Positions 1 to 64,000 of a DNA stretch of 64,000 bases are shown here, piece by piece. The notes under the pieces were generated by a model. It was not told the DNA's origin. It did no database searches and worked only from the letters and a program-made list of their open reading frames with translations. Made by a program: the position numbers and the translations under genes. Within the stretch, counting starts at the first letter, position 1, and each line of letters opens with the position of its first letter. The DNA is from an uncultured Candidatus Rokubacteria bacterium. Its GTDB lineage: Bacteria; Methylomirabilota; Methylomirabilia; Rokubacteriales; CSP1-6. The stretch is from positions 32,001 through 96,000 of the forward strand of contig CAVVEU010000040.1 in assembly GCA_963747235.1 (NCBI GenBank), read 5' to 3'.

Positions 1-13
1 GTTCCCTCGGTCT

Positions 14-49
14 CCCTCTCCCCTCCAGGGAGCGGGCCGGGGTGAAGGG
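14..49. repeat. Degenerate REP-like palindrome overlapping the 5' end of the NuoF-like CDS
   Basis: ccctctcccc-tcc-agggagcggg-ccggggtgaaggg resembles the copies at 1595-1631, 22563-22600 and 45963-45998. Confidence 0.75.
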
Positions 50-1532
50 CGAGCTCACCCTGGTCGTCGGCTCCGGCACCTGCGGCCTCTCGGTCGGCGC
101 GGCCGACACGCTGCGCGCCCTGCGCGACGAGATCGCGCGCCGCAATCTTGATGCGCGCGTCATCGCCGGCGGGTGCAATGGCATGTGCTGGGCCGCGCCG
201 GTCGTCACCGTGCTGCGCGGCGACGAGGCTCCACGCGTCGTCCCGCGTGTGACCGCGGACCAGGCCGCCGCGCTGCTGAACACCGTGAACGCCGGCGTGC
301 CACCCGAGCACGCCGACGTCACCGCGTTCCTGGCCGGCCAGCGGCGCGAGCTGATGAGCCGCTGCGGCATCACGGACCCCGGCGACATCGCCGACGCGAT
401 CCGGCTCGGCTCCTACGAGACGCTAAAGCGCGCGCTGGCCGAGGCGCAGCCCGAGCGCATCATCGAGACCATCAAGCGCGCGGGGCTGCGCGGCCGCGGC
501 GGCGCCTACTTCCAGGCCGCGCTCAAGTGGGAGGGCGCGCGCCGCGCAGCCGGCCCCATCAAGTACCTGATCGTCAACGGCGAGGAGGGCGAGCCCGGCA
601 TCTTCAAGGACCGCCACCTCCTGGAGGGCGATCCCCACCGGCTCCTCGAGGGCGCGCTGCTGGCGGCTTACGCGGCCGGCGTGTCGCGCGTGATCCTCTA
701 CATCCACGGCGAGGCGCATCTGGCCGCGCGTCACGTCGAGCGCGCGCTGGACCAGGCGCGCGCTTCAGGCTTCGTGGGCGAGCGCGTGCTCGGCAGCGAC
801 TTCTCGGTCACGGCCGAGATCCGGCGCGGCGCGGGCGGGTTCGTACTGGGCGAGGAGACGGCCCTGATGGAGTCGCTCGAGGGCCGCCGCGCGATGCCGC
901 GGCCGAAACCGCCGTTCCCGACTGAGTCGGGCGTCCACGGCCGGCCGACGGTCATCAACAATGTCGAGACGCTGTTCACGGTCCCGCTGATCCTCGGCCG
1001 CGGCGCCGAGTGGTGGACCGGGCTCGGCCGCGGCCATGGGACCAAGGTGTTCGGCCTCTCCGGCCACGTGGCGCGCCCCGGCGTGATCGAGGCGGAGCTC
1101 GGCCTGACGCTGCGCGATCTCCTGGACCGCATGGGTGGCGGCGCGCCGGATGGCCGGCCCGTGACCGCGGTGGCCCTCGGCGGGCCCTCGGGGATCCTCG
1201 TCCCGCCGCGCCGCTTCGATGAGCCGCTGGTGCCCGGCGGCAACCCGAATCCGGGCACCGGCGGCGTCGCAGCGCTGCACGCGGGGGTCCCGGTGGCCGA
1301 GGCGGTGCGCGTGCTGCTCGACTTCAACACACGCGAGTCCTGCGGCAAGTGCACGCCGTGCCGCGAGGGCACCGCGCGGCTGCGCGACATGCTCGATGGC
1401 CGCGCGCCGGTGAGCCAGCAGGCGGTCGCCGAGCTGGCCGACGTGGTGCGGGTGGCCTCGCTCTGCGGCCTTGGTCAGGCCGCGCCGCTCTCGATCCTGT
1501 CCGCGCTCGGCGAGTTCCCGGGCGAGGTCTAG
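42..1532 (+). CDS. NuoF-family NADH/FMN-binding subunit (NAD-dependent formate dehydrogenase beta type) with N-terminal thioredoxin-like 2Fe-2S domain; frame is open to the window edge so the true start may lie upstream
   Basis: GLRGRGGAYF, VNGEEGEPGIFKDR, GGFVLGEETALMESLEG, INNVETL, ESCGKCTPCREG...LCGLG motifs; N-terminal C...GCNGMC. Confidence 0.92.
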   Translation: MKGELTLVVGSGTCGLSVGAADTLRALRDEIARRNLDARVIAGGCNGMCWAAPVVTVLRGDEAPRVVPRVTADQAAALLNTVNAGVPPEHADVTAFLAGQRRELMSRCGITDPGDIADAIRLGSYETLKRALAEAQPERIIETIKRAGLRGRGGAYFQAALKWEGARRAAGPIKYLIVNGEEGEPGIFKDRHLLEGDPHRLLEGALLAAYAAGVSRVILYIHGEAHLAARHVERALDQARASGFVGERVLGSDFSVTAEIRRGAGGFVLGEETALMESLEGRRAMPRPKPPFPTESGVHGRPTVINNVETLFTVPLILGRGAEWWTGLGRGHGTKVFGLSGHVARPGVIEAELGLTLRDLLDRMGGGAPDGRPVTAVALGGPSGILVPPRRFDEPLVPGGNPNPGTGGVAALHAGVPVAEAVRVLLDFNTRESCGKCTPCREGTARLRDMLDGRAPVSQQAVAELADVVRVASLCGLGQAAPLSILSALGEFPGEV

Positions 1533-1548
1533 GCCGCTCACCCTTAGG

Positions 1549-1631
1549 CCCCTCACCCTGCCCTCTCCCCAGAGGGGAGAGGGTCTTCCGGGAACCCTCG
1601 CCCCCGGAGGGGGAGAGGGCAGGGTGAGGGG
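1549..1631. repeat. Inverted REP doublet (BIME-like) between convergent genes; probable terminator or mRNA-stabilising structure
   Basis: cccctcaccctgccctctcccc ... ggggagagggcagggtgagggg arms are perfect reverse complements; each half also has an internal hairpin. Confidence 0.9.
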
Positions 1632-1635
1632 GCGC

Positions 1636-2787
1636 CTACGGCAGCGCGCGGGCGGGCTGGCCGATGTAGTCCGCGCGCGGCCGGATCAGCCGGTTGTCGG
1701 CGTACTGCTCCATGATGTGCCCGCACCAGCCCGCCACCCGCCCCACCGCGAAGATGGACGTGCAGAAGTCGGGCGGGATGCCGAGCGCGTCGTAGACCAC
1801 CGCGGAGAAGAAGTCCACGTTCACCGGCAGGCTGGTCCGCGCCTTCATCGCGTCGTAGAGCCGCTCCGCGACCTCGAAGAGCTTACCGCGCCCGGTGGCC
1901 TCCGCCATGGACTTGGCCATGCCGCGCAGCACCCGCGCCCGCGCGTCGTCCACCTTGTAGACGCGGTGGCCGAAGCCCGGCATGCGCGACTTGGGATTCG
2001 CGCGATCTCGCTTGGAGAGCCCGGCGCGAGCGCCGATCCGCGCTTCCACGAAGGCCTCGGCCCGCGGCGGCTCGGCGATCTCGAGCAGCATGGCCAGCAC
2101 GTCCTCGTTGGCGCCGCCGTGGCGCGGCCCCTTCAGCGTCGAGATGGCCGCGACCACCGCGGAGTGCATGTCCGCCACCGTGGCCACCGCCACGCGCGCC
2201 GCGAACGTCGAGGCGTTGAGCTCGTGGTCGGCGTGCAGCGTGAGGATCACGTCCAGGATGCGCGCGACCTCCGCGGACGGCTCCTTGCCGTCGAGCATGT
2301 AGAGGAAGTTCGCGGCGTGGGAGCCGTCGGGCCGCGCGGCCACCGGCTCGCGGCCGGTGCGGATGCGCTGCCAGGCCGCCACCGTGGCCGGCACCAGGTT
2401 CATCAGCCGGTAGGCCTTGCGCAGGTTGGCGGCGGGCTCGTCGGAGCGCACGTCCGGATCGGAGGCCGCGGCCAGCGACACCGCGGTGCGCAGCGCGTCC
2501 AGCGGGTGGCACTCCCGCGGGAGGCGGCGCAGCAGGTCGAGCACGGGCGGCGGCAGCGGCCGCGTCTCCGCGAGCCGCGCCGCGAACTCCGCGCGCTCGG
2601 CCGCCGACGGCAGCTCGCCGACCCAGAGCAGCCGTGTGGTGTCCTCGAAGCTGGCCGCCCCGACGAGGTCCGCGATCTCGTAGCCACGGTAGTAGAGGCG
2701 CCCGGCCTCCCCGTCCACCCGGCAGATCGCCGACCGCGCCGCGATGATGTCCTCGAGCCCGTCCTTGTACGCCGCCGTCGTCGTCAT
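1636..2787 (-). CDS. gltA: Citrate/2-methylcitrate synthase
   Basis: LYYRGY, LHADHELNASTF, GPRHGGANE, MPGFGHRVYK, VNVDFFS, RLIRPR motifs; GGAGG RBS. Confidence 0.93.
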   Translation of the reverse strand: MTTTAAYKDGLEDIIAARSAICRVDGEAGRLYYRGYEIADLVGAASFEDTTRLLWVGELPSAAERAEFAARLAETRPLPPPVLDLLRRLPRECHPLDALRTAVSLAAASDPDVRSDEPAANLRKAYRLMNLVPATVAAWQRIRTGREPVAARPDGSHAANFLYMLDGKEPSAEVARILDVILTLHADHELNASTFAARVAVATVADMHSAVVAAISTLKGPRHGGANEDVLAMLLEIAEPPRAEAFVEARIGARAGLSKRDRANPKSRMPGFGHRVYKVDDARARVLRGMAKSMAEATGRGKLFEVAERLYDAMKARTSLPVNVDFFSAVVYDALGIPPDFCTSIFAVGRVAGWCGHIMEQYADNRLIRPRADYIGQPARALP

Positions 2788-2805
2788 GGCCTTTGTCCTC
2801 CCTGG

Positions 2806-2831
2806 TTGATTATAGTTGATTTAGATTGATT
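2806..2831. promoter_or_regulatory. Three phased TTGATT direct repeats (10-bp period) overlapping the TATAAT -10 box of citrate synthase
   Basis: TTGATT at 2806, 2816 and 2826; minus-strand TATAAT at 2809-2814; AT-rich island in GC-rich DNA. Confidence 0.75.
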
Positions 2832-2883
2832 AGACCAGACAGAGCCTGACAATGCCGGGCCGGGGGGCGGGGGGACTGCTAGC

Positions 2884-3162
2884 ATGGGGGCCATGGTGGT
2901 GATCGACGGGGACGAGTACCTGACGGGGGACGAGGCGGCGGGCCTGCTCGGGGTGAAGCGCGAGACGCTCTACGCCTACGTGAGCCGCGGGATGCTGAAG
3001 AGCTACCGCCAGGGCATCAAGCGCCAGCGCCTCTACCGGCGCGCCGAGATCGAGGCCCTGGTCCGCCTGGCCCCCTCGATCGCGGTGGATCCGCCCGCTC
3101 CCGAGGGACGCGGCGCCCAGCCGGTCGAAGTGCCGCTCGCCGAGTCCTGGATCAGGGACTAA
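2884..3162 (+). CDS. Excisionase/BldC-like (HTH_17) DNA-binding protein; likely start at ATG 2893
   Basis: YLTGDEAAGLLGVKRETLYAYVSRG...RLYRRAEIEAL; this HTH type is commonly fused or adjacent to citrate synthases. Confidence 0.88.
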   Translation: MGAMVVIDGDEYLTGDEAAGLLGVKRETLYAYVSRGMLKSYRQGIKRQRLYRRAEIEALVRLAPSIAVDPPAPEGRGAQPVEVPLAESWIRD

Positions 3163-3176
3163 CCAGCGATTCCAGA

Positions 3177-3695
3177 GTGTTCGCCGGCTCGCCGCCGATC
3201 ACGATTCGCGACGCCGACGAGCGTGATCTGCCGGCCATCGTGGCGATCTTCAACGTCGAGATCGCGGAATCGGCCTATGTCTACGTCGAGGCGCCGCTCA
3301 CACTCGACGACCGCCGCCCGTGGCTTCAGATGCACCGGTCGGCCGCCTTGCCCGTGGTGGTCGCCACCGACCCGGGCGACGCGACCGAGGTCCTTGGCTG
3401 GGCGGCGCTCTCTCCATACCGGCCGGCGACCGGCTACCGGTTCACGCTGGAAGCGAGCGTGTATGTCGCTCGCGCGTCGCACGGTCGCGGCATCGGGCGC
3501 CGACTGCTGGGGGCCCTCGACGGAGCGGCGCAGGCGCGCGGAGCGCACGCGATCGTCGCGAGCATCGACAGCGAGAACGCGCCGAGCATCGCGCTGTTCG
3601 AGCGGTTCGGCTACGCCGAGGCCGCGCGGCTGACGGAGGTCGGCCGGAAGTTCGACCGGTGGCGGACCCAGCTGTTGCTGCTCAAGGTGTTCTGA
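3177..3695 (+). CDS. GNAT N-acetyltransferase, phosphinothricin/L-amino-acid acetyltransferase family
   Basis: GWAALSPYRPATGYRFTLEASVYV, HGRGIG, NAPSIALFERFGY, VGRKFDRW. Confidence 0.9.
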   Translation: MFAGSPPITIRDADERDLPAIVAIFNVEIAESAYVYVEAPLTLDDRRPWLQMHRSAALPVVVATDPGDATEVLGWAALSPYRPATGYRFTLEASVYVARASHGRGIGRRLLGALDGAAQARGAHAIVASIDSENAPSIALFERFGYAEAARLTEVGRKFDRWRTQLLLLKVF

Positions 3696-3714
3696 CCCCG
3701 GCCGGGCCAGAACC

Positions 3715-3915
3715 TCAGGCCTGGAAGGCGGCCAGGGCCTCCTGGAGCCGCTCGGCCTCCGGGTCCTCCGCGTAGACCGAGCGGGCGAAGCGCGCCCCGC
3801 ACGGGCAGATGACGGCCAGACGAAATCCCCGATCGATCGGCTTGGTGGCGCCGCGCAGCACACCACACTCTCGATGCGTCAGGACGAAGCCTCGCAGCTC
3901 GGCGTAGACACCCAT
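3715..3915 (-). CDS. Small hypothetical protein (66 aa) with HxxC...CxC putative metal site
   Basis: MGVYAELRGFVLTHRECG...ICPCGARF; tail of the shadow ORF 3715..6453; TACTCT -10-like box 10 nt upstream of the ATG. Confidence 0.65.
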   Translation of the reverse strand: MGVYAELRGFVLTHRECGVLRGATKPIDRGFRLAVICPCGARFARSVYAEDPEAERLQEALAAFQA

Positions 3916-3990
3916 GGTGGTCGGTAGAGTAACAAACCCGGAGGGTCGCGGCACGGGGCGGCGTGTAGAATAGGCTCCCGATCGGGACTG

Positions 3991-6690
3991 ATGGGGTCTC
4001 CGATGAACGCCACCACCGTACACGTCACCGTCGACGAATCCGCGGTCGAGGTACCCGAGGGCGCCACCGTCCTGGATGCCGTGAATCGCCTCGGCGTCGC
4101 GCTGCCCCAGCTCTGCAAGGACCCGGACCGCGCGCCGCTCGGCGCCTGCCGTACCTGTCTCGTCCACGTCGAGGGCCAGCGCGGGGTGCCGGCGGCCTGT
4201 CACCTGCCCGCGCGCGACGGGATGGTCGTCAGCACGGTCCACCCCGAGGCGGTGCGCGTGCGCCGAGCGGTGCTCGATCTCACGCTCTCGATGCTCACGC
4301 CGTCCACGGCCCGCGACGGCTTCGGACAGCTCGGCGCCGCCGCGGCCCGCCACGATCTGCCCCGCGCCCGCCACGCCGCCCACCACCGGTTCGAGACCGA
4401 CGCGTCCAAGTCCTTCTTCGTGCTCGACCGCGAGGCGTGCATCCTGTGCGGCCGCTGCACGGTGGCCTGCGGCGACGTCCAGCTCATCGGCGCCATCTCG
4501 CTGGCCGGCCGCGGCCACGATGCGCGCGTCGGCGTCTTCGGCGACGGCGCCATGGCGTCCTCGGTCTGCACCTCGTGCGGCCAGTGCGTCGCCACCTGCC
4601 CCACCGGAGCGCTGCGACCCAAGGAGACCCCCTCGCCCATCGTCCGAGAAGTCGAGACCACGTGCCCCTACTGCGGCGTGGGCTGCGGCATCACGCTCCG
4701 GGTGCGCGGCGACGGGCGGCTCTCGGTCATGGCCGACGACGTGCCCGCCAACGGCTCGAGCCGCGGCACGCTCTGCGTGAAGGGCCGCTTCGCCACCGGC
4801 TTCGTCCACTCCAAGGACCGCATCACCACGCCGCTCATCAAGCGGGACGGCCGCTGGCACGAGGCGAGCTGGGACGAGGCGCTCGACGCCGCCGCCGACG
4901 GGCTGGCCCGCAACCGCGGCCACTTCGGCGCGCTCGCCTCCGCCAAGGCCACCAACGAGGACGGCTACGTCATCCAGAAGCTCACCCGCGTGGTGATGGG
5001 CACCAACAACGTGGACCACTGCACGCGGCTCTGCCACTCGCCCTCGGTGGAGGCCATGCTGATCTCGATGGGCTCGGGCGCCACCTCGAACTCCTACCAG
5101 GACTACGAGGAGGCGGGCTGCCTCATGGTGGTGGGCGCGGACGCCTCCGCCAACCACCCGGTCATCGCGATCCGCTTCCGCCGCGCGGTGGCGCGCGGGG
5201 CGCGCCTCATCGTGGTGAACCCCAAGCGCGTGGACCTCTGCGACCAGGCCGATCTCTGGATCCGCCAGAAGCCGGGCACCGACGTGGCCCTCTTCAACGC
5301 GATGGCGCGCGTGATCCTGGACGAGGGCCTCGCCGATCTCGACTTCATCCGCTCGCGCACCGAGGGCTTCGACGCGTGGGTCCAGGCGCTCGAGCCCTAC
5401 ACGCTCGAGCACGCCGAGGCGATCACCGGCGTGGCGCGCGCCGACATCGCGCAGGCCGCCCGCTGGTACGCGCGGCCGCCGTTCGCGGGCTCGTGCCTGA
5501 TCTGGGGCATGGGCATCACCCAGCACATCAACGGCACCGCCAACGCCCACGCGGTGCTCAACCTCTCGCTGGCCGCCGGCCAGATGGGCTTCCCGGGCTC
5601 CGGGATCTCCCCGCTCCGCGGCCAGAACAACGTGCAGGGCGCCGGCGACGCGGGGTGCATCCCGACCAACCTGCCCGGCTACGCGGGCTACGGCGCGGGC
5701 GACCTCGACCGCTTCGAGCGGGCCTGGGGCGTCCGGCCGCCGGACGAGCAGGGCCTGGTCGTGACCGAGATGGTGGAGGGCTGCCTCGACGGGCGCGTGC
5801 GGGCCATGTACGTGGTCGGCGAGAACCCGCTGCTCTCCGAGCCCGATCTCCACCACGCCGAGAAGGCCATCGAGCAGCTCGACTTCCTCGTGGTGCAGGA
5901 CCTCTTCATGCACGAGACCGCCGAGCGCGCCCACGTGTTCCTGCCCGCCGCGGCCTTCGCCGAGAAGGACGGGACCTTCACCAACTCCGAGCGGCGCGTG
6001 CAGCGCATCCGGAAGGCCATCGACCCGCCGGGCCAGGCGCGGGCCGACTGGTGGATCGCCTGCGAGCTGGCCAAGCGCACCGCGCGGCGCCTCGGGACCA
6101 CCGTGACCGGCTTCGACTACCAGCACCCGTCCGAGATCTTCGACGAGATGGCGAGCCTCTGGCCGAGCGTGCGCGGCATGACCTACGCGCGGCTCGAAGG
6201 CGGCGGGCTGCAGTGGCCCTGCCCGAGCGCCGAGCACCCCGGCACCCGCTACCTCTACGGCGAGTCGTTCCCCCGCGGCAAGGGACGCTTCGTGCCGGTG
6301 GCCCAGACCGCCACCGCCGCGGAGCTGCCGGATCCGGACTACCCCTTCCTGCTCAATACCGGCCGGCTGCTCTACCACTGGCACGGCGGCACCATGACCC
6401 GCCGGGTCCAGGGCCTGCTCGAGCTGGCCCCGCGGCTCGAGGTCGCCCTGCACCCGAGCGACGCGCAGCGCCTGGGCGTGGGCGACGGGGCGCCCCTGCG
6501 CGTGGTCTCCCGGCGGGGCGAGCTGACCGCCTACGCGCGCCTGACGGAGGCGGTGCGGCCGGGCGCGGTGTTCGTCCCCTTCGTGAAGCTCGCCGACTCG
6601 GCGGCCAACTTTCTCACCAACGCGGCCTTCGACCCCTCCGCCAAGATCCCGGAATACAAGGTCTGCGCGGTCCGCATCGAGCGGATCTGA
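3991..6690 (+). CDS. fdhF: Formate dehydrogenase alpha subunit (Mo/W-bisPGD, Cys form); start 3991 or 4003
   Basis: N-terminal 2Fe-2S, CILCGRC and CTSCGQC ferredoxins, TCPYCGVGC, CVKGRF, NVDHCTRLCHSPS, LRGQNNVQG, FTNSERRVQ, IPEYKVCAV. Confidence 0.95.
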   Translation: MGSPMNATTVHVTVDESAVEVPEGATVLDAVNRLGVALPQLCKDPDRAPLGACRTCLVHVEGQRGVPAACHLPARDGMVVSTVHPEAVRVRRAVLDLTLSMLTPSTARDGFGQLGAAAARHDLPRARHAAHHRFETDASKSFFVLDREACILCGRCTVACGDVQLIGAISLAGRGHDARVGVFGDGAMASSVCTSCGQCVATCPTGALRPKETPSPIVREVETTCPYCGVGCGITLRVRGDGRLSVMADDVPANGSSRGTLCVKGRFATGFVHSKDRITTPLIKRDGRWHEASWDEALDAAADGLARNRGHFGALASAKATNEDGYVIQKLTRVVMGTNNVDHCTRLCHSPSVEAMLISMGSGATSNSYQDYEEAGCLMVVGADASANHPVIAIRFRRAVARGARLIVVNPKRVDLCDQADLWIRQKPGTDVALFNAMARVILDEGLADLDFIRSRTEGFDAWVQALEPYTLEHAEAITGVARADIAQAARWYARPPFAGSCLIWGMGITQHINGTANAHAVLNLSLAAGQMGFPGSGISPLRGQNNVQGAGDAGCIPTNLPGYAGYGAGDLDRFERAWGVRPPDEQGLVVTEMVEGCLDGRVRAMYVVGENPLLSEPDLHHAEKAIEQLDFLVVQDLFMHETAERAHVFLPAAAFAEKDGTFTNSERRVQRIRKAIDPPGQARADWWIACELAKRTARRLGTTVTGFDYQHPSEIFDEMASLWPSVRGMTYARLEGGGLQWPCPSAEHPGTRYLYGESFPRGKGRFVPVAQTATAAELPDPDYPFLLNTGRLLYHWHGGTMTRRVQGLLELAPRLEVALHPSDAQRLGVGDGAPLRVVSRRGELTAYARLTEAVRPGAVFVPFVKLADSAANFLTNAAFDPSAKIPEYKVCAVRIERI

Positions 6691-6711
6691 TACACTCCCG
6701 CTCCCAACCTC

Positions 6712-7569
6712 TCAGGCGGGCGCGGTGGCTTCGCTCAGGAACGCATCCAGCACCGTGGCGAAAGGCAGTGGCGCATCGAGCACCAGATGATGATACGTGC
6801 CGGCAATCTCCACCAGGCGGGCCCGAGGCAGGCGCGCGAGCATGTCCGCCGCCATCTCGCGGGGCAGGATCGGCGAGTGCTCGCCGCGCACGAGCAGGGT
6901 GGGCGCGGTGATGCGCTCGAGCAGGCTCCAGCCGTCGGTGGGTCGGCGCCGGCCATTGGACGCCGGGTCGAAGCGGTAGAGGAAGCGGCCGTCTCGCTCG
7001 GCGATGCCCTGGCGGGCCAGGTGCTCCAGCAGGCGCGGATCGGCCACCGTCTCGCGCGGCAGCAGGCGGAAGCTCTTGAGCGCGGAGTCGAGCGTCTCGT
7101 GACGCATGGGCCCGCGATCGCCCCGCCGGTGCATGGTCTGCAGCCGCTCGGCCGGGATCGAGGGCCGGCTGTCCACCACGACCAGCCGCTCGGTCCGATC
7201 CGGATGCCAGGCCGCGAAGCCGATGGCGTTGTGGCCGCCCATCGAGTGGCCGATCACGGTCATCCGCACCCAGCCCATGGCGTCGGCCACGCCGACCAGA
7301 TCGCCCACGAAGTCCTCGGTGGCGTAGGCGGGCTCGGGCGCCCACTCGCTGGCGCCGTGGCCCCGCTGGTCGAGCGAGAGCACGTGGAAGCGGCCGGCGA
7401 AGGTGGCCACGACGCCATCGAACCAGTGGGCGTGCGCCGAGCCCCCGTGCAGGAAGCAGAGGGCCGGACGGCCGGGCTCGCCCCATTCCAGGGCGTTCAG
7501 GGTCAGCCCGCCGACCTTGAGGGCTCGGGTCCGGGCGGTCTCGCAGGCGAAATGGGTGGGGTCGGTCAT
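6712..7569 (-). CDS. Alpha/beta-fold hydrolase
   Basis: LHGGSAHAHW, DQRGHGAS, GHSMGG nucleophile elbow; start chosen from TACAAT 7 nt upstream. Confidence 0.9.
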   Translation of the reverse strand: MTDPTHFACETARTRALKVGGLTLNALEWGEPGRPALCFLHGGSAHAHWFDGVVATFAGRFHVLSLDQRGHGASEWAPEPAYATEDFVGDLVGVADAMGWVRMTVIGHSMGGHNAIGFAAWHPDRTERLVVVDSRPSIPAERLQTMHRRGDRGPMRHETLDSALKSFRLLPRETVADPRLLEHLARQGIAERDGRFLYRFDPASNGRRRPTDGWSLLERITAPTLLVRGEHSPILPREMAADMLARLPRARLVEIAGTYHHLVLDAPLPFATVLDAFLSEATAPA

Positions 7570-7682
7570 GCGCCGCATTGTACCGAGGCCCTCGCGATTG
7601 TGACCATTCCGCGTTGTCACCTGGCGGACTTTGTCAGCAGGTGGACGCCGGCCGGTCCGGGCCTAGATCGGGGGGACCACGT

Positions 7683-7725
7683 TTTCAGTCACTTGCCGGG
7701 ACGGGGGAATGGCAAGCGGGTTGCT
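7683..7725 (+). promoter_or_regulatory. Sigma54 (-24/-12) promoter with upstream IHF-like site
   Basis: TGGCAAGCGGGTTGCT at 7710-7725 has the exact GG-N10-GC spacing; TTTCAGTCACTTG at 7683-7695 resembles WATCARNNNNTTR. Confidence 0.7.
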
Positions 7726-7797
7726 CATAACTCGCGTGCACATTCGCAATTCGCTTGGTCGCACGAACCCCTTACCCGAATAATCTGAGACCGAACA

Positions 7798-9311
7798 ATG
7801 GACCATAACGCCTCTCCCCGCTCGCTCTCCTGGACCTCGCTCGTCGTCCTGACCGTGCTGGCGGCCTTCGTCGAGGCCATGATCCTGTTCCCCTCGACGC
7901 TCTTCCCGACGACGCGCTTCGCGGCCGCGCTCTCGTGGGACGCAAGCCAGCACGACTTCCCGTCGCCGGAACGGCCGGCCACCGAGACGCCGACGACGCT
8001 GGACGCCAGCCCATCCGAGACCGTGGCACCGGCAACGGCGCCGACGCAGACTCCGGCGCCGGCGGCCCGTCGCGGCGATCCAGCGCCCGATCACCGGCCG
8101 CGTGCTCGATGCCGCCACGGGCGCTCCGCTGCGCGGAACCTCCATCTGGTCGGGCCCGACGGAGATCGTCACGCAATGCCGACGGTCGCTTCACCACCGG
8201 GCCGGTCGATCCGGGCGCCACGGTCTGGGTGAAGGCGCCGGGCTACGCGCGCAAAAAGCTCATCGGCGGCGAAGCCATGGACGTCACCATCAAGCTCGCG
8301 CCGCATCCGATCCGCGCCGCGTACCTCACGTACTACGGCGTGGCCGACCGCGGGATCCGCCAGCGCGTGCTCGATCTCGTGGAGCGTACCGAGCTCAACG
8401 CGGTGGTCATCGACGTCAAGGGCGATCGCGGCCTGATTCCCTATCGCACCTCGGTCCAGGCCGCGATCGACGCGGGCGCGCAGGGACCGGTCATCATCAA
8501 GGACTTCGACGAACAGCTCGCGGCCTGGAAGGCGCAGGGCATCTACACCATCGCCCGGATCGTGGCCTTCAAGGACAACCTGCGCGCCACGACCCGGCCC
8601 GACCTGGCCGTCATCGACACCCGCACCGGCAAGCCGTGGATCGACCGCGAGAACCTGGCGTGGGTGGATCCGTTCCGCGAGGAGAACTGGGACTACATCA
8701 TCGCGGTGGCGAAGGAAGCGGCGCTCAAGGGCTTCGACGAGATCCAGTTCGACTACGTGCGCTTCCCCACCGACGGCAAGCTGGCCGCCGCGCGCTATTC
8801 CCAGCCCAACTCCGCGGCCACCCGGCTGCCCGCCATCGCGGCCTTCCTGGCCAAGGCTCGGCGCGAGCTCGGACCGACCGGCGTGTTCCTGGGCGCGGAC
8901 ATCTTCGGCTACACCGCCTTCAACGCGAACGACACCGACATCGGGCAGCGCATCGAGGAGCTCTCGGTGAGCCTCGACTACATCTGCCCGATGGTGTACC
9001 CGTCGGGCTATCACCTGGGCATCCCGGGCGTCCGGAACCCGGTGCTGAACCCCTACGAGATCGTCAAGGAGAGCGTCCGGCTGACCCGCCAGCGCTCCCA
9101 GAATCCGGGCGCGCAGGTGCGGCCGTGGCTGCAGGACTTCAAGGACTACGCGTTCGACAAGCGGATCTTCGGCCCCGGCGAGGTGCGCGCGCAGATCCGT
9201 GGCAGCGACGACGGCGGCGGCTCCGGCTGGATGTTGTGGAACCCGAAGAACGACTACACGGGCGCCGCGCTCCGTCCCAAGACCTCCGCCATCTCCAAGT
9301 CGTCCCAGTAG
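7798..9311 (+). CDS. Membrane-anchored putative glycoside hydrolase (DUF4015-like); indels near 8070-8180
   Basis: N-terminal TM in ORF 7798; TELNAVVIDVKGDRG, IARIVAFKD, WVDPF, GFDEIQFDYVRFP, PMVYPS, RPWLQDF, GWMLWNP. Confidence 0.85.
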
Positions 9312-9313
9312 CC

Positions 9314-10273
9314 ATGCGCACCGCGCTGTCGGCGGGCCTGCTCGGCCTCACCCTGGCTGTCGCCGTCCTGGCGGGCGCCCAGGCCCCCACGCGGGAGCCC
9401 AACGAGCTGGGCCGCGTGATGATCCTCGAGTACCACAAGATCGACACGCCGGAAGCCCGCTGGACCCGCACCCCGGAGAACTTCCGGCGCGACCTGCAGC
9501 GCCTCTGGGAGCGCGGCTATCGCCTGGTGGCGCTCAACGACTATCTCGACGGCAAGATCGCCCTGCCCGCGGGGACCACGCCCCTCATCCTGACCTTCGA
9601 CGACTCCTCCCCGGGCCAGTTCCGCTATATTCAGCGCGGCAGCGACTGGGTCATCGATCCCGAGTGCGGGATCGGCATCCTGGAAGCCTTCGCGCGCGAG
9701 CATCCGGGCTTCGGCCGCGCGGCCACGTTCTACGTGCTGCCGGGCGCCAACCCGCCCAACCGGCTCTTCAACCAGCCCGACCTGGCCACCCGCAAGCTGC
9801 AGCACCTGGTCAGCCAGGGCTACGAGATCGGCAATCACTCCCTCTGGCACGCGGAGCTGGGCCGCTACTCCGAGGCCGTGGTGCGCGAGCAGCTCGCGGG
9901 CGCGCAGGAGTGGGTGCAGCGCCACGTGCCCGGCTATCGCTTCCGCACCCTCGCGCTCCCGCTGGGCAGCTACCCCAAGGAGCTCGGCTGGGCGCTATCG
10001 GGCGAGGCCAAGGGCATGAGCTACAAGCACGACGCCATCCTGATGGTGGCGGGCGGCGCGGCCCCGTCCCCGCACGCGCGGAACTTCGACGCCAATCGCC
10101 TGCCCCGCATCCAGGCGGTGGGGCCCGACCTCGACTACTGGATCACCTACTTCGACCGGAACCCCGGCGAGCGCTATGTGAGCGACGGGGACGCCGCGAC
10201 CGTCACGGTGGCGAGCGGCAGCACCGGCAAGGTGGGGCTGGTCCGTGCCGCCCGCGTGATCGAGCGGCGGTAG
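9314..10273 (+). CDS. Secreted polysaccharide deacetylase (CE4/NodB)
   Basis: Signal peptide; ILEYHKI, LTFDDS, EIGNHSLWH, LALPLG. Confidence 0.88.
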   Translation: MRTALSAGLLGLTLAVAVLAGAQAPTREPNELGRVMILEYHKIDTPEARWTRTPENFRRDLQRLWERGYRLVALNDYLDGKIALPAGTTPLILTFDDSSPGQFRYIQRGSDWVIDPECGIGILEAFAREHPGFGRAATFYVLPGANPPNRLFNQPDLATRKLQHLVSQGYEIGNHSLWHAELGRYSEAVVREQLAGAQEWVQRHVPGYRFRTLALPLGSYPKELGWALSGEAKGMSYKHDAILMVAGGAAPSPHARNFDANRLPRIQAVGPDLDYWITYFDRNPGERYVSDGDAATVTVASGSTGKVGLVRAARVIERR

Positions 10274-10299
10274 CCGCCCGCCCGGCGGTTTCTGCCGCG

Positions 10300-12665
10300 C
10301 TACTTGTAGAGCAGGTAGGGCGCGCGGCGCTGCAGGAACGCGTTGCGCGCGGAGTCGGCCCAGGCGAGGATGCGCGCGAACGGATCGCCCCGCAGCATGG
10401 ACCACATCGTGGAGCGGTTCACCAGCAGGTTCTGGATAGCCGCCGGCCGGAAGTTCCCCGGGTAGCGCTCCATCAGCTCGCGGCCCAGCGCGAGCCCCAC
10501 CGGCACCGCGCGGAGCGCGTCGCGGTCCGTCACCTCGAGCCGCACCCCGCCGACCTGCCGCCCCGCGTGGACGCTCGACGTCGGCGTGAAGAACACGGGA
10601 TGGAACTGCACCCCGGCCAGGCCGCGCGCGTTCATCGCGTCGGCCAGCACCTGGGGATCCGCGATCCAGGGCGCCCCGATCACCTCGAACGGCATCTCGG
10701 TGCCGCGCCCGACCGAGAGGTTGGTCGCCTCCAGCAGGCCCACGCCCGAGTAGAGCAGCGCCTGCGTCTGGTTCCGGATATTGGGTGACGGATTCACCCA
10801 CGTGAGGCCGGTCTCGTCGAACCACTGCGTGCGCTGCCAGTTCTCGAGCGGGATCACCGTGAGCTTGACCGGGAGCTTCCGCTCGCCCACCACCATCTGG
10901 GCGAACTCCCCCATGGTCATGCCGGTACGCACCGGGACGGTGTGGGGCGCCGTGAAGGAGCGCATGTCGGGATCCATCAGCGGCCCTTCGACGATGCTGC
11001 CCGTGATGGGGTTGGGCCGGTCCAGCACCACGACCTGGATCCCGCGGCGCCCGCCCTCCTCCAGTGCGTACACCAGCGTGGTGAGGTAGGTGTAGTAGCG
11101 CACGCCGACGTCCTGGATGTCGAAGACGAGCGTGTCGATGCCGCTGAGCTGCTCGGGCGACGGGCGGCGCCCCGGGCCGTAGAGGCTCCAGATCGCCAGG
11201 CCGGTGGCCGCGTCGCGGCTGTGGGGCACGTTGGCGTCCACGAGCCCGGTGATGCCGTGCTCCGGCGAGAAGAGCGCCTTGAGCTTCACCTGCGGGGCCG
11301 CGGCCAGTAGATCCACCGCGCGGCGCCCCTGCGAGTCGATGCCGGTCTGGTTGGTGATGAGGCCGACGGTGCGCCCGGCCAGCGGCGCGAAGTCGTCGGC
11401 CACCAGGCGATCGAGCCCGGTCAGCGTGGAGCCCTCGGGCAGGAGCGGCGCGCCGTCCGCCGCCGGACTCGTGGCTTCCGTCCGGCTCGAGGCGGTCGCG
11501 ACCGGCGGCTCCTCCCGGGGTGCGAAGCGCGTGCCGACCGCGGCGCTGATCCGCCGGCGCAGCTCGGCCACGTCGCCCTTGCCGTAGGGATGGACGCGAT
11601 TGGTGAGCAGGATCATGTACACGCCGGTCGCCGGGATCCATCCAGATCGCGGGACCGGTGAAGCCGGTGTGGCCCACCGAGCCCGCGGGGAAGTAGGCGC
11701 CGAGCGTGCGCGAGTAGGGCGAGGAGATGTCCCAGCCGAGGCCGCGCGTGGACTCGCCGATCACGTGCGGCGCGAACATCGCCTTGACGGTGGCCTCCTT
11801 CAGGTAGCGCCGGCCGCCGAGCTGGCCGCCCGCCAGGAGCATGCGGCAGAACCGGCTCAGGTCGCTCGCGGTCGAGAAGACGCCGGCGTGCCCCGCGATG
11901 CCGTGCAGCAGCCGCGCGTTGCCGTCGTGCACCACCCCGCGGAGCGGGCCGTGGTTGTTCACCACCTCGGTGGGCGCGATGCGCTTGCGCCACGCGGCCG
12001 GGCGGGTCGAACGCGGTATCGCGCATGCCGAGCGGGGCGTAGAACTGCTTCCGCGCGAAGGTGTCGAGCGGCATGCCGCTCACGCGCCGGACCAGCTCCC
12101 CGAGGAGAATGTAGCCGGTGTCGCTGTAGAGGAACGTGAGGCCCGGAGGCACCGCGAGGCCGGCGCGCGCCTGGATGCGCCCGGCCTCCGGGAAGCCCTT
12201 GGCCATCGCCTCGCGCGACGGCAGATCGTTCATGCCCGCCGAGTGGGTGAGCAGGCGCATCACCGTCACGTCCTGGAACGCGGCGGTGTCGAACTCCTTG
12301 AGGTAGCGGCCGAGCGGCGCGTTCAGATCGATCTTGCCCATCTCCCAGAGCCGCAGGACGGAGGGCGCGGTGGCGATCACCTTCGTGAGGGACGCGATGT
12401 CGAAGATCGTGTCCGCGGTCATCAGCTCGGGATGCGGCACGGTGGCGCGCCAGCCCAGGACCTTTCGATGGAGGATCTGATCGCCCTGCCCGACAACCAG
12501 CACCGCGCCCGGGATCTCCGACGAGGCCACCGAGTCCCGGATCGCTTCGTCCACCGCGAGCTGCCAGGTCACGGTCTGGGCCGGGACCGGGGAAGACGTG
12601 GCCGCGACCACCATCACGGGAAGGAGCAGCACGGGGAGCAGGAGCCCGGTCGAGCGAAACCGCAT
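10300..12665 (-). CDS. Serine hydrolase (beta-lactamase/AmiE-like) fused to DUF1343 exo-beta-N-acetylmuramidase (NamZ-like); indels near 12000 and 11635
   Basis: FDIASLTK (SxxK), LLTHSAG, YSD, GHAGVFST, GHTGFTG, then GLITNQTG, LFSPEHG, DIQDVGVRYYTY, VLDRPNP, PSPN, SVGRGT. Confidence 0.88.
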
Positions 12666-12740
12666 GGCACTATGATACGGGCTGGCGTAGGCGCCGCCGC
12701 GCGAAAATCTCGGCGCCCCGGCCCGTGCTACGATCCGCCC

Positions 12741-13646
12741 GTGGCGCAACGCGTGTTCGTGACCGGCGGCACCGGCTTCGTCGGCAAGGCGGTCATCCGC
12801 GCACTTCTTGCGCAGGGTTTTCTCGTCCGCTGCCTCGTCCGGCCGGGCTCCGAGGGGGACCTCAAGGGCTTCGAATCCATCGACCGCGTTCCCGGTGACG
12901 TGCTCCAGCCGGATGGGCTCACCGCGAGCGTGGAAGGCTGCAGCGCGCTCGTGCATCTGGTCGGCATCATCCGCGAGCAGCGCGGGCGGGGCGTCACCTT
13001 CGAGCGCCTGCACGTCCAGGCCACCCGGAACATGCTCGCGCTCGCGCGCGCGGCCGGCATCAAGCGCTTTGCCCAGATGAGCGCGCTGGGCACGCGATCC
13101 GGCGCCCGCGCGCGGTATCACCAGACGAAGTGGGAGGCGGAAGAAGCGGTGCGCGCGAGCGATCTGGCGTGGACCATCCTCCGGCCGTCCATCATCTTCG
13201 GGCGCGGCGACGCCTTCATGTCCGTGCTGGGACAGGCCGTCAAGCGACTCCCGGTGATGCCGGTGCTGGGCGACGGCCGCTACCGGCTCCAGCCGATCGC
13301 GGTGGAGCAGGTCGCGGACGGCTTCGGTCGCGCGCTGCGCACGCCCGAGAGCGTGCGGCAGACGTACGAGGTGGCCGGCCCGACGCCCTACGCCTTCGTG
13401 GACCTGCTCGACGCGATCGGCCGCGCGGTCGGCCGCGCGCGCGTGCGCAAGCTCCACGTGCCCCTGGCTCCCGTGCGCGTGATGACCCGCGCGCTCGACT
13501 GGCTGCCGTTCTATCCGCTCTCCACCGATCAGCTCGTGATGCTGGAAGAAGAGAGCGTGACCGATCCCTCGCGCTTCTTCACCGAGCTGGGCCTCCAGCC
13601 CGAGCCACTCGCCGCCGGCCTCGCGCGCATGTTCGCCGCGCCATGA
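12741..13646 (+). CDS. NDUFA9-like NAD(P)-dependent epimerase/dehydratase (atypical SDR)
   Basis: VTGGTGFVG, HLVGIIRE, MSALG, YHQTKWEAEE, LRPSIIFG. Confidence 0.9.
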   Translation: MAQRVFVTGGTGFVGKAVIRALLAQGFLVRCLVRPGSEGDLKGFESIDRVPGDVLQPDGLTASVEGCSALVHLVGIIREQRGRGVTFERLHVQATRNMLALARAAGIKRFAQMSALGTRSGARARYHQTKWEAEEAVRASDLAWTILRPSIIFGRGDAFMSVLGQAVKRLPVMPVLGDGRYRLQPIAVEQVADGFGRALRTPESVRQTYEVAGPTPYAFVDLLDAIGRAVGRARVRKLHVPLAPVRVMTRALDWLPFYPLSTDQLVMLEEESVTDPSRFFTELGLQPEPLAAGLARMFAAP

Positions 13647-14101
13647 GCGAGTGGCCGGTGCACGGCGCGTTCCCGCACCAGCACGGTGACGCGCGCGGAC
13701 TCATGGAGCGCATCCAGGCGCAGCTCCGCGAGCGCATCGAGGAAGCCGTGGAGATGGCCGCGCTGAAGCTCATGGTAGATCTGCGCGCGGCCACCGGACG
13801 CCCCGCGCCCGAGACCACCAGCACCGCCGACCGCGCCGAGTTCGAGGCCGGCTCGCGGGCCCTGCTCGCGTGGCTGCGCGACGCGTACGTGGCCGAGCTG
13901 CCGGCGGACCTGCGCCCGAGCTTCGACGAGGTCGAGACCGCCGCGGGCGACGAGCCCGCGCGCCTGCTCACCGGCCAGGTGTGGCTGGCCCGGCGGCTCC
14001 CCGACTACTGGCAGCGCTTCGAGCGCTACCAGCGCCAGTACGCGGAGCAGCGGCTGGCCGACCCGGCCGGGCCCGGGTGGCTCAAGCGGCTTTTCGGCTG
14101 A
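13643..14101 (+). CDS. Hypothetical helical protein
   Basis: ATGA overlap with the upstream stop; MSEWPVHGAFPHQHG...WLKRLFG; coding-like codon use. Confidence 0.7.
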   Translation: MSEWPVHGAFPHQHGDARGLMERIQAQLRERIEEAVEMAALKLMVDLRAATGRPAPETTSTADRAEFEAGSRALLAWLRDAYVAELPADLRPSFDEVETAAGDEPARLLTGQVWLARRLPDYWQRFERYQRQYAEQRLADPAGPGWLKRLFG

Positions 14102-14360
14102 TCCGGGCGGGCGCCTCCGCGCCGTCCTTGCGGAGCCCGGCCACGGCCCAGAGGTCCTCGCACTCCTCGAGCGTGCGCGTCCACTCGTCGTAGCCATCCA
14201 GCAGCGCCGCCCGGAGCGCGGTCAGCCGCTCCTCACAGCGCTCGATGGGAGCCCTCAGATCGGACTTGAGGCCGGCGGCGGTGTCTTCCCCCACGCGCAC
14301 GGCGATCCGGTCCAGCAAGCGGTTCAGCTCGTCCTGTAGCAGCCTCTCCAAGGCATTCAT
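14082..14360 (-). CDS. Hypothetical coiled-coil protein (92 aa)
   Basis: AGGAGG RBS and TTGACA/TAGTAT promoter elements upstream; shares an upstream motif with the radical SAM gene. Confidence 0.75.
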   Translation of the reverse strand: MNALERLLQDELNRLLDRIAVRVGEDTAAGLKSDLRAPIERCEERLTALRAALLDGYDEWTRTLEECEDLWAVAGLRKDGAEAPARISRKAA

Positions 14361-14385
14361 CTCAGCACCTCCTGTGGAGACCTCT

Positions 14386-14405
14386 ATACTAAACAGGTGA
14401 AGAGC
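14386..14405. promoter_or_regulatory. Candidate operator copy 1 (ATACTAAACAnnnGAnGAG)
   Basis: ATACTAAACAGGTGAAGAGC; 15/20 identical to 21973-21992, same orientation, overlapping the TAGTAT -10 box. Confidence 0.6.
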
Positions 14406-14438
14406 TTAGACTGTCAAGCAGTCGCCCGGTATTTCCAC

Positions 14439-14477
14439 TTGACCCCGTGAAACAAGAGCCGTACGGTGTTGCAACAC
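14439..14477 (+). promoter_or_regulatory. chrB promoter with perfect palindrome GTGTTGCAACAC (candidate ChrB operator)
   Basis: TTGACC-17 bp-TACGGT; 12-bp palindrome at 14466-14477 directly before ATG 14478. Confidence 0.6.
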
Positions 14478-15404
14478 ATGTTGCACGGATGGCTACTCCT
14501 GTTGCTGAGTCTCCCACCCCGGCCTTCCAGCCTGCGCGTCCGCGCCTGGCGCAGACTGCGAGGGCTGGGCGCCGTGCCGCTCAGGAGCTCGGCCTACCTC
14601 CTGCCCGACTCCCCGGATCGCTACGAGCAGTTCCAGTGGCTCGCCCAGGAGATCCAGCGCGACGGCGGCGAGGCCACCCTGCTTCGCGTGGACCGGATCG
14701 AGAACATGCAGCAGCCGGACGTGGTGCGCCTGTTCCAGGAGGCTCGCAACCAGGACTACGCGGCCCTCGCGGAGCGCTACCGCAAGCTGCTCAAGGGCCG
14801 CCGGCCGCGGCTCGCCGAGGAGCTGGCCCGGCTCGCCCGCGAGATGGGCCGGATCACCGAGATCGACTTCTTCGAAGCGCCCGGCCGCCGGGAGGTGGAG
14901 CGCGCGCGGGAAGCCGTCGAGGAGCGCACGGCCCTGGGACGGGCGCGGCCGGCGGGCGCGGCCCCGCCTCTCGATCTCGCCGCGCTCAAGGGACGGCGCT
15001 GGGTCACGCGGCCGCGGCCCCACGTGGACCGCATCGCGTCGGCGTGGCTCATCAAGCGCTTCGTGGATCCGGAGGCCGAGTTCGTCTTCGCGCCGCCCGA
15101 CCAGATTCCGGGTGACGCCATCCCGTTCGACATGGCCGGCGTGGACTTCGGCCATCAGGGCGAGGACTGCACCTTCGAGACCCTGCTGCGCCGCACCGGG
15201 CTCCGCGACCGCAAGCTCGCCATCCTGGCCGAGATCGTCCACGAGGCCGACATCAAGGACCAGAAGTTCGCGCGCGAGGAAGCCCGCGGGATCGATCTCG
15301 CGCTGCGCGCGCTGCTGAGCGCGATCAAGGACGACCACGAGGCCCTCGCGCACGGGATGACCCTGTTCGACGGCCTCTACGCCACCGTCGGGGAGCGCGC
15401 ATGA
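14478..15404 (+). CDS. chrB: Chromate resistance regulator ChrB (ChrB_N + ChrB_C)
   Basis: LPPRPSSLRVRAWRRL, IDFF, WVTRPRPHVDRIASAWLIKRFVDPEAEF, FGHQGEDCTFE, IVHEAD. Confidence 0.92.
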   Translation: MLHGWLLLLLSLPPRPSSLRVRAWRRLRGLGAVPLRSSAYLLPDSPDRYEQFQWLAQEIQRDGGEATLLRVDRIENMQQPDVVRLFQEARNQDYAALAERYRKLLKGRRPRLAEELARLAREMGRITEIDFFEAPGRREVERAREAVEERTALGRARPAGAAPPLDLAALKGRRWVTRPRPHVDRIASAWLIKRFVDPEAEFVFAPPDQIPGDAIPFDMAGVDFGHQGEDCTFETLLRRTGLRDRKLAILAEIVHEADIKDQKFAREEARGIDLALRALLSAIKDDHEALAHGMTLFDGLYATVGERA

Positions 15405-16569
15405 GCGAGCCGCGGACGACCTGGGGCCTCGTTCGTTACTTCCTCTACCTGGGCAGCCTCGGCTTCGGCGGGCCGGTGGCGCTCATCGGCTACATGCAGC
15501 GTGACCTCGTCGAGCGCCGATCGTGGTTCACCAAGCAGGACTACTTGAAGGGGCTGACCCTCTCGCAGCTCGCCCCCGGCCCCCTCGCCGCCCAGCTCGC
15601 CATGTGCCTCGGCTACGTCCACGGCGGGGCCGCGGGCGCCACCCTGATCGGACTCGCGTTCATCCTGCCCTCGTTCCTGATGACGCTGGCGCTGGGCGCG
15701 GTCTACGTCGCCTACGGCGGCCTCGGGTGGATGCAGGCGGCATTCTACGGAGTGGGCGCCGCGGTGATCGGCATCATCGTGCGCTCGGCCTGGAAGCTCC
15801 TGCGCCTGTCGCTCGCGGCGGACCGGTTGCTGTGGGCGATCGCCGGCGCGATGGCGCTCGTCACGGTGTGGACCGAGACCGAGATCGGCAGCCTGTTCAT
15901 CCTGTGCGGCCTCGTGGTGCTGCTGGTGCAGGCGCCACCGCGCCGCTTGCTGGCCTGGGCCGGCTCGAGCAAGAGCCTGCCCGCGCTGGGCTGGCCCCTG
16001 TTCTGATGACGGGCCTGACCGCCACCGCGACGCCCGGCGTGCTGGCCCAGATCCTCTGGTTCTTCACGAAGGCGGGCGCGTTCGTGTTCGGCAGCGGCCT
16101 GGCCATCGTGCCCTTCCTCTACGGCGGCGTCGTGCAGGAGTACCGGTGGCTCACCGACCAGCAGTTCCTCGACGCGGTCGCGGTGGCCATGCTGACGCCG
16201 GGGCCGGTGGTGATCACGGTGGCCTTCATCGGCTATCTCGTCGCGGGCGTGGCGGGCGGCACCGCGGCCGCCATCGGCGTCTTCCTGCCGACCTACCTCT
16301 TCGTCGTCGTGCCGTACCGCTGGTTCGATCGCTTCGGCGAGAACCCGCAGGTGAAGGCCTTCGTCAACGGCGTGACCGCCGCGGCGGCGGGCGCCATCGC
16401 GGGCGCCTGCGTCGTCCTCGGCCGCCGCGCCATCTTCGACCTGCCCACCGCCCTGATCGGGCTGGTCGCGTTCGGCCTGCTCTGGCGCCTGAAGGTGCCC
16501 GAGCCGATCCTGATCGCGGCGGCGGGCGTCACCGGTCTCATCATCTTCTGGATCAAAGGAGCCCTATGA
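15401..16569 (+). CDS. chrA: Chromate efflux transporter ChrA; split at 16004-16008 (probable indel, or a short-chain CHR pair)
   Basis: LGFGGPVALIGYMQRDLVE, QLAPGP; second half GAFVFGSGLAIVPFL, FLDAVAVAMLTPGP. Confidence 0.92.
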
Positions 16570-16982
16570 GCACAGCACGATCCGTTCTCTTCGTCTGTCT
16601 GCACGGCGCGGCCAAGAGCGTCCTCGCCGCCGCCGATTTCAGGAAGCTGGCCGCCGAGCGCGGTCTCGCCCTCACCGCCGATGCGGCCGGCACCGAGCCG
16701 GATCCCGTGATCGCTCCCGGCGTCGTGGCCGCGCTGCGGGCGGAAGGGGTCGAGCTCGGCCAGACCCGGCCGCGGCGGGTCACCGCGGACGAGACCGCGC
16801 GGGCCGATCGCGTCGTCACGTTCGGCTGCGAGCTCGGCGAGGCGACGCCGACCGCGGTGCCGGTCGAGCGCTGGGACGACGTGCCCGCGGTGAGCGAGAA
16901 CCTGCCGCTCGCCCGCGTCGCGATCCGCCGCCATCTCGACCGCCTGCTCGACGAGTGCGCGACTACGGGAGCCCAGCGATGA
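16566..16982 (+). CDS. ArsC/LMW-PTP fold protein with variant P-loop
   Basis: VLFVCLHGAAKS, AAGTEP, ADRVVTFGC, WDDVP. Confidence 0.82.
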   Translation: MSTARSVLFVCLHGAAKSVLAAADFRKLAAERGLALTADAAGTEPDPVIAPGVVAALRAEGVELGQTRPRRVTADETARADRVVTFGCELGEATPTAVPVERWDDVPAVSENLPLARVAIRRHLDRLLDECATTGAQR

Positions 16983-17404
16983 AGTGGGTGACGCGACGCA
17001 AGGCCCGGGTGGACCGCATCGCCTGCCCCTGGCTCATCCAGCGCTTCATCGACCCGCAGGCCGAGTTCCTGTTCGTGGCGGAGGACCAGGTCATGGACAC
17101 CGCGCGGCGCGAAGGCGCCCTGCCCTTCGACGTGCCCGACGTCGAGCTCGGCCACCACGGGGACCGCTGTTCCTTCGACGCGTTCCTCGACAAGTACGCG
17201 CTGACCGATCCGGCCCTTCACGCCCTCGGCGAGATCGTGCGAGGCGCCGACACGGAAGCCCGCGGGATCGCCCGCGAGGCCTGGGGGCTCTACGCGGTGG
17301 CCAGCGGCTTCCGCGCGATCACCCGCGACGACGTCGAGAACATGGCGCTCCAGTTCCCGGTCTACGACGCGCTCTACGCCTACTGCCGGGCCGATCGCGC
17401 GTGA
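16979..17404 (+). CDS. Stand-alone ChrB_C domain protein (ChrF-like)
   Basis: MKWVTR..VDRIACPWLIQRFIDP, CSFDAF, IVRGADT, VYDALYAYC. Confidence 0.9.
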   Translation: MKWVTRRKARVDRIACPWLIQRFIDPQAEFLFVAEDQVMDTARREGALPFDVPDVELGHHGDRCSFDAFLDKYALTDPALHALGEIVRGADTEARGIAREAWGLYAVASGFRAITRDDVENMALQFPVYDALYAYCRADRA

Positions 17405-18552
17405 GCCGCGACGGGCGCCTGGTCTTCGTCGCGAAGGCGACGCGCACCTTCTGCTACGGCTTTCTCGGCGTCCTCTTCCCGGTCTACCTGGCCGAGCGCG
17501 GCTTCGACGCCCGGCAGATCGGGGTGGCGGTGACGCTGACCCTGCTCGCCAGCGCGGCGATGACCTTCGCGATTCGCCGCCCCGCCGAGCGCTACGGCGC
17601 CCGAGCCGCGCTGGTCGCTCAGGCCGGCCTCATCGTCGTCTCCGCCCTGGTCTTCCTGGTGACCGAGCAGCCCTGGCTGATCGTCGCCGCGGCCATGGTG
17701 GGCAACCTGGCGGTCGGCACGGGCGAGACCGGCCCGTTCCTCACGCTCGAGCAGGTCGCGGTGACCCGCGCCACCCCACGCGAGCGCCTGACCACCGCAC
17801 TGAGCTTCTACAACCTCGTCGGCTACGCCGCCTCCGCGCTCGGCGCCGCCGCCGTCGGATACGCGGGCCCCTCGCCCCGCCTGCTGTTCTCGGTCTTCCT
17901 CGCCGGCGGGCTCGTCCAGATGGGCGCCTATGCGCTGATGCGGCCCGACCCGGGGCGGGCCACCGTCACCCGCCGCGCCGGGTCGGCGCCATCGCGCCCG
18001 CTCATCCACCGCCTGGCCGCGCTCTTCGCGCTCGACTCCCTGGCGGGCGGCTTCGTGCTCCAGAGCCTCATCGCCTACTGGCTCTACACGCGCTTCGAGA
18101 TGGACCTGGCCGCGCTGGGCTGGACGTTCTTCGGCGCCCAGGTGCTCTCGGGCCTCTCCCTGCTCCTGGCCGCGCGCCTCGCGCCCCGCCTGGGCCTCGT
18201 CAACACCATGGTCTTCTCGCACCTGATCTCGAACGTGCTGCTGATCGGGGTCGCGCTGGCGCCGTCCGCCGCGCTGGCGGTGACCCTGCTGCTGGCCCGC
18301 CACCTGCTCTCCCAGATGGACGTGCCCACGCGGCAGAGCTTCCTGATGCTGGCCGTGCAGGATCACGAGCGCGAGGGCGCGGCCAGCCTCACCAACGTGA
18401 GCCGTACGCTCGCCCAGTCGATCAGTCCCGCGCTCAGCGGCCTGGTGATCGCGAGTGGATCCCTCGCCGCGCCGTTCTTCCTGGGCGGAGGCTTGAAGAT
18501 CGTCTACGACCTGATGCTCTACGCGACCATCCGCCACGTCGAGACGCGATGA
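17401..18552 (+). CDS. MFS transporter
   Basis: Multiple TM segments; ETGPFLTLEQ, DSLAGGF, SQMDVPTRQS. Confidence 0.9.
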   Translation: MSRDGRLVFVAKATRTFCYGFLGVLFPVYLAERGFDARQIGVAVTLTLLASAAMTFAIRRPAERYGARAALVAQAGLIVVSALVFLVTEQPWLIVAAAMVGNLAVGTGETGPFLTLEQVAVTRATPRERLTTALSFYNLVGYAASALGAAAVGYAGPSPRLLFSVFLAGGLVQMGAYALMRPDPGRATVTRRAGSAPSRPLIHRLAALFALDSLAGGFVLQSLIAYWLYTRFEMDLAALGWTFFGAQVLSGLSLLLAARLAPRLGLVNTMVFSHLISNVLLIGVALAPSAALAVTLLLARHLLSQMDVPTRQSFLMLAVQDHEREGAASLTNVSRTLAQSISPALSGLVIASGSLAAPFFLGGGLKIVYDLMLYATIRHVETR

Positions 18553-19532
18553 CCCTGGTCCTCACCCGCGGAGACGTGGCGGCCCTGCTGACGCTGGACG
18601 AATGCATCGCCGCGGTCGAGCAGGCGTTTGCGCTCCAGGGCGCGGATCGGGCCCTCGGGCCCGGCATCCTCGGGCTCCACGTGCCCGACGGCGGCTTCCA
18701 CGTCAAGGCAGCGGGGCTGCCGCTCGCTCGCCTCTACGTCGCAGTCAAGCTCAACGCCAACTTCCCCGGGAACGGCCCGCGGCGCGGGCTGCCGACGATC
18801 CAGGGGGTCGTCGCGCTCTCCGACGGAGAGACCGGGCAACCCCTGGCGCTCATGGACTCCATGGAGATCACCGTGCTGCGGACCGGCGCGGCCACCGCGG
18901 TCGCAGCCCGGCACCTGGCCCGGCCTGACGCGCGCGTGGCCACCATCGTGGGCTGCGGACGCCAGGGGCGCATCCAGCTCGCCGCCCTCGCGCGGGTGCG
19001 TCCGCTCGAGCGCGCCTACGCGGTGGACACGGACGCCACGGTCGCGCGGCGATTCGCGGAGGAGGCGTCCGCCCAGCTCGGCCTGGACGTGCGCCCGGCC
19101 GGATCGGCCGCCGAGGCGGCTCCGCTCAGCGATATCTGCGTGACGTGCACGCCCTCGCGGCATCCTCTCCTGCGCCGGGAAGACATCGCCGCCGGAACCT
19201 TCATCGCCGCGGTGGGCGCCGACAACGAGGACAAGGTCGAGATCGATCCGGCGCTGATGGCGGCGGGCCTCATCGTGGTGGACAGCCTCGAGCAGTGCGC
19301 GACGATCGGCGATCTCCACCACGCGCTCGCGCGCGGCGTTCTCTCCACGGCCGACGTGCACGCGACGCTGGCCGAGGTGGTCGCCGGCCGCAGGCCGGGC
19401 CGGACGTCGGCCGAGGAGATCACGATCTTCGACAGCACCGGGGTGGCGATCGAGGACGTGGCCGCCGCGGTCGCGATCTACGAGAGAGCCATCACGTTGG
19501 GACGCGGCGTCACGATCGATCTGGCCGGATGA
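18549..19532 (+). CDS. Ornithine cyclodeaminase/mu-crystallin family protein
   Basis: NGPRRGLPTIQG, ITVLRTGAA, GCGRQG, AVGAD, FDSTGVAIED. Confidence 0.92.
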   Translation: MTLVLTRGDVAALLTLDECIAAVEQAFALQGADRALGPGILGLHVPDGGFHVKAAGLPLARLYVAVKLNANFPGNGPRRGLPTIQGVVALSDGETGQPLALMDSMEITVLRTGAATAVAARHLARPDARVATIVGCGRQGRIQLAALARVRPLERAYAVDTDATVARRFAEEASAQLGLDVRPAGSAAEAAPLSDICVTCTPSRHPLLRREDIAAGTFIAAVGADNEDKVEIDPALMAAGLIVVDSLEQCATIGDLHHALARGVLSTADVHATLAEVVAGRRPGRTSAEEITIFDSTGVAIEDVAAAVAIYERAITLGRGVTIDLAG

Positions 19533-19539
19533 GGGCGCG

Positions 19540-20322
19540 CTACCGGCGGAGCACCCGGCGCATGCCCCGGTCCACCAGCCCCGGCGCGAGGACGCTCATC
19601 ACCGCCAGGATGCGCACCGGCCAGTAGGGATAGACCTCCGGGCGGGGCCGACGCACGCAGCGGAGGATCGACCGGGCCACGCGCTCGGCCGACTGCACCG
19701 GGCCCATGGGCCGCCACCGCACCTTCTGGACCTCGGTCTCCGAGAACTCGGTCCCGGTGGTGCGGATGGGGTACACGAGCGTCACCGCGATCCCCGTCCC
19801 GGTCAGCTCCACCCGGAGCGCCTCGCTCAGCGCGCCCAGGGCGAACTTGGTCGCGCTGTAGGCCGAGCGGTAGGGCACCGCGCGGCGCCCGACGACGGAC
19901 GAGATGTTGACGACGTGGCCGCTCCCCTGCCGCCGCATGATGGGCAGCGCCGCCTGGGTGGCGCCGAGCACCGCGACCACGTTCAGCTCCATCAGGTCGC
20001 GCAGCTCCTCGGCGGTGGTCTGCTCGAGCGTGGCCGCGAACCCCCGCCCTGCGTTGTTGACCAGCACGTCGAGCCGCCCCCAGCGCGCGGCGACCTCGTC
20101 CACCATGGCGCGCATCGCGAGGGCATCCGTCACGTCCACCGCGTGCACGGTGACCTCGCTCCCTCGCGCGGTCAACTCGGCCGCGAGCTGCTCCAGGCGA
20201 TCCTTGCGGCGCGCGCAGAGCGCCACGCGCAGCCCCGCGCCCGCGAAGACCCGCGCGGTGGCCGCCCCGATGCCCGATGATGCCCCCGTGACGAGCGCGA
20301 CGCGCCCGCGGGGGTCACCCAC
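19540..20322 (-). CDS. Short-chain dehydrogenase/reductase
   Basis: VTGASSGIG, LVNNAG, ISSVVG, YSATK. Confidence 0.92.
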   Translation of the reverse strand: MGDPRGRVALVTGASSGIGAATARVFAGAGLRVALCARRKDRLEQLAAELTARGSEVTVHAVDVTDALAMRAMVDEVAARWGRLDVLVNNAGRGFAATLEQTTAEELRDLMELNVVAVLGATQAALPIMRRQGSGHVVNISSVVGRRAVPYRSAYSATKFALGALSEALRVELTGTGIAVTLVYPIRTTGTEFSETEVQKVRWRPMGPVQSAERVARSILRCVRRPRPEVYPYWPVRILAVMSVLAPGLVDRGMRRVLRR

Positions 20323-20725
20323 GGCGGGAGCGGCCGAGCATGCAGGAGATCTGGTAGCGGTGGCGCGCCACCCACGCGTAGACGCGCGGCGCGAGCAGCT
20401 CCACGCCGGGCAAGCGGAAGGCCTGCGCCAGCCAGCGCCAGCCACGCAGACGCCGGAGGATCTCGGGGATCGCGGCGTCGCCCGCGAGCACGCGGCCGTC
20501 CGGCAGGATGAGCTGCATGGCCTGCAGGCAGGTGCCCTCGCCCATCCACGGGTAGCGCGCGCGTCGCTCGGCCGCCTGACAGGGCAAGAACTCGAAGTGC
20601 CCCGCCACCGCCCGCCGCGAGAGCCACGCCACCCCACCGCGGCAGAGGCCGCAGGTGCCGTCGTAGATGAGGACGGCCCGCGCGCGGGAAGCCGGGGCCT
20701 GGGGGACTTCCAGCTTGGAGGTCAT
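20315..20725 (-). CDS. DCC/DUF393 thiol-disulfide oxidoreductase family protein
   Basis: IYDGTCGLC (DxxCxLC), YAWVARHRY. Confidence 0.88.
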   Translation of the reverse strand: MTSKLEVPQAPASRARAVLIYDGTCGLCRGGVAWLSRRAVAGHFEFLPCQAAERRARYPWMGEGTCLQAMQLILPDGRVLAGDAAIPEILRRLRGWRWLAQAFRLPGVELLAPRVYAWVARHRYQISCMLGRSRRG

Positions 20726-20752
20726 CGGCCGCTATTGTACGCCCGCCGCGCG

Positions 20753-21967
20753 TCAGCGGTAGGCGCAGGGCGGCACGTTCGTTTTCCAGGCTCCTTGCGT
20801 GAGGTGCTCGCCGTGCGGGAAGAGGCGGAGCTGCTCGGCGGGCAGCACGGCCCTCATGCGACGGCCTCGCAGGGTCAGGAAGAAGCCCGCCCGCCCCGCG
20901 TCCACGCCGAGACGGCGGAGGTCCTGCGCGTCGCGTGGCAGCGTGCGCCGGCGCTCGGTGACGAGGCGACGCGCCGCGGTAGGCCCGATGCCGGGCACGC
21001 GCAGCAGGAGCTCGTAGGGCGCGCGCTCCAGCGCCACCGGGAACTGCTCGGCGTGGGCCAGGGCCCAGGCCGTCTTCGGATCGTGGTCGAGCGCCAGGTT
21101 GCCGTCGCCGCCGAACACGAGCTCCTCCGCCCGGAAGCCGTACTGTCGCAGCAGGTGCTCGGCCTGGTAGAGCCGCCATTCACGCGCGGCCGGCGTGGGC
21201 GGGAGCCCTTCCATCGGCGTCCCGGCCACCGGCTGGAAGGCGCTGAAGTGAGCATGATGGAGGAGGCCGCGCCGCTCGAGACCCCCCACCACGTTCAGGA
21301 TCTCGCGGTCCTGCTCGCCCTGGGCGCCCACCACGAACTGCGTCGTGGTGCCCGCCGCTGCGATGCCCGCCCGCCCCTCGAGCCGCGCCTCGCGGGAGAG
21401 ACGGCCGGCCAGCATCAGGTTCGGGAGCAGGTCACCCGAGTAGTTCTTCTCCCTGGCCAGGCCACGGACCACCGTGTCGTTGGGCCCCTCCAGATTCACC
21501 GAGACGCGCGTGGCCAGGCGGGTGGCCTGCACGACCTGCTCCTGCTCGGCCCCGGGCAGCAGCTTGATGTGGATGTAGCCGGCGAAGCCTTCGCGCTTCC
21601 TCAGGACCTCGATCGCGGCCAGCATGCGGTCCACCGCGCGTGGGGCGCGGCCCGGTACGCCGGAGGTGAGGAACAGGCCCTGTGCCACCCCCGCACGATG
21701 CGACTCCATGAACGTGCGCGCGACCTCCTCGGGCGACAGCGCGGTCCGCTTCACGCGCCCGCCGCAGAAGGTCGGGCAGTAGCCGCAGGAGAGCGAGCAG
21801 GCATTGGTCTGCATCACCCGCATCAGCGTCGTGGACCCGCCCCCGGGGAGGCGCACCGGACGGATCCCGACCGGGCCTTCGTTCAGGCGCGGCCGGCCGG
21901 GCAGGCCGGTCTCCTTGTCGTCCGAGGCCGCCTCCGAGAGGATCGCCAGGCGCTGTCGTCGGTCCAT
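20753..21967 (-). CDS. Putative DNA modification/repair radical SAM protein with HhH motif
   Basis: TNACSLSCGYC, GLFLTSGV, YIHIKLLPG, SVNLE, TQFVVG, FSAFQP, RLYQAEHLLRQYGF, LLRVPGIG. Confidence 0.92.
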   Translation of the reverse strand: MDRRQRLAILSEAASDDKETGLPGRPRLNEGPVGIRPVRLPGGGSTTLMRVMQTNACSLSCGYCPTFCGGRVKRTALSPEEVARTFMESHRAGVAQGLFLTSGVPGRAPRAVDRMLAAIEVLRKREGFAGYIHIKLLPGAEQEQVVQATRLATRVSVNLEGPNDTVVRGLAREKNYSGDLLPNLMLAGRLSREARLEGRAGIAAAGTTTQFVVGAQGEQDREILNVVGGLERRGLLHHAHFSAFQPVAGTPMEGLPPTPAAREWRLYQAEHLLRQYGFRAEELVFGGDGNLALDHDPKTAWALAHAEQFPVALERAPYELLLRVPGIGPTAARRLVTERRRTLPRDAQDLRRLGVDAGRAGFFLTLRGRRMRAVLPAEQLRLFPHGEHLTQGAWKTNVPPCAYR

Positions 21968-21972
21968 GGCAG

Positions 21973-21992
21973 ATACTAAACACACGACGAGT
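21973..21992. promoter_or_regulatory. Candidate operator copy 2 over the radical SAM -10 box
   Basis: ATACTAAACACACGACGAGT; lies within the GATACT-N12-AGTATC inverted repeat 21972-21995. Confidence 0.6.
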
Positions 21993-22021
21993 ATCAAAGC
22001 AAGTGCGGTAGAATCGCCACC

Positions 22022-22558
22022 GTGACCCGATCAGGAGTGCTCGCGGCTTTGCTGGTCCTCGCAGTCACCGCTTGCGTTCGGGTCCCCGGCCAGGACGTGC
22101 CGGACGTCCGGACGCCACTCGTGGTGGTCAACGAGATGCTGAGGCTGGCCGAGGTAACTGCGGGCGACGTGGTCTATGACCTGGGGTCGGGCGACGGCCG
22201 CATCCTGATCGCGGCGGCGCGGGATCGAGGGGCGCGCGGCGTTGGGCTGGAGATCGATCCGGCACTGGTCGCCCAGAGCACCGAGCGCGCGCGGCGGCTC
22301 GGGCTGGCCGACAAGCTGACCTTCCGCCAGCAGGACCTCTTCGAGGCCGATCTCACGCCGGCCACGGTGGTGACCCTCTACCTGTCGCCCGACCTCAACC
22401 GCCGGCTACGCCCGAAGCTGCTGCGCGAGCTGCGACCGGGGGCGCGGATCGTATCGCACAGCTTCGACATGGGGGACTGGGCGCCGACACGGACACTGCA
22501 GGTGTCGAGCAACGAGGGGAGCCACACGTTGTACCTGTGGGTGGTGCCGGGGAAGTAG
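22022..22558 (+). CDS. Class I SAM-dependent methyltransferase, lipoprotein-like N-terminus
   Basis: VYDLGSGDGRI, GLEID, TVVTLYL, RIVSHSF. Confidence 0.9.
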   Translation: MTRSGVLAALLVLAVTACVRVPGQDVPDVRTPLVVVNEMLRLAEVTAGDVVYDLGSGDGRILIAAARDRGARGVGLEIDPALVAQSTERARRLGLADKLTFRQQDLFEADLTPATVVTLYLSPDLNRRLRPKLLRELRPGARIVSHSFDMGDWAPTRTLQVSSNEGSHTLYLWVVPGK

Positions 22559-22562
22559 CGGA

Positions 22563-22600
22563 CCCCCCTCACCCTACCCTCTCCCCAGCGGGGAGAGGGT
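22563..22600. repeat. REP-like palindrome between convergent genes
   Basis: cccctcaccctaccctctcccc-agc-ggggagagggt. Confidence 0.88.
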
Positions 22601-22619
22601 AAAGAGGAGGAAGGGCGCT

Positions 22620-23975
22620 TCAGATACCCGTGACGGCCTTGATCGAGTCGCGGGTGACCGAGACGAGGCGGTCCACCTGCTCCTCGCTGACGATCAGCGG
22701 CGGGGCGAAGAAGATGTGCTCGAGGCGGGCGCGCGTGATCACGCCGCGCTTGGTCATCTCGGCCAGCACGCGCGGGCCGACCTTCTTGTCGGCGCCGAAC
22801 GGCGCCTTCGTCCCGCGGTCCTCCACCAGCTCGACGGCGGCCAGCAGGCCCTTGCCGCCCCGGATGTCGCCCACGTGCTTGTGGTCGCCGAGCGCCTGCT
22901 GCAGGCCCTTGTGGAGCCGCGTGCCCATGGCCGCCGCGCGCTCCCAGAGCCGCTCGCGCTCCATGATCTCGAGGTTCTTGAGGCCCACCGCGCAGCAGGT
23001 GGGATGCCCCGAGTAGGTGTAGGCGTGCATCCACTTGTCTTCCGGCTTCACCTCGTCCATGGCTTGCTTGATCGCCTTCGAGACCATGATGCCGCCGAGC
23101 GGGAGGTACCCGGAGGAAATGCCCTTCGCGAAGGAGACCATATCCGGGAGCACGTTCCAGTGCTCGAGCGCGAACCACTTGCCGGTCCGACAGAAACCGG
23201 TGATGACCTCGTCGGCGATGAAGAGCACGTTGTGCTTGTCGCAGACCTTGCGCACCAGCGGGAAGTAGTCGTCGGTCGGGTAGAGCACCCCGCCGCCACC
23301 GTGAATCGGCTCGGCGATGAAGGCGGCCACCGTGTCCGCCCCTTCCCGGACGATCGCCTCCTCGAGCAGGCGCGCGGCGGTCTGCCCCGCGGTCTCGCCC
23401 GGCTTGGAGCCCTCCTGACGGTACGGATAACACGTTGGAATATGCACGAAGCCCGGCACGCGCGGCTCGAACATCTTCCAGTAGGCCGCCATGCCGGTGG
23501 CGCTCATCGCCTGCAGGGTCACGCCGTGATAGGCGAGGCTGCGCGCGATGATCTTCACCTTGTCGGGCTTGCCCTTGGTCTTCCAGTAGAAGCGCGCGGT
23601 CTTGAACGCGGACTCGTTGGACTCGGCGCCGCCCGAGGTGAAGAACACGCCCTGCATGTTGGGATACGCGATCGTCATCAGCTTGGAGGCGAGCTGGATG
23701 GCCGGGATATTGGTCGAGCCCGAGTACGCGGAGTAGTAGGCCAGCTCGCGCATCTGCTCGGCCGCCGCGTCCGCCAGCTCGGCGCGGCCGTGGCCCACGT
23801 TCACGTTCCAGAGCCCGGCGAGGCCGTCGATGTACTCGCGGCCCTGCACGTCGGTCAGCACGGCGCCGCGGCCGCGCACGTAGACCATCGGCTCCAGATG
23901 ATCGCTCGGGTGATGCAGCGGGTGGATCAGATGGTCCTGGTCGTCCTTGATGAGCTGCGCTGCCTCGAGCGGCAT
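22620..23975 (-). CDS. Class III PLP aminotransferase (putrescine/omega-amino acid type)
   Basis: YIDGLAGLWNVNVGHGR, TSGGAESNE, AYHG, FIADEVITGFCRTG, SFAKG, HAYTYSGHP. Confidence 0.93.
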   Translation of the reverse strand: MPLEAAQLIKDDQDHLIHPLHHPSDHLEPMVYVRGRGAVLTDVQGREYIDGLAGLWNVNVGHGRAELADAAAEQMRELAYYSAYSGSTNIPAIQLASKLMTIAYPNMQGVFFTSGGAESNESAFKTARFYWKTKGKPDKVKIIARSLAYHGVTLQAMSATGMAAYWKMFEPRVPGFVHIPTCYPYRQEGSKPGETAGQTAARLLEEAIVREGADTVAAFIAEPIHGGGGVLYPTDDYFPLVRKVCDKHNVLFIADEVITGFCRTGKWFALEHWNVLPDMVSFAKGISSGYLPLGGIMVSKAIKQAMDEVKPEDKWMHAYTYSGHPTCCAVGLKNLEIMERERLWERAAAMGTRLHKGLQQALGDHKHVGDIRGGKGLLAAVELVEDRGTKAPFGADKKVGPRVLAEMTKRGVITRARLEHIFFAPPLIVSEEQVDRLVSVTRDSIKAVTGI

Positions 23976-23985
23976 CGGGCGCCTC

Positions 23986-24415
23986 CTACAGGCTCTGGTG
24001 ATAGATGGACGTCGCGGGCGCGTGCGCCCGGTAGTCACCACCCGGAATGGGCACGCCCCGATCGAGCGGACCGATGTACCAGTAGATGGAGGCGGCCAGC
24101 TCGCGGCCGGCCTCGCTCCGGACGGTGACTACCCGGCGATGATACTGGGGTCCCTCCGCCGAGTCCAGCGCCGCCCACAGCGCCGGATCCACGACCCGGT
24201 AGACCTCGCCGTGGATCGCGACCTCGGGATCGGGCACCGCGCCCGGATACGAGCCGAGATCGACGATCCGTGCCCGCACCTGCCCGCGTCCGACGAAGCT
24301 CGGCGCGTCCCGTGAGCAGCCGATGCAGGCGGAAACCGCGCATCAGCGTCCCGTAGGTGAAGAGGAGCGCGGGCTTACTTCCCGCGATCGCGGGACTCGG
24401 CCTCTTGCTCCTCAC
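23986..24415 (-). CDS. Gamma-glutamylcyclotransferase (AIG2-like); indel near 24299; start uncertain
   Basis: LFTYGTLMRG, DLGSYPGA, IHGEVY, LDSAEG..Y.R, GGDY. Confidence 0.85.
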
Positions 24416-24527
24416 GGGAGCATCCGGCGGGCGAGGCTCAGGTCTGGATGCCGAAGCGCGGCAGGACCCAGCGGCTGAGCGCGACCCAGCCGACCAGGAT
24501 ACCGATGACGATGAGCGCGGATTCCAT
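24375..24527 (-). CDS. Putative 50-aa membrane selenoprotein (Sec30): MESALIVIGILVGWVALSRWVLPRFGIQT-U-ASPAGCSREEQEAESRDRGK
   Basis: Single TM helix, in-frame TGA at 24438-24440, SECIS-like hairpin immediately 3', Cys six residues after U, TAA stop; adjacent to a clear selenoprotein. Confidence 0.7.
24400..24437 (-). promoter_or_regulatory. Bacterial SECIS-like hairpin of the microprotein
   Basis: GCCUC...GCUCC[CGUGA]GGAGC-AA-GAGGC; apical loop begins 21 nt after the UGA, with G at loop position 2 followed by U. Confidence 0.7.
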
Positions 24528-24533
24528 CGCCGC

Positions 24534-25190
24534 TCAGGCCTCCGGGTCCGGAGCGACCGCCTGGAGCACCGCGCCCAGGAAGTCACGCTCCGGGATCGCG
24601 CCCTCGAAGCCGACCTTGTCGTTGATGACGATCTTGGGGACGGCCATCACCTGGTAGCGCTGGGCGAGCTCGGGGAACTCGGTGGCCTCGATGCACTCCG
24701 CCCGCACCTTCGGCGACGCGATCGCCATGTGCTGCGCCAGGCGCACGGCCCGGGGGCAGTGGGGTCAGGTCGGGGTCGTGAAGACCTTGATCGTGACGTC
24801 CTCGGTGAGCCCGGCCAGCGCCGTCTTGGTCTCCTCGCTCAGGCCCGCCTCCCCGGTGGACACCGCGACGATGGAGTCGATCAGGTTGGAGAACTCGTAG
24901 CCGCCCGGCAGCCCGAGGAAGCGAATGCCGTAGTCCTGTGCCCCCTCCACCACGATCGCGGGCGACTCGCTGATCCCGTACGCGGCGGCCTGGTCCCGCT
25001 CGATGTGCGGGTTCAGCACCGCCACGGAGAGCTGGTCGGACAGCGCCGCCACCTCGCGGACCAGGGCCACCGTCTGGGCATTGTGCTCGCCGCCCAGCTC
25101 GGAGGCGAACACGGTCAGCTTCACCGGCCCGCCGAGGCGCTCGAACTCCTTCCGGACCGCGGCCTCGTCCTGTGCGGAGAGAAAGCCCAT
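24534..25190 (-). CDS. Selenocysteine-containing protein-disulfide oxidoreductase (AhpF-NTD/PDO-like two-thioredoxin fold, UxxC), 218 aa
   Basis: ORFs 24765..25190 and 24534..24746 are one frame: VFTTPT-TGA-PHCPRAV; IRFLGLPGGYEF, YQVMAVPKIVIN, FEGA. Confidence 0.93.
24732..24764 (-). promoter_or_regulatory. Bacterial SECIS-like hairpin of the oxidoreductase
   Basis: CUGC-CC-CCGGGC[CGUGC]GCCUGG-C-GCAG; apical loop begins 17 nt after the UGA. Confidence 0.7.
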
Positions 25191-25299
25191 GGCTCGGAGT
25201 ATACCGGATCGCGTCCTCGAGGCGGGGTTTCGTCTGTGGATCTCCGCCTGTTGCGCCTTCGCGATGACCGGCCGCGGGTTTGGGGGGCCTGCCGACGCG

Positions 25300-26301
25300 C
25301 TACTCGATCACCTGATCCGCCCGCTGAAGGAGCGCCGGCGGGATCGTCAGGCCGAGGGTCTTGGCGGTCTTGAGGTTGAGGACCAGCTCGAACTTGGTCG
25401 GCTGCTCTATCGGGAGATCGCCGGGCTTCGCGCCCTTCAGGATCTTGTCCACGTACTCGGCCGCTCGACGGTACACCTGAAGTCGATCCGCACCGTAAGA
25501 CAACAACCCGCCCGCCTCAGCCCATTCCCTGGACGGATACACTGCAGGAAGCCGCAACTTCGCCGAGAGGTCGGCTATCTCCCGGCGGAGGCTATACGTC
25601 AACGGATCCCCGAGTACGAGCAGGCCACCTACGCCGGCCGAGACCGCCGCGTGCAAAACGGGTGGCACCTGATCGGCGGTTCTCGCTTCGAGGACCTCCA
25701 GACGGGTACGGTCGGCTTCCGCGGCTGTCTTGATCTCTTTGAGCGCCAGCCGCGTGAAGGGCGTCTCCGGGTTCGTCAGCACCGCGATCACTTGCTTTCC
25801 TGGACTGAGCTCCTTCAAGAGCTGTAGGTGCTTGCCCCCAATCTGTGTCACGCCGCTCAGGCCCGTGACGTTTCTCCCGGGCCGGCCGAGGCTGGAGACC
25901 AGCCCGGCCCCTACCGGATCGCCGACGGTCGTGAACACGATCGGGATGGTCATGGTGGCGGCCTTCGCCGCCTGTGCCGTGAGTGTCCCGAATCCAGCTA
26001 TCAACACGTCCGGCCTGCCTCGAACCAGCTCTCTCGCCATCTGTGACAGTCGTTCTGGATGTCCTTCAGCCGATCGGTACTCGAACGCCATGTTCTTGCC
26101 CTCGCCGTACCCCAGCTCGTGGAGCCGCTCCAGCAGCGGCTGCATCGTGGTGTCCTCCCCGGGAGTGAGGGAGAGGAAGCAGATTCGGTACACCTTCCCC
26201 GCCGGCTGCGCCGCGGCGCCGAGCGGCGCGGCGGCGAGGCTGCCGGCGATGAGCACCATGAAAGCGCGTCGCGGCATCTCGGGCGAGCGGACAGAAGCCA
26301 T
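25300..26301 (-). CDS. Orphan ABC transporter substrate-binding protein (ABC_sub_bind family)
   Basis: RR-type leader, TIPIVF..VGDPVGAGLVSSLGRPGRNVTG, GGLLSYG, KPGDLPIEQPTKFELVLNLKTAK. Confidence 0.92.
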   Translation of the reverse strand: MASVRSPEMPRRAFMVLIAGSLAAAPLGAAAQPAGKVYRICFLSLTPGEDTTMQPLLERLHELGYGEGKNMAFEYRSAEGHPERLSQMARELVRGRPDVLIAGFGTLTAQAAKAATMTIPIVFTTVGDPVGAGLVSSLGRPGRNVTGLSGVTQIGGKHLQLLKELSPGKQVIAVLTNPETPFTRLALKEIKTAAEADRTRLEVLEARTADQVPPVLHAAVSAGVGGLLVLGDPLTYSLRREIADLSAKLRLPAVYPSREWAEAGGLLSYGADRLQVYRRAAEYVDKILKGAKPGDLPIEQPTKFELVLNLKTAKTLGLTIPPALLQRADQVIE

Positions 26302-26468
26302 CGGATCCCTCCTCGGAGTCTGGCCGCGAGTCTACCAGCGTCGGCAGGGTCTGGGAGGCGCGACGTGTGCTTGGCGTGGCTCGTGTGGGGGAATCGCGGG
26401 GACTCGGCCGGCACGATTGGCCGCGTTCGCCCCGGTTGGCCCCCGGGCGTGGTCCAGAGGATACCGGC

Positions 26469-28112
26469 TTACTTCGGGGCGCCGCGGACGATTTCGAGCA
26501 TCTTGCGGTACCCGGACGGATCGATGCGCGCGTCGATGAGCGTAGGGCCGGGCGCGGTCTGCGCCGCGATCAGCGCGCTCTGCAGCGTCGACTCGCTCGT
26601 GGCCGCCAGCGCGCGGATGCCGAAGGCGCGCCCGAGCGCGACGAGATCGGGCCCCGCGTAGCGCATGGACACCCCCTCGAAGCCCTTCTGCTCCTGCTTC
26701 ACCTCGATCAGCGACAGCGCCAGGTCGTTGAAGACCACGATCACGATCGGCAGGCGCAGGCGCGCCACCGTCTCGAGCTCGGAGGCCACCATCATGAGGC
26801 CGCCGTCACCGGTGAAACACACCACTCGGCGATCCGGGTACACGAGCTGCGCCGCGATGGCCGCGGGCAGCGCGAAGCCCATGGTGGCGAGCCCGTTCGA
26901 GATCAGGAGCTCCCCGGGCTCGAGCGAATGCCAGTAGGTCGTGGTCTGGAACATGTGGGCGCCCGCGTCCACCGTGGCGATGCTGCCCGCCGCGGTCAGC
27001 TCGCGCGCGATCTGGGCCACCCGGTGCGGGGCCAGCCCGGGCACCGGCACCTCGAGGGCCGCCGCGCGCTCGCGGCGGATGCGGTCCACCTCGGCCACGT
27101 CCCAGTCCGCCCGGACGTCCCGGCGCATGATGCGTGGAGCCAGGTCCTCGAGGATCGTGCCCAGATCGCCGACCACCTCGAGCGCGGGCGTGAAGTAGGC
27201 GCCACCGCCCACCGCGCGCAGGCGCGGCTCGCTCGAGGCCACCCGCGCGAGGCTCAGCACCGGCGCGGTGTAGGACCAGCGGCGTGGGATCAGCTCCACC
27301 GTGTCGAGGCCGAAGGTGATGATCAGGTCGGCGCGCCGCACCAGCGGCTCCTCCAGCGCCCCGCCTGTGAAGATCCCCATCGCCAGCGGGTGCGGATCGG
27401 GGATCGCGCCCTTGGCCTTGTAGGTGGTCAGCACCGGCGCGGGCAGCGCCTCGCAGAACGCGCGCAGCCACTTCGCGTCGGCGGGGCGGCAGCCGAGCCC
27501 CGCGATGACGAGCGGCCGCTTCGCGCCCCGGATCATCTCGGCGGCGCGCTCGACGAGGGCGTCGTCCGGCGCCGGCACCGCCGGCGGCGTCATCGCGGTG
27601 GCCACCGGCACCGCCGCCGCGCCCGCGACGTCCGCGGGCAGGTCCAGGTGCACGGGCCCGCGCGGCTCCGCGAGCGCGAGCTGCACCGCGTGGGCCACCC
27701 AGTGGCCCGCCGAGTCCGGCGTCACGGTCACGCTGCCCTTCACGATCGGGCCCAGGTGCGCCGCGTGGTCGAGGTATTGATGCGTGGCGTAGGCGAGCAC
27801 GCCCGACGGATGGCGATCGCTGATGTAGAGCAGCGGCGAGCGGTCGAGCTGCGCGTGGGCCAGGCCGGTGGCGCTCGCGGTGACGCCGGGGCCCAGCGTG
27901 GACACCACCGCGCCCGGCCGGCCGGTGAGCTCGCCGGTGACCGCGGCCATGATCGTGGCGGCCCACTCCTGATGGCAGAGCACGAACGGCAGGCCGCGGG
28001 CCCGCGCGGCTTCGAGAACCTCCAGGTTGGATCCGCCCCCCGGGACGCCGAAGAGGCGCGGGACCTCCGCCCGCAGCAGGCCCTCGACGATCAGCTCGGC
28101 GACGGTGGGCAC
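26469..28112 (-). CDS. Thiamine pyrophosphate-dependent enzyme (acetolactate synthase-like)
   Basis: FGVPGG, HQE, TLGPG, GPVHLDLP, ATMGFALP, TGDGG...ND. Confidence 0.92.
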   Translation of the reverse strand: MPTVAELIVEGLLRAEVPRLFGVPGGGSNLEVLEAARARGLPFVLCHQEWAATIMAAVTGELTGRPGAVVSTLGPGVTASATGLAHAQLDRSPLLYISDRHPSGVLAYATHQYLDHAAHLGPIVKGSVTVTPDSAGHWVAHAVQLALAEPRGPVHLDLPADVAGAAAVPVATAMTPPAVPAPDDALVERAAEMIRGAKRPLVIAGLGCRPADAKWLRAFCEALPAPVLTTYKAKGAIPDPHPLAMGIFTGGALEEPLVRRADLIITFGLDTVELIPRRWSYTAPVLSLARVASSEPRLRAVGGGAYFTPALEVVGDLGTILEDLAPRIMRRDVRADWDVAEVDRIRRERAAALEVPVPGLAPHRVAQIARELTAAGSIATVDAGAHMFQTTTYWHSLEPGELLISNGLATMGFALPAAIAAQLVYPDRRVVCFTGDGGLMMVASELETVARLRLPIVIVVFNDLALSLIEVKQEQKGFEGVSMRYAGPDLVALGRAFGIRALAATSESTLQSALIAAQTAPGPTLIDARIDPSGYRKMLEIVRGAPK

Positions 28113-28124
28113 CGAGCGAACCGG

Positions 28125-29297
28125 CTAGCCGCCGGCCAGCCGCGCCAGCACCGGCTCCATCCGCTCGAGCGCCTTCCGCAGATTGGCCTCGGCGCTGGCG
28201 TACGAGAGCCGCAGGTACCCTTCCCCGTACTCGCCGAACGCGGAGCCGCCCAGCACCGCGACGCCCGCCTCCCGGAGCAGGGTCTCCGCCACCTCGACCG
28301 AGGGCCGCTTGAGCGCCTTGATGTTCGGGAACACGTAGAAGGCCCCGCGCGGCGAGCGGCAGGAGACGCCGGGCAGCCGGTTGAGCCCGGCCACCAGCAC
28401 GTCGCGCCGCCGCTTGAACTCGGCCACCATCTCGATCACCGGCGTCTGGTCGCCCTGCAGCGCGGCGATGCCCGCCATCTGGGTGAACGAGGCGGTGCAC
28501 GAGTTGGAGTTCACCATCAGGCGCGTCACGTGCTCGGCCAGCGCCACCGGCATCACCCCGTAGCCCAGCCGCCAGCCGGTCATCGCGAACGACTTCGAGA
28601 AGCCGTCCAGGATGATGACCAGGTCCTTCATCCCCGGGAAGCGGGTGATCGAGGCGAACTCGCCCTCGTAGAGGAAGGACTTGTAGATCTCGTCGGAGAG
28701 CACCGGGATGCGGTAGGTCTTCGCGATCTCCGCGATGCGCCCGAGCTGCTCCACTTCCAGCACGCCGCCGGTCGGGTTCTGGGGCGAGTTGATGATGATG
28801 AGCTTGGTCTTGCGCGAGACGCTCTTCTCGAGCACGTCGAGGTCGAAGCCGAAGCCGCTCTCCTCGCGGAGCGGGATCGGCACCGGCTTGCCGCCGACGA
28901 AGTTGATCACGGATTCGTAGATCGGGAAGCCGGGATTGGGATGGACGACCTCGTCGCCGGGATTCACCAGCGCGGTGATCACGAAGTACATGATGGGCTT
29001 GGCCCCGGGCGTCACCACCACCTCGTCGGTGGAGACCGGGATGCTGCGCGTGCCCTCCACGTCCTTGACGATCGCCTCTCGCAGCTCGGGCAGGCCCGCG
29101 GCCGGCCCGTAGTGGGTCGCCCCGCTATCGAGCGCGCGCTTGGCCGCGTCGCGGATGTGGACCGGGGTGTCGAAGTCCGGCTCCCCGATCTCGAGGTGGA
29201 TGATCTCCTTGCCCTGCCGCTCGAGGGCCTTCGCGCGCGCCAGGACCTCGAACGCCGATTCCGTGCCGAGCCGCGACATCCGATCCGCAAAGTTCAT
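28125..29297 (-). CDS. Class I/II PLP aminotransferase (aspartate aminotransferase-like)
   Basis: LEIGEPDF, VTPGAK, NSPQNPTG, SDEIY, GFSKSFAMTGWRLG. Confidence 0.93.
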   Translation of the reverse strand: MNFADRMSRLGTESAFEVLARAKALERQGKEIIHLEIGEPDFDTPVHIRDAAKRALDSGATHYGPAAGLPELREAIVKDVEGTRSIPVSTDEVVVTPGAKPIMYFVITALVNPGDEVVHPNPGFPIYESVINFVGGKPVPIPLREESGFGFDLDVLEKSVSRKTKLIIINSPQNPTGGVLEVEQLGRIAEIAKTYRIPVLSDEIYKSFLYEGEFASITRFPGMKDLVIILDGFSKSFAMTGWRLGYGVMPVALAEHVTRLMVNSNSCTASFTQMAGIAALQGDQTPVIEMVAEFKRRRDVLVAGLNRLPGVSCRSPRGAFYVFPNIKALKRPSVEVAETLLREAGVAVLGGSAFGEYGEGYLRLSYASAEANLRKALERMEPVLARLAGG

Positions 29298-29322
29298 GGT
29301 GGCGCCGATTATACTCGACGCC
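29298..29322. promoter_or_regulatory. Bidirectional promoter with overlapping -10 boxes
   Basis: ATTATACT core: TATACT (+, 29310-29315) and TATAAT (-, 29308-29313) in a 25-bp gap between divergent ATGs. Confidence 0.75.
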
Positions 29323-30022
29323 ATGGACCTGGTGCCCACGGACCTGGTGGAGGTCCCCGCCGGCTGGTTCTGGATGGGCTGGGAGCACGGCCATCCGGGC
29401 GAGCGGCCGCGCCACCGGGTCTGGCTCGATCGCTTCGCCATCGCCCGGGCGCCGGTGACCAATCGCGAGTACGCGGGCTTTCTCGCGGACGGCGAGACCG
29501 AGCCGCCGGCCTGGTGGCAGGACTCGCGCTTCAACGACCCCGAGCAGCCGGTGGTCGGGGTGAGCTGGTTCGACGCGACGCGCTTCTGCCGGTGGCTGGC
29601 CGATCGCGAAGGCGTGTCCTGCCGGCTCCCGACCGAGGCCGAGTGGGAGAAGGCCGCGCGGGCCGGCCTCGACGACGCGCGCTTCCCCTGGGGCGACGAC
29701 CGGCCCACGGCGGCCGCCTTCGACCGGCCGCCCCGTCCGACCGACACGCCCGGCCAATGCGCTCGGCCTGGTCGCCCTCTCGGGCGTGTGCCACGAGTGG
29801 TGTCTGGACTGGGAGGACGAGGCCTACTACGCGCGATCGCCGTCGCTCAACCCGCGAGGGCCGGAGACGGGCACGCGCCGCGTGTCACGGGGCGGGGCCT
29901 GGCGGCATCAGGACGCGTGGAGCCCGGTGGCGCATCGCTCCTCGCTGCCACCGGCGCTACGCTACTCGGACTACGGCTTCAGAGTGCTCAGCGAGGCCCA
30001 CGCTCGAGCACGTCGCGCCTGA
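29323..30022 (+). CDS. FGE-sulfatase (SUMF1/EgtB/PvdO-family) domain protein; indel near 29752
   Basis: VPAGWFWMG, PVTNREY, PVVGVSWFDA, RLPTEAEWEKAAR, EWC, RGGAW, GFR. Confidence 0.88.
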
Positions 30023-30524
30023 GCTCCTGGAACGCCACCCGGACGATCGCGTGGGACGCGGTGAAGCGCGAGTCCATCTCCGCCCGGAGGCCCGTGCCGA
30101 GCCGCTCGATGGCCTCCGTGTTGGCCGCCACGCCTTCCGCGACCGCCCGCACGTCGGCGCGGATGGATTCGCCGACCACGTCGAAGTGCCGGCGGGTCTC
30201 CTCGGCAATCTCCCTCATCTCCCGCCGCAGATCATCCGCCTGCGCCCTCATCTCCTGCTTTCGACTCGCGGTTTCCACCCGCAACTGCTGATCCAGATCC
30301 ACCAGCCCTTCCCTCAGGCTCGTCGTCTCCGCCATCAGCGCCTGCCGCAGCTTGACCGTCTCCGTCGTCAAGTCCTGCCGCAGCTCGGACGTCTCCGCCC
30401 GGATGGCTGCCGTCTCCGTCCTGAGCTCCTGCCGCAGCTCGGCCGTCTCGGCGGTGCCGGCGCGGATCTCCTGGCGAAGGCCCGCCAGGGCGGCGTCGAG
30501 GTAGGCGCGCGTCTCGGGGTCCAC
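29988..30524 (-). CDS. Coiled-coil repeat protein
   Basis: Iterated ETxxLRQELxx units; RRHFDVVGESIRADVRAVAEG tail; TAGAGT 6 nt before the GTG. Confidence 0.75.
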   Translation of the reverse strand: MDPETRAYLDAALAGLRQEIRAGTAETAELRQELRTETAAIRAETSELRQDLTTETVKLRQALMAETTSLREGLVDLDQQLRVETASRKQEMRAQADDLRREMREIAEETRRHFDVVGESIRADVRAVAEGVAANTEAIERLGTGLRAEMDSRFTASHAIVRVAFQELRRDVLERGPR

Positions 30525-30586
30525 GCGATAACTCTAGCGAGCCGGCCGAAACCACGCAAGTGTCTCCACGCGGAGACGCCCGACCG

Positions 30587-33500
30587 CTACACGTCGCGCA
30601 GGGCGGCCTCGGCCTGGCCAAGCCAGTAGCGCATATCCAGCTCGCGAAGCAAGCCCACCGCCGCGGTGAGCCGCTCCGTCGCCGCGGCCCCGTCGCCCGC
30701 CCGGCGCGCCAGCTCACCCAGCCCGAGCTGGCAGAGCGCCTCCAGCGGGCGCATCTCGAGCGCGCGAGCCCGCGCCAGCGCGTCGGCGTAGTGCTCGGCC
30801 GCGCGCGTGCCCTGCCCGGCCCGCGCCGCAACCTCGCCGGCCATCCGCACCACGATCGCCGCGTACCCCTGCTCGGCATGCTCGGCCGCGAGCCGCTGCG
30901 CCTGATCGGCCACGTCGCCCGCGTCATCCACGCGCCCGGCCAGCAGATAGCCCTCGGCGAGCCACGCCAGGCGCAGCGCGTGCCGGCTCAGGATGCGCAG
31001 CGCGCACGCGCGGCGCACGCCTTCCTCGAGCAGCACGCACGCCGTCCTCCACGCGCCCGCTCCGCGCGTGGGCGACGCCGCGCGCGCAGAGCAGCATGGG
31101 GAGCCACGCGGTGAGATCCATCTCCCGGGAGAATGCGATGCCCCGGTCGAGGACTGGCCCGGCCTCGTCGAGATGCCCCTGGCTCAGGTGCACGAACCCC
31201 AGCGTCATGACCGCGCCCGCCAGGCTCCACGGATGCTCGGGGCTCTCCGCGAGAGCCACGCCCTCGCGCGCGCAGGCCAGCGCGTCGGCGAAATCGCCGG
31301 TGTCGGCCAGCGAGGCGGCGAGCCAGATGCGCGCGGCCACCGAGACGAGGCCCGCCATGCCCCAGCGCTCACGGCTGAGCGCGCCGTCCACCGCGTACAC
31401 CGCGCGGCCGAGATGCCGCTGCGCGGCGCGATAGTCGCCGAGCACGTGATGGGCCTGGCCGAGCCCGAAGGCGGCGACGATCTGGAGCGCGTCGTCCCGC
31501 AGCGCCCGCCCGGCGTCCAGCGCGCGCTCGGCCGCCCGGATGGCGGCGGCCTGCTCGCCCAGCGTGTAGTGCGACTGGGTGAGATACGCCGACACCCAGC
31601 CGAGGCGCCGCCGGTCGCCCAGCGCCTCGGCCTGGACGGCCGCGCGGCGCAGGTGATCGAGGGTACGGGTGAACTCGCCGAGCGGCGCGAGTGACGCGCG
31701 CAGATCGAACACGAGATCGATGGCCGTCTCCAGCGCGGGCCCGCGCGCGCCGTCGGCCTCCAGGATCTCGAGCGCCTGCTCGAAGAAGCCGACCGCCTCC
31801 CGGTGCGCCGAGCGCGCCGCCGCCTTGGTCCCCGCCTGGCGCAGGTAGTCCACCGCCCGGTCGCGCAGACCGCCGCGCAGGGCGTGGTGGGCCAGCCGCT
31901 CCACGTGCTCGCCCAGGCGCCCGGCATACAGCCGCTCGATCGCGTCCACGATGCGCGCGTGCAGCGCGCGCCGTGTCTCGTGCAGCAGGCTGCCGTAGGC
32001 CACCTCGTGGGTCAGGGCGTGCTTGAACGTGTACTCGATCTCGGGGAAGAAGCTGGCCTCGTAGAGCAGCTCGCCCGATTGCAGCAGCGCGAGCCCGGCG
32101 CGCAGCCCCTCGTCGGGCAGGTCGGCGATCTCGGCCAGCACCGGGAACGGCACGTCCTTGCCGATCACCGAGGCCGACTGGAGCACGTGCTTGGCGCCCG
32201 GCGTGAGGCGGTCGATGCGGGCGGCCAGCACCGCCTGCACGCTGCGCGGAACCTGGACGGTCTCGAGCGGCTTCGCGAGGCGGCGGGCCCCGGGCTCGCC
32301 GATCAGGGCCTGCGTCTCGACGAGCGCCCGCACGCTCTCCTCGAGGAAGAGCGGGTTGCCGTCGGTGCGCTCCACCAGCACCGTCTTGAGCGCGGCCAGG
32401 CCGGGATCCGGGCCGAGCATGCTCTCGAGCAGCGCGTGGGCCAGTCGCCGGGGGGAACGGATCGATCCGGATCTGCGCGTAGCCGGGCTTGCTGCCCCAC
32501 TGATGCTGGTACTCGGGCCGGTAGGCGACCAGGATCAGCAGGCGCGTGCCCTGAAGGCGGTCCACCAGGTTGTCGAGCAGCGCCTGGGTCTCCTCGTCGA
32601 TGCGCTGGAGATCCTCCACCACGAAGACCACCGGCTGGCGCCGGCTCTCGGCCAGCAGCACGTTGCGCACCGCGTCCTGGATGCGCCGGCGGCGCTGCGG
32701 CGGATCGAGCGCACGCCACGCCTCGTCCTCGGGCTCGAGATCGGCGAGCGCGAGCAGGGCCGGGAGCGCCGGGGCGAGCGCGCGATCGAGCGCCAGGACC
32801 TTGCCGGTGATCTTCTCGCGGATGACCCGCTCCTCGTCGAGCCGGTCGATCTGGCAGTAGCGGCGCAGGGCGTCCATCACCGGCATCCAGGACGGCGTCT
32901 TCCGGTAGGCGACCGGCCGGCCTTCCAGCAGGATCGCCCCGTCCATCCACGGCCCCTCGACGAACTCGCGGATGACGCGCGACTTGCCGACGCCGGGCTC
33001 GCCCACCAGCGCCACCAGGCGCCCCTCGCCTGCGCAGCTCCGCGCGAACGCCTCGCGCAGCCGCTCCACCTCGGCCTCGCGGCCCACGAAGCGCGTCAGG
33101 CCGCGCACCGCCGCCGCCTGCAGGCGGTAGCGCGCCGGGCCCGCCCCGGTCAGCTCGTACACCTCGACCGGGTCGGTGACCCCTTTGATCGGCACCGGTC
33201 CGAGGGCCGTCACGGCCAGGAAGCCCTCGGTGAGCCGCCGCGTCTCCGGGGCGAGCAGCGTCGAGCCGGGCCGCGCGAGGCGCTCCATCTGGGCCGCCAG
33301 GTAGGTGGTCTGGCCGACCGCGCTGTAGTCCATGTGCAGATCGCTGCCGATGGCGCGCACCACGACCTCGCCGGAGTTGAGCCCGACGCGGATCTGCACG
33401 TCCACGCCCTCCGCGCGGCGCAGGTCGCGGGCCAGCCGGTGCACCTCCTCGTGCATCCGCAGCGCGGCGTAGGCGGCGCGCACCGCGTGATTCTCGTGGG

Positions 33501-33966
33501 CCACCGGCGCGCCGAAGATGGCCATGACCCCGTCGCCGAGCACCTGGTTCACGGTGCCCTCGTAGCGGTGGACGGCCTCCATCATCACGGCCAGCACCGG
33601 ATCGAGCATGCGCCGCGCGTCCTCGGGATCGCGATCGGCCAGGAGCTCGAGCGAGCCCTTCATGTCGGCGAAGAGCACCGTCACCTGCTTGCGCTCGCCC
33701 TCGAGCGTGCCGCGCGAGGTGCGGATCTTCTCGGCCAGGTGCGGCGGCGTGTAGGTCTCGGGCGAGGCGAAGCGGACCGGGCCCGCGACGAGGATCGGCT
33801 GGCCGCAGCCCCCGCAGAAGCGCGCGCCCGGCTCGTGCACGAAGCCGCAGCGCGCGCACGAAGCCTGGAGGGCCTGGCCGCACGCGACGCAGAAGCGATG
33901 GCTCGGCGGGTTCTCGGCGCGGCAGCGGGGACAGGGCACCGGCCCCGTCTCGGGCGTCGCGGTCAT
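30587..33966 (-). CDS. Double zinc ribbon + class III adenylate/guanylate cyclase + AAA ATPase + TPR protein; indels near 32445 and 31035
   Basis: Four CxxC, VTVLFADMKGS, GDGVMAIFG, GEPGVGKSR, TDGNPLFLEE, YTFKHALTHEVAY. Confidence 0.92.
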
Positions 33967-33970
33967 GCGG

Positions 33971-34456
33971 CTACCAGGGCCGCGCGGGCGCCGGGAGCCC
34001 GTCGAGCGCGGCGGGCAACGGCTCGCGCGGGGCGAGCCCGCGGCGCGTGAGCGCGTCGTGGAGCGCCCGCAATGAATCCGCCGCCGCGCCGGTCACGCGC
34101 TCGAGCAGCTCGAGGCCCGGCTGCGGTCCGTCGTGCACCGCGATCACGCGCGCGAACTCGCGCGGCCCGGCGCCCTCGAACCACCCTCCGAGCCGGCCGC
34201 GCACCAGGGCGCCGTAGCGGGCCACCGACGCGCCGTCCAGCAGATCGGCGGGCGCGGCCTCGTGGCGCCAGTCTTCCGGGAAGCGGCCCAGGTCCATGCC
34301 GTCGGCGAAACCCAGGCCGAGACGGAAGAGGCCGAAGGCGAGATCGCGCAGCGCCGGATCCAGGTCGGCCTCCGCCACGGGGCGGATCATGCGCTCGCCG
34401 GCCGCCAGGATGTCGTCCAGCCGGCGGCCCAGCTCGCCCGGATCGAGCCGGCCCAC
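33971..34456 (-). CDS. Hypothetical protein, possibly degenerate DinB-like
   Basis: GTG start just after the ECH stop; helical; [18 protein letters not shown]. Confidence 0.6.
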
Positions 34457-34461
34457 GGGGC

Positions 34462-35251
34462 CTAGCGACCCGTGAACGTCACCGGCTGCTTGCGGGCGAA
34501 CGCGACCACGCCGTTGCGGAAGTCCTCGGTATGGCCGCTGGCCGCGATCGCCTGCGCCTCCAGCTCCATCTGCGTCTCGAGGCTCTCCTGGGTGGACTGG
34601 TGGAAGAGCAGCTTGGCGCGCCCGAAGGCCTGCGTCGGGCCCTGGGCCAGCTCGCGGGCCAGCGCGGCGACCGCGCCGGGGAACTCGGCGTCCGGGTGCA
34701 CGCGGTTGACCAGGCCCCACTCCATCGCCTCGCGCGCCGAGAGCACGCGGTTCGTGTAGTGCAGCTCGAGCGCGCGGCGCAGCCCGATCAGCCGCGGCAG
34801 GAAGTAGGACGACGAGCCGTCCGGCGAGGCGGCGATCCTGCGAGTAGGCCATCGTGAACTTCGCCGATTCCGCGGCCACCACCAGGTCCCCCGAGAGCGC
34901 GAGGCTCATCCCGCCGCCCGCCGCGATGCCGTTCACCGCCATCACCACCGGCTTCATGGTGCGCGCCAGCCGCGAGATCGCCCCGTGCAGGTACGTGGTC
35001 AGCTCCTTGACCAGGACGCCGATCCGCTCCGGGTTGTCCGCGAAGTCCTTGACGTCACCGCCCGCGCAGAACGCCTTCCCGGCCCCGGTGATCACGACGC
35101 ACCGCACCGCCCGGTCCTCGTCCGCCTCCAGCGCGGCGTGGAAGAGATCCCGGCCGAGCGCCAGGTTCAGGGCGTTGTAGGCGTCGGGCCGGTTGAGCGT
35201 GATGGTCGCGATGCCGTCCTTCAGCTCGTAGCGCAGGGTCTCGTACGCCAT
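34462..35251 (-). CDS. Enoyl-CoA hydratase/isomerase (PaaG-like); indel near 34840
   Basis: [41 protein letters not shown]. Confidence 0.92.
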
Positions 35252-35271
35252 GGTCCTCTCCCGTGGAGTCG

Positions 35272-36687
35272 CTAGCGGCGGTCGCCGACGCGATGGAGCT
35301 TGAGGAGGTTGGTGGTCCCGGTCACCCACATCGGCGCGCCGGAGATGATCACGATCACGTCGTTGTTCCGCACGGTGCCGTCGCCCAGCAGCGTGGCCTC
35401 CACTTCCTCGATCATCTCGTCGGTGGTCTCCACCTTGTGCACGAGCCGCGAGGAGACGCCCCAGAAGAGGCCGAGGCGCCGCTGCACCTCCGAGTACGGC
35501 GTGAGCGCCATGATCGGCACTTCCGGCCGGTCCTGGGAGATGAGCCGCGCGCTGAAGCCCGACTGGGTGAAGGCCACGATGGCCTTGGCGTGGAGCAGCC
35601 GGGCCGCCTGGCAGGCCGCCTCCGCCACCGCCTCCGGGAAGCCGTAGGCCTCCGGCCGCTGGCGGGAGCCGTTCGCCGCCGGGACGGCCCGCTCGGCCCG
35701 CTCCGCGATGCGCGCCATCATCTCGACCGTCTCCACCGGGAAGCGGCCGGTCGCCGTCTCCGCGGAGAGCATGATCGCGTCCGCGCCGTCGAAGATGGCG
35801 GTGGCCACGTCGCTCACCTCGGCGCGGGTGGGCCGCGAGTGCGTGACCATGGACTCGAGCATCTGGGTGGCCACGATCACCGGCACCTTGGCCAGCCGCG
35901 CCTGGCGGATCACGTCCTTCTGGATGACCGGCACCTCCTCGAGCGGCACCTCGACCCCGAGATCGCCCCGCGCCACCATCACCGCGTCCACCAGCGGCAG
36001 CAGCCCCTGCAGGTTCGCGACGATCTCCGCGCGCTCGAGCTTGGCCACGATCGGGATGTTGGCGCCCTGGTCGTGGAGGAACTTGCGGACCTCCTGGATG
36101 TCGGCGGCGGAGCGGACGAAGGAGATCGCCACGTAGTCCACCGCCTGCTCGATCCCGAAGCGCAGGTCCTCGCGGTCCTTCTCGGCCAGGCACGAGACCG
36201 GCACCGGCAGCCGCGGGAAGGACACGCCCTTGTGATCCGACACCGGCCCGCCCGAGACGACCCGGCACTCGACCTCGCCGTCCGTCCACCTTCTCCACCA
36301 CGAGCTGGATCATCCCGTCGTCCATCCAGACCGCATCGCCCGGCCGCAGGGCCGCGAGGAACTCGGGATGGTTCAGCGAGCTGCGCGAGGCGGTCCCCTT
36401 CACGGTGCGGGTGGTCAGCACGAAGTGCTCCCCCGGCGCGAGCATGGCCTGCCCGCCCACGAACGTGCCGAGGCGCACCTTGGGGCCCTGGAGATCCTGG
36501 AGGATGGTGATCGGCCGGCCCCAGCGCGCCTCCCCCTCCCGGATCGCGCGGATGACCTCGGCGTGCTCGGCGTGGGTGCCGTGCGAGAAGTTGAGCCGGG
36601 CCACGTCCATGCCCGCGGCCACCAGCCGGTCGAGCATCTCCGGCCGGCTGCTCGCCGGGCCGATCGTGCAGACGATCTTGGTGCGTC

Positions 36688-36691
<4 letters not shown>
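35272..36691 (-). CDS. pyk: Pyruvate kinase; indel near 36285
   Basis: [50 protein letters not shown]. Confidence 0.95.
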
Positions 36692-39457
<2,766 letters not shown>

Positions 39458-39467
39458 GGACGCTACA

Positions 39468-40632
39468 TCATACCCCCAGCGTCGAGCGGCGTAAAACGAC
39501 CCGCCGCTCCGTCACCACGAACAGCGTGAGGCCCACCAGCGCACCCGCCGCCGCGGTGTGGAACCCGGCCGCGAAGGAGACGCGCTCCACCGTGAAGCCC
39601 ACCAGGAGCGAGCCGAGCACGCTGCCGAGGTCGAAGGAGCCGGAGAGCGTGCCCATGGCGGAGCCACGCTCGGCCTCCGGCGTGCGGTCCACCAGGAGCG
39701 CGAGCAGGGTCGGATAGAACATGGCCACGCCGGCCCCGAGCATGATCGCGGCCGCGGCCAGCGTCGGCACCCGCGGCGGCTGGGCGAGGACCAGGTAGCT
39801 CAGCGTCGTGAGCGCCACCGCGGGCACGATCACCCGGGCCCGGCCGATCCGATCGGACAGGCCACGGAGGGTCAGCCGCCCGGTGATGATGCAGATCGCG
39901 AAGAGCACGTAGAACCACCCGAGGCTACCCTCGAGGCCCGAGGCCAGCGCGTAGAGGGGCAGGAAGGCGTAGATCGAGCTGTAGCCGATGTTCACGCACA
40001 CCACCGTGGCCGCGGCCGGCAGCGCACGCCGGCTGAACCAGCGAAATCCCTGCGGGGACGCGGCCTCCAGGGCCGGTGTCTTGAGAATCAGGATGAGCAC
40101 CGCGATCAGCGCGCCGAGGCCCACCGCGGCGGCGAAGCAGGCCTGGATGCCGGCCGCGCGCGTACAGCGCCAGGCCGAGCGGCGGGCCCGCCGCGAAGGA
40201 GAGCGCGGTGGCCAGGAAGTAGACGCTGAGCGCCTCGCCCCGCCGGGCCGACGGGCTGGCCTGGGCCACGAGCACGCCCGCCGCGGTGGCCAGCACCCCG
40301 TTGCCGCAGCCGAGGCCCGCCATCAGGGCGACATACGCGGCGGGAGCCGCGGCCAACGGCAGCAGCAGGAGCGTCGCGAGCAGAACGGCCACCCCGGGGA
40401 GCATCACGCGCCGGGCGCCGAACCGATCCACCCACCCGCCGACCAGCGGGCGCAGGATCATGGAGACGGTCGTGGACGTGGCGAAGAGCAGGCCGACCTG
40501 GGTCTTGCTGCCCCCGAGCCCGACCACGTGCAGCGGCAGCGTGGCGTTGAGCAGGTAGATCACGACGTGCACGCCCCCCGAGATCGCCAGGCAGGCCGCG
40601 ATCGTCGGCGTGATCAGCGAGGCCGCGGTCAC
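39468..40632 (-). CDS. MFS transporter; indel near 40155
   Basis: [11 protein letters not shown] and [10 protein letters not shown] motif A in the two halves. Confidence 0.88.
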
Positions 40633-42108
40633 GGCCGCACGCGCCGGCCGAGCCACAGCACCAGCGCTCCGACGGGCCCGGCCACGAGCGCCGGATAGGC
40701 GATGGCGGCGCCCAGGAATCCGCCGCCCGTGCCGCGGAGCTGGAGCGCGGCCAGCCCGACGAACACGATGAGCCCGATCGTCCCGGCGGTGGCCGCGGTG
40801 CGGCCGTGGCGCGGCGGCCAGAGCGCGGCCGGCCCGAGCGCGCAGCCCGCGCCGCCCAGGGCGAGCAGGCTCAGCGCCCACGGATCCACGGGCCACAGGC
40901 TCGCGACCGCGGCCCCGCCGAAGAGGCCGGCCCAGAGCCCCGGATCGTGGCCGATCTCGCCGCCGCCCGTGGCGTCGAGCGCGCCGAGGCGCTCGCGGAG
41001 CGCGAGGCTCGAGGCGAGGAAAGCGGCGAGGCCGGCGGCGAGCAGCAGCATCTGGAGCGTGCGGCGCCACGGCTCGGCGAAGAGCGCATGCGGAGGCAGC
41101 TCGAGCAGGCGCTCGAGCGTCATGCCGCCCAGGAAGAGATCGGGCGCCTGGATCAGCGCGTAGACCGCCCAGGCCTGCGCCCACACGAAGGCGAGCAGCA
41201 GCCCGCCGGCCGCGAGGCCCACGCCGATCGCGGGAGAGGCGCACCGTGAGGCCCGCGCGCAGCAGCGCGGCCGCTCCCGCCAGCAGCGTGACGGCCAGGC
41301 CGACGCGCTCGAGCCAGCGGCGCGGCCCGCCGTCGGCCCAGGCCATGCCGGATGCCGGCGCTCCGGGGACCCGCTTGTCCGCCTCGAAGCGTAGCCGCAG
41401 CGTCGAGGCGCGCGAGATCTCGTCGCCCGCGCGCAGCGTCACGGTCTGCCCGGGCGCCAGCGTCCACTCGATGGCGGCGGGGCGCCCACCGTCCAGCGTG
41501 CGCGCGCGCAGGATGCCCCCGACGGGCGCGGTCACGCGATGCACCTCGTCGAAGACGAGCGGCGCGCCGCCACGCACCACGCCCAGATCGCGCCCACCGA
41601 TGACCCAGGGGCTCGAGGGCGGGAACCGGAAGGCGGGCTGGCTCGCCACGCGATCCCACGCCGCGATGGGTCCGAGCGCGAGCGCCCACGCGAGCTGCAG
41701 CAGCACCACCACCACGGCGATGAACGCGACCGCGAGCAGCAGCGGCGCCGTCCGGCGCAGCGGCCGCCAGGCCGTCAAGAGCCACCCCGCCCCCGCGGTG
41801 ACCACGATGCCCTGCCACCGCCGCGCGCCGAGCCACGCGGCCACGTCGCCCGCCAGGGCGATGTTCGCCCAGAGCAGCACGCCCACCGTGATGAGCAGCG
41901 TGACGACCGGGAAGAGCGTCTCGCCGCCGCGCGAGCTATCCCCCGGCACCGGACGGCCGGTGCCCCAGCCCAGCGCGATGAGGGGCGTCAGCGCCACCAC
42001 GAGGCCGAGCCAGAGGCCGTCGGGCCCGCGCGCGGCGAGGGCCGCCGGCACCGCCAGCGCCACCACCGGCGTGAGCCAGACCGCCAGGATGCGCGCGACC
42101 GACGTCAT
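40629..42108 (-). CDS. Multi-pass membrane protein, possibly a divergent sodium:solute symporter with an extracellular insert; indel near 41232
   Basis: Many hydrophobic segments; ATGA/GTGA coupling at both ends; follows a DUF485/DUF4212-like small gene. Confidence 0.6.
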
Positions 42109-42317
42109 GCGTCCGGGGACGGGACCGGCACCGGCTCGGCGAGCCAGCGGATCGCGACGAGCACCGCCAGCCCCGGCGCGAGCACGCCGCCGTACCACCA
42201 GAGCAGCGAGAGCCCGGCCACGCGAATGCTCGCCACCTGGTTCGGGAGCGCGCCGAGGAGGAGGAAGCCCGCGAGCAGCAGCGCGAGCAGGACGACACCG
42301 GTGGTCCGCGTGGTCAC
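42105..42317 (-). CDS. Small 2-TM protein (DUF485/DUF4212-like)
   Basis: IRVAGLSLLWWYGGVLAP; TATAAT 7 nt before the GTG. Confidence 0.6.
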   Translation of the reverse strand: MTTRTTGVVLLALLLAGFLLLGALPNQVASIRVAGLSLLWWYGGVLAPGLAVLVAIRWLAEPVPVPSPDA

Positions 42318-42370
42318 CGGCCGCATTATAGCGGGATGGTAAGATAGCAAGCACGAAAGGAGCCTTCTCC

Positions 42371-43087
42371 ATGCCCGATGCGTCGCCGAAACCCCCGATC
42401 CAGCGCGTGCTGGTGATCACCGCCCACCCCGACGACTCCGAGTTCGGCGCCGGGGGCACCATCGCCAAGCTCGTGCGCGACGGCATGCAGGTCGCCTACT
42501 GCATCGTCACCAGCGGCAACAAGGGCTCGGGCGACCGGAGCATGACGCCCGAGCGCCTGGCCCGCATCCGCGAGGAGGAGCAGCGCAACGCGGCGCGGGT
42601 GCTCGGCGTGGAGACGGTGGACTTCCTGGGCTTCCCGGACTGCGAGGTCGAGGATACGCGCGAGTCGCGCCTGGCGGTCACCGCCGCGATCCGGCGCCAC
42701 CGGCCCGACCGCCTCATCATCCAGAATCCGCACCGCACCAAGAACCTGGGCGCCTCGCACCGCGATCACCGCACGGTGGCCGGCATCGCGCTCGACTGCG
42801 TCTACCCGCTCGCGCGCGACCACATGGCGTTCCCGGAGCTGCTGGCGCAGGGCCTCGAGCCCCACAAGGTCCGCGAGGTCTATCTCATGTGGTGGGAGAA
42901 CCCCGAGCTGGTCGTGGACATCTCGGACACGATCGATCTCAAGATCAAGGCGCTGGCCTGCCACGCGAGCCAGTTCAAGGATTTCGCCGGGGTGGAGAAG
43001 CGCGTCCGCGAGCGCGGCGCCGAGCTCGGCAAGCCCCGGGGCTACGCCTACGCCGAGACCTTCGATCTGATCGCCCTCGATCGCTAG
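42371..43087 (+). CDS. PIG-L/LmbE family deacetylase
   Basis: AHPDDSEFG, REEEQRNAA, HRDH, HASQ. Confidence 0.92.
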   Translation: MPDASPKPPIQRVLVITAHPDDSEFGAGGTIAKLVRDGMQVAYCIVTSGNKGSGDRSMTPERLARIREEEQRNAARVLGVETVDFLGFPDCEVEDTRESRLAVTAAIRRHRPDRLIIQNPHRTKNLGASHRDHRTVAGIALDCVYPLARDHMAFPELLAQGLEPHKVREVYLMWWENPELVVDISDTIDLKIKALACHASQFKDFAGVEKRVRERGAELGKPRGYAYAETFDLIALDR

Positions 43088-43106
43088 CGTCCCGCCCCCG
43101 CGCGCG

Positions 43107-43370
43107 TCACCGGCGCTCCCACGGCGGGCCCAGGATCACGCGTCCACCGGCGTCCGGACACGTCTCGGGCGCGAGCGCCCCCCACGGCAGGCTCTCGGCC
43201 ACCGCCGTCGGGCTCGTGTCGTCCGTGACCTGTCCCGTCATGAGCGCCCGCTTCTCGCAGGCCGTCGGCAGCAGTCCCGGCGGAGCCGCCGCCGGCCTGA
43301 CCGGCGCGGGCGCGGACGCGCACGCCGCGATGAGCCACACCACCGACAGCACCCCGAATACGCGCGTCAC
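43107..43370 (-). CDS. Small hypothetical lipoprotein
   Basis: Lipobox LIAAC, GGAGG RBS. Confidence 0.65.
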   Translation of the reverse strand: MTRVFGVLSVVWLIAACASAPAPVRPAAAPPGLLPTACEKRALMTGQVTDDTSPTAVAESLPWGALAPETCPDAGGRVILGPPWERR

Positions 43371-43435
43371 GGCCTCCCCGGCCAGAGTACGAGAATCCTT
43401 CCCCGGGCGGGGCCGCTTTCGCTAGAATCACGCCC

Positions 43436-45039
43436 GTGAAGCCAGGAGCGCCCATCCCGGCCACCCTGACCGAGCTGATGGGGGGCAGGGCCGCCCAGGA
43501 TCCTGACACCCCGTACTTCCACCTCTTCGACGAAGCGGTGCCGTACGGCCGTCTGTGGCGGGAGAGCGCGCGCTACGCGGCCGGCCTGAAGCGCGCCGGC
43601 ATCGACCGCGGCGACAAGGTCTGCCTCATCTATCCGACCTGCGCCGAGTTCTTCTACACCTTCTTCGGGGCCCTCCGGCTGGGCGCGGTGCCGGTGCCGC
43701 TCTACCCCACCCTCGGCGTCGAGGCGACCGCCAACGTCTTCCGCGACTCGGAGGCGAAGGTGGTGGCCACCATCGGCTGGTTCCGCTCGGGCGTGGAGGA
43801 ATCGCAGGCCGCCGCGCCCAATATCCGGCACGTGCTGGAGCCGAGCGATCTCGAGGTGGACGATCCCGCCGCCGGCCTTCCCGACCGCGGCGACCGACGA
43901 CGTGGCCTTCATCCAGTACACCTCGGGCAGCACCGGCCAGCCGCGCGGGGTCGTGCTGAGCCACGCCAACGTGGTGCGCACCGTGGAGTTCATGGCGGAG
44001 GCCGCGCAGCTCACCCGGGACGACGTCGTCGTCTCGTGGCTGCCGCTCTACCACGACATGGGCCTGATCGGCTGCTCGTTCACCCCGCCCTGGAGCGGGG
44101 CCGCCGCTCCACCTGCTGCCGCCCGATCTCAAGAACCCGCGCGTGTGGCTCGAGCTGGTCACCCGGGTCGGCGCCACGTTCACGGTCTCGCCCGACTTCG
44201 GCTACCGCAACTGCGTGCGCAACATCCACGACACGAGCGGCCTCGATCTCTCCTCGCTCAAGCAGGCGCTCTCCGGCGCCGAGCCGGTGCGCCTCAGCAC
44301 CATCGAGGCCTTCGAGCGGAAGTTCGACGCGCAGAACCTCATCACGCCCTGCTACGGCCTCGCCGAGGCCACGCTGGCGGTGGCGATCTGGCCGCGGCGG
44401 ACGCCGCTCCGCCTGGACAGCTCGGGGCGGTTCCTCTCGGTGGGCCAGCCCTGCCGCGGCGTGCGCGTGCGCATCATGGACGGCGAGGAAGAGGTCAAGC
44501 CGGGCGTCGACGGCGGAGATCTGCGTACAGAGCCCCGGCGTGATGCAGGGCTACTACAACAATCCCGAGGCCACCCGGAAGATCCTCTCGCCCGACGGCT
44601 GGCTCCGCACCGGCGACCTCGGCTTCGTGGACGCGGAGGGCTTCCTCTACGTCACCGGGCGGCTCAAGGACGTGATCATCCTGGGCGGCGAGAACGTGAT
44701 CCCCGCCGACATCGAGGAGATCGTGGACCACGTGCCCGGCGTGCGCTACTCGGCGGCGGTCGGCGTGGAGAGCGAGCGCACCGGCACCCAGCGCCTGCAC
44801 GTGGTGGCCGAGGTGCGCGAGCAGGCCGCCGACGCGGACGCGCACTCGCGCCTGGTCCGCGAGATCGTCCAGCGCGTCCGCGAGGGCCGGGGCCATCGCC
44901 CCGCCCGCGTGCTGCTGGTCCTGCCCAGCACGATCCCCAAGACCTCGTCGGGCAAGATCCAGCGCTCGCGCCTCGGCGGAGATGATCGCGCGCGACGAGC
45001 TGCGCGACCGCATCGTCTACTCCTCCGGCGCCCGACTGA
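43436..45039 (+). CDS. Fatty acyl-AMP ligase-like adenylation enzyme; several indels; 3' end ambiguous
   Basis: IQYTSGSTGQPRG, SWLPLYHDMGLIG, PCYGLAEATL, LRTGDLG, GRLKD, IPKTSSGKIQR. Confidence 0.88.
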
Positions 45040-45956
45040 AGATCGGCTGTCACCTGCCGATGTTCGGCCCCATCGGCACGCGCCACAGCCTGCTCACCTT
45101 CGCGCGGCGCATGGAGGCCCTCGGCTACGACTCGCTGTGGGCCAGCGACCACGTGGTGATCCCGCACCGGATCACGACGCCCTATCCGTACAGCCCCACC
45201 GGCAAGTTCCCGCTGGCGCCCGAGGTGCCCTTCCTCGAGCCGCTCACCACGCTGGCCCTGGTGGCCGGCGTCACCGAGCGCGTGCAGCTCGGCACCAGCA
45301 TCCTGGTGCTGCCCCACCGGAACCCGGTCCTGGCCGCCAAGATGGCCGCCACCATCGACCATCTCTCGGAGGGCCGCCTGGTGCTCGGGGTGGGCGTGGG
45401 CTGGATGCGCGAGGAGATCGAGCTGCTGGGCGGCAACTTCGACCGCCGCGGCGCCTGGAGCGACGAGGCGCTCACGGTCATGCGCGCCTGCTGGCGCGAC
45501 GCGCCGCGCCGCGCACCACGGGGAGTTCTTCTCCTTCGACGAGATCGGCGTCTTCCCGAAGCCCACCCGCGGCGACATCCCGATCCTGATCGGCGGGCAT
45601 ACCCCGCTCGCCCTCCGCCGCGTCGTCGAGCTCGGCGACGGCTGGCACGCCGCGTTCATCACCGCCTGACGGCGCTCAAGGCCGACATCGCGCGGCTGCG
45701 GGAGGAGTGCGCGCGGCAGAAGCGCCCGTTCGACCAGATCACGATCAGCGTGCGCGCGGGCCTGTCGCTACGCGACACCCCGCTCGGCCCCGACCGCAAG
45801 CCCCTCCAGGGCTCCCGCGACCAGGTGATCGCCGACCTCGGCGCCTTCCGCGATCTCGGCGTCGAGTCCATGCTTCTCGAGACCCGCTATCGCGACCTCG
45901 ACGACATGATCGGCATCTACGAGACCTTCGCGGCCGACATCCGCCCGCAGCTCTGA
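45036..45956 (+). CDS. LLM-class (F420-dependent-type) oxidoreductase; indels near 45505 and 45665; start unclear
   Basis: GYDSLWASDHVV, EPLTTLA, ATIDHLSEGRLVLGVGVGW, PILIGG. Confidence 0.88.
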   Translation: MKIGCHLPMFGPIGTRHSLLTFARRMEALGYDSLWASDHVVIPHRITTPYPYSPTGKFPLAPEVPFLEPLTTLALVAGVTERVQLGTSILVLPHRNPVLAAKMAATIDHLSEGRLVLGVGVGWMREEIELLGGNFDRRGAWSDEALTVMRACWRDAPRRAPRGVLLLRRDRRLPEAHPRRHPDPDRRAYPARPPPRRRARRRLARRVHHRLTALKADIARLREECARQKRPFDQITISVRAGLSLRDTPLGPDRKPLQGSRDQVIADLGAFRDLGVESMLLETRYRDLDDMIGIYETFAADIRPQL

Positions 45957-45962
45957 CGATCC

Positions 45963-45998
45963 CCCCTCTCCCCTCTGGGGAGAGGGCAGGGCGAGGGG
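45963..45998. repeat. REP-like palindrome between convergent genes
   Basis: ccctctcccc-tct-ggggagagggcagggcgagggg. Confidence 0.88.
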
Positions 45999-46031
45999 CT
46001 TTGATGACGAGGAGCGTTGCTGACGAGGGGC

Positions 46032-46768
46032 CTACTTCGCGTCGTGGAAGATCACACCGAGCGTGTAGCGCTCGCCCGAGGTAATGCGACTCACCCCGTG
46101 GCGCAGCGTGACGCGATAGGCCCCGCGAGTGCCTCGGGCCGGCCGGTGGCGCGTCGCAAAGATCACGATCTGGCCGCGCTCGAGCGGAACCACCGACCCG
46201 GTCGACTGCGCCCGCGGCCGCTGCTCGACCAGCAGGAACTCGCCCCCGGTGAAGTCGACGCCCGGACGGCTCAGCAGGCAGGTCATCTGGAGCGGAAACG
46301 CCACCTCGCCATAGAGATCCTGATGCAGGCAGTTGTACCCGCCCGGCCTCGTAGCGCAGCAGCAACGGCGTGGGCTTCGTCTGCCCGTGCTCGGCGCAGA
46401 CCGCGAGGAAGCCCTCGAGATCGGCCGGGTAGCGTCGAATTCGTCCCGAGCGTGGCCTCCCAGCCGCTCGCGATCGGCGCGAGATGCGGATACGCGTGAC
46501 GCCGAAGCTCGCGCACGACAGGCGGCAGCGGGTTGGCGAAGTACTTGTACTCCCCTTCCCCGAAGCGGAACCGCGCCATGTCCACGCGGCTGCGGAAGCG
46601 ACGCTCGTCCGCGTAGAGCCGGATCAGCTCCGCGCACTCCGCGGCGGTGAGCAGCGGCGGCGTGGTGGCCCAGCCCCGCTCATCCAGGGCGCGGGCCACC
46701 TCCGCCCAGTCCACCCGCTCGAGCCGCGCCGCGATGGACGCGGCGGGCTTCAGGCGGCGGGCCGGCAT
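46032..46768 (-). CDS. 2OG-Fe(II) oxygenase, DUF2086 family (predicted alkylated-DNA repair); indels near 46435 and 46345
   Basis: MARFRFGEGEYKYF, YNCLHQDLYG, FTGGEF, EQRPRAQS, RHGVS, LGVIFHDA. Confidence 0.9.
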
Positions 46769-47478
46769 ACTTTGCACGGCCGGTACCCCACCGAGCGCGC
46801 GTCGTCCACCGAGGCGAACACCACCCGGTTGTCCGGCCGCATGTGGCGGCCGTGGATGCAGCCCACGCGGCACACGATGCGCGTGCTCGTGCAGCCCTCC
46901 AGCACCGGCGTGGTGCGCTCGAGCGCGGCCAGCCGGTCCTTCACCGCCGCGCCGAAGATGTAGCCGCCGAGGCCGCCGTCGCTCCGCCACACGCGATGGC
47001 AGGGCAGGATGAGCGGCACCGGGTTGCGGCCGAGCGCGGTCCCGACCGCCCGCACCGCGCGGGGATTGCCGATGCGCGCGGCGATCCACGCGTACGGGCG
47101 CGCCTCGCCGAACGGGATGAGCCGCGCGGCCTCCAGGACTTTCCGCTGGAAGTCCGGCACCGCGACGAGGTCCACCGGCACCCGGAAGAAGGCGCGCTGG
47201 CCCCGCAGGTACTCGTGGATCTCCTCCCGCGCCTGCTCGATCAGCTTCCGCGCCGCCGCGGTGGCCGGCTTCCCGGCCGGGCCGGTGCGCACGAGCGAGA
47301 TCCCTCGCGGGGTCGCCTCGATGCCCAGCTTGCCCTCGAGCCGCGTCAGCGCGGTCTCGGACTCCCGCGCCGCCGCCGCGAGCTTGCGCCCCATGTCCGC
47401 CGGCGACGTCTCCGGCCGGAAGTAGTCCGCCAGCAGCCGGTCGAGCTGGTCCTGCCTCTGTGTCTTGCCGTCATTCAT
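46750..47478 (-). CDS. ogt: Methylated-DNA-protein-cysteine methyltransferase with C-terminal Ada Zn-binding domain and N-terminal helical extension
   Basis: IPFGEARPY, RAVGTALGRNP, PCHRV; C-terminal CRVGC...RPCKVC. Confidence 0.92.
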   Translation of the reverse strand: MNDGKTQRQDQLDRLLADYFRPETSPADMGRKLAAAARESETALTRLEGKLGIEATPRGISLVRTGPAGKPATAAARKLIEQAREEIHEYLRGQRAFFRVPVDLVAVPDFQRKVLEAARLIPFGEARPYAWIAARIGNPRAVRAVGTALGRNPVPLILPCHRVWRSDGGLGGYIFGAAVKDRLAALERTTPVLEGCTSTRIVCRVGCIHGRHMRPDNRVVFASVDDARSVGYRPCKVCRPAA

Positions 47479-48007
47479 GGCCTGCTCCTCGCTTGCCGAG
47501 CTCATCCCGCAGCAGGGCCTTGCCCCGCGCGAGCTGGCTCTTCACGGTATTGATCGTGATGCCTCGGATCCGCGCCAGCTCCCCGTAGGAGAGCCCGTCC
47601 ACGTAGCGAAGGGCCAGGAGCACCCGCGCCTCGCGCGGCACCCGCTCGAACGCCCGGTGCAGATCGAGATAGGCGTCGGGCGGCCGGTGATTGCCGGACG
47701 AGAGCGGCCCGGGGGCCGAGCGCTCGTCGTGGGCGGTGCGGGTGGCGCGGCGGCGCAGCTCGTCCACGCACACGTTGGTGAGGATGCGGTAGAGCCACGT
47801 GGAGACGGCCCAGCGCGGGTTGTAGCCGGCCGCCCCCGCGTAGCACTGGAGGAACGCGCGCTGGACGGCGTCCTCGGCGTCGGCCCGCGAGCCGAGCAGC
47901 CGCCCCGCCACCGCCAGCAGCTTGCCGCTGTAGCGCTGGGCCAGGTCGCTGAACGCGCCCTGGTCCCCCCTGGCCACCCGCTCCATCAGCCCCCGCTCGG
48001 CGTCCAT
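47471..48007 (-). CDS. ECF sigma factor
   Basis: DAEDAVQ, STWLYRILTNVCVD, GLSYGELA, NTVKSQLARG. Confidence 0.93.
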   Translation of the reverse strand: MDAERGLMERVARGDQGAFSDLAQRYSGKLLAVAGRLLGSRADAEDAVQRAFLQCYAGAAGYNPRWAVSTWLYRILTNVCVDELRRRATRTAHDERSAPGPLSSGNHRPPDAYLDLHRAFERVPREARVLLALRYVDGLSYGELARIRGITINTVKSQLARGKALLRDELGKRGAGHE

Positions 48008-48026
48008 CTCATGCCCTCATCGGAGA

Positions 48027-48055
48027 TATACGCACAGCAGGGAGGAACGGGTGGA
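48027..48055 (-). promoter_or_regulatory. Candidate ECF autoregulatory promoter
   Basis: TCCACC-17 bp-CGTATA ending about 20 nt upstream of the sigma ATG. Confidence 0.5.
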
Positions 48056-48127
48056 ACCTTGAGCGCGACCCATGCTCATTTCTGCATGGCTTCAGAACGA
48101 CCAGGGCGGGAGAGAGAGAGAACAGCC

Positions 48128-48778
48128 CTAGATCTTCTCGCCGAGCTTCGCCCAGTCGTCCAGGAACTTCTTGAGGCCGATGTCGGTCAGCGGATGCTTC
48201 ATCAGCATCTCGAGCACGTTGAACGGCATGGTGACCACGTGCGCCCCCGCCTTGGCCGCGTCGATGACGTGGAGCGGGTTGCGGATCGAGGCGGCGAGCA
48301 CCTGGGTCTTGAAGCCGTAGTTCCGGTAGATCTCGCAGATGTCCCGGACCAGGTCCATGCCCACGTGGCCGATGTCGTCGAGACGGCCCAGGAACGGGCT
48401 GATGTAGACCGCGCCCGCCTTGGCGGAGAGCAGCGCCTGCGGGGCCGAGAAGCAGAGCGTCTGGTTGACGCGGATGCCCTCGCCGGTCAGGTACTTCACC
48501 GCCTTGAGCCCGTCCTTGGTGAGCGGGCACTTGACGACCACGTTGGGCGCCACCTGCACCAGCTCCTTGCCTTCCTTCACCATGCCGTCGAAGTCGGTGG
48601 CCACCACCTCGAGGCTCACGTCGCCCGGCACCACCCGGCAGATCTCCTCCACCAGGGGGCGGAACGGGCGCTTCTCCTTGGCGATCAGCGAGGGATTGGT
48701 GGTGCAGCCGTCCACCAGGCCCATCGCGACGCCCTCGCGCAGCTCGGCCACGTTCGCGCTATCCAGAAAGATCTTCAT
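48128..48778 (-). CDS. tal: Transaldolase / fructose-6-phosphate aldolase family
   Basis: [44 protein letters not shown]. Confidence 0.93.
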
Positions 48779-48792
48779 GCAGTCCTCCCCTG

Positions 48793-49168
48793 TCAGGCGC
48801 GCTCGACGCGGACCTTCGTCCCGGAGCGAACCGACTTGAACACGGTGGGATCACCCAGCACACGACCGAACACGTTGACCGGGCTCGCCGGCCGGATCTC
48901 GTCACCCCGGCTCGACGGCGTCGGCCCGAAGAAGATGCAGAACGCAGAGCCCGGGGGCCAGTAAGCCAGATCGCCCAGGTCCACCACCTCGCGGGCGTCC
49001 TCCGCCTTGGCCTTCACCGGGATGCCGAAGTAGATCTCGTCGCCCCAGGTCTCGCCCGGGGATGTCGAGCGGGAGCGCGTCCCAGACCGCCGCCGCCGTC
49101 TTCGAGGCGTTCAGGACCGCGTCGGCCGTGACACGGCCCGCGGTGATCCGGATCTTTCGCTCCGCCAT
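48793..49168 (-). CDS. Cyclophilin-like fold protein; indel near 49058
   Basis: [29 protein letters not shown]. Confidence 0.85.
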
Positions 49169-49236
49169 GTTGGATTCGTCCGCCCGCTCCGAGTGTAGCC
49201 CCGGGCCGCGGCGAGCGGCAAGGCGAAGCCCGGGCG

Positions 49237-50088
49237 TCAGATCCCGTGTCGGCGCCGGTAGGCCGCCAGCCGCGCCTCGAGGCCGCCGCGATCCGGGATG
49301 CCCGCGGCGCCGTCGGCCTCGACGGAGGCGGCCGCGCAGCAGGCGGCCGCCGCGGCCGCGTCCCACGCGTTGCCGTCCCGGTTGTAGCCGATGAGCAGCG
49401 CGGCCGCGAAGACGTCGCCCGCGCCGGTCGCGTCCTTCTCCACCGCCACGTCGGGCTCGACGCCGTAGCGCTCACCGTTGACGAAGAGGATCGCCCCGGC
49501 GGCCCCATGGGTCACCGCGCCGATCGGCACCTGCTGGAACCACTCGAACGCGTCCTTCTCGAACGGCTCGACGTCCTCGTGGCTCACGACCAGCGCCTGT
49601 ACGCGCGGCAGCACCAGGTCCGCGTCCTCCCACGGCTGGGGCGCCAGGATGCCGCCCTTGCCGCGCTGGCGCATCCAGCCCTGCGGCAGGGCCACCAGGG
49701 AGGTCTCCGGGAACGCGGCCGCGAAGCTCGGATCCACTTCGCCGGTCACCGGCGCGAGCGCGCCCAGCGAGGCGTCCTGCCACTCCTCGGGCAGCGCCTC
49801 CGCCTCCAGATCGGCCGCCCGGGCCAGCACCGCGAGCTCCCGCGTCCGCCCGCCGGCCTGCCCGATGCGAAACGTCGTGGTGCGCTCGGCGGACACGTTC
49901 ACCACCTCGATGCCGGCGGGGAGGGCGTCCCGCGGGAAATCGGGCCCGAAGGAGGTCAGCAGGCCCACGCGAAGGCCCAGCCGGTGGGCGGTCATCGCGG
50001 TGTAGTAGGCCGCGCCCCCGGGCCGCGTGCCCCGCGCGGTCTGGTCGAGCGTGACGTGCCCGATCGCGACGAAGTCCACCGGGCTCAT
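49237..50088 (-). CDS. PfkB family carbohydrate kinase
   Basis: IGHVTLD, PGGAAYY, DATGAGDVFAA. Confidence 0.9.
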   Translation of the reverse strand: MSPVDFVAIGHVTLDQTARGTRPGGAAYYTAMTAHRLGLRVGLLTSFGPDFPRDALPAGIEVVNVSAERTTTFRIGQAGGRTRELAVLARAADLEAEALPEEWQDASLGALAPVTGEVDPSFAAAFPETSLVALPQGWMRQRGKGGILAPQPWEDADLVLPRVQALVVSHEDVEPFEKDAFEWFQQVPIGAVTHGAAGAILFVNGERYGVEPDVAVEKDATGAGDVFAAALLIGYNRDGNAWDAAAAAACCAAASVEADGAAGIPDRGGLEARLAAYRRRHGI

Positions 50089-51233
50089 ATCGCCATCTGC
50101 TTCGCGATGATCTCCTTCATGATCTCGGAGGTCCCGCCGCCGATGGTCATGAGGCGGATGTCGCGGAAGAAGCGCTCGATGGGGTACTCGCGCATGTAGC
50201 CGTAGCCGCCGTGGAGCTGCACGCAGTCGTAGGCGACCTTCTGGGCCATCTCGGCGGTGAAGAGCTTCACCATCGAGATCTCCTTCACCGCCTCCTCCCG
50301 GTCCCGGTACTTGAGGCACGCCGCGTAGGTGAGCCAGCGCCCGGCCTCGATCAGCGTGGCCAGGTCGGCCAGCTTGTGCCGCACCACCTGCTTCTTCGAC
50401 AGCGGCTCGTCGAAGGCGTGGCGCTGCTGGACGTAGGCGATCGTGTCCTCGAGCGCCCGCTCGCAGCCGGCCACCGCGTGCAGGCCCGCCACCAGGCGCT
50501 CCCGCTGGAACACGCGCATGACCTCGTAGAAGCCCTTGCCCTCGGCGCCCAGCAGGTTCCCGGCGGGCACCCGCATGCCCTCGAAGGCCAGCTCGGCGGT
50601 GTCGGAGGCGCGGTTGCCCATCTTGTCGAGCTTGCGGCTCACCGTGAAGCCGGGCGTGTTCCGCTCCACCAGGAACATCGAGATCCCGCGGTGCCGCCGG
50701 TCCCCGCTGCCCTGGTCGATCCGCGCGGCCACGAAGTACAGATCGGCCAGCACCCCGTTGGTGATGAACATCTTGGAGCCGTCGAGCACGTAGTGGTCGC
50801 CGTCGCGCACCGCGCGGGTCCGGATGGCGGCCACGTCGGAGCCGCCGCCCGGCTCGGTCACCGCGATCGCGGTGAGGGCCTCGCCGCGGCAGATCGCGGG
50901 CAGGTACTGCTCCTTGAGCGCCTCGCTGCCCGTCCAGTAGAGATGCGGCGAGGCCATGTCGGTGTGCACCCCCACCGCCATCGCGAGCGAGGCGCAGCGG
51001 GCCCGCGCCATCTCCTCGCACAGCACCGCGGTGGTGAGGACGTCGGCGCCGGCGCCGCCGTACTTCTCGTCGTACTCGACGCCGAGGAAGCCGAGCGCGC
51101 CCATCCGGGGCCAGAGGGACTTCGGGATCTCGCCGGCCTGCTCCCACTCCTCGACGTGCGGCTCCACTTCCTTCTGCACGAAGGCCCGCACCGCCTGCCG
51201 GAACATCTCGTGGTGCTCGTCGAAGATCTTCAC
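50085..51233 (-). CDS. Acyl-CoA dehydrogenase
   Basis: AVTEPGGGSD, GSKMFITNG, QLHGGYGY, IGGGTSEI. Confidence 0.95.
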   Translation of the reverse strand: MKIFDEHHEMFRQAVRAFVQKEVEPHVEEWEQAGEIPKSLWPRMGALGFLGVEYDEKYGGAGADVLTTAVLCEEMARARCASLAMAVGVHTDMASPHLYWTGSEALKEQYLPAICRGEALTAIAVTEPGGGSDVAAIRTRAVRDGDHYVLDGSKMFITNGVLADLYFVAARIDQGSGDRRHRGISMFLVERNTPGFTVSRKLDKMGNRASDTAELAFEGMRVPAGNLLGAEGKGFYEVMRVFQRERLVAGLHAVAGCERALEDTIAYVQQRHAFDEPLSKKQVVRHKLADLATLIEAGRWLTYAACLKYRDREEAVKEISMVKLFTAEMAQKVAYDCVQLHGGYGYMREYPIERFFRDIRLMTIGGGTSEIMKEIIAKQMAI

Positions 51234-51243
51234 GCCGGCCTCT

Positions 51244-52761
51244 TCACGCCCAGCGGGCCTTGACCGCGTCGCGGTCGACCGCGCCCTCCGCGGTGCGCGG
51301 CAGGGCCTCGCAGAACGCCACCACGTGCGGCCGCTTGAAGCGGGCGATCTTGCCGCCCACGAAGTCGGTCACCTGCTGCGCGGTGTGCGCCCCCGGCGCG
51401 GCCACCTCCACCACCGCCTTCACCGCCTCGCCCCACCTGGGGTCCGGGATCCCGTAGACGCAGACGCCGGTGACGCCGGCCATCTGCATGATCACCGCCT
51501 CGACCTCCGCCGGGTACACGTTCTCCCCGCCCGGCTTGATCAGCTCCTTCTCCGGCTTGCGCTTGACGTAGTGCAGATACCCCTCGGCGTCGAAGCGGCC
51601 CACGTCGCCCGTGTGGTGCCAGCCGTTGCGGAAGGTGTACGCGGTGACGTCCGGCTGGCCGAAGTAGCCCTGGAAGACCAGCGGGCCGCGCACGACGATC
51701 TCCCCCGGCGTGCCGACGGGCACCTCGCGGTCGTAGTCGTCCACGAGGCGTACCTGGGCGGCGGGCACCGGCCGCCCGGAGGCGCCGGGCCGCTCGGCCA
51801 CGCGCTGGACCGTCACGAACCCGGTGGTCTCGGACTGGCCGAACCCGGTCCAGAACTGGGCCGTCGTCTTCTCGTGCAGGCGCTGGATGGTCTGGGGCGC
51901 GTCGAGGCCGGAGACGTGGGTCAGGCTCGGGAGCGCGCTGCCCGCCTTCTCGGCCGCGTCGAGCAGGCTCGCCAGCACCGGGGGGAAGTCGGAGACGTGG
52001 GTCACCCGGTGCCGGTCGATGAGCGCCACCGCTTCCGCCGGCTCGAAGCGCGACACGATCACGTTGGCGCCGCCCGCGTGCATGTGGGCCATCGTCATGG
52101 CGAGCGCGCTCACGTGAAAGAGCGGCAGGCCGACCAGGTACCGGTCCCGCGCGGTGAAGCCGAGGCAGCCGATCGTCGAGAGATTGCCCGCGATCACGTT
52201 GGCGTGGGTCAGCACCGCCCCGCGGGGCACGACGTCCACCGCGGCGGTCGAGATCACCGCGAACGGCGCGTCGGCGGGCATGTCCGCGGGCGCCGGCGCC
52301 GGGCCCCTGCGGTAGAGGCTCGCGAGCGGCGTGAAGCCGGCGCCGGCGCCCTCGCCGAGCTGGTAGCGGTGCGTCACGCCGGCGGCGCCGAGCCAGTCGC
52401 CGACCAGGGATTGCGTCGAGGCGTCCACCACCATCATGGCGGGCCGGGCCCGCTCCACCACCCGCTCGACCTCCTGCGCGGTGAGACGCCAGTTGATCGG
52501 ATAGGCGATGAGCCCCTGGCGCGCGCAGGCGCCGTAGAGCTCGAGGTAGGCCGTGTCGTTCTGGGCGAGAATGCAGATCCGGTCGCCCGCGGCGAGCCCG
52601 AGGCCGGCGAGCCCGGTGGCCAGCTCGTCCACGCGCCCCAGGAGCCCCCGGAACGACAGCGCGCGCTCGCCCTGGATGACCGCGGGCGCGTCGCCGTGGA
52701 CGGCGGCGCCCCGCGCGATCATGTCGTAGACGGTGAAGGTGTGGACGCTCAGCTCAGCCAC
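51244..52761 (-). CDS. AMP-binding (acyl-CoA ligase-like) protein with degenerate motifs
   Basis: [26 protein letters not shown]; P-loop reads [11 protein letters not shown]. Confidence 0.88.
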
Positions 52762-53550
52762 CGCTTCCGCCGCTTGTAGTGCTTCACGTCGCGGTAGGAT
52801 TTCCGGGCCCCCACCTCGGTGAGGCCGAGGTAGAACTCCTTGATGTCCGCGTTCTCGCGCAGCGCCTCCGCCGGCTGCCTTCCAGCACGATGCGGCCGTT
52901 CTCCATCACGTAGCCGTGCTCGGCGATGCCGAGCGCGAGGGTCGGCGTTCTGCTCGACCAGCAGCACGGTGAGCTTCTGCTCGCGGTTGAGCCGCTGGAC
53001 GATCTCGAAGATCTCCTCGACCAGCATCGGAGCCAGCCCGAGCGAGGGCTCGTCGAGCAGGATCGACCTGCGGGTCGGACATCAGGGCGCGGCCGATGAC
53101 GAGCATCTGCTGCTCGCCGCCCGAGAGATAGCCGGCCTGCACCGAGCGCCGCTCCTTCAGCCGGGGGAAGTACTGGTACACGCGCTCGATCCCCGGCGGT
53201 CACCCGCTCGCGGTCGCGCTGGATGTGGGCGCCCGCGATCAGGTTCTCCTCGGTGGTCAGGTGCTCGAAGACGCGCCGCCCCTCGAAGACCTGCACGACG
53301 CCCGCGCTGGACCATCTCGTGCGGCGCCAGGCGGTCGATGCGCTGGCCGTCGAGCTCGATCGAGCCCTTGGTCACCTCGCCGCGCTCGGTGCGGAGCAGG
53401 CCCGGAGATCGCCTTCAGGGTCGTGGTCTTTCCGGCGCCGTTGGCGCCCAGGAGCGTGGTGATGCCGCCCTCGCGCACGTCCAGCGACACGCCCTTGAGG
53501 ACGAGGATGACGCCGTCGTAGATGACCTCGATGTTGTTGAGGCTGAGCAT
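52749..53550 (-). CDS. LivF-type ABC ATPase (operon copy 2); multiple indels
   Basis: [33 protein letters not shown]. Confidence 0.88.
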
Positions 53551-53564
53551 GGCGTCGGTGTCAC

Positions 53565-53586
53565 CGGAGGGGCGCAGCCCCCTCCG
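53565..53586. repeat. GC-rich intergenic hairpin downstream of the SBP gene
   Basis: cggaggggc-gca-gccccctccg. Confidence 0.5.
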
Positions 53587-53637
53587 CTGCCCTGTCCTCC
53601 GTGACGCGGCGCAGGCCGCGCGATGGGAGCGGACGGC

Positions 53638-54894
53638 TTACTTGGCTTCCTTGATGTGCTTGGCCAGCACGTCCGGATAGGCCGCGAACCAGTCGGTGGC
53701 CTTGACGAACTTGCCGCCCTTGACCTGCCAGATCTGGACGAGCCCGCCGCCCTCGTGGTCGGTCGGCCGTGATCTTGAGCGGCGGCACCAGCCCGCCGAG
53801 GGTGAAGTTCGAGATCTTCTCGAAGCCGGCCTTCACGTCGGCGCCGGTGATCTTGCCGTCCGGCTTGGCCTTGAGCGCGTTGCGGATCGCCTCGACGTGC
53901 AGCGCCGCGATGAGCACGCCGCGGTTGTAGTAGCACGGTCGACGCCATCTCCTTCGGCGCCGTGCTTGCCCTCCTTCTTGTACATCTCGCGGATCTCGTT
54001 CAGCACCGGGTAGTCGGTGCCGACGCCCGCGAACTGCATCGTGTAGTAGCCCTCGGCGACGCCGCGAAGCCACCCGCGGCCTCGATGTCGGCCTCGGCCG
54101 AGGCCCACACGAACCCGACCACCTTCCGCAGCGGATAGCCGACCCGCTTGAGCTCCTTGATCGACACCGAGGGCGAGCGCCGCCGAACAGGTGGGCGATC
54201 ACGAAGTCGGCCCGGTAGCGCTGGGCGATGTCGAGCACCTGGGCGCCCATCTCCACGCCCGGGGGCGGCACCGCGAACGTCTTGAGCTGGAAGCCCTCCT
54301 GCCCGGCCAGGTCCTCGAGCACCGGGATCGGCTCGCGGCCCGGCCGGATTGTCGTAGAAGAGATACGCGATCTTCTTGCCCTTGAGGCTGCCGCCGAGCT
54401 GGTTCTTGACGAACTTCACCGCGGCGGCGCCCTGCGACCAGTAGGTGGCGGCGATCGGGAAGATGTACGGGTAGCGGATCCCGTCGGCGGCCGCGGCGCT
54501 GCCGAAGCCGGGCGAGGTGCCCGGGATCTTGTCCTCGGTCAGCTTCTGGGTCAGGGCGTAGATCTGCGGCGTGCCGTAGACGCCGATCGAGCACCGCGCC
54601 TTCCTTCTTGTGGCGCTCGTAGGACTCCATCGCCGTGCGGCACCTTGTACTCGTGGTCGATCTCGAGCGACCCGGATCTTGTGGCCCTCGACGCCGCCCT
54701 TGCTGTTCACCAGGGCGATGTAGTCGTGGAAGCCCGGGCACAGGTTGACGCCGACGATCTGGGTCGGCCCGGTGCGGTCGCACTGCACACCGATGACGAT
54801 CTCCTTCTGCGGCCGACGCGGGCGCCGGGGCTCCGAGCGTCAGGCCGGCCGACCAGCAAGCAGCGCCGACCACGTTGCCAGAAGCTCGCTTCAT
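53638..54894 (-). CDS. Liv-type ABC substrate-binding protein (copy 2); multiple indels
   Basis: DRTGPT, YIFPIAATYWSQ, KKIAYLFYDNPAG, YYNRG, DHEGG. Confidence 0.85.
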
Positions 54895-54921
54895 GGGTGC
54901 TCTCCTTTCCTTCGCGCACGC

Positions 54922-55997
54922 TCAGTACGCGAACGGCCAGACCCGGAAGTAGTTCCGGATGTTTCGCCACAGCCGGTTGAGGCCCTCCGGCTCCACGACC
55001 AGGAAGAAGATGATCAGGCACGCCGAACAGGATCAGGCGCAGGTTGGGGATGAGGTTGAGCACCGCCTGCTGGCGAGAAGAGCATGCCGCCGAAGCGTCT
55101 CCATGGACCACGCGGATCACGATGGGCAGCAGGGTGACGAAGATGGCCCCGAAGATCGAGCCCAGCACCGAGCCCAGCCCGCCGATGATGATCATGGCCA
55201 GGTAGTCGATCGACACGCCGATCTGGAACTGCTCGTAGTTGGCGATGCCGAGGTAGTAGGTGTAGAGCACCCCGGTGACGCCGGCGTAGAACGACGAGAT
55301 GGCGAAGGCCAGGAGCTTGTAGCGGAAGATGTCGATGCCGATGATCTCGGCCGCGATGTCCTGGTCGCGGATGGCGATGAAGGCGCGCCCGATCCGGCTG
55401 CGCACGAGGTTCATGGTGCCCGACGATCGCCAGGACCACGAAGACGAGCAGGAAGAAGTACATCTCGCGCTGGGTGGCGATCGCGTGGCCGAACGAGCTC
55501 GGCCGCGGCACCTCGATGGACGCCTGGACGCCGCCGCTGATCCAGGTCACGTGGTTGATGATCCACTCGATGATGAGCTGGCCGGCGAGGGTGGCGATGG
55601 CGAGGTAGAGGCCCTTGATGCGGAGCGACGGGATGCCGACCACCGCGCCGACCGCCGCGGCCATGAGCCCGCCCGCGGCAGCGCCAGCCAGAACGGGCAA
55701 GCCCAGCCGGACGGCGAGGTTGGCCGCGGTGTAGGCGCCCACCGACATGAAGGCGCCGTGGCCGATCGAGATCTGCCCGGTGTAGCCCACCAGGATGTTG
55801 AGCCCGAGCGCGCCGACGACGGCGATCGAGATGAGGTTGACGATGGACAGGTAGTACTCGTCGACAGGCCAGGGGGAGGACGAGCGAAGAACACCACCGC
55901 GATCGCGGCCACCGTCCAGCGCGCGATCGGCAGCGGGTAGAGGGCCATGTCGGCCTCGTAGCGTCGTCTTGAGGACGCCGCACTCGCGATGGATCAT
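54922..55997 (-). CDS. LivM-type permease (copy 2); indels
   Basis: GYTGQISIGHGAF, LRIKGLYLAIATLA, AIRDQDIAA, IIGGLGS. Confidence 0.88.
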
Positions 55998-56005
55998 ATC
56001 GTCGC

Positions 56006-56906
56006 TCAGCATCCTCTCTCGATGATCCGCTTGCCGAAGATCCCGTAGGGCCGGACCATCAGGGCGACGATCATCAGCACGTACGGCGCGAAGTCCTTGG
56101 TGCCGCCGCCCACGTAGCGGATCGACGTAGCCGGCGGCCACGTTCTCGACGATCCCCACGATGAGCCCGCCGACGATGGCGCCGGGGATCGAGTCGAGGC
56201 CGCCCAGGATCACCACCGGGAACACCTTGAAGCCCACCAGGGCCAGGTGCACGTCGACGCCGAGCAGGTTGCCCCAGACGATGCCGCCCAGCGCGGAGAC
56301 CACGCCGGCCATGGCCCAGGCCAGCGCGAAGTAGCGCTCCACGTTGATCCCCATGGCCATGGCCACCTGCTGGTTGTCGGCCACCGCCCGCATGGCGATG
56401 CCCTTGCGGCTCTTCAGGAAGAACCAGCCGAAGGCGGCCAGGAACACGAGGCTCACCGCCGCCCCGAGGAGCTGGATGGGCGGGATGAAGAGCGGCCCCA
56501 GCACGATCGGCTCGTCGCTGATGGGCAGCGGCAGCGGCCGCGTCTCCGCGCCCCACAGGAGCGGCCCGATCCCGCGCAGCATCGCGGCGAGCCCGATGGT
56601 CGCCATGATCACCGCGACCACCGGCCGGCCGATGAGCGGCCGCAGCACCACCCGCTCCAGGCCGAAGCCGAAGGCCGATCATGCCGGCCAGCCCCACCGC
56701 CGACGGCCAGCCAGAGCGGGGCGCCGTAGGAGCCCAGCGCCACCGCCACCACGAAGCCCGCGATCATCACGAACTCGCCCTGGGCGAAGTTGATGGCGTC
56801 GGTGGCCTTGTAGACCAGCACGAAGCCCAGCGCGATCAGCGAGTACATCAGCCCGATCAGGATGCCGTTGGACATCAGCAGCAGCGAAGAACGACCAGTC
56901 AAACAC
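56006..56906 (-). CDS. LivH-type permease (copy 2); indels; 3' end approximate
   Basis: YSLIALGFVLVYKAT..INFAQGE, MRAVADN, ILGGLDS. Confidence 0.88.
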
Positions 56907-58844
56907 TGGCTGGCGCGCCTCCTCCACGTCCTCGATCCGCACCCGCGGACTGGATGGTGGCCTGCCGCCCGTCCTCGTAGGTGATCGCGGTGGTCAGCTC
57001 GACCTCGCTCGCCGCCCGAGTAGAAGGCGTCGATGACGGCCGCGTACTTCTCGGCCACGTAGCCGCGCCGCACCTTGCGGGTGCGCGTCATCTCCGCGTC
57101 GTCGGCCTCCAGGTCCTTGGTCAGGAGGAGGAAGCGCCGGATCCGGGTGGCGTCCGGCAGCGTCTCGTTGCCCTTGGCGATCTCGTCCCGGATCAGCTCC
57201 CGGACCTCCGGCTTCTGGGACAGGTCCATGTAGGTCGTGTAGGCGATGCCCCGCCGCTCGGCCCAGTTCCCCACCGTGCCGAGGTCGATGGCGATCATGG
57301 CCGCCACGAACGGCCGGTCGTGGCCGAAGGCCACCGCCTCGCGGATGTACGGGCTGAACTTGAGCTTGTTCTCGATGAACTGGGGCGCGAACGGGGTGCC
57401 GTCCGCCAGCGCGCCCACGTCCTTGGCGCGGTCGATGATGACCAGGTGCCCGCGGGGATCGATGAAGCCCGCGTCGCCGGTGTGGAACCAGCCCTCGCGC
57501 GTCGATGACCTCGCGGGTCGCCTCCTCGTTCTTGAAGTAGCCCTTGAAGATCGCCGCGCCTGCGGACCAGCACCTCGCCGCGGTCGGCGATCTTGACCTC
57601 GATGCCCGGGCACGGGCCGCCCGGCGCGTGGTCGGGTTGGCCTCGCCGTCGGGCTGCAGCGAGCACGAGCCCGGTGCGTCTCGGTGGAGCCGTAGACCTG
57701 CTTGAGGTTCACCCCGATGGAGCGGAAGAAGCGGAAGGTGTCGGGCCCGAGCGGCGCGCCGCCGGTTAGCGCCCAGCGGGCCCGCCGCAGCCCGAGCTGA
57801 TCGCGGACGGGCCGTAGACGAAGAACTCGCCGAGCGCGCGAGGCGCAGCCGGAGCCCGAGCGGCACCGGCTTGCCGTCCGCGCGCAGGATCTCGGCCTCG
57901 CTCGCGCCGACCGGCGGAAGCACTCGAAGATCCAGCGCTTGAGCGGGGTGGCGTCGGCCGCCCGCACCTGCACCGCGGTCAGCATGTTCTCCCAGATGCG
58001 CGGCGGGGCCAGCACGGTGGTCGGGCCCGAGCTCGCGCAGGTCGCGCTGCACCGTCTCCGGGCTCTCCGGGCAGTTGACGCAGAAGCCGACCACCAGGCT
58101 GAGCGACCAGCGTGTAGAGCGAGTCGCCGACCCACGCCATCGGCAGGTAGGCGAGCCACGTCGTCCGTCGGCGCGCACGTCCTCGGCCGGCCAGGAACGC
58201 TCGCGGCGGCCGGCGACCACGTTGGCGTGGGTGATCATGGCGCCCTTGGGATTGCCGGTGGTGCCCGGAGGTGTAGCAGATGATGGCGACGTCGTCGGGC
58301 TGGCCCTTCGTCGACCTCCGCCTCGAAGTAGCCGGGGTGCTCGGCGCGCGAACTTGCGCCCGAGCTCCTGCACCTCCTCGAAGGACTTGAGCCAGTCGTA
58401 GCGGGTAGCCGGGCGATGCCCGCGCGGGTCGTCGTAGATCACGAGGCGCAGCGCGGGGAGCTGGTCGCGCAGCGCGAGGATCTTGTCGACCTGCTCCTGG
58501 TCCTCGGCCACGATCACGCGGACCTCGGCGTGGTTCCAGACGAAGGCCAGCTCCTGGGCGATCGAGTCCTGGTAGACCGGCACCGGCGACGCCGCCCAGG
58601 GCACTGCGCCGCGACCTGCGCCCAGTACAGGCGCGGCCGGTTGTCGCCGATCACCGAGAGCCTGTCGCCGCGCCGGAAGCCGAGGGCGGCCAGGCCCGAG
58701 CGCGAGGTCGCGCACCTGGTCGTGGTACTCGCGCCAGGTCCAGGTCTGCCAGATGCCGCGGTCCTTCTCGCGGATGGCGGGCCGGTCGCCGAGCTCGCGG
58801 GCGTTGCGCTGCAGCAGGCGGGGAAGCGTCGTCAGCTCAGCCAC
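56899..58844 (-). CDS. Long-chain acyl-CoA synthetase; many indels
   Basis: REKDRGIWQ, GTTGNPKG, YGSTE, WFHTGD, IIDRAKD, TRTRKVRR. Confidence 0.88.
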
Positions 58845-58862
58845 GTCTGCGCCTCCGTTGCG

Positions 58863-59639
58863 TCACTGCCTTGGCACTCGCCGAGGTACGCCTTGATCAC
58901 CTGCGGGTTCGGCCCGCACCTCGTCGGGCGTGCCCTCCGCGATCTTCTGGCCCATGTCGAGCACCGCCACCCGGTCCGAGATGTCCATGACCACGCCCAT
59001 GTCGTGCTCGATCAGGATGATGGTCGTGCCCCACTCCTGGTTGACGTCGAGGATGAAGCGGGCCATGTCCTCCTTCTCCTCGTGGTTGCAGCCGCCCATC
59101 GGCTCGTCGAGGAGCAGGATCTTGGGATCGAGCGCCAGGGCGCGGCCCAGCTCCACGCGCTTCTGCAGCCCGTAGGCGAGCGAGCCGGTGGGCCGCCGGC
59201 GCAGGTCCTGGATCTTGAGGAAGTCGATGATGTCCTCGACCCGCCGCCGATGGGCCACCTCCTCCTTCTGGGCCAGCCCCCAGTAGACGAACGACGCGAG
59301 CACGCCCGACTTGCATGCGCACGTGGCGGCCCGAGCATCAGGTTGTCGAGCACGGTCATGCCCCGGAACAGGGCGATGTTCTGGAAGGTGCGCGCCACCC
59401 CCAGCTCGGCGACCCGGCTCGGGCGCGCGCTGGGTGATGTCGGTGCCGTCGAGCGTGATGCGGCCCGAGTCCGGGTGGTAGAAGCCGCTGATCATGTTGA
59501 GCAGGGTGGTCTTGCCCGCGCCGTTGGGCCCGATCACGGAGAGGATCTCGCCTCGCCGCACGTCGAGGCTCACCCGGCTCACCGCCTGGACGCCGCCGAA
59601 GGACTTCGAGACCTCCGCGATCTGGAGCTGCGCGCTCAT
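58863..59639 (-). CDS. LivG-type ABC ATPase (copy 2); indels; 3' end approximate
   Basis: IGPNGAGKTT, ARTFQN, QKRVELGRAL, LLDEP, IEHDM. Confidence 0.88.
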   Translation of the reverse strand: MSAQLQIAEVSKSFGGVQAVSRVSLDVRRGEILSVIGPNGAGKTTLLNMISGFYHPDSGRITLDGTDITQRAPEPGRRAGGGAHLPEHRPVPGHDRARQPDARAATCACKSGVLASFVYWGLAQKEEVAHRRRVEDIIDFLKIQDLRRRPTGSLAYGLQKRVELGRALALDPKILLLDEPMGGCNHEEKEDMARFILDVNQEWGTTIILIEHDMGVVMDISDRVAVLDMGQKIAEGTPDEVRAEPAGDQGVPRRVPRQ

Positions 59640-59649
59640 GTCTGGGCCC

Positions 59650-60470
59650 TCACGACAGCCAGCGCTTTCGCCGCTTGTAGTGCTTGACGTCCCGATAGCT
59701 CTTCCGCTGCCCCACCCCGGACAGCCCAAGGTAGAACTCCTTGATGTCCTCGTTCTCGCTGATCGTCTTGACGTCGCCGTCCAGCACCACCCGCCCGTTC
59801 TCCATCACGTAGACGTACTGGGCGAAGCGCAGCGCCATGTTGGCGTTCTGCTCGGCCAGCAGCACCGCCACCCGCTCCTCGCGGTTCAGCCGCCCCACGA
59901 TCTCGAAGATCTCCTGCACCAGCATCGGGGCCAGGCCCATCGACGGCTCGTCGAGCAGCATCAGCCGGGGATGGGCCATCAGGGCCCGCCCGATCGCGAG
60001 CATCTGCTGCTCGCCCCCCGAGATGTAGCCGGCCCGCACGGTACGCCGGTCCCGCAGCCGGGGAAAGTACCCGTACACCCGCTCCAGATCCGCGCTTGAG
60101 CGCGTGCCCGTTCCGCCGCGTGTAGCCCCCGGTCAGCAGGTTCTCTGTCCTCCACCGTCAGGTGCTCGAAGACGTGGCGGCCCTCCATCACCTGCACGAC
60201 GCCCCGCCGCACGACCTCGGAGGCCTCGCGGCGGTGGATCGCCTCGCCGTCGAGCTCGACGCCGCCCTTGGTCACCTCGCCGCGCTCGGTGCGCAGGAGC
60301 CCCGAGATGGCCTTGAGCGTGGTGGACTTGCCCGCCCCGTTGGCCCCGAGGAGGGCGACGATGCCCTCCTCGGGAACCTGGAGCGACACGCCCTTCAACA
60401 CGAGGATCACGTGATCGTAGATCACCTCGATGTTGTTGACCGACAGCAGCGGTCGCGCGGCGTCGCTCAC
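59650..60470 (-). CDS. LivF-type ABC ATPase (copy 1); indels
   Basis: [36 protein letters not shown]. Confidence 0.88.
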
Positions 60471-60483
60471 GACGTCGCTCGCC

Positions 60484-61814
60484 CTACTTCTCCTTCGAGC
60501 AGTCGCGCATCGGTGTAGCCGAGCTTCTTGCCTTCCTCGATCGCCGCCGCCTCGAGCTTCGGGCGGACGACGTCCCGCATCGGCGCGATCCAGTCGGAGA
60601 CGACGTTCCACTTCTTGCCGTCCCACTGCTGGATCAGCACCGGGCCCGTTGCCCTCGTGGTCCTCGCAGGTCACCTTCACCGGGTGCGTGAAGCCCTTCA
60701 TGCCGAGCTGGTCGAGCCGCTGCTCGGTGAGGTTCAGGTGCTCGAAGCCCCAGCGCACCTGCTCGCCGGTCAGCGGCTTGTTGCCGAACTTGGCCATCGC
60801 CGGTGCGGATGGCCTCGACGCTCGAACATGGCGTTGACGATGCCGCGGTTGTAGAGCACCTCGCCCACTCTTGTCCTTCTGCCCGGCGCCCTTGCCCTTG
60901 TCGTAGACGTGCTTGACGATGTCCTGGTGGACCTTGAAGTTGGTGCCGGGGGCGTGGAAGGTCGCGCCCTTGTAGCCCTTGGCGCCGTCCCCGGCGGGGA
61001 TCACGTCCGCCTCGCTCGCCGACCACCAGTTGCCGATGAAGTGGTCCATCGGGTAGTTGATCGCGGCCGCTTCCTTGACCGCCACCTGGTTCATCACGCC
61101 CCAGCCCGACAGGAAGATCCAGTCCGGGTTGAGGCGGCGCACCTGGAGCCACGTGGCCTTCTGCTCCTGGCCGGGGATGGTCCACCGCGAGCAGCGTCAG
61201 CTCGAAGCCGTACTTCCGGGCCAGCTCCTCGAGCGTCGGGTTGGCCTCCTTGCCGTAGGGGCTGTTGTGGTAGATGTGGACGATCTTCTTGCCCTTGAGC
61301 TTGTCGAGCCCGCCTTCCTGCTGCCCGATGTAGCGGATCACCGCGGAGGCCTGGCTCCAGTAGGTGGTCGGGAAGTTGAAGACCCACGGGAACCAGCGCC
61401 CGTCGGCCGCCGCGGTCATGCCGTAGCCCATCGAGAACACCGGCGATCTTGTCCACCGCCGCCTTCGGGATGAGCTGGTAGGTGATGCCGGTGCTGTAGC
61501 GGGTTGACGAGCACCGCGCCCGCCTTTGCCCTTGAGCCGCTCGTAGCACTCCACGCCCTGCTTGGTGTCGTACTGGGTCTCGCACTCCTCCCACGCGATG
61601 CTTGACGCCGTTGATCGCCGCCGTCGCGCTCGTTGAGCAGGGTGAAGTAGTCCACGAAGCCGTTGGCGATCGGGATCCCGCTCGGCGCGTACGGCCCGGT
61701 CCGGTAGACCAGCGAGCGGGATGAAGATCTCCTTGGGCTGCGCCGAGACGGCCGGCACCGCGGGCCCGGCGATGACGGCCACGGCAGCACGCCGATCAGC
61801 AGTCGCCGACTCAT
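60484..61814 (-). CDS. Liv-type ABC substrate-binding protein (copy 1); indels
   Basis: YRTGPYAPSG, ECETQY, CYERLK, HNSPYGKE, GWGVMN, CEDHEG. Confidence 0.87.
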
Positions 61815-61893
61815 GATGCCTCCTTGTGACAGGTGACGGGGCTGCACGTGCGTCCGTTCGATGACACTCCATGCGCTCCCGGAGTTCCGCTCG

Positions 61894-62972
61894 CTAGTGA
61901 GGGAACGGCCACAGGCGCAGCTTCTCCTTGGCGATCTGCCAGAGCCGGGCCAGCCCGTGCGGCTCGACGATCAGGAAGAAGACGATCAGCCCGCCGAACA
62001 CCATCAGCTCGATGCTGCTTCTGCAGCGCCACCGGCAGGCCAGCCCGAGCAGGTGCGGCACGTTGGTCAGGAAGATCGGCACCAGCACGATGAAGGCGGC
62101 GCCCAGGAACGAGCCGAGGATGCTTCCCAGCCCGCCGATGATGACCATGAACAGCACCAGGAAGGACAGGTTGATGTCGAAGGCCAGGGTCTCGGCGCTG
62201 CCGAGGTAGAGGAAGACGTACTCGGCGCCCGCCACCCCGCAGTAGAACGAGCTGATCGCGAAGGCGAGGAGCTTGGTCCGCAGCGGGCGGACGCCGATGA
62301 TCTCGGCCGCGATGTCCCGGTCGCGGATCGCCATCCAGCGAGCGGCCCACGCGCCCGCGCACCAGGTTCTTGGCGATCAGGGCGAAGAGCCGCCACGAGG
62401 GCGAGGGCCACGACGTAGCGGGCACCGGCGCGGTCGCCTCCGGGCCGGTCACCATGACTCCGAGCATCGGTCCGGGGCGGCGCGGTGATGGTGCCGGACG
62501 AGGCGTAGTTGGTGAACCACGCCACCTTGTTGAAGAGCCAGATCAGGAAGAACTGCGCGGCCAGGGTGGCCACCGCCAGGTAGAAGCCCTTGATCCGCAG
62601 GCTCGGGACGCCGAAGAGCAGCCCGACGAGCGCGGCCGCGAGCCCGGCCAGCAGGAAGACGACGATGATGTTGAGACCCGGGAACGCGGTGGTGAGCTTG
62701 AAGGCCGAGTACGCGCCCACCGCCATGAAGCCGCCGGTGCCGAGCGAGACCTGCCCCGCGTAGCCGGTGAGGAGGTTCAGGCCGAGGGCGGCCAGCGCGT
62801 AGATCAGGAACGGGATCAGCACCGCCTGCAGCCAGTACTCGCTGGCGACCAGCGGCACGCACGAACGCGGCCACGAGCAGCCCGCAGGACGATCCCGGTC
62901 CTGGACGATCGGGAAGATCGCCTGGTCGCTGGCGTACGTGCTCTTGAACTGCCCGGCCTCGCGGTAGATCAC
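61894..62972 (-). CDS. LivM-type permease (copy 1); indels
   Basis: YREAGQFK, GYAGQVSLG, LRIKGFYLAVATLA, LRLWPFPH. Confidence 0.88.
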
Positions 62973-62975
62973 GCG

Positions 62976-63916
62976 CTAGACTCGCTCGATGATCTTCTCG
63001 CCGAACAGGCCCTGGGGCCGAAACAGCAGGAAGACCAGCGCCAGGACGTAGGCGAACCAGTTCTCGATGGCCCCGCCCACCAGGGGGCCCCAGTAGACCT
63101 CGCCCAGCTTCTCCCCGACCCCGATGATCAGCCCGCCCACGATGGCGCCCGGCACCGAGGTGAAGCCGCCCAGGATCAGGACCGGCAGCGCCTTGAGCGC
63201 GATCAGCGAGAGGCTGAACTGCACGCCGCTCTTGGCGCCCCACATGATGCCGGCCACGAGGGCCACCAGGCCCGCCACCGACCACACGACGACCCAGATC
63301 GTCTTGAGCGGGATGCCGATGCTGAGCGCCGCCTCGTGGTCGTCGGCCACCGCGCGGAGGGCACGGCCGATCCGCGTCCTCTGGAAGAAGACGGCCAGGA
63401 TGGTGACCAGCACGGCGGCGGTGAGGGCCGCGGTCAGCTCCAGCTGGTTGATCTGCACTCCCCGCACCATGAACGACGTGTCCGGGATGCCCGACGTCGA
63501 GCTTCTTGACGTTGCTGCCCCAGAGCAGCTCGCCGAAGCCCTCCAGGAAGAAGTTGAGCCCGATGGTGGCCATGAACAGGATGATGTGCTCCTGGTTGAC
63601 GAGCGGGCGCAGCACCACCCGCTCGATGGCGAAGGCCAGCGCGACCATCACCGCCATCGGTCAGGAGCAGGCTCGGAACGCACCGGGACCCCGCGCTCCA
63701 TCAGCCCCACCAGGGTGAGCGCCGCGAAGAGCACCATGACGCCCTGGGCGAAGTTGAAGACGCCGGAGGCCTTGAAGATCAGCACGAAGCCGAGGGCCAC
63801 CAGGGAGTACATGAGCCCGGCGGCGACGCCCGCCGATGAGCACCTCGACCAGGAAGCCCGGGGCGCCGACCATGTCCTTGAAGGGCGCGAGGAACACCGC
63901 GGACCAGGTCAAGCAT
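62976..63916 (-). CDS. LivH-type permease (copy 1); indels; start approximate
   Basis: YSLVALGFVLIFKASGVFNFAQG, LRAVADDH, ILGGFTS. Confidence 0.87.
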
Positions 63917-64000
63917 GGGCGACCCCGAGATAGGCGTCGATCACCGCCTGGTCCGCCCGCACCTCGTCCGGCGTGCCGTCGGCGATCTTGCGCCCGTAGT
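63909..64000 (-). CDS. C-terminus of a LivG-type ABC ATPase (partial at window edge)
   Basis: GRKIADGTPDEVRADQAVIDAYLG. Confidence 0.85.
   Translation of the reverse strand, partial: YGRKIADGTPDEVRADQAVIDAYLGVAHA

Follow-up and report, generated by a model that had tools for sequence, protein, structure and literature searches.

A 50-codon gene with an in-frame UGA in a Rokubacteria contig: a probable member of a large, unnamed family of single-helix Sec/Cys membrane microproteins

The gene and its predicted product

The window analysed here, a 64,000-nucleotide stretch of an uncultured Candidatus Rokubacteria genome, contains a short open reading frame with a single in-frame TGA, set between the genes of a selenocysteine (Sec)-containing protein disulfide oxidoreductase (PDO) and a gamma-glutamylcyclotransferase-like (GGCT) protein. 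Is this TGA decoded as Sec or does it end a 29-residue peptide, and, if it is decoded, what might a protein of one helix and one Sec do? The frame runs on the minus strand from an ATG at 24527 to a TAA at 24377–24375, comprises 50 codons with the TGA as codon 30 (24440–24438), and starts 6 nt past the PDO stop codon (24536–24534). A preliminary description, made from the letters alone, had given this spacing and the same translation and had left the strand unstated. It had also called the gene unannotated. Public gene callers do call it, yet only as a 29-residue hypothetical protein that stops at the TGA; the database entry P0224 is such a protein, 100% identical and ending at that codon. Close relatives carry the labels Rokubacteria or Methylomirabilota. 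The features that the following sections refer to are:

22620..23975, minus strand: class III aminotransferase gene (PF00202), co-oriented downstream, candidate member of the same operon
23986..24415, minus strand: GGCT-like gene (PF06094, E 1.4e-14), downstream, split by a frameshift in the assembly
24375..24527, minus strand: candidate 50-codon membrane micro-selenoprotein gene, encoding a transmembrane helix, a conserved RWxLPxxG[IV]xT-U core and a variable charged tail, ending in TAA
24406..24422, minus strand: candidate upper stem-loop of a bacterial SECIS element, with the loop CGUGA at 24416–24412, 21 nt past the UGA, proposed from the hairpins of relatives
24438..24440, minus strand: in-frame TGA, putative Sec codon 30, from homologous loci, Cys homologues and selA co-occurrence
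24456..24524, minus strand: predicted single N-terminal transmembrane or interface helix, residues 2–24 (AlphaFold, hydropathy)
24534..25190, minus strand: PDO gene with a Sec UxxC motif, upstream of the microprotein gene (TIGR02187, 254 bits against a cut-off of 185)
24539..24543, minus strand: GGAGG, by its sequence a putative ribosome-binding site, within the end of the PDO gene
24767–24765, minus strand: in-frame TGA of the PDO gene (UPHC), with a SECIS hairpin at 24753–24737, 17 nt downstream

A scan for promoters and terminators gave results at chance level, and in six RNA runs a small share of the sequence words was present (0.10–0.14).

AlphaFold predicts one confident helix over residues 2–24 (pLDDT 86–89 over residues 1–20) and a remainder of low confidence, and the best 19-residue hydropathy is 2.17, both of which support the single transmembrane helix first read from the sequence. 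A lipoprotein signal was ruled out by inspection against the lipoprotein consensus, as there is no basic n-region and no lipobox. Foldseek returned 0 matches in the PDB, a result of little weight given that the model is only a helix, and a search of the ESM Atlas with a Cys homologue as query gave one "hypothetical protein" cluster at 0.85, which we treat as a lead only.

Across the family, the hydrophobic helix is followed by the consensus RWVLPxxG[IV]xT-U/C-MSGxC. The P, G, T and U/C positions are invariant in 58 aligned members, and the W and L are conserved in more than 90%. The U-x5-C spacing that had been proposed as the motif proved to be the variant of the PDO-linked copies of Methylomirabilota, and the motif of the family is U/C-x4-C: C-x4-C occurs in 110 of 132 Cys homologues and U-x4-C in 39 of 52 Sec copies outside the PDO operon. 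Of the 77 PDO-linked copies, 62 have the x5 Cys, whose codon forms part of the SECIS stem, and 15 lack it; a second Cys is also missing in 10 of the 52 non-PDO Sec loci, so that a two-residue redox pair is not obligatory. The C-terminal flank of the helix is more positive than the N-terminal flank in 218 of 224 proteins, which by the positive-inside rule would turn the U/C position toward the cytoplasm. It is thus likely that the helix is N-out/C-in with the PxxGxxT-U/C segment at the cytoplasmic face of the membrane, the tail being a disordered by-product shaped in part by the SECIS element.

Decoding of the in-frame UGA

We examined the site in 129 non-redundant loci from genomes and metagenomes, collected in a first round. 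Exact duplicates were dropped before the count, as were three look-alikes inside long proteins (L033, L201, L202) and four rows without a profile match (L034, L035, L064, L065). All 129 loci have TGA at the site, and no TAA or TAG was found there among the 129 + 51 + 32 matches examined. At the protein level, 257 matches to a query that favoured Cys comprise 132 with Cys at the site, 116 that end there, 5 with Trp and 4 with other residues. The TGA thus aligns with TGA or with Cys, and the Cys homologues continue past the site, as would be expected from the reading in the preliminary description. Sites were read codon by codon in 50 Planctomycetia loci, which hold 51 of 104 matches, and in 30 of the 77 matches from Acidobacteriota, with the remainder taken from the "stops inside" column of the search program. 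In Planctomycetia, TGY stands at the site in 19 of the 51 copies read, and a hairpin follows 28 of 31 TGA copies versus 5 of 20 non-TGA copies; all 32 loci read in Acidobacteriota and Chloroflexota, three of which repeat earlier loci, have both TGA and hairpin. One Cys copy (L230 1523, genome G357) and one Sec copy (L245 1588, genome G521) are identical at 186 of 207 nt. The Cys copy lies in a genome without selA and retains the hairpin, and by sequence comparison the pair reads as a recent Sec-to-Cys change.

Hairpins were scored with our own script of the published constraints rather than with bSECISearch, requiring a G in the first two loop positions and a distance of 16–37 nt downstream. 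The upper hairpin in the window, UGCUCC[CGUGA]GGAGCA, has 6 pairs and a predicted energy of -8.1 kcal/mol, and its stem overlaps the codon of the second Cys (24422–24420). The local fold by itself is mildly unusual (z -1.6 to -2.0, with 7–11 of 200 shuffles equally good); the strength of the hairpin as evidence is the comparison across relatives, not the fold taken alone. A perfect hairpin of -5 kcal/mol or below with a loop G follows the site in 126 of 129 loci versus 299 of 1032 control TGAs (other TGAs of the same loci). At -7.5 kcal/mol, counting perfect stems only, the figures are 90 of 129 and 141 of 1032. These hairpins fall into 36 stem/loop sequence classes, which means that the structure is kept while the sequence changes. 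Furthermore, seven of the 129 loci have one codon inserted before the TGA, with the hairpin still 21 nt past it. The preliminary description had proposed a lower stem (GCCUC/GAGGC) in addition to this upper stem. The upper stem and its 21-nt distance stand, but the lower stem is poorly conserved: it can form here, but the minimum-energy fold of the 38 nt does not contain it together with the upper stem, and among 69 relatives of the same loop class all 5 pairs are kept in 9 and at least 4 in 33. Codons 36–40 have no third-position variation in 49 equal-length loci, and codons 31–35 vary most at third positions; the best explanation of the SREE stretch conserved in close relatives is a constraint on the RNA. 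Of these 49 loci, 46 terminate with TAG or TAA and not with TGA.

The genome has the machinery for Sec insertion. Matches to selA and selB exceed their cut-offs, and a tRNA-Sec (TCA) and selD are present, so that all four genes whose presence had been put forward as a check (selA, selB, selC and selD) are matched. On contigs C8 and C27, assembly frameshifts break up the selD matches, one of which has a UxxK motif. Only 15 of the genome's 114,341 TGAs fit a filter for the loop class, among them those of this gene and of the PDO and four others that lie in motifs of a recognisable Cys type. Other probable Sec codons with the same class of hairpin lie at C4:60670 (minus), C8:471346 (plus), C13:173979 (plus) and C14:47414 (minus) of the same genome (G000) and at L011; the motifs at these further sites are CxxU, UxxC and UGC, plus a Sec-type SelD.

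Planctomycetia provide the decisive test for Sec, because selA is patchy there (173 of 301 genomes). Sec use in some Planctomycetes is confirmed in PMC4807772. Genomes with a TGA-containing match have and lack selA in 70 and 4 cases, versus 1 and 15 for matches without TGA (p 1.3e-12); such p-values overstate, as the genomes are related, yet the pattern repeats in separate phyla. After two loci were re-read, with G482 moved to the Cys group and G305, a degenerate TGG copy, set aside, selA is found in 70 of 72 TGA genomes versus 1 of 17 Cys-only genomes, this one being G428. All 76 Acidobacteriota carriers have TGA in the match, and selA occurs in 75 of them versus 121 of 175 non-carriers, a background that takes in the unpublished genome G578. 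The TGA form is thus found in Sec-using genomes with three exceptions: L243 1588 (G386) and L268 2088 (G349) carry TGA at this position in genomes where neither selA nor selB exceeds its cut-off, which speaks against a strict rule, and the Acidobacteriota carrier G773 has no selA match. These three may be relics after loss of Sec use, or incomplete genomes. In the phylum of the window, selA occurs in 50 of 56 carriers versus 215 of all 251 genomes, a comparison that is uninformative because so many genomes there have selA.

Carriers of the family number 58 of 251 genomes in the window's own phylum (56 after two look-alikes were dropped), 93 of 301 in Planctomycetia, 76 of 251 in Acidobacteriota and 2 of 251 in Chloroflexota, and 3330 proteins match the family at E 0.01. 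On the comparative evidence, the codon UGA30 is almost certainly read by SelB and tRNA-Sec, directed by the hairpin 21 nt downstream, to give a 50-residue selenoprotein. The proposal of a SECIS element and of Sec recoding is supported in this respect by the hairpins of the 126 loci. Sequence comparison likewise gives good support for placing the microprotein in a large family without a name, whose members are single-helix membrane microproteins with Sec or Cys.

Gene neighbourhood and possible roles

The PDO in the window scores above the curated TIGR02187 cut-off and has the UxxC motif, and in related loci the motif residue is U in 75 of 75 motif matches. Pairing of the microprotein with this Sec-PDO had been suggested from the window alone. 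It holds in 77 of the 129 loci, where the PDO gene lies upstream, and these 77 look like one lineage, Methylomirabilota; the pairing is lineage-specific, and other lineages have other neighbours. A GGCT-like gene is usually downstream in the PDO-linked loci. In the window this gene changes frame at about 24330–24300 (minus strand), and its split and those of the two selD matches suggest that the assembly contains indel errors. The GTG in the SECIS loop (24415–24413, minus strand) is the only in-frame ATG, GTG or TTG for the GGCT gene here. In L054 (1588–1700, genome G013), a one-base shift past the TGA brings the microprotein and the GGCT gene into one reading frame, and a paired change is found in the SECIS stem; the arrangement is either a real fusion or an assembly error. 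The aminotransferase gene probably belongs to the same operon. On the same strand, 2–4 kb downstream (20315–21997), lie a DCC1-like thiol-disulfide oxidoreductase gene and a TIGR03916-like radical SAM gene. No sulfur-detoxification gene adjoins the window's own locus.

We also considered a PDO–microprotein fusion made by readthrough of the terminal TGA of the PDO gene, which is in frame here. This was rejected, as no hairpin follows that TGA (-1.4 kcal/mol) and an in-frame TGA occurs in only 7 of 75 related loci. Across these 75 loci, PDO genes in frame with the microprotein terminate with TAG or TAA in 29 of 36 cases, and those out of frame with TGA in 37 of 39, a pattern that ancestry alone may explain.

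Outside the PDO lineage, 103 loci have within 1.5 kb genes for MBL-rhodanese (24), rhodanese (25), ArsR-family regulators (22), YgaP (14), RND/HlyD (12), ECF or anti-sigma factors (11), SQR-like proteins (10), TauE (9) and thioredoxin (9), where "SQR-like" denotes PF07992 plus a position beside MBL-rhodanese genes. Some of these loci adjoin RND, cation-efflux or ECF-sigma genes, and 45 of the 103 lack every sulfur, thiol or regulator gene tested. A sulfur set, defined as MBL-rhodanese, rhodanese, TauE, SQR-like, YeeE, DUF1641, DUF302 or YgaP within 1.5 kb, is present in 36 of the 103 loci versus 13 of 1836 windows of this genome, an enrichment that is inflated because these very loci supplied the queries and a single genome from another phylum served as the control. 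With the same queries, 32 later loci have the sulfur set in 13 and thioredoxin in 7. According to PMC9163753, operons that combine sqr with persulfide dioxygenase and rhodanese genes keep sulfane sulfur and disulfide stress in check, and thioredoxin is a sulfane acceptor. Three proteins fuse the transmembrane motif to a thioredoxin domain (P0052, P0262 and P0263) and one fuses it to rhodanese. All are singletons (single-member clusters), two of the three thioredoxin fusions are close relatives, and these fusions could be stop-loss read-throughs; they lend indirect support to the microprotein as a putative partner of a thioredoxin-fold protein.

These observations suggest the following mechanism. 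UGA30 would be decoded as Sec by SelB and tRNA-Sec under the direction of the hairpin, and the N-out/C-in helix would hold the PxxGxxT-U/C segment at the cytoplasmic face. The selenol or thiol, as a reactive nucleophile, would then accept sulfane sulfur or an oxidising equivalent at the membrane, the bound state being a perselenide or persulfide, or a U–C bond with the x4 or x5 Cys. Re-reduction would come from a thioredoxin-fold protein, which in this operon would be the co-encoded Sec-PDO, and the microprotein, tethered to the membrane, would serve as a carrier or sink in the handling of reactive sulfur and disulfide stress. Granted recoding and topology, we lean slightly toward this uptake and re-reduction in a carrier or sink role. 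To the whole chain, from Sec recoding through topology and a reactive selenol to thioredoxin-fold re-reduction, we give a probability of about one half. More speculatively, and rather doubtful as it stands, a minimal membrane-tethered selenol could be the missing membrane-side sulfane-sulfur acceptor that passes from SQR-, TauE- or YgaP-type handling to thioredoxin, with the SECIS loop perhaps also starting GGCT.

Alternatively, the product could be a real selenoprotein whose U/C(-x4-C) site serves efflux systems by binding or sensing soft metals or metalloids (Cu, Zn, Hg, As) at the membrane. The RND/HlyD genes (near 7 of the 32 later loci as well as the 12 of 103) and the 22 ArsR-family regulators would fit such a role, as would CsoR-family, cation-efflux and zinc-ribbon neighbours and the extra Cys found in the tail of many Cys homologues; several predicted selenoproteins in PMC13188914 are also transport-associated. 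However, rhodanese, persulfide dioxygenase, SQR-like, TauE and YgaP neighbours are commoner, and the fusions found are to thioredoxin and rhodanese, and we consider a metal-binding function unlikely. The ArsR and CsoR families moreover include persulfide sensors, which counts against it.

A real selenoprotein might instead be an accessory or anchoring subunit of TauE, YeeE, YgaP, SQR or RND, with U/C as a regulatory switch and not a cycling carrier. The invariant P, G and T and the nearly invariant W and L sit at the end of the helix, suggesting a packing surface, and TauE or SQR-like genes often follow the gene directly. The lineages do not all share a single partner, however, and the 77 PDO-linked loci have a soluble PDO and mostly a soluble GGCT as neighbours; a subunit of this kind is at best a minor candidate.

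It is improbable that the gene is mainly a regulatory leader, in which Sec-dependent readthrough controls translation of GGCT, perhaps from the GUG of the SECIS loop. Among 55 loci with a nearby GGCT motif, this GTG is the sole ordinary in-frame start (ATG, GTG or TTG) in 28, and its frame is kept in 44 over 10 spacer lengths, but 11 have GGCT in other frames. GGCT is downstream in one lineage only, the protein motif is kept in Cys versions without a UGA, and SelB recognition alone explains the GUG, which has no clear ribosome-binding site before it.

Finally, that the TGA is a true stop and the product the 29-residue peptide of the public annotation is very improbable: of 1064 long ORFs in this genome 617 end in TGA, the commonest stop, two selA-less genomes have the TGA form and the tail is poorly conserved across phyla, but TAA or TAG is never found at the site in the matches examined, the Cys homologues run through it, and hairpin and selA track the TGA form.

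The locus thus very probably holds, on sequence grounds, a genuine gene for a selenoprotein, one of a large family absent from the catalogues checked, with a function that its context would place in reactive-sulfur handling. The family would add a large member to the bacterial selenoproteome in a place where gene callers record a 29-residue hypothetical protein. Because Sec and Cys forms both occur in nature and a switch between them is recent, the family offers a small model in which the reasons for using Sec can be tested. If the assignment is true, it would be among the most widespread yet uncatalogued bacterial selenoproteins, in about 30% of sampled Acidobacteriota and Planctomycetia genomes, and a start codon in the SECIS loop, if real, would couple GGCT translation to Sec decoding in this lineage.

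Comparison with known families

The statement in the preliminary description that the protein belongs to no family with a name agrees with our searches of catalogued selenoprotein families. NCBIfam (20.0) and Pfam gave no match for the protein or for 23 Sec and 20 Cys members (chance-level best E at least 0.01), the exception being the thioredoxin domain of the fusion P0052. A PDB sequence search gave nothing below E 0.15, and Rfam gave nothing at gathering level. The 119-family Table 1 of a 2026 review (PMC13188914, in the part available) lists PDO and nothing recognisable by description as the microprotein. The motif strings retrieved no paper, and other literature listings came without a description of the family; Haft and Tolstoy 2025, the BSepDB supplement and a groundwater deep-Sep study lie outside this scope and could list it, the families of Haft and Tolstoy being covered only through the table of the review and NCBIfam. 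In the portions of the papers that we used, PMC13326102 collects only previously reported selenoprotein families, and PMC12013277 names nine new families, none described like the microprotein; NCBIfam models, none of which matched, are given for its three hypothetical families.

The catalogued TIGR02187 PDO (an AhpF N-terminal homologue with UxxC) is an upstream neighbour with no sequence relationship to the microprotein. The YgaP-like transmembrane domain (DUF2892, PF11127) is also a small membrane protein with a Cys near a helix end and occurs in sulfur clusters, and YgaP-like genes are found near the family as separate genes (14 of 103 and 10 of 32 loci). Homology was rejected, as that domain has two helices, there is no Pfam match, and the profile–profile probability is 0.5%, albeit from a shallow 9-sequence profile. 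The eukaryotic selenoproteins K and S have one N-terminal transmembrane helix and a Sec in a disordered cytosolic tail. Their Sec is near the C-terminus and far from the helix, and their SECIS elements lie in the 3'-UTR; with no Pfam match, the likeness to the microprotein is an architectural analogy only.

In the Sec form of the YeeE/YedE thiosulfate transporter (GUxSG, from Table 1 of the review, PMC13188914, as far as available), U/C-x-S-G resembles the T-U/C-M-S-G of the family, and both have a sulfur context. YeeE/YedE is, however, a multi-pass transporter, 23 members gave no Pfam match, and the window copy reads U-A-S-P, which leaves a likeness of four residues. The candidate is closest in decoding to the SelB/bSECIS selenoproteins, as modelled in the legend of Fig. 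2 in the same partial source: an in-frame UGA, a hairpin inside the reading frame, a G among the first two nucleotides of a loop of 3–9 nt, a spacing within 16–37 nt, the predicted energy of -8.1 kcal/mol and the existence of Cys homologues. Unlike it, none of the 119 listed families, to the extent of that source, is described as a 50-residue single-helix membrane protein or with this motif. The recoding mechanism is ordinary, and the architecture of one helix and one Sec is what sets the family apart from those listed.
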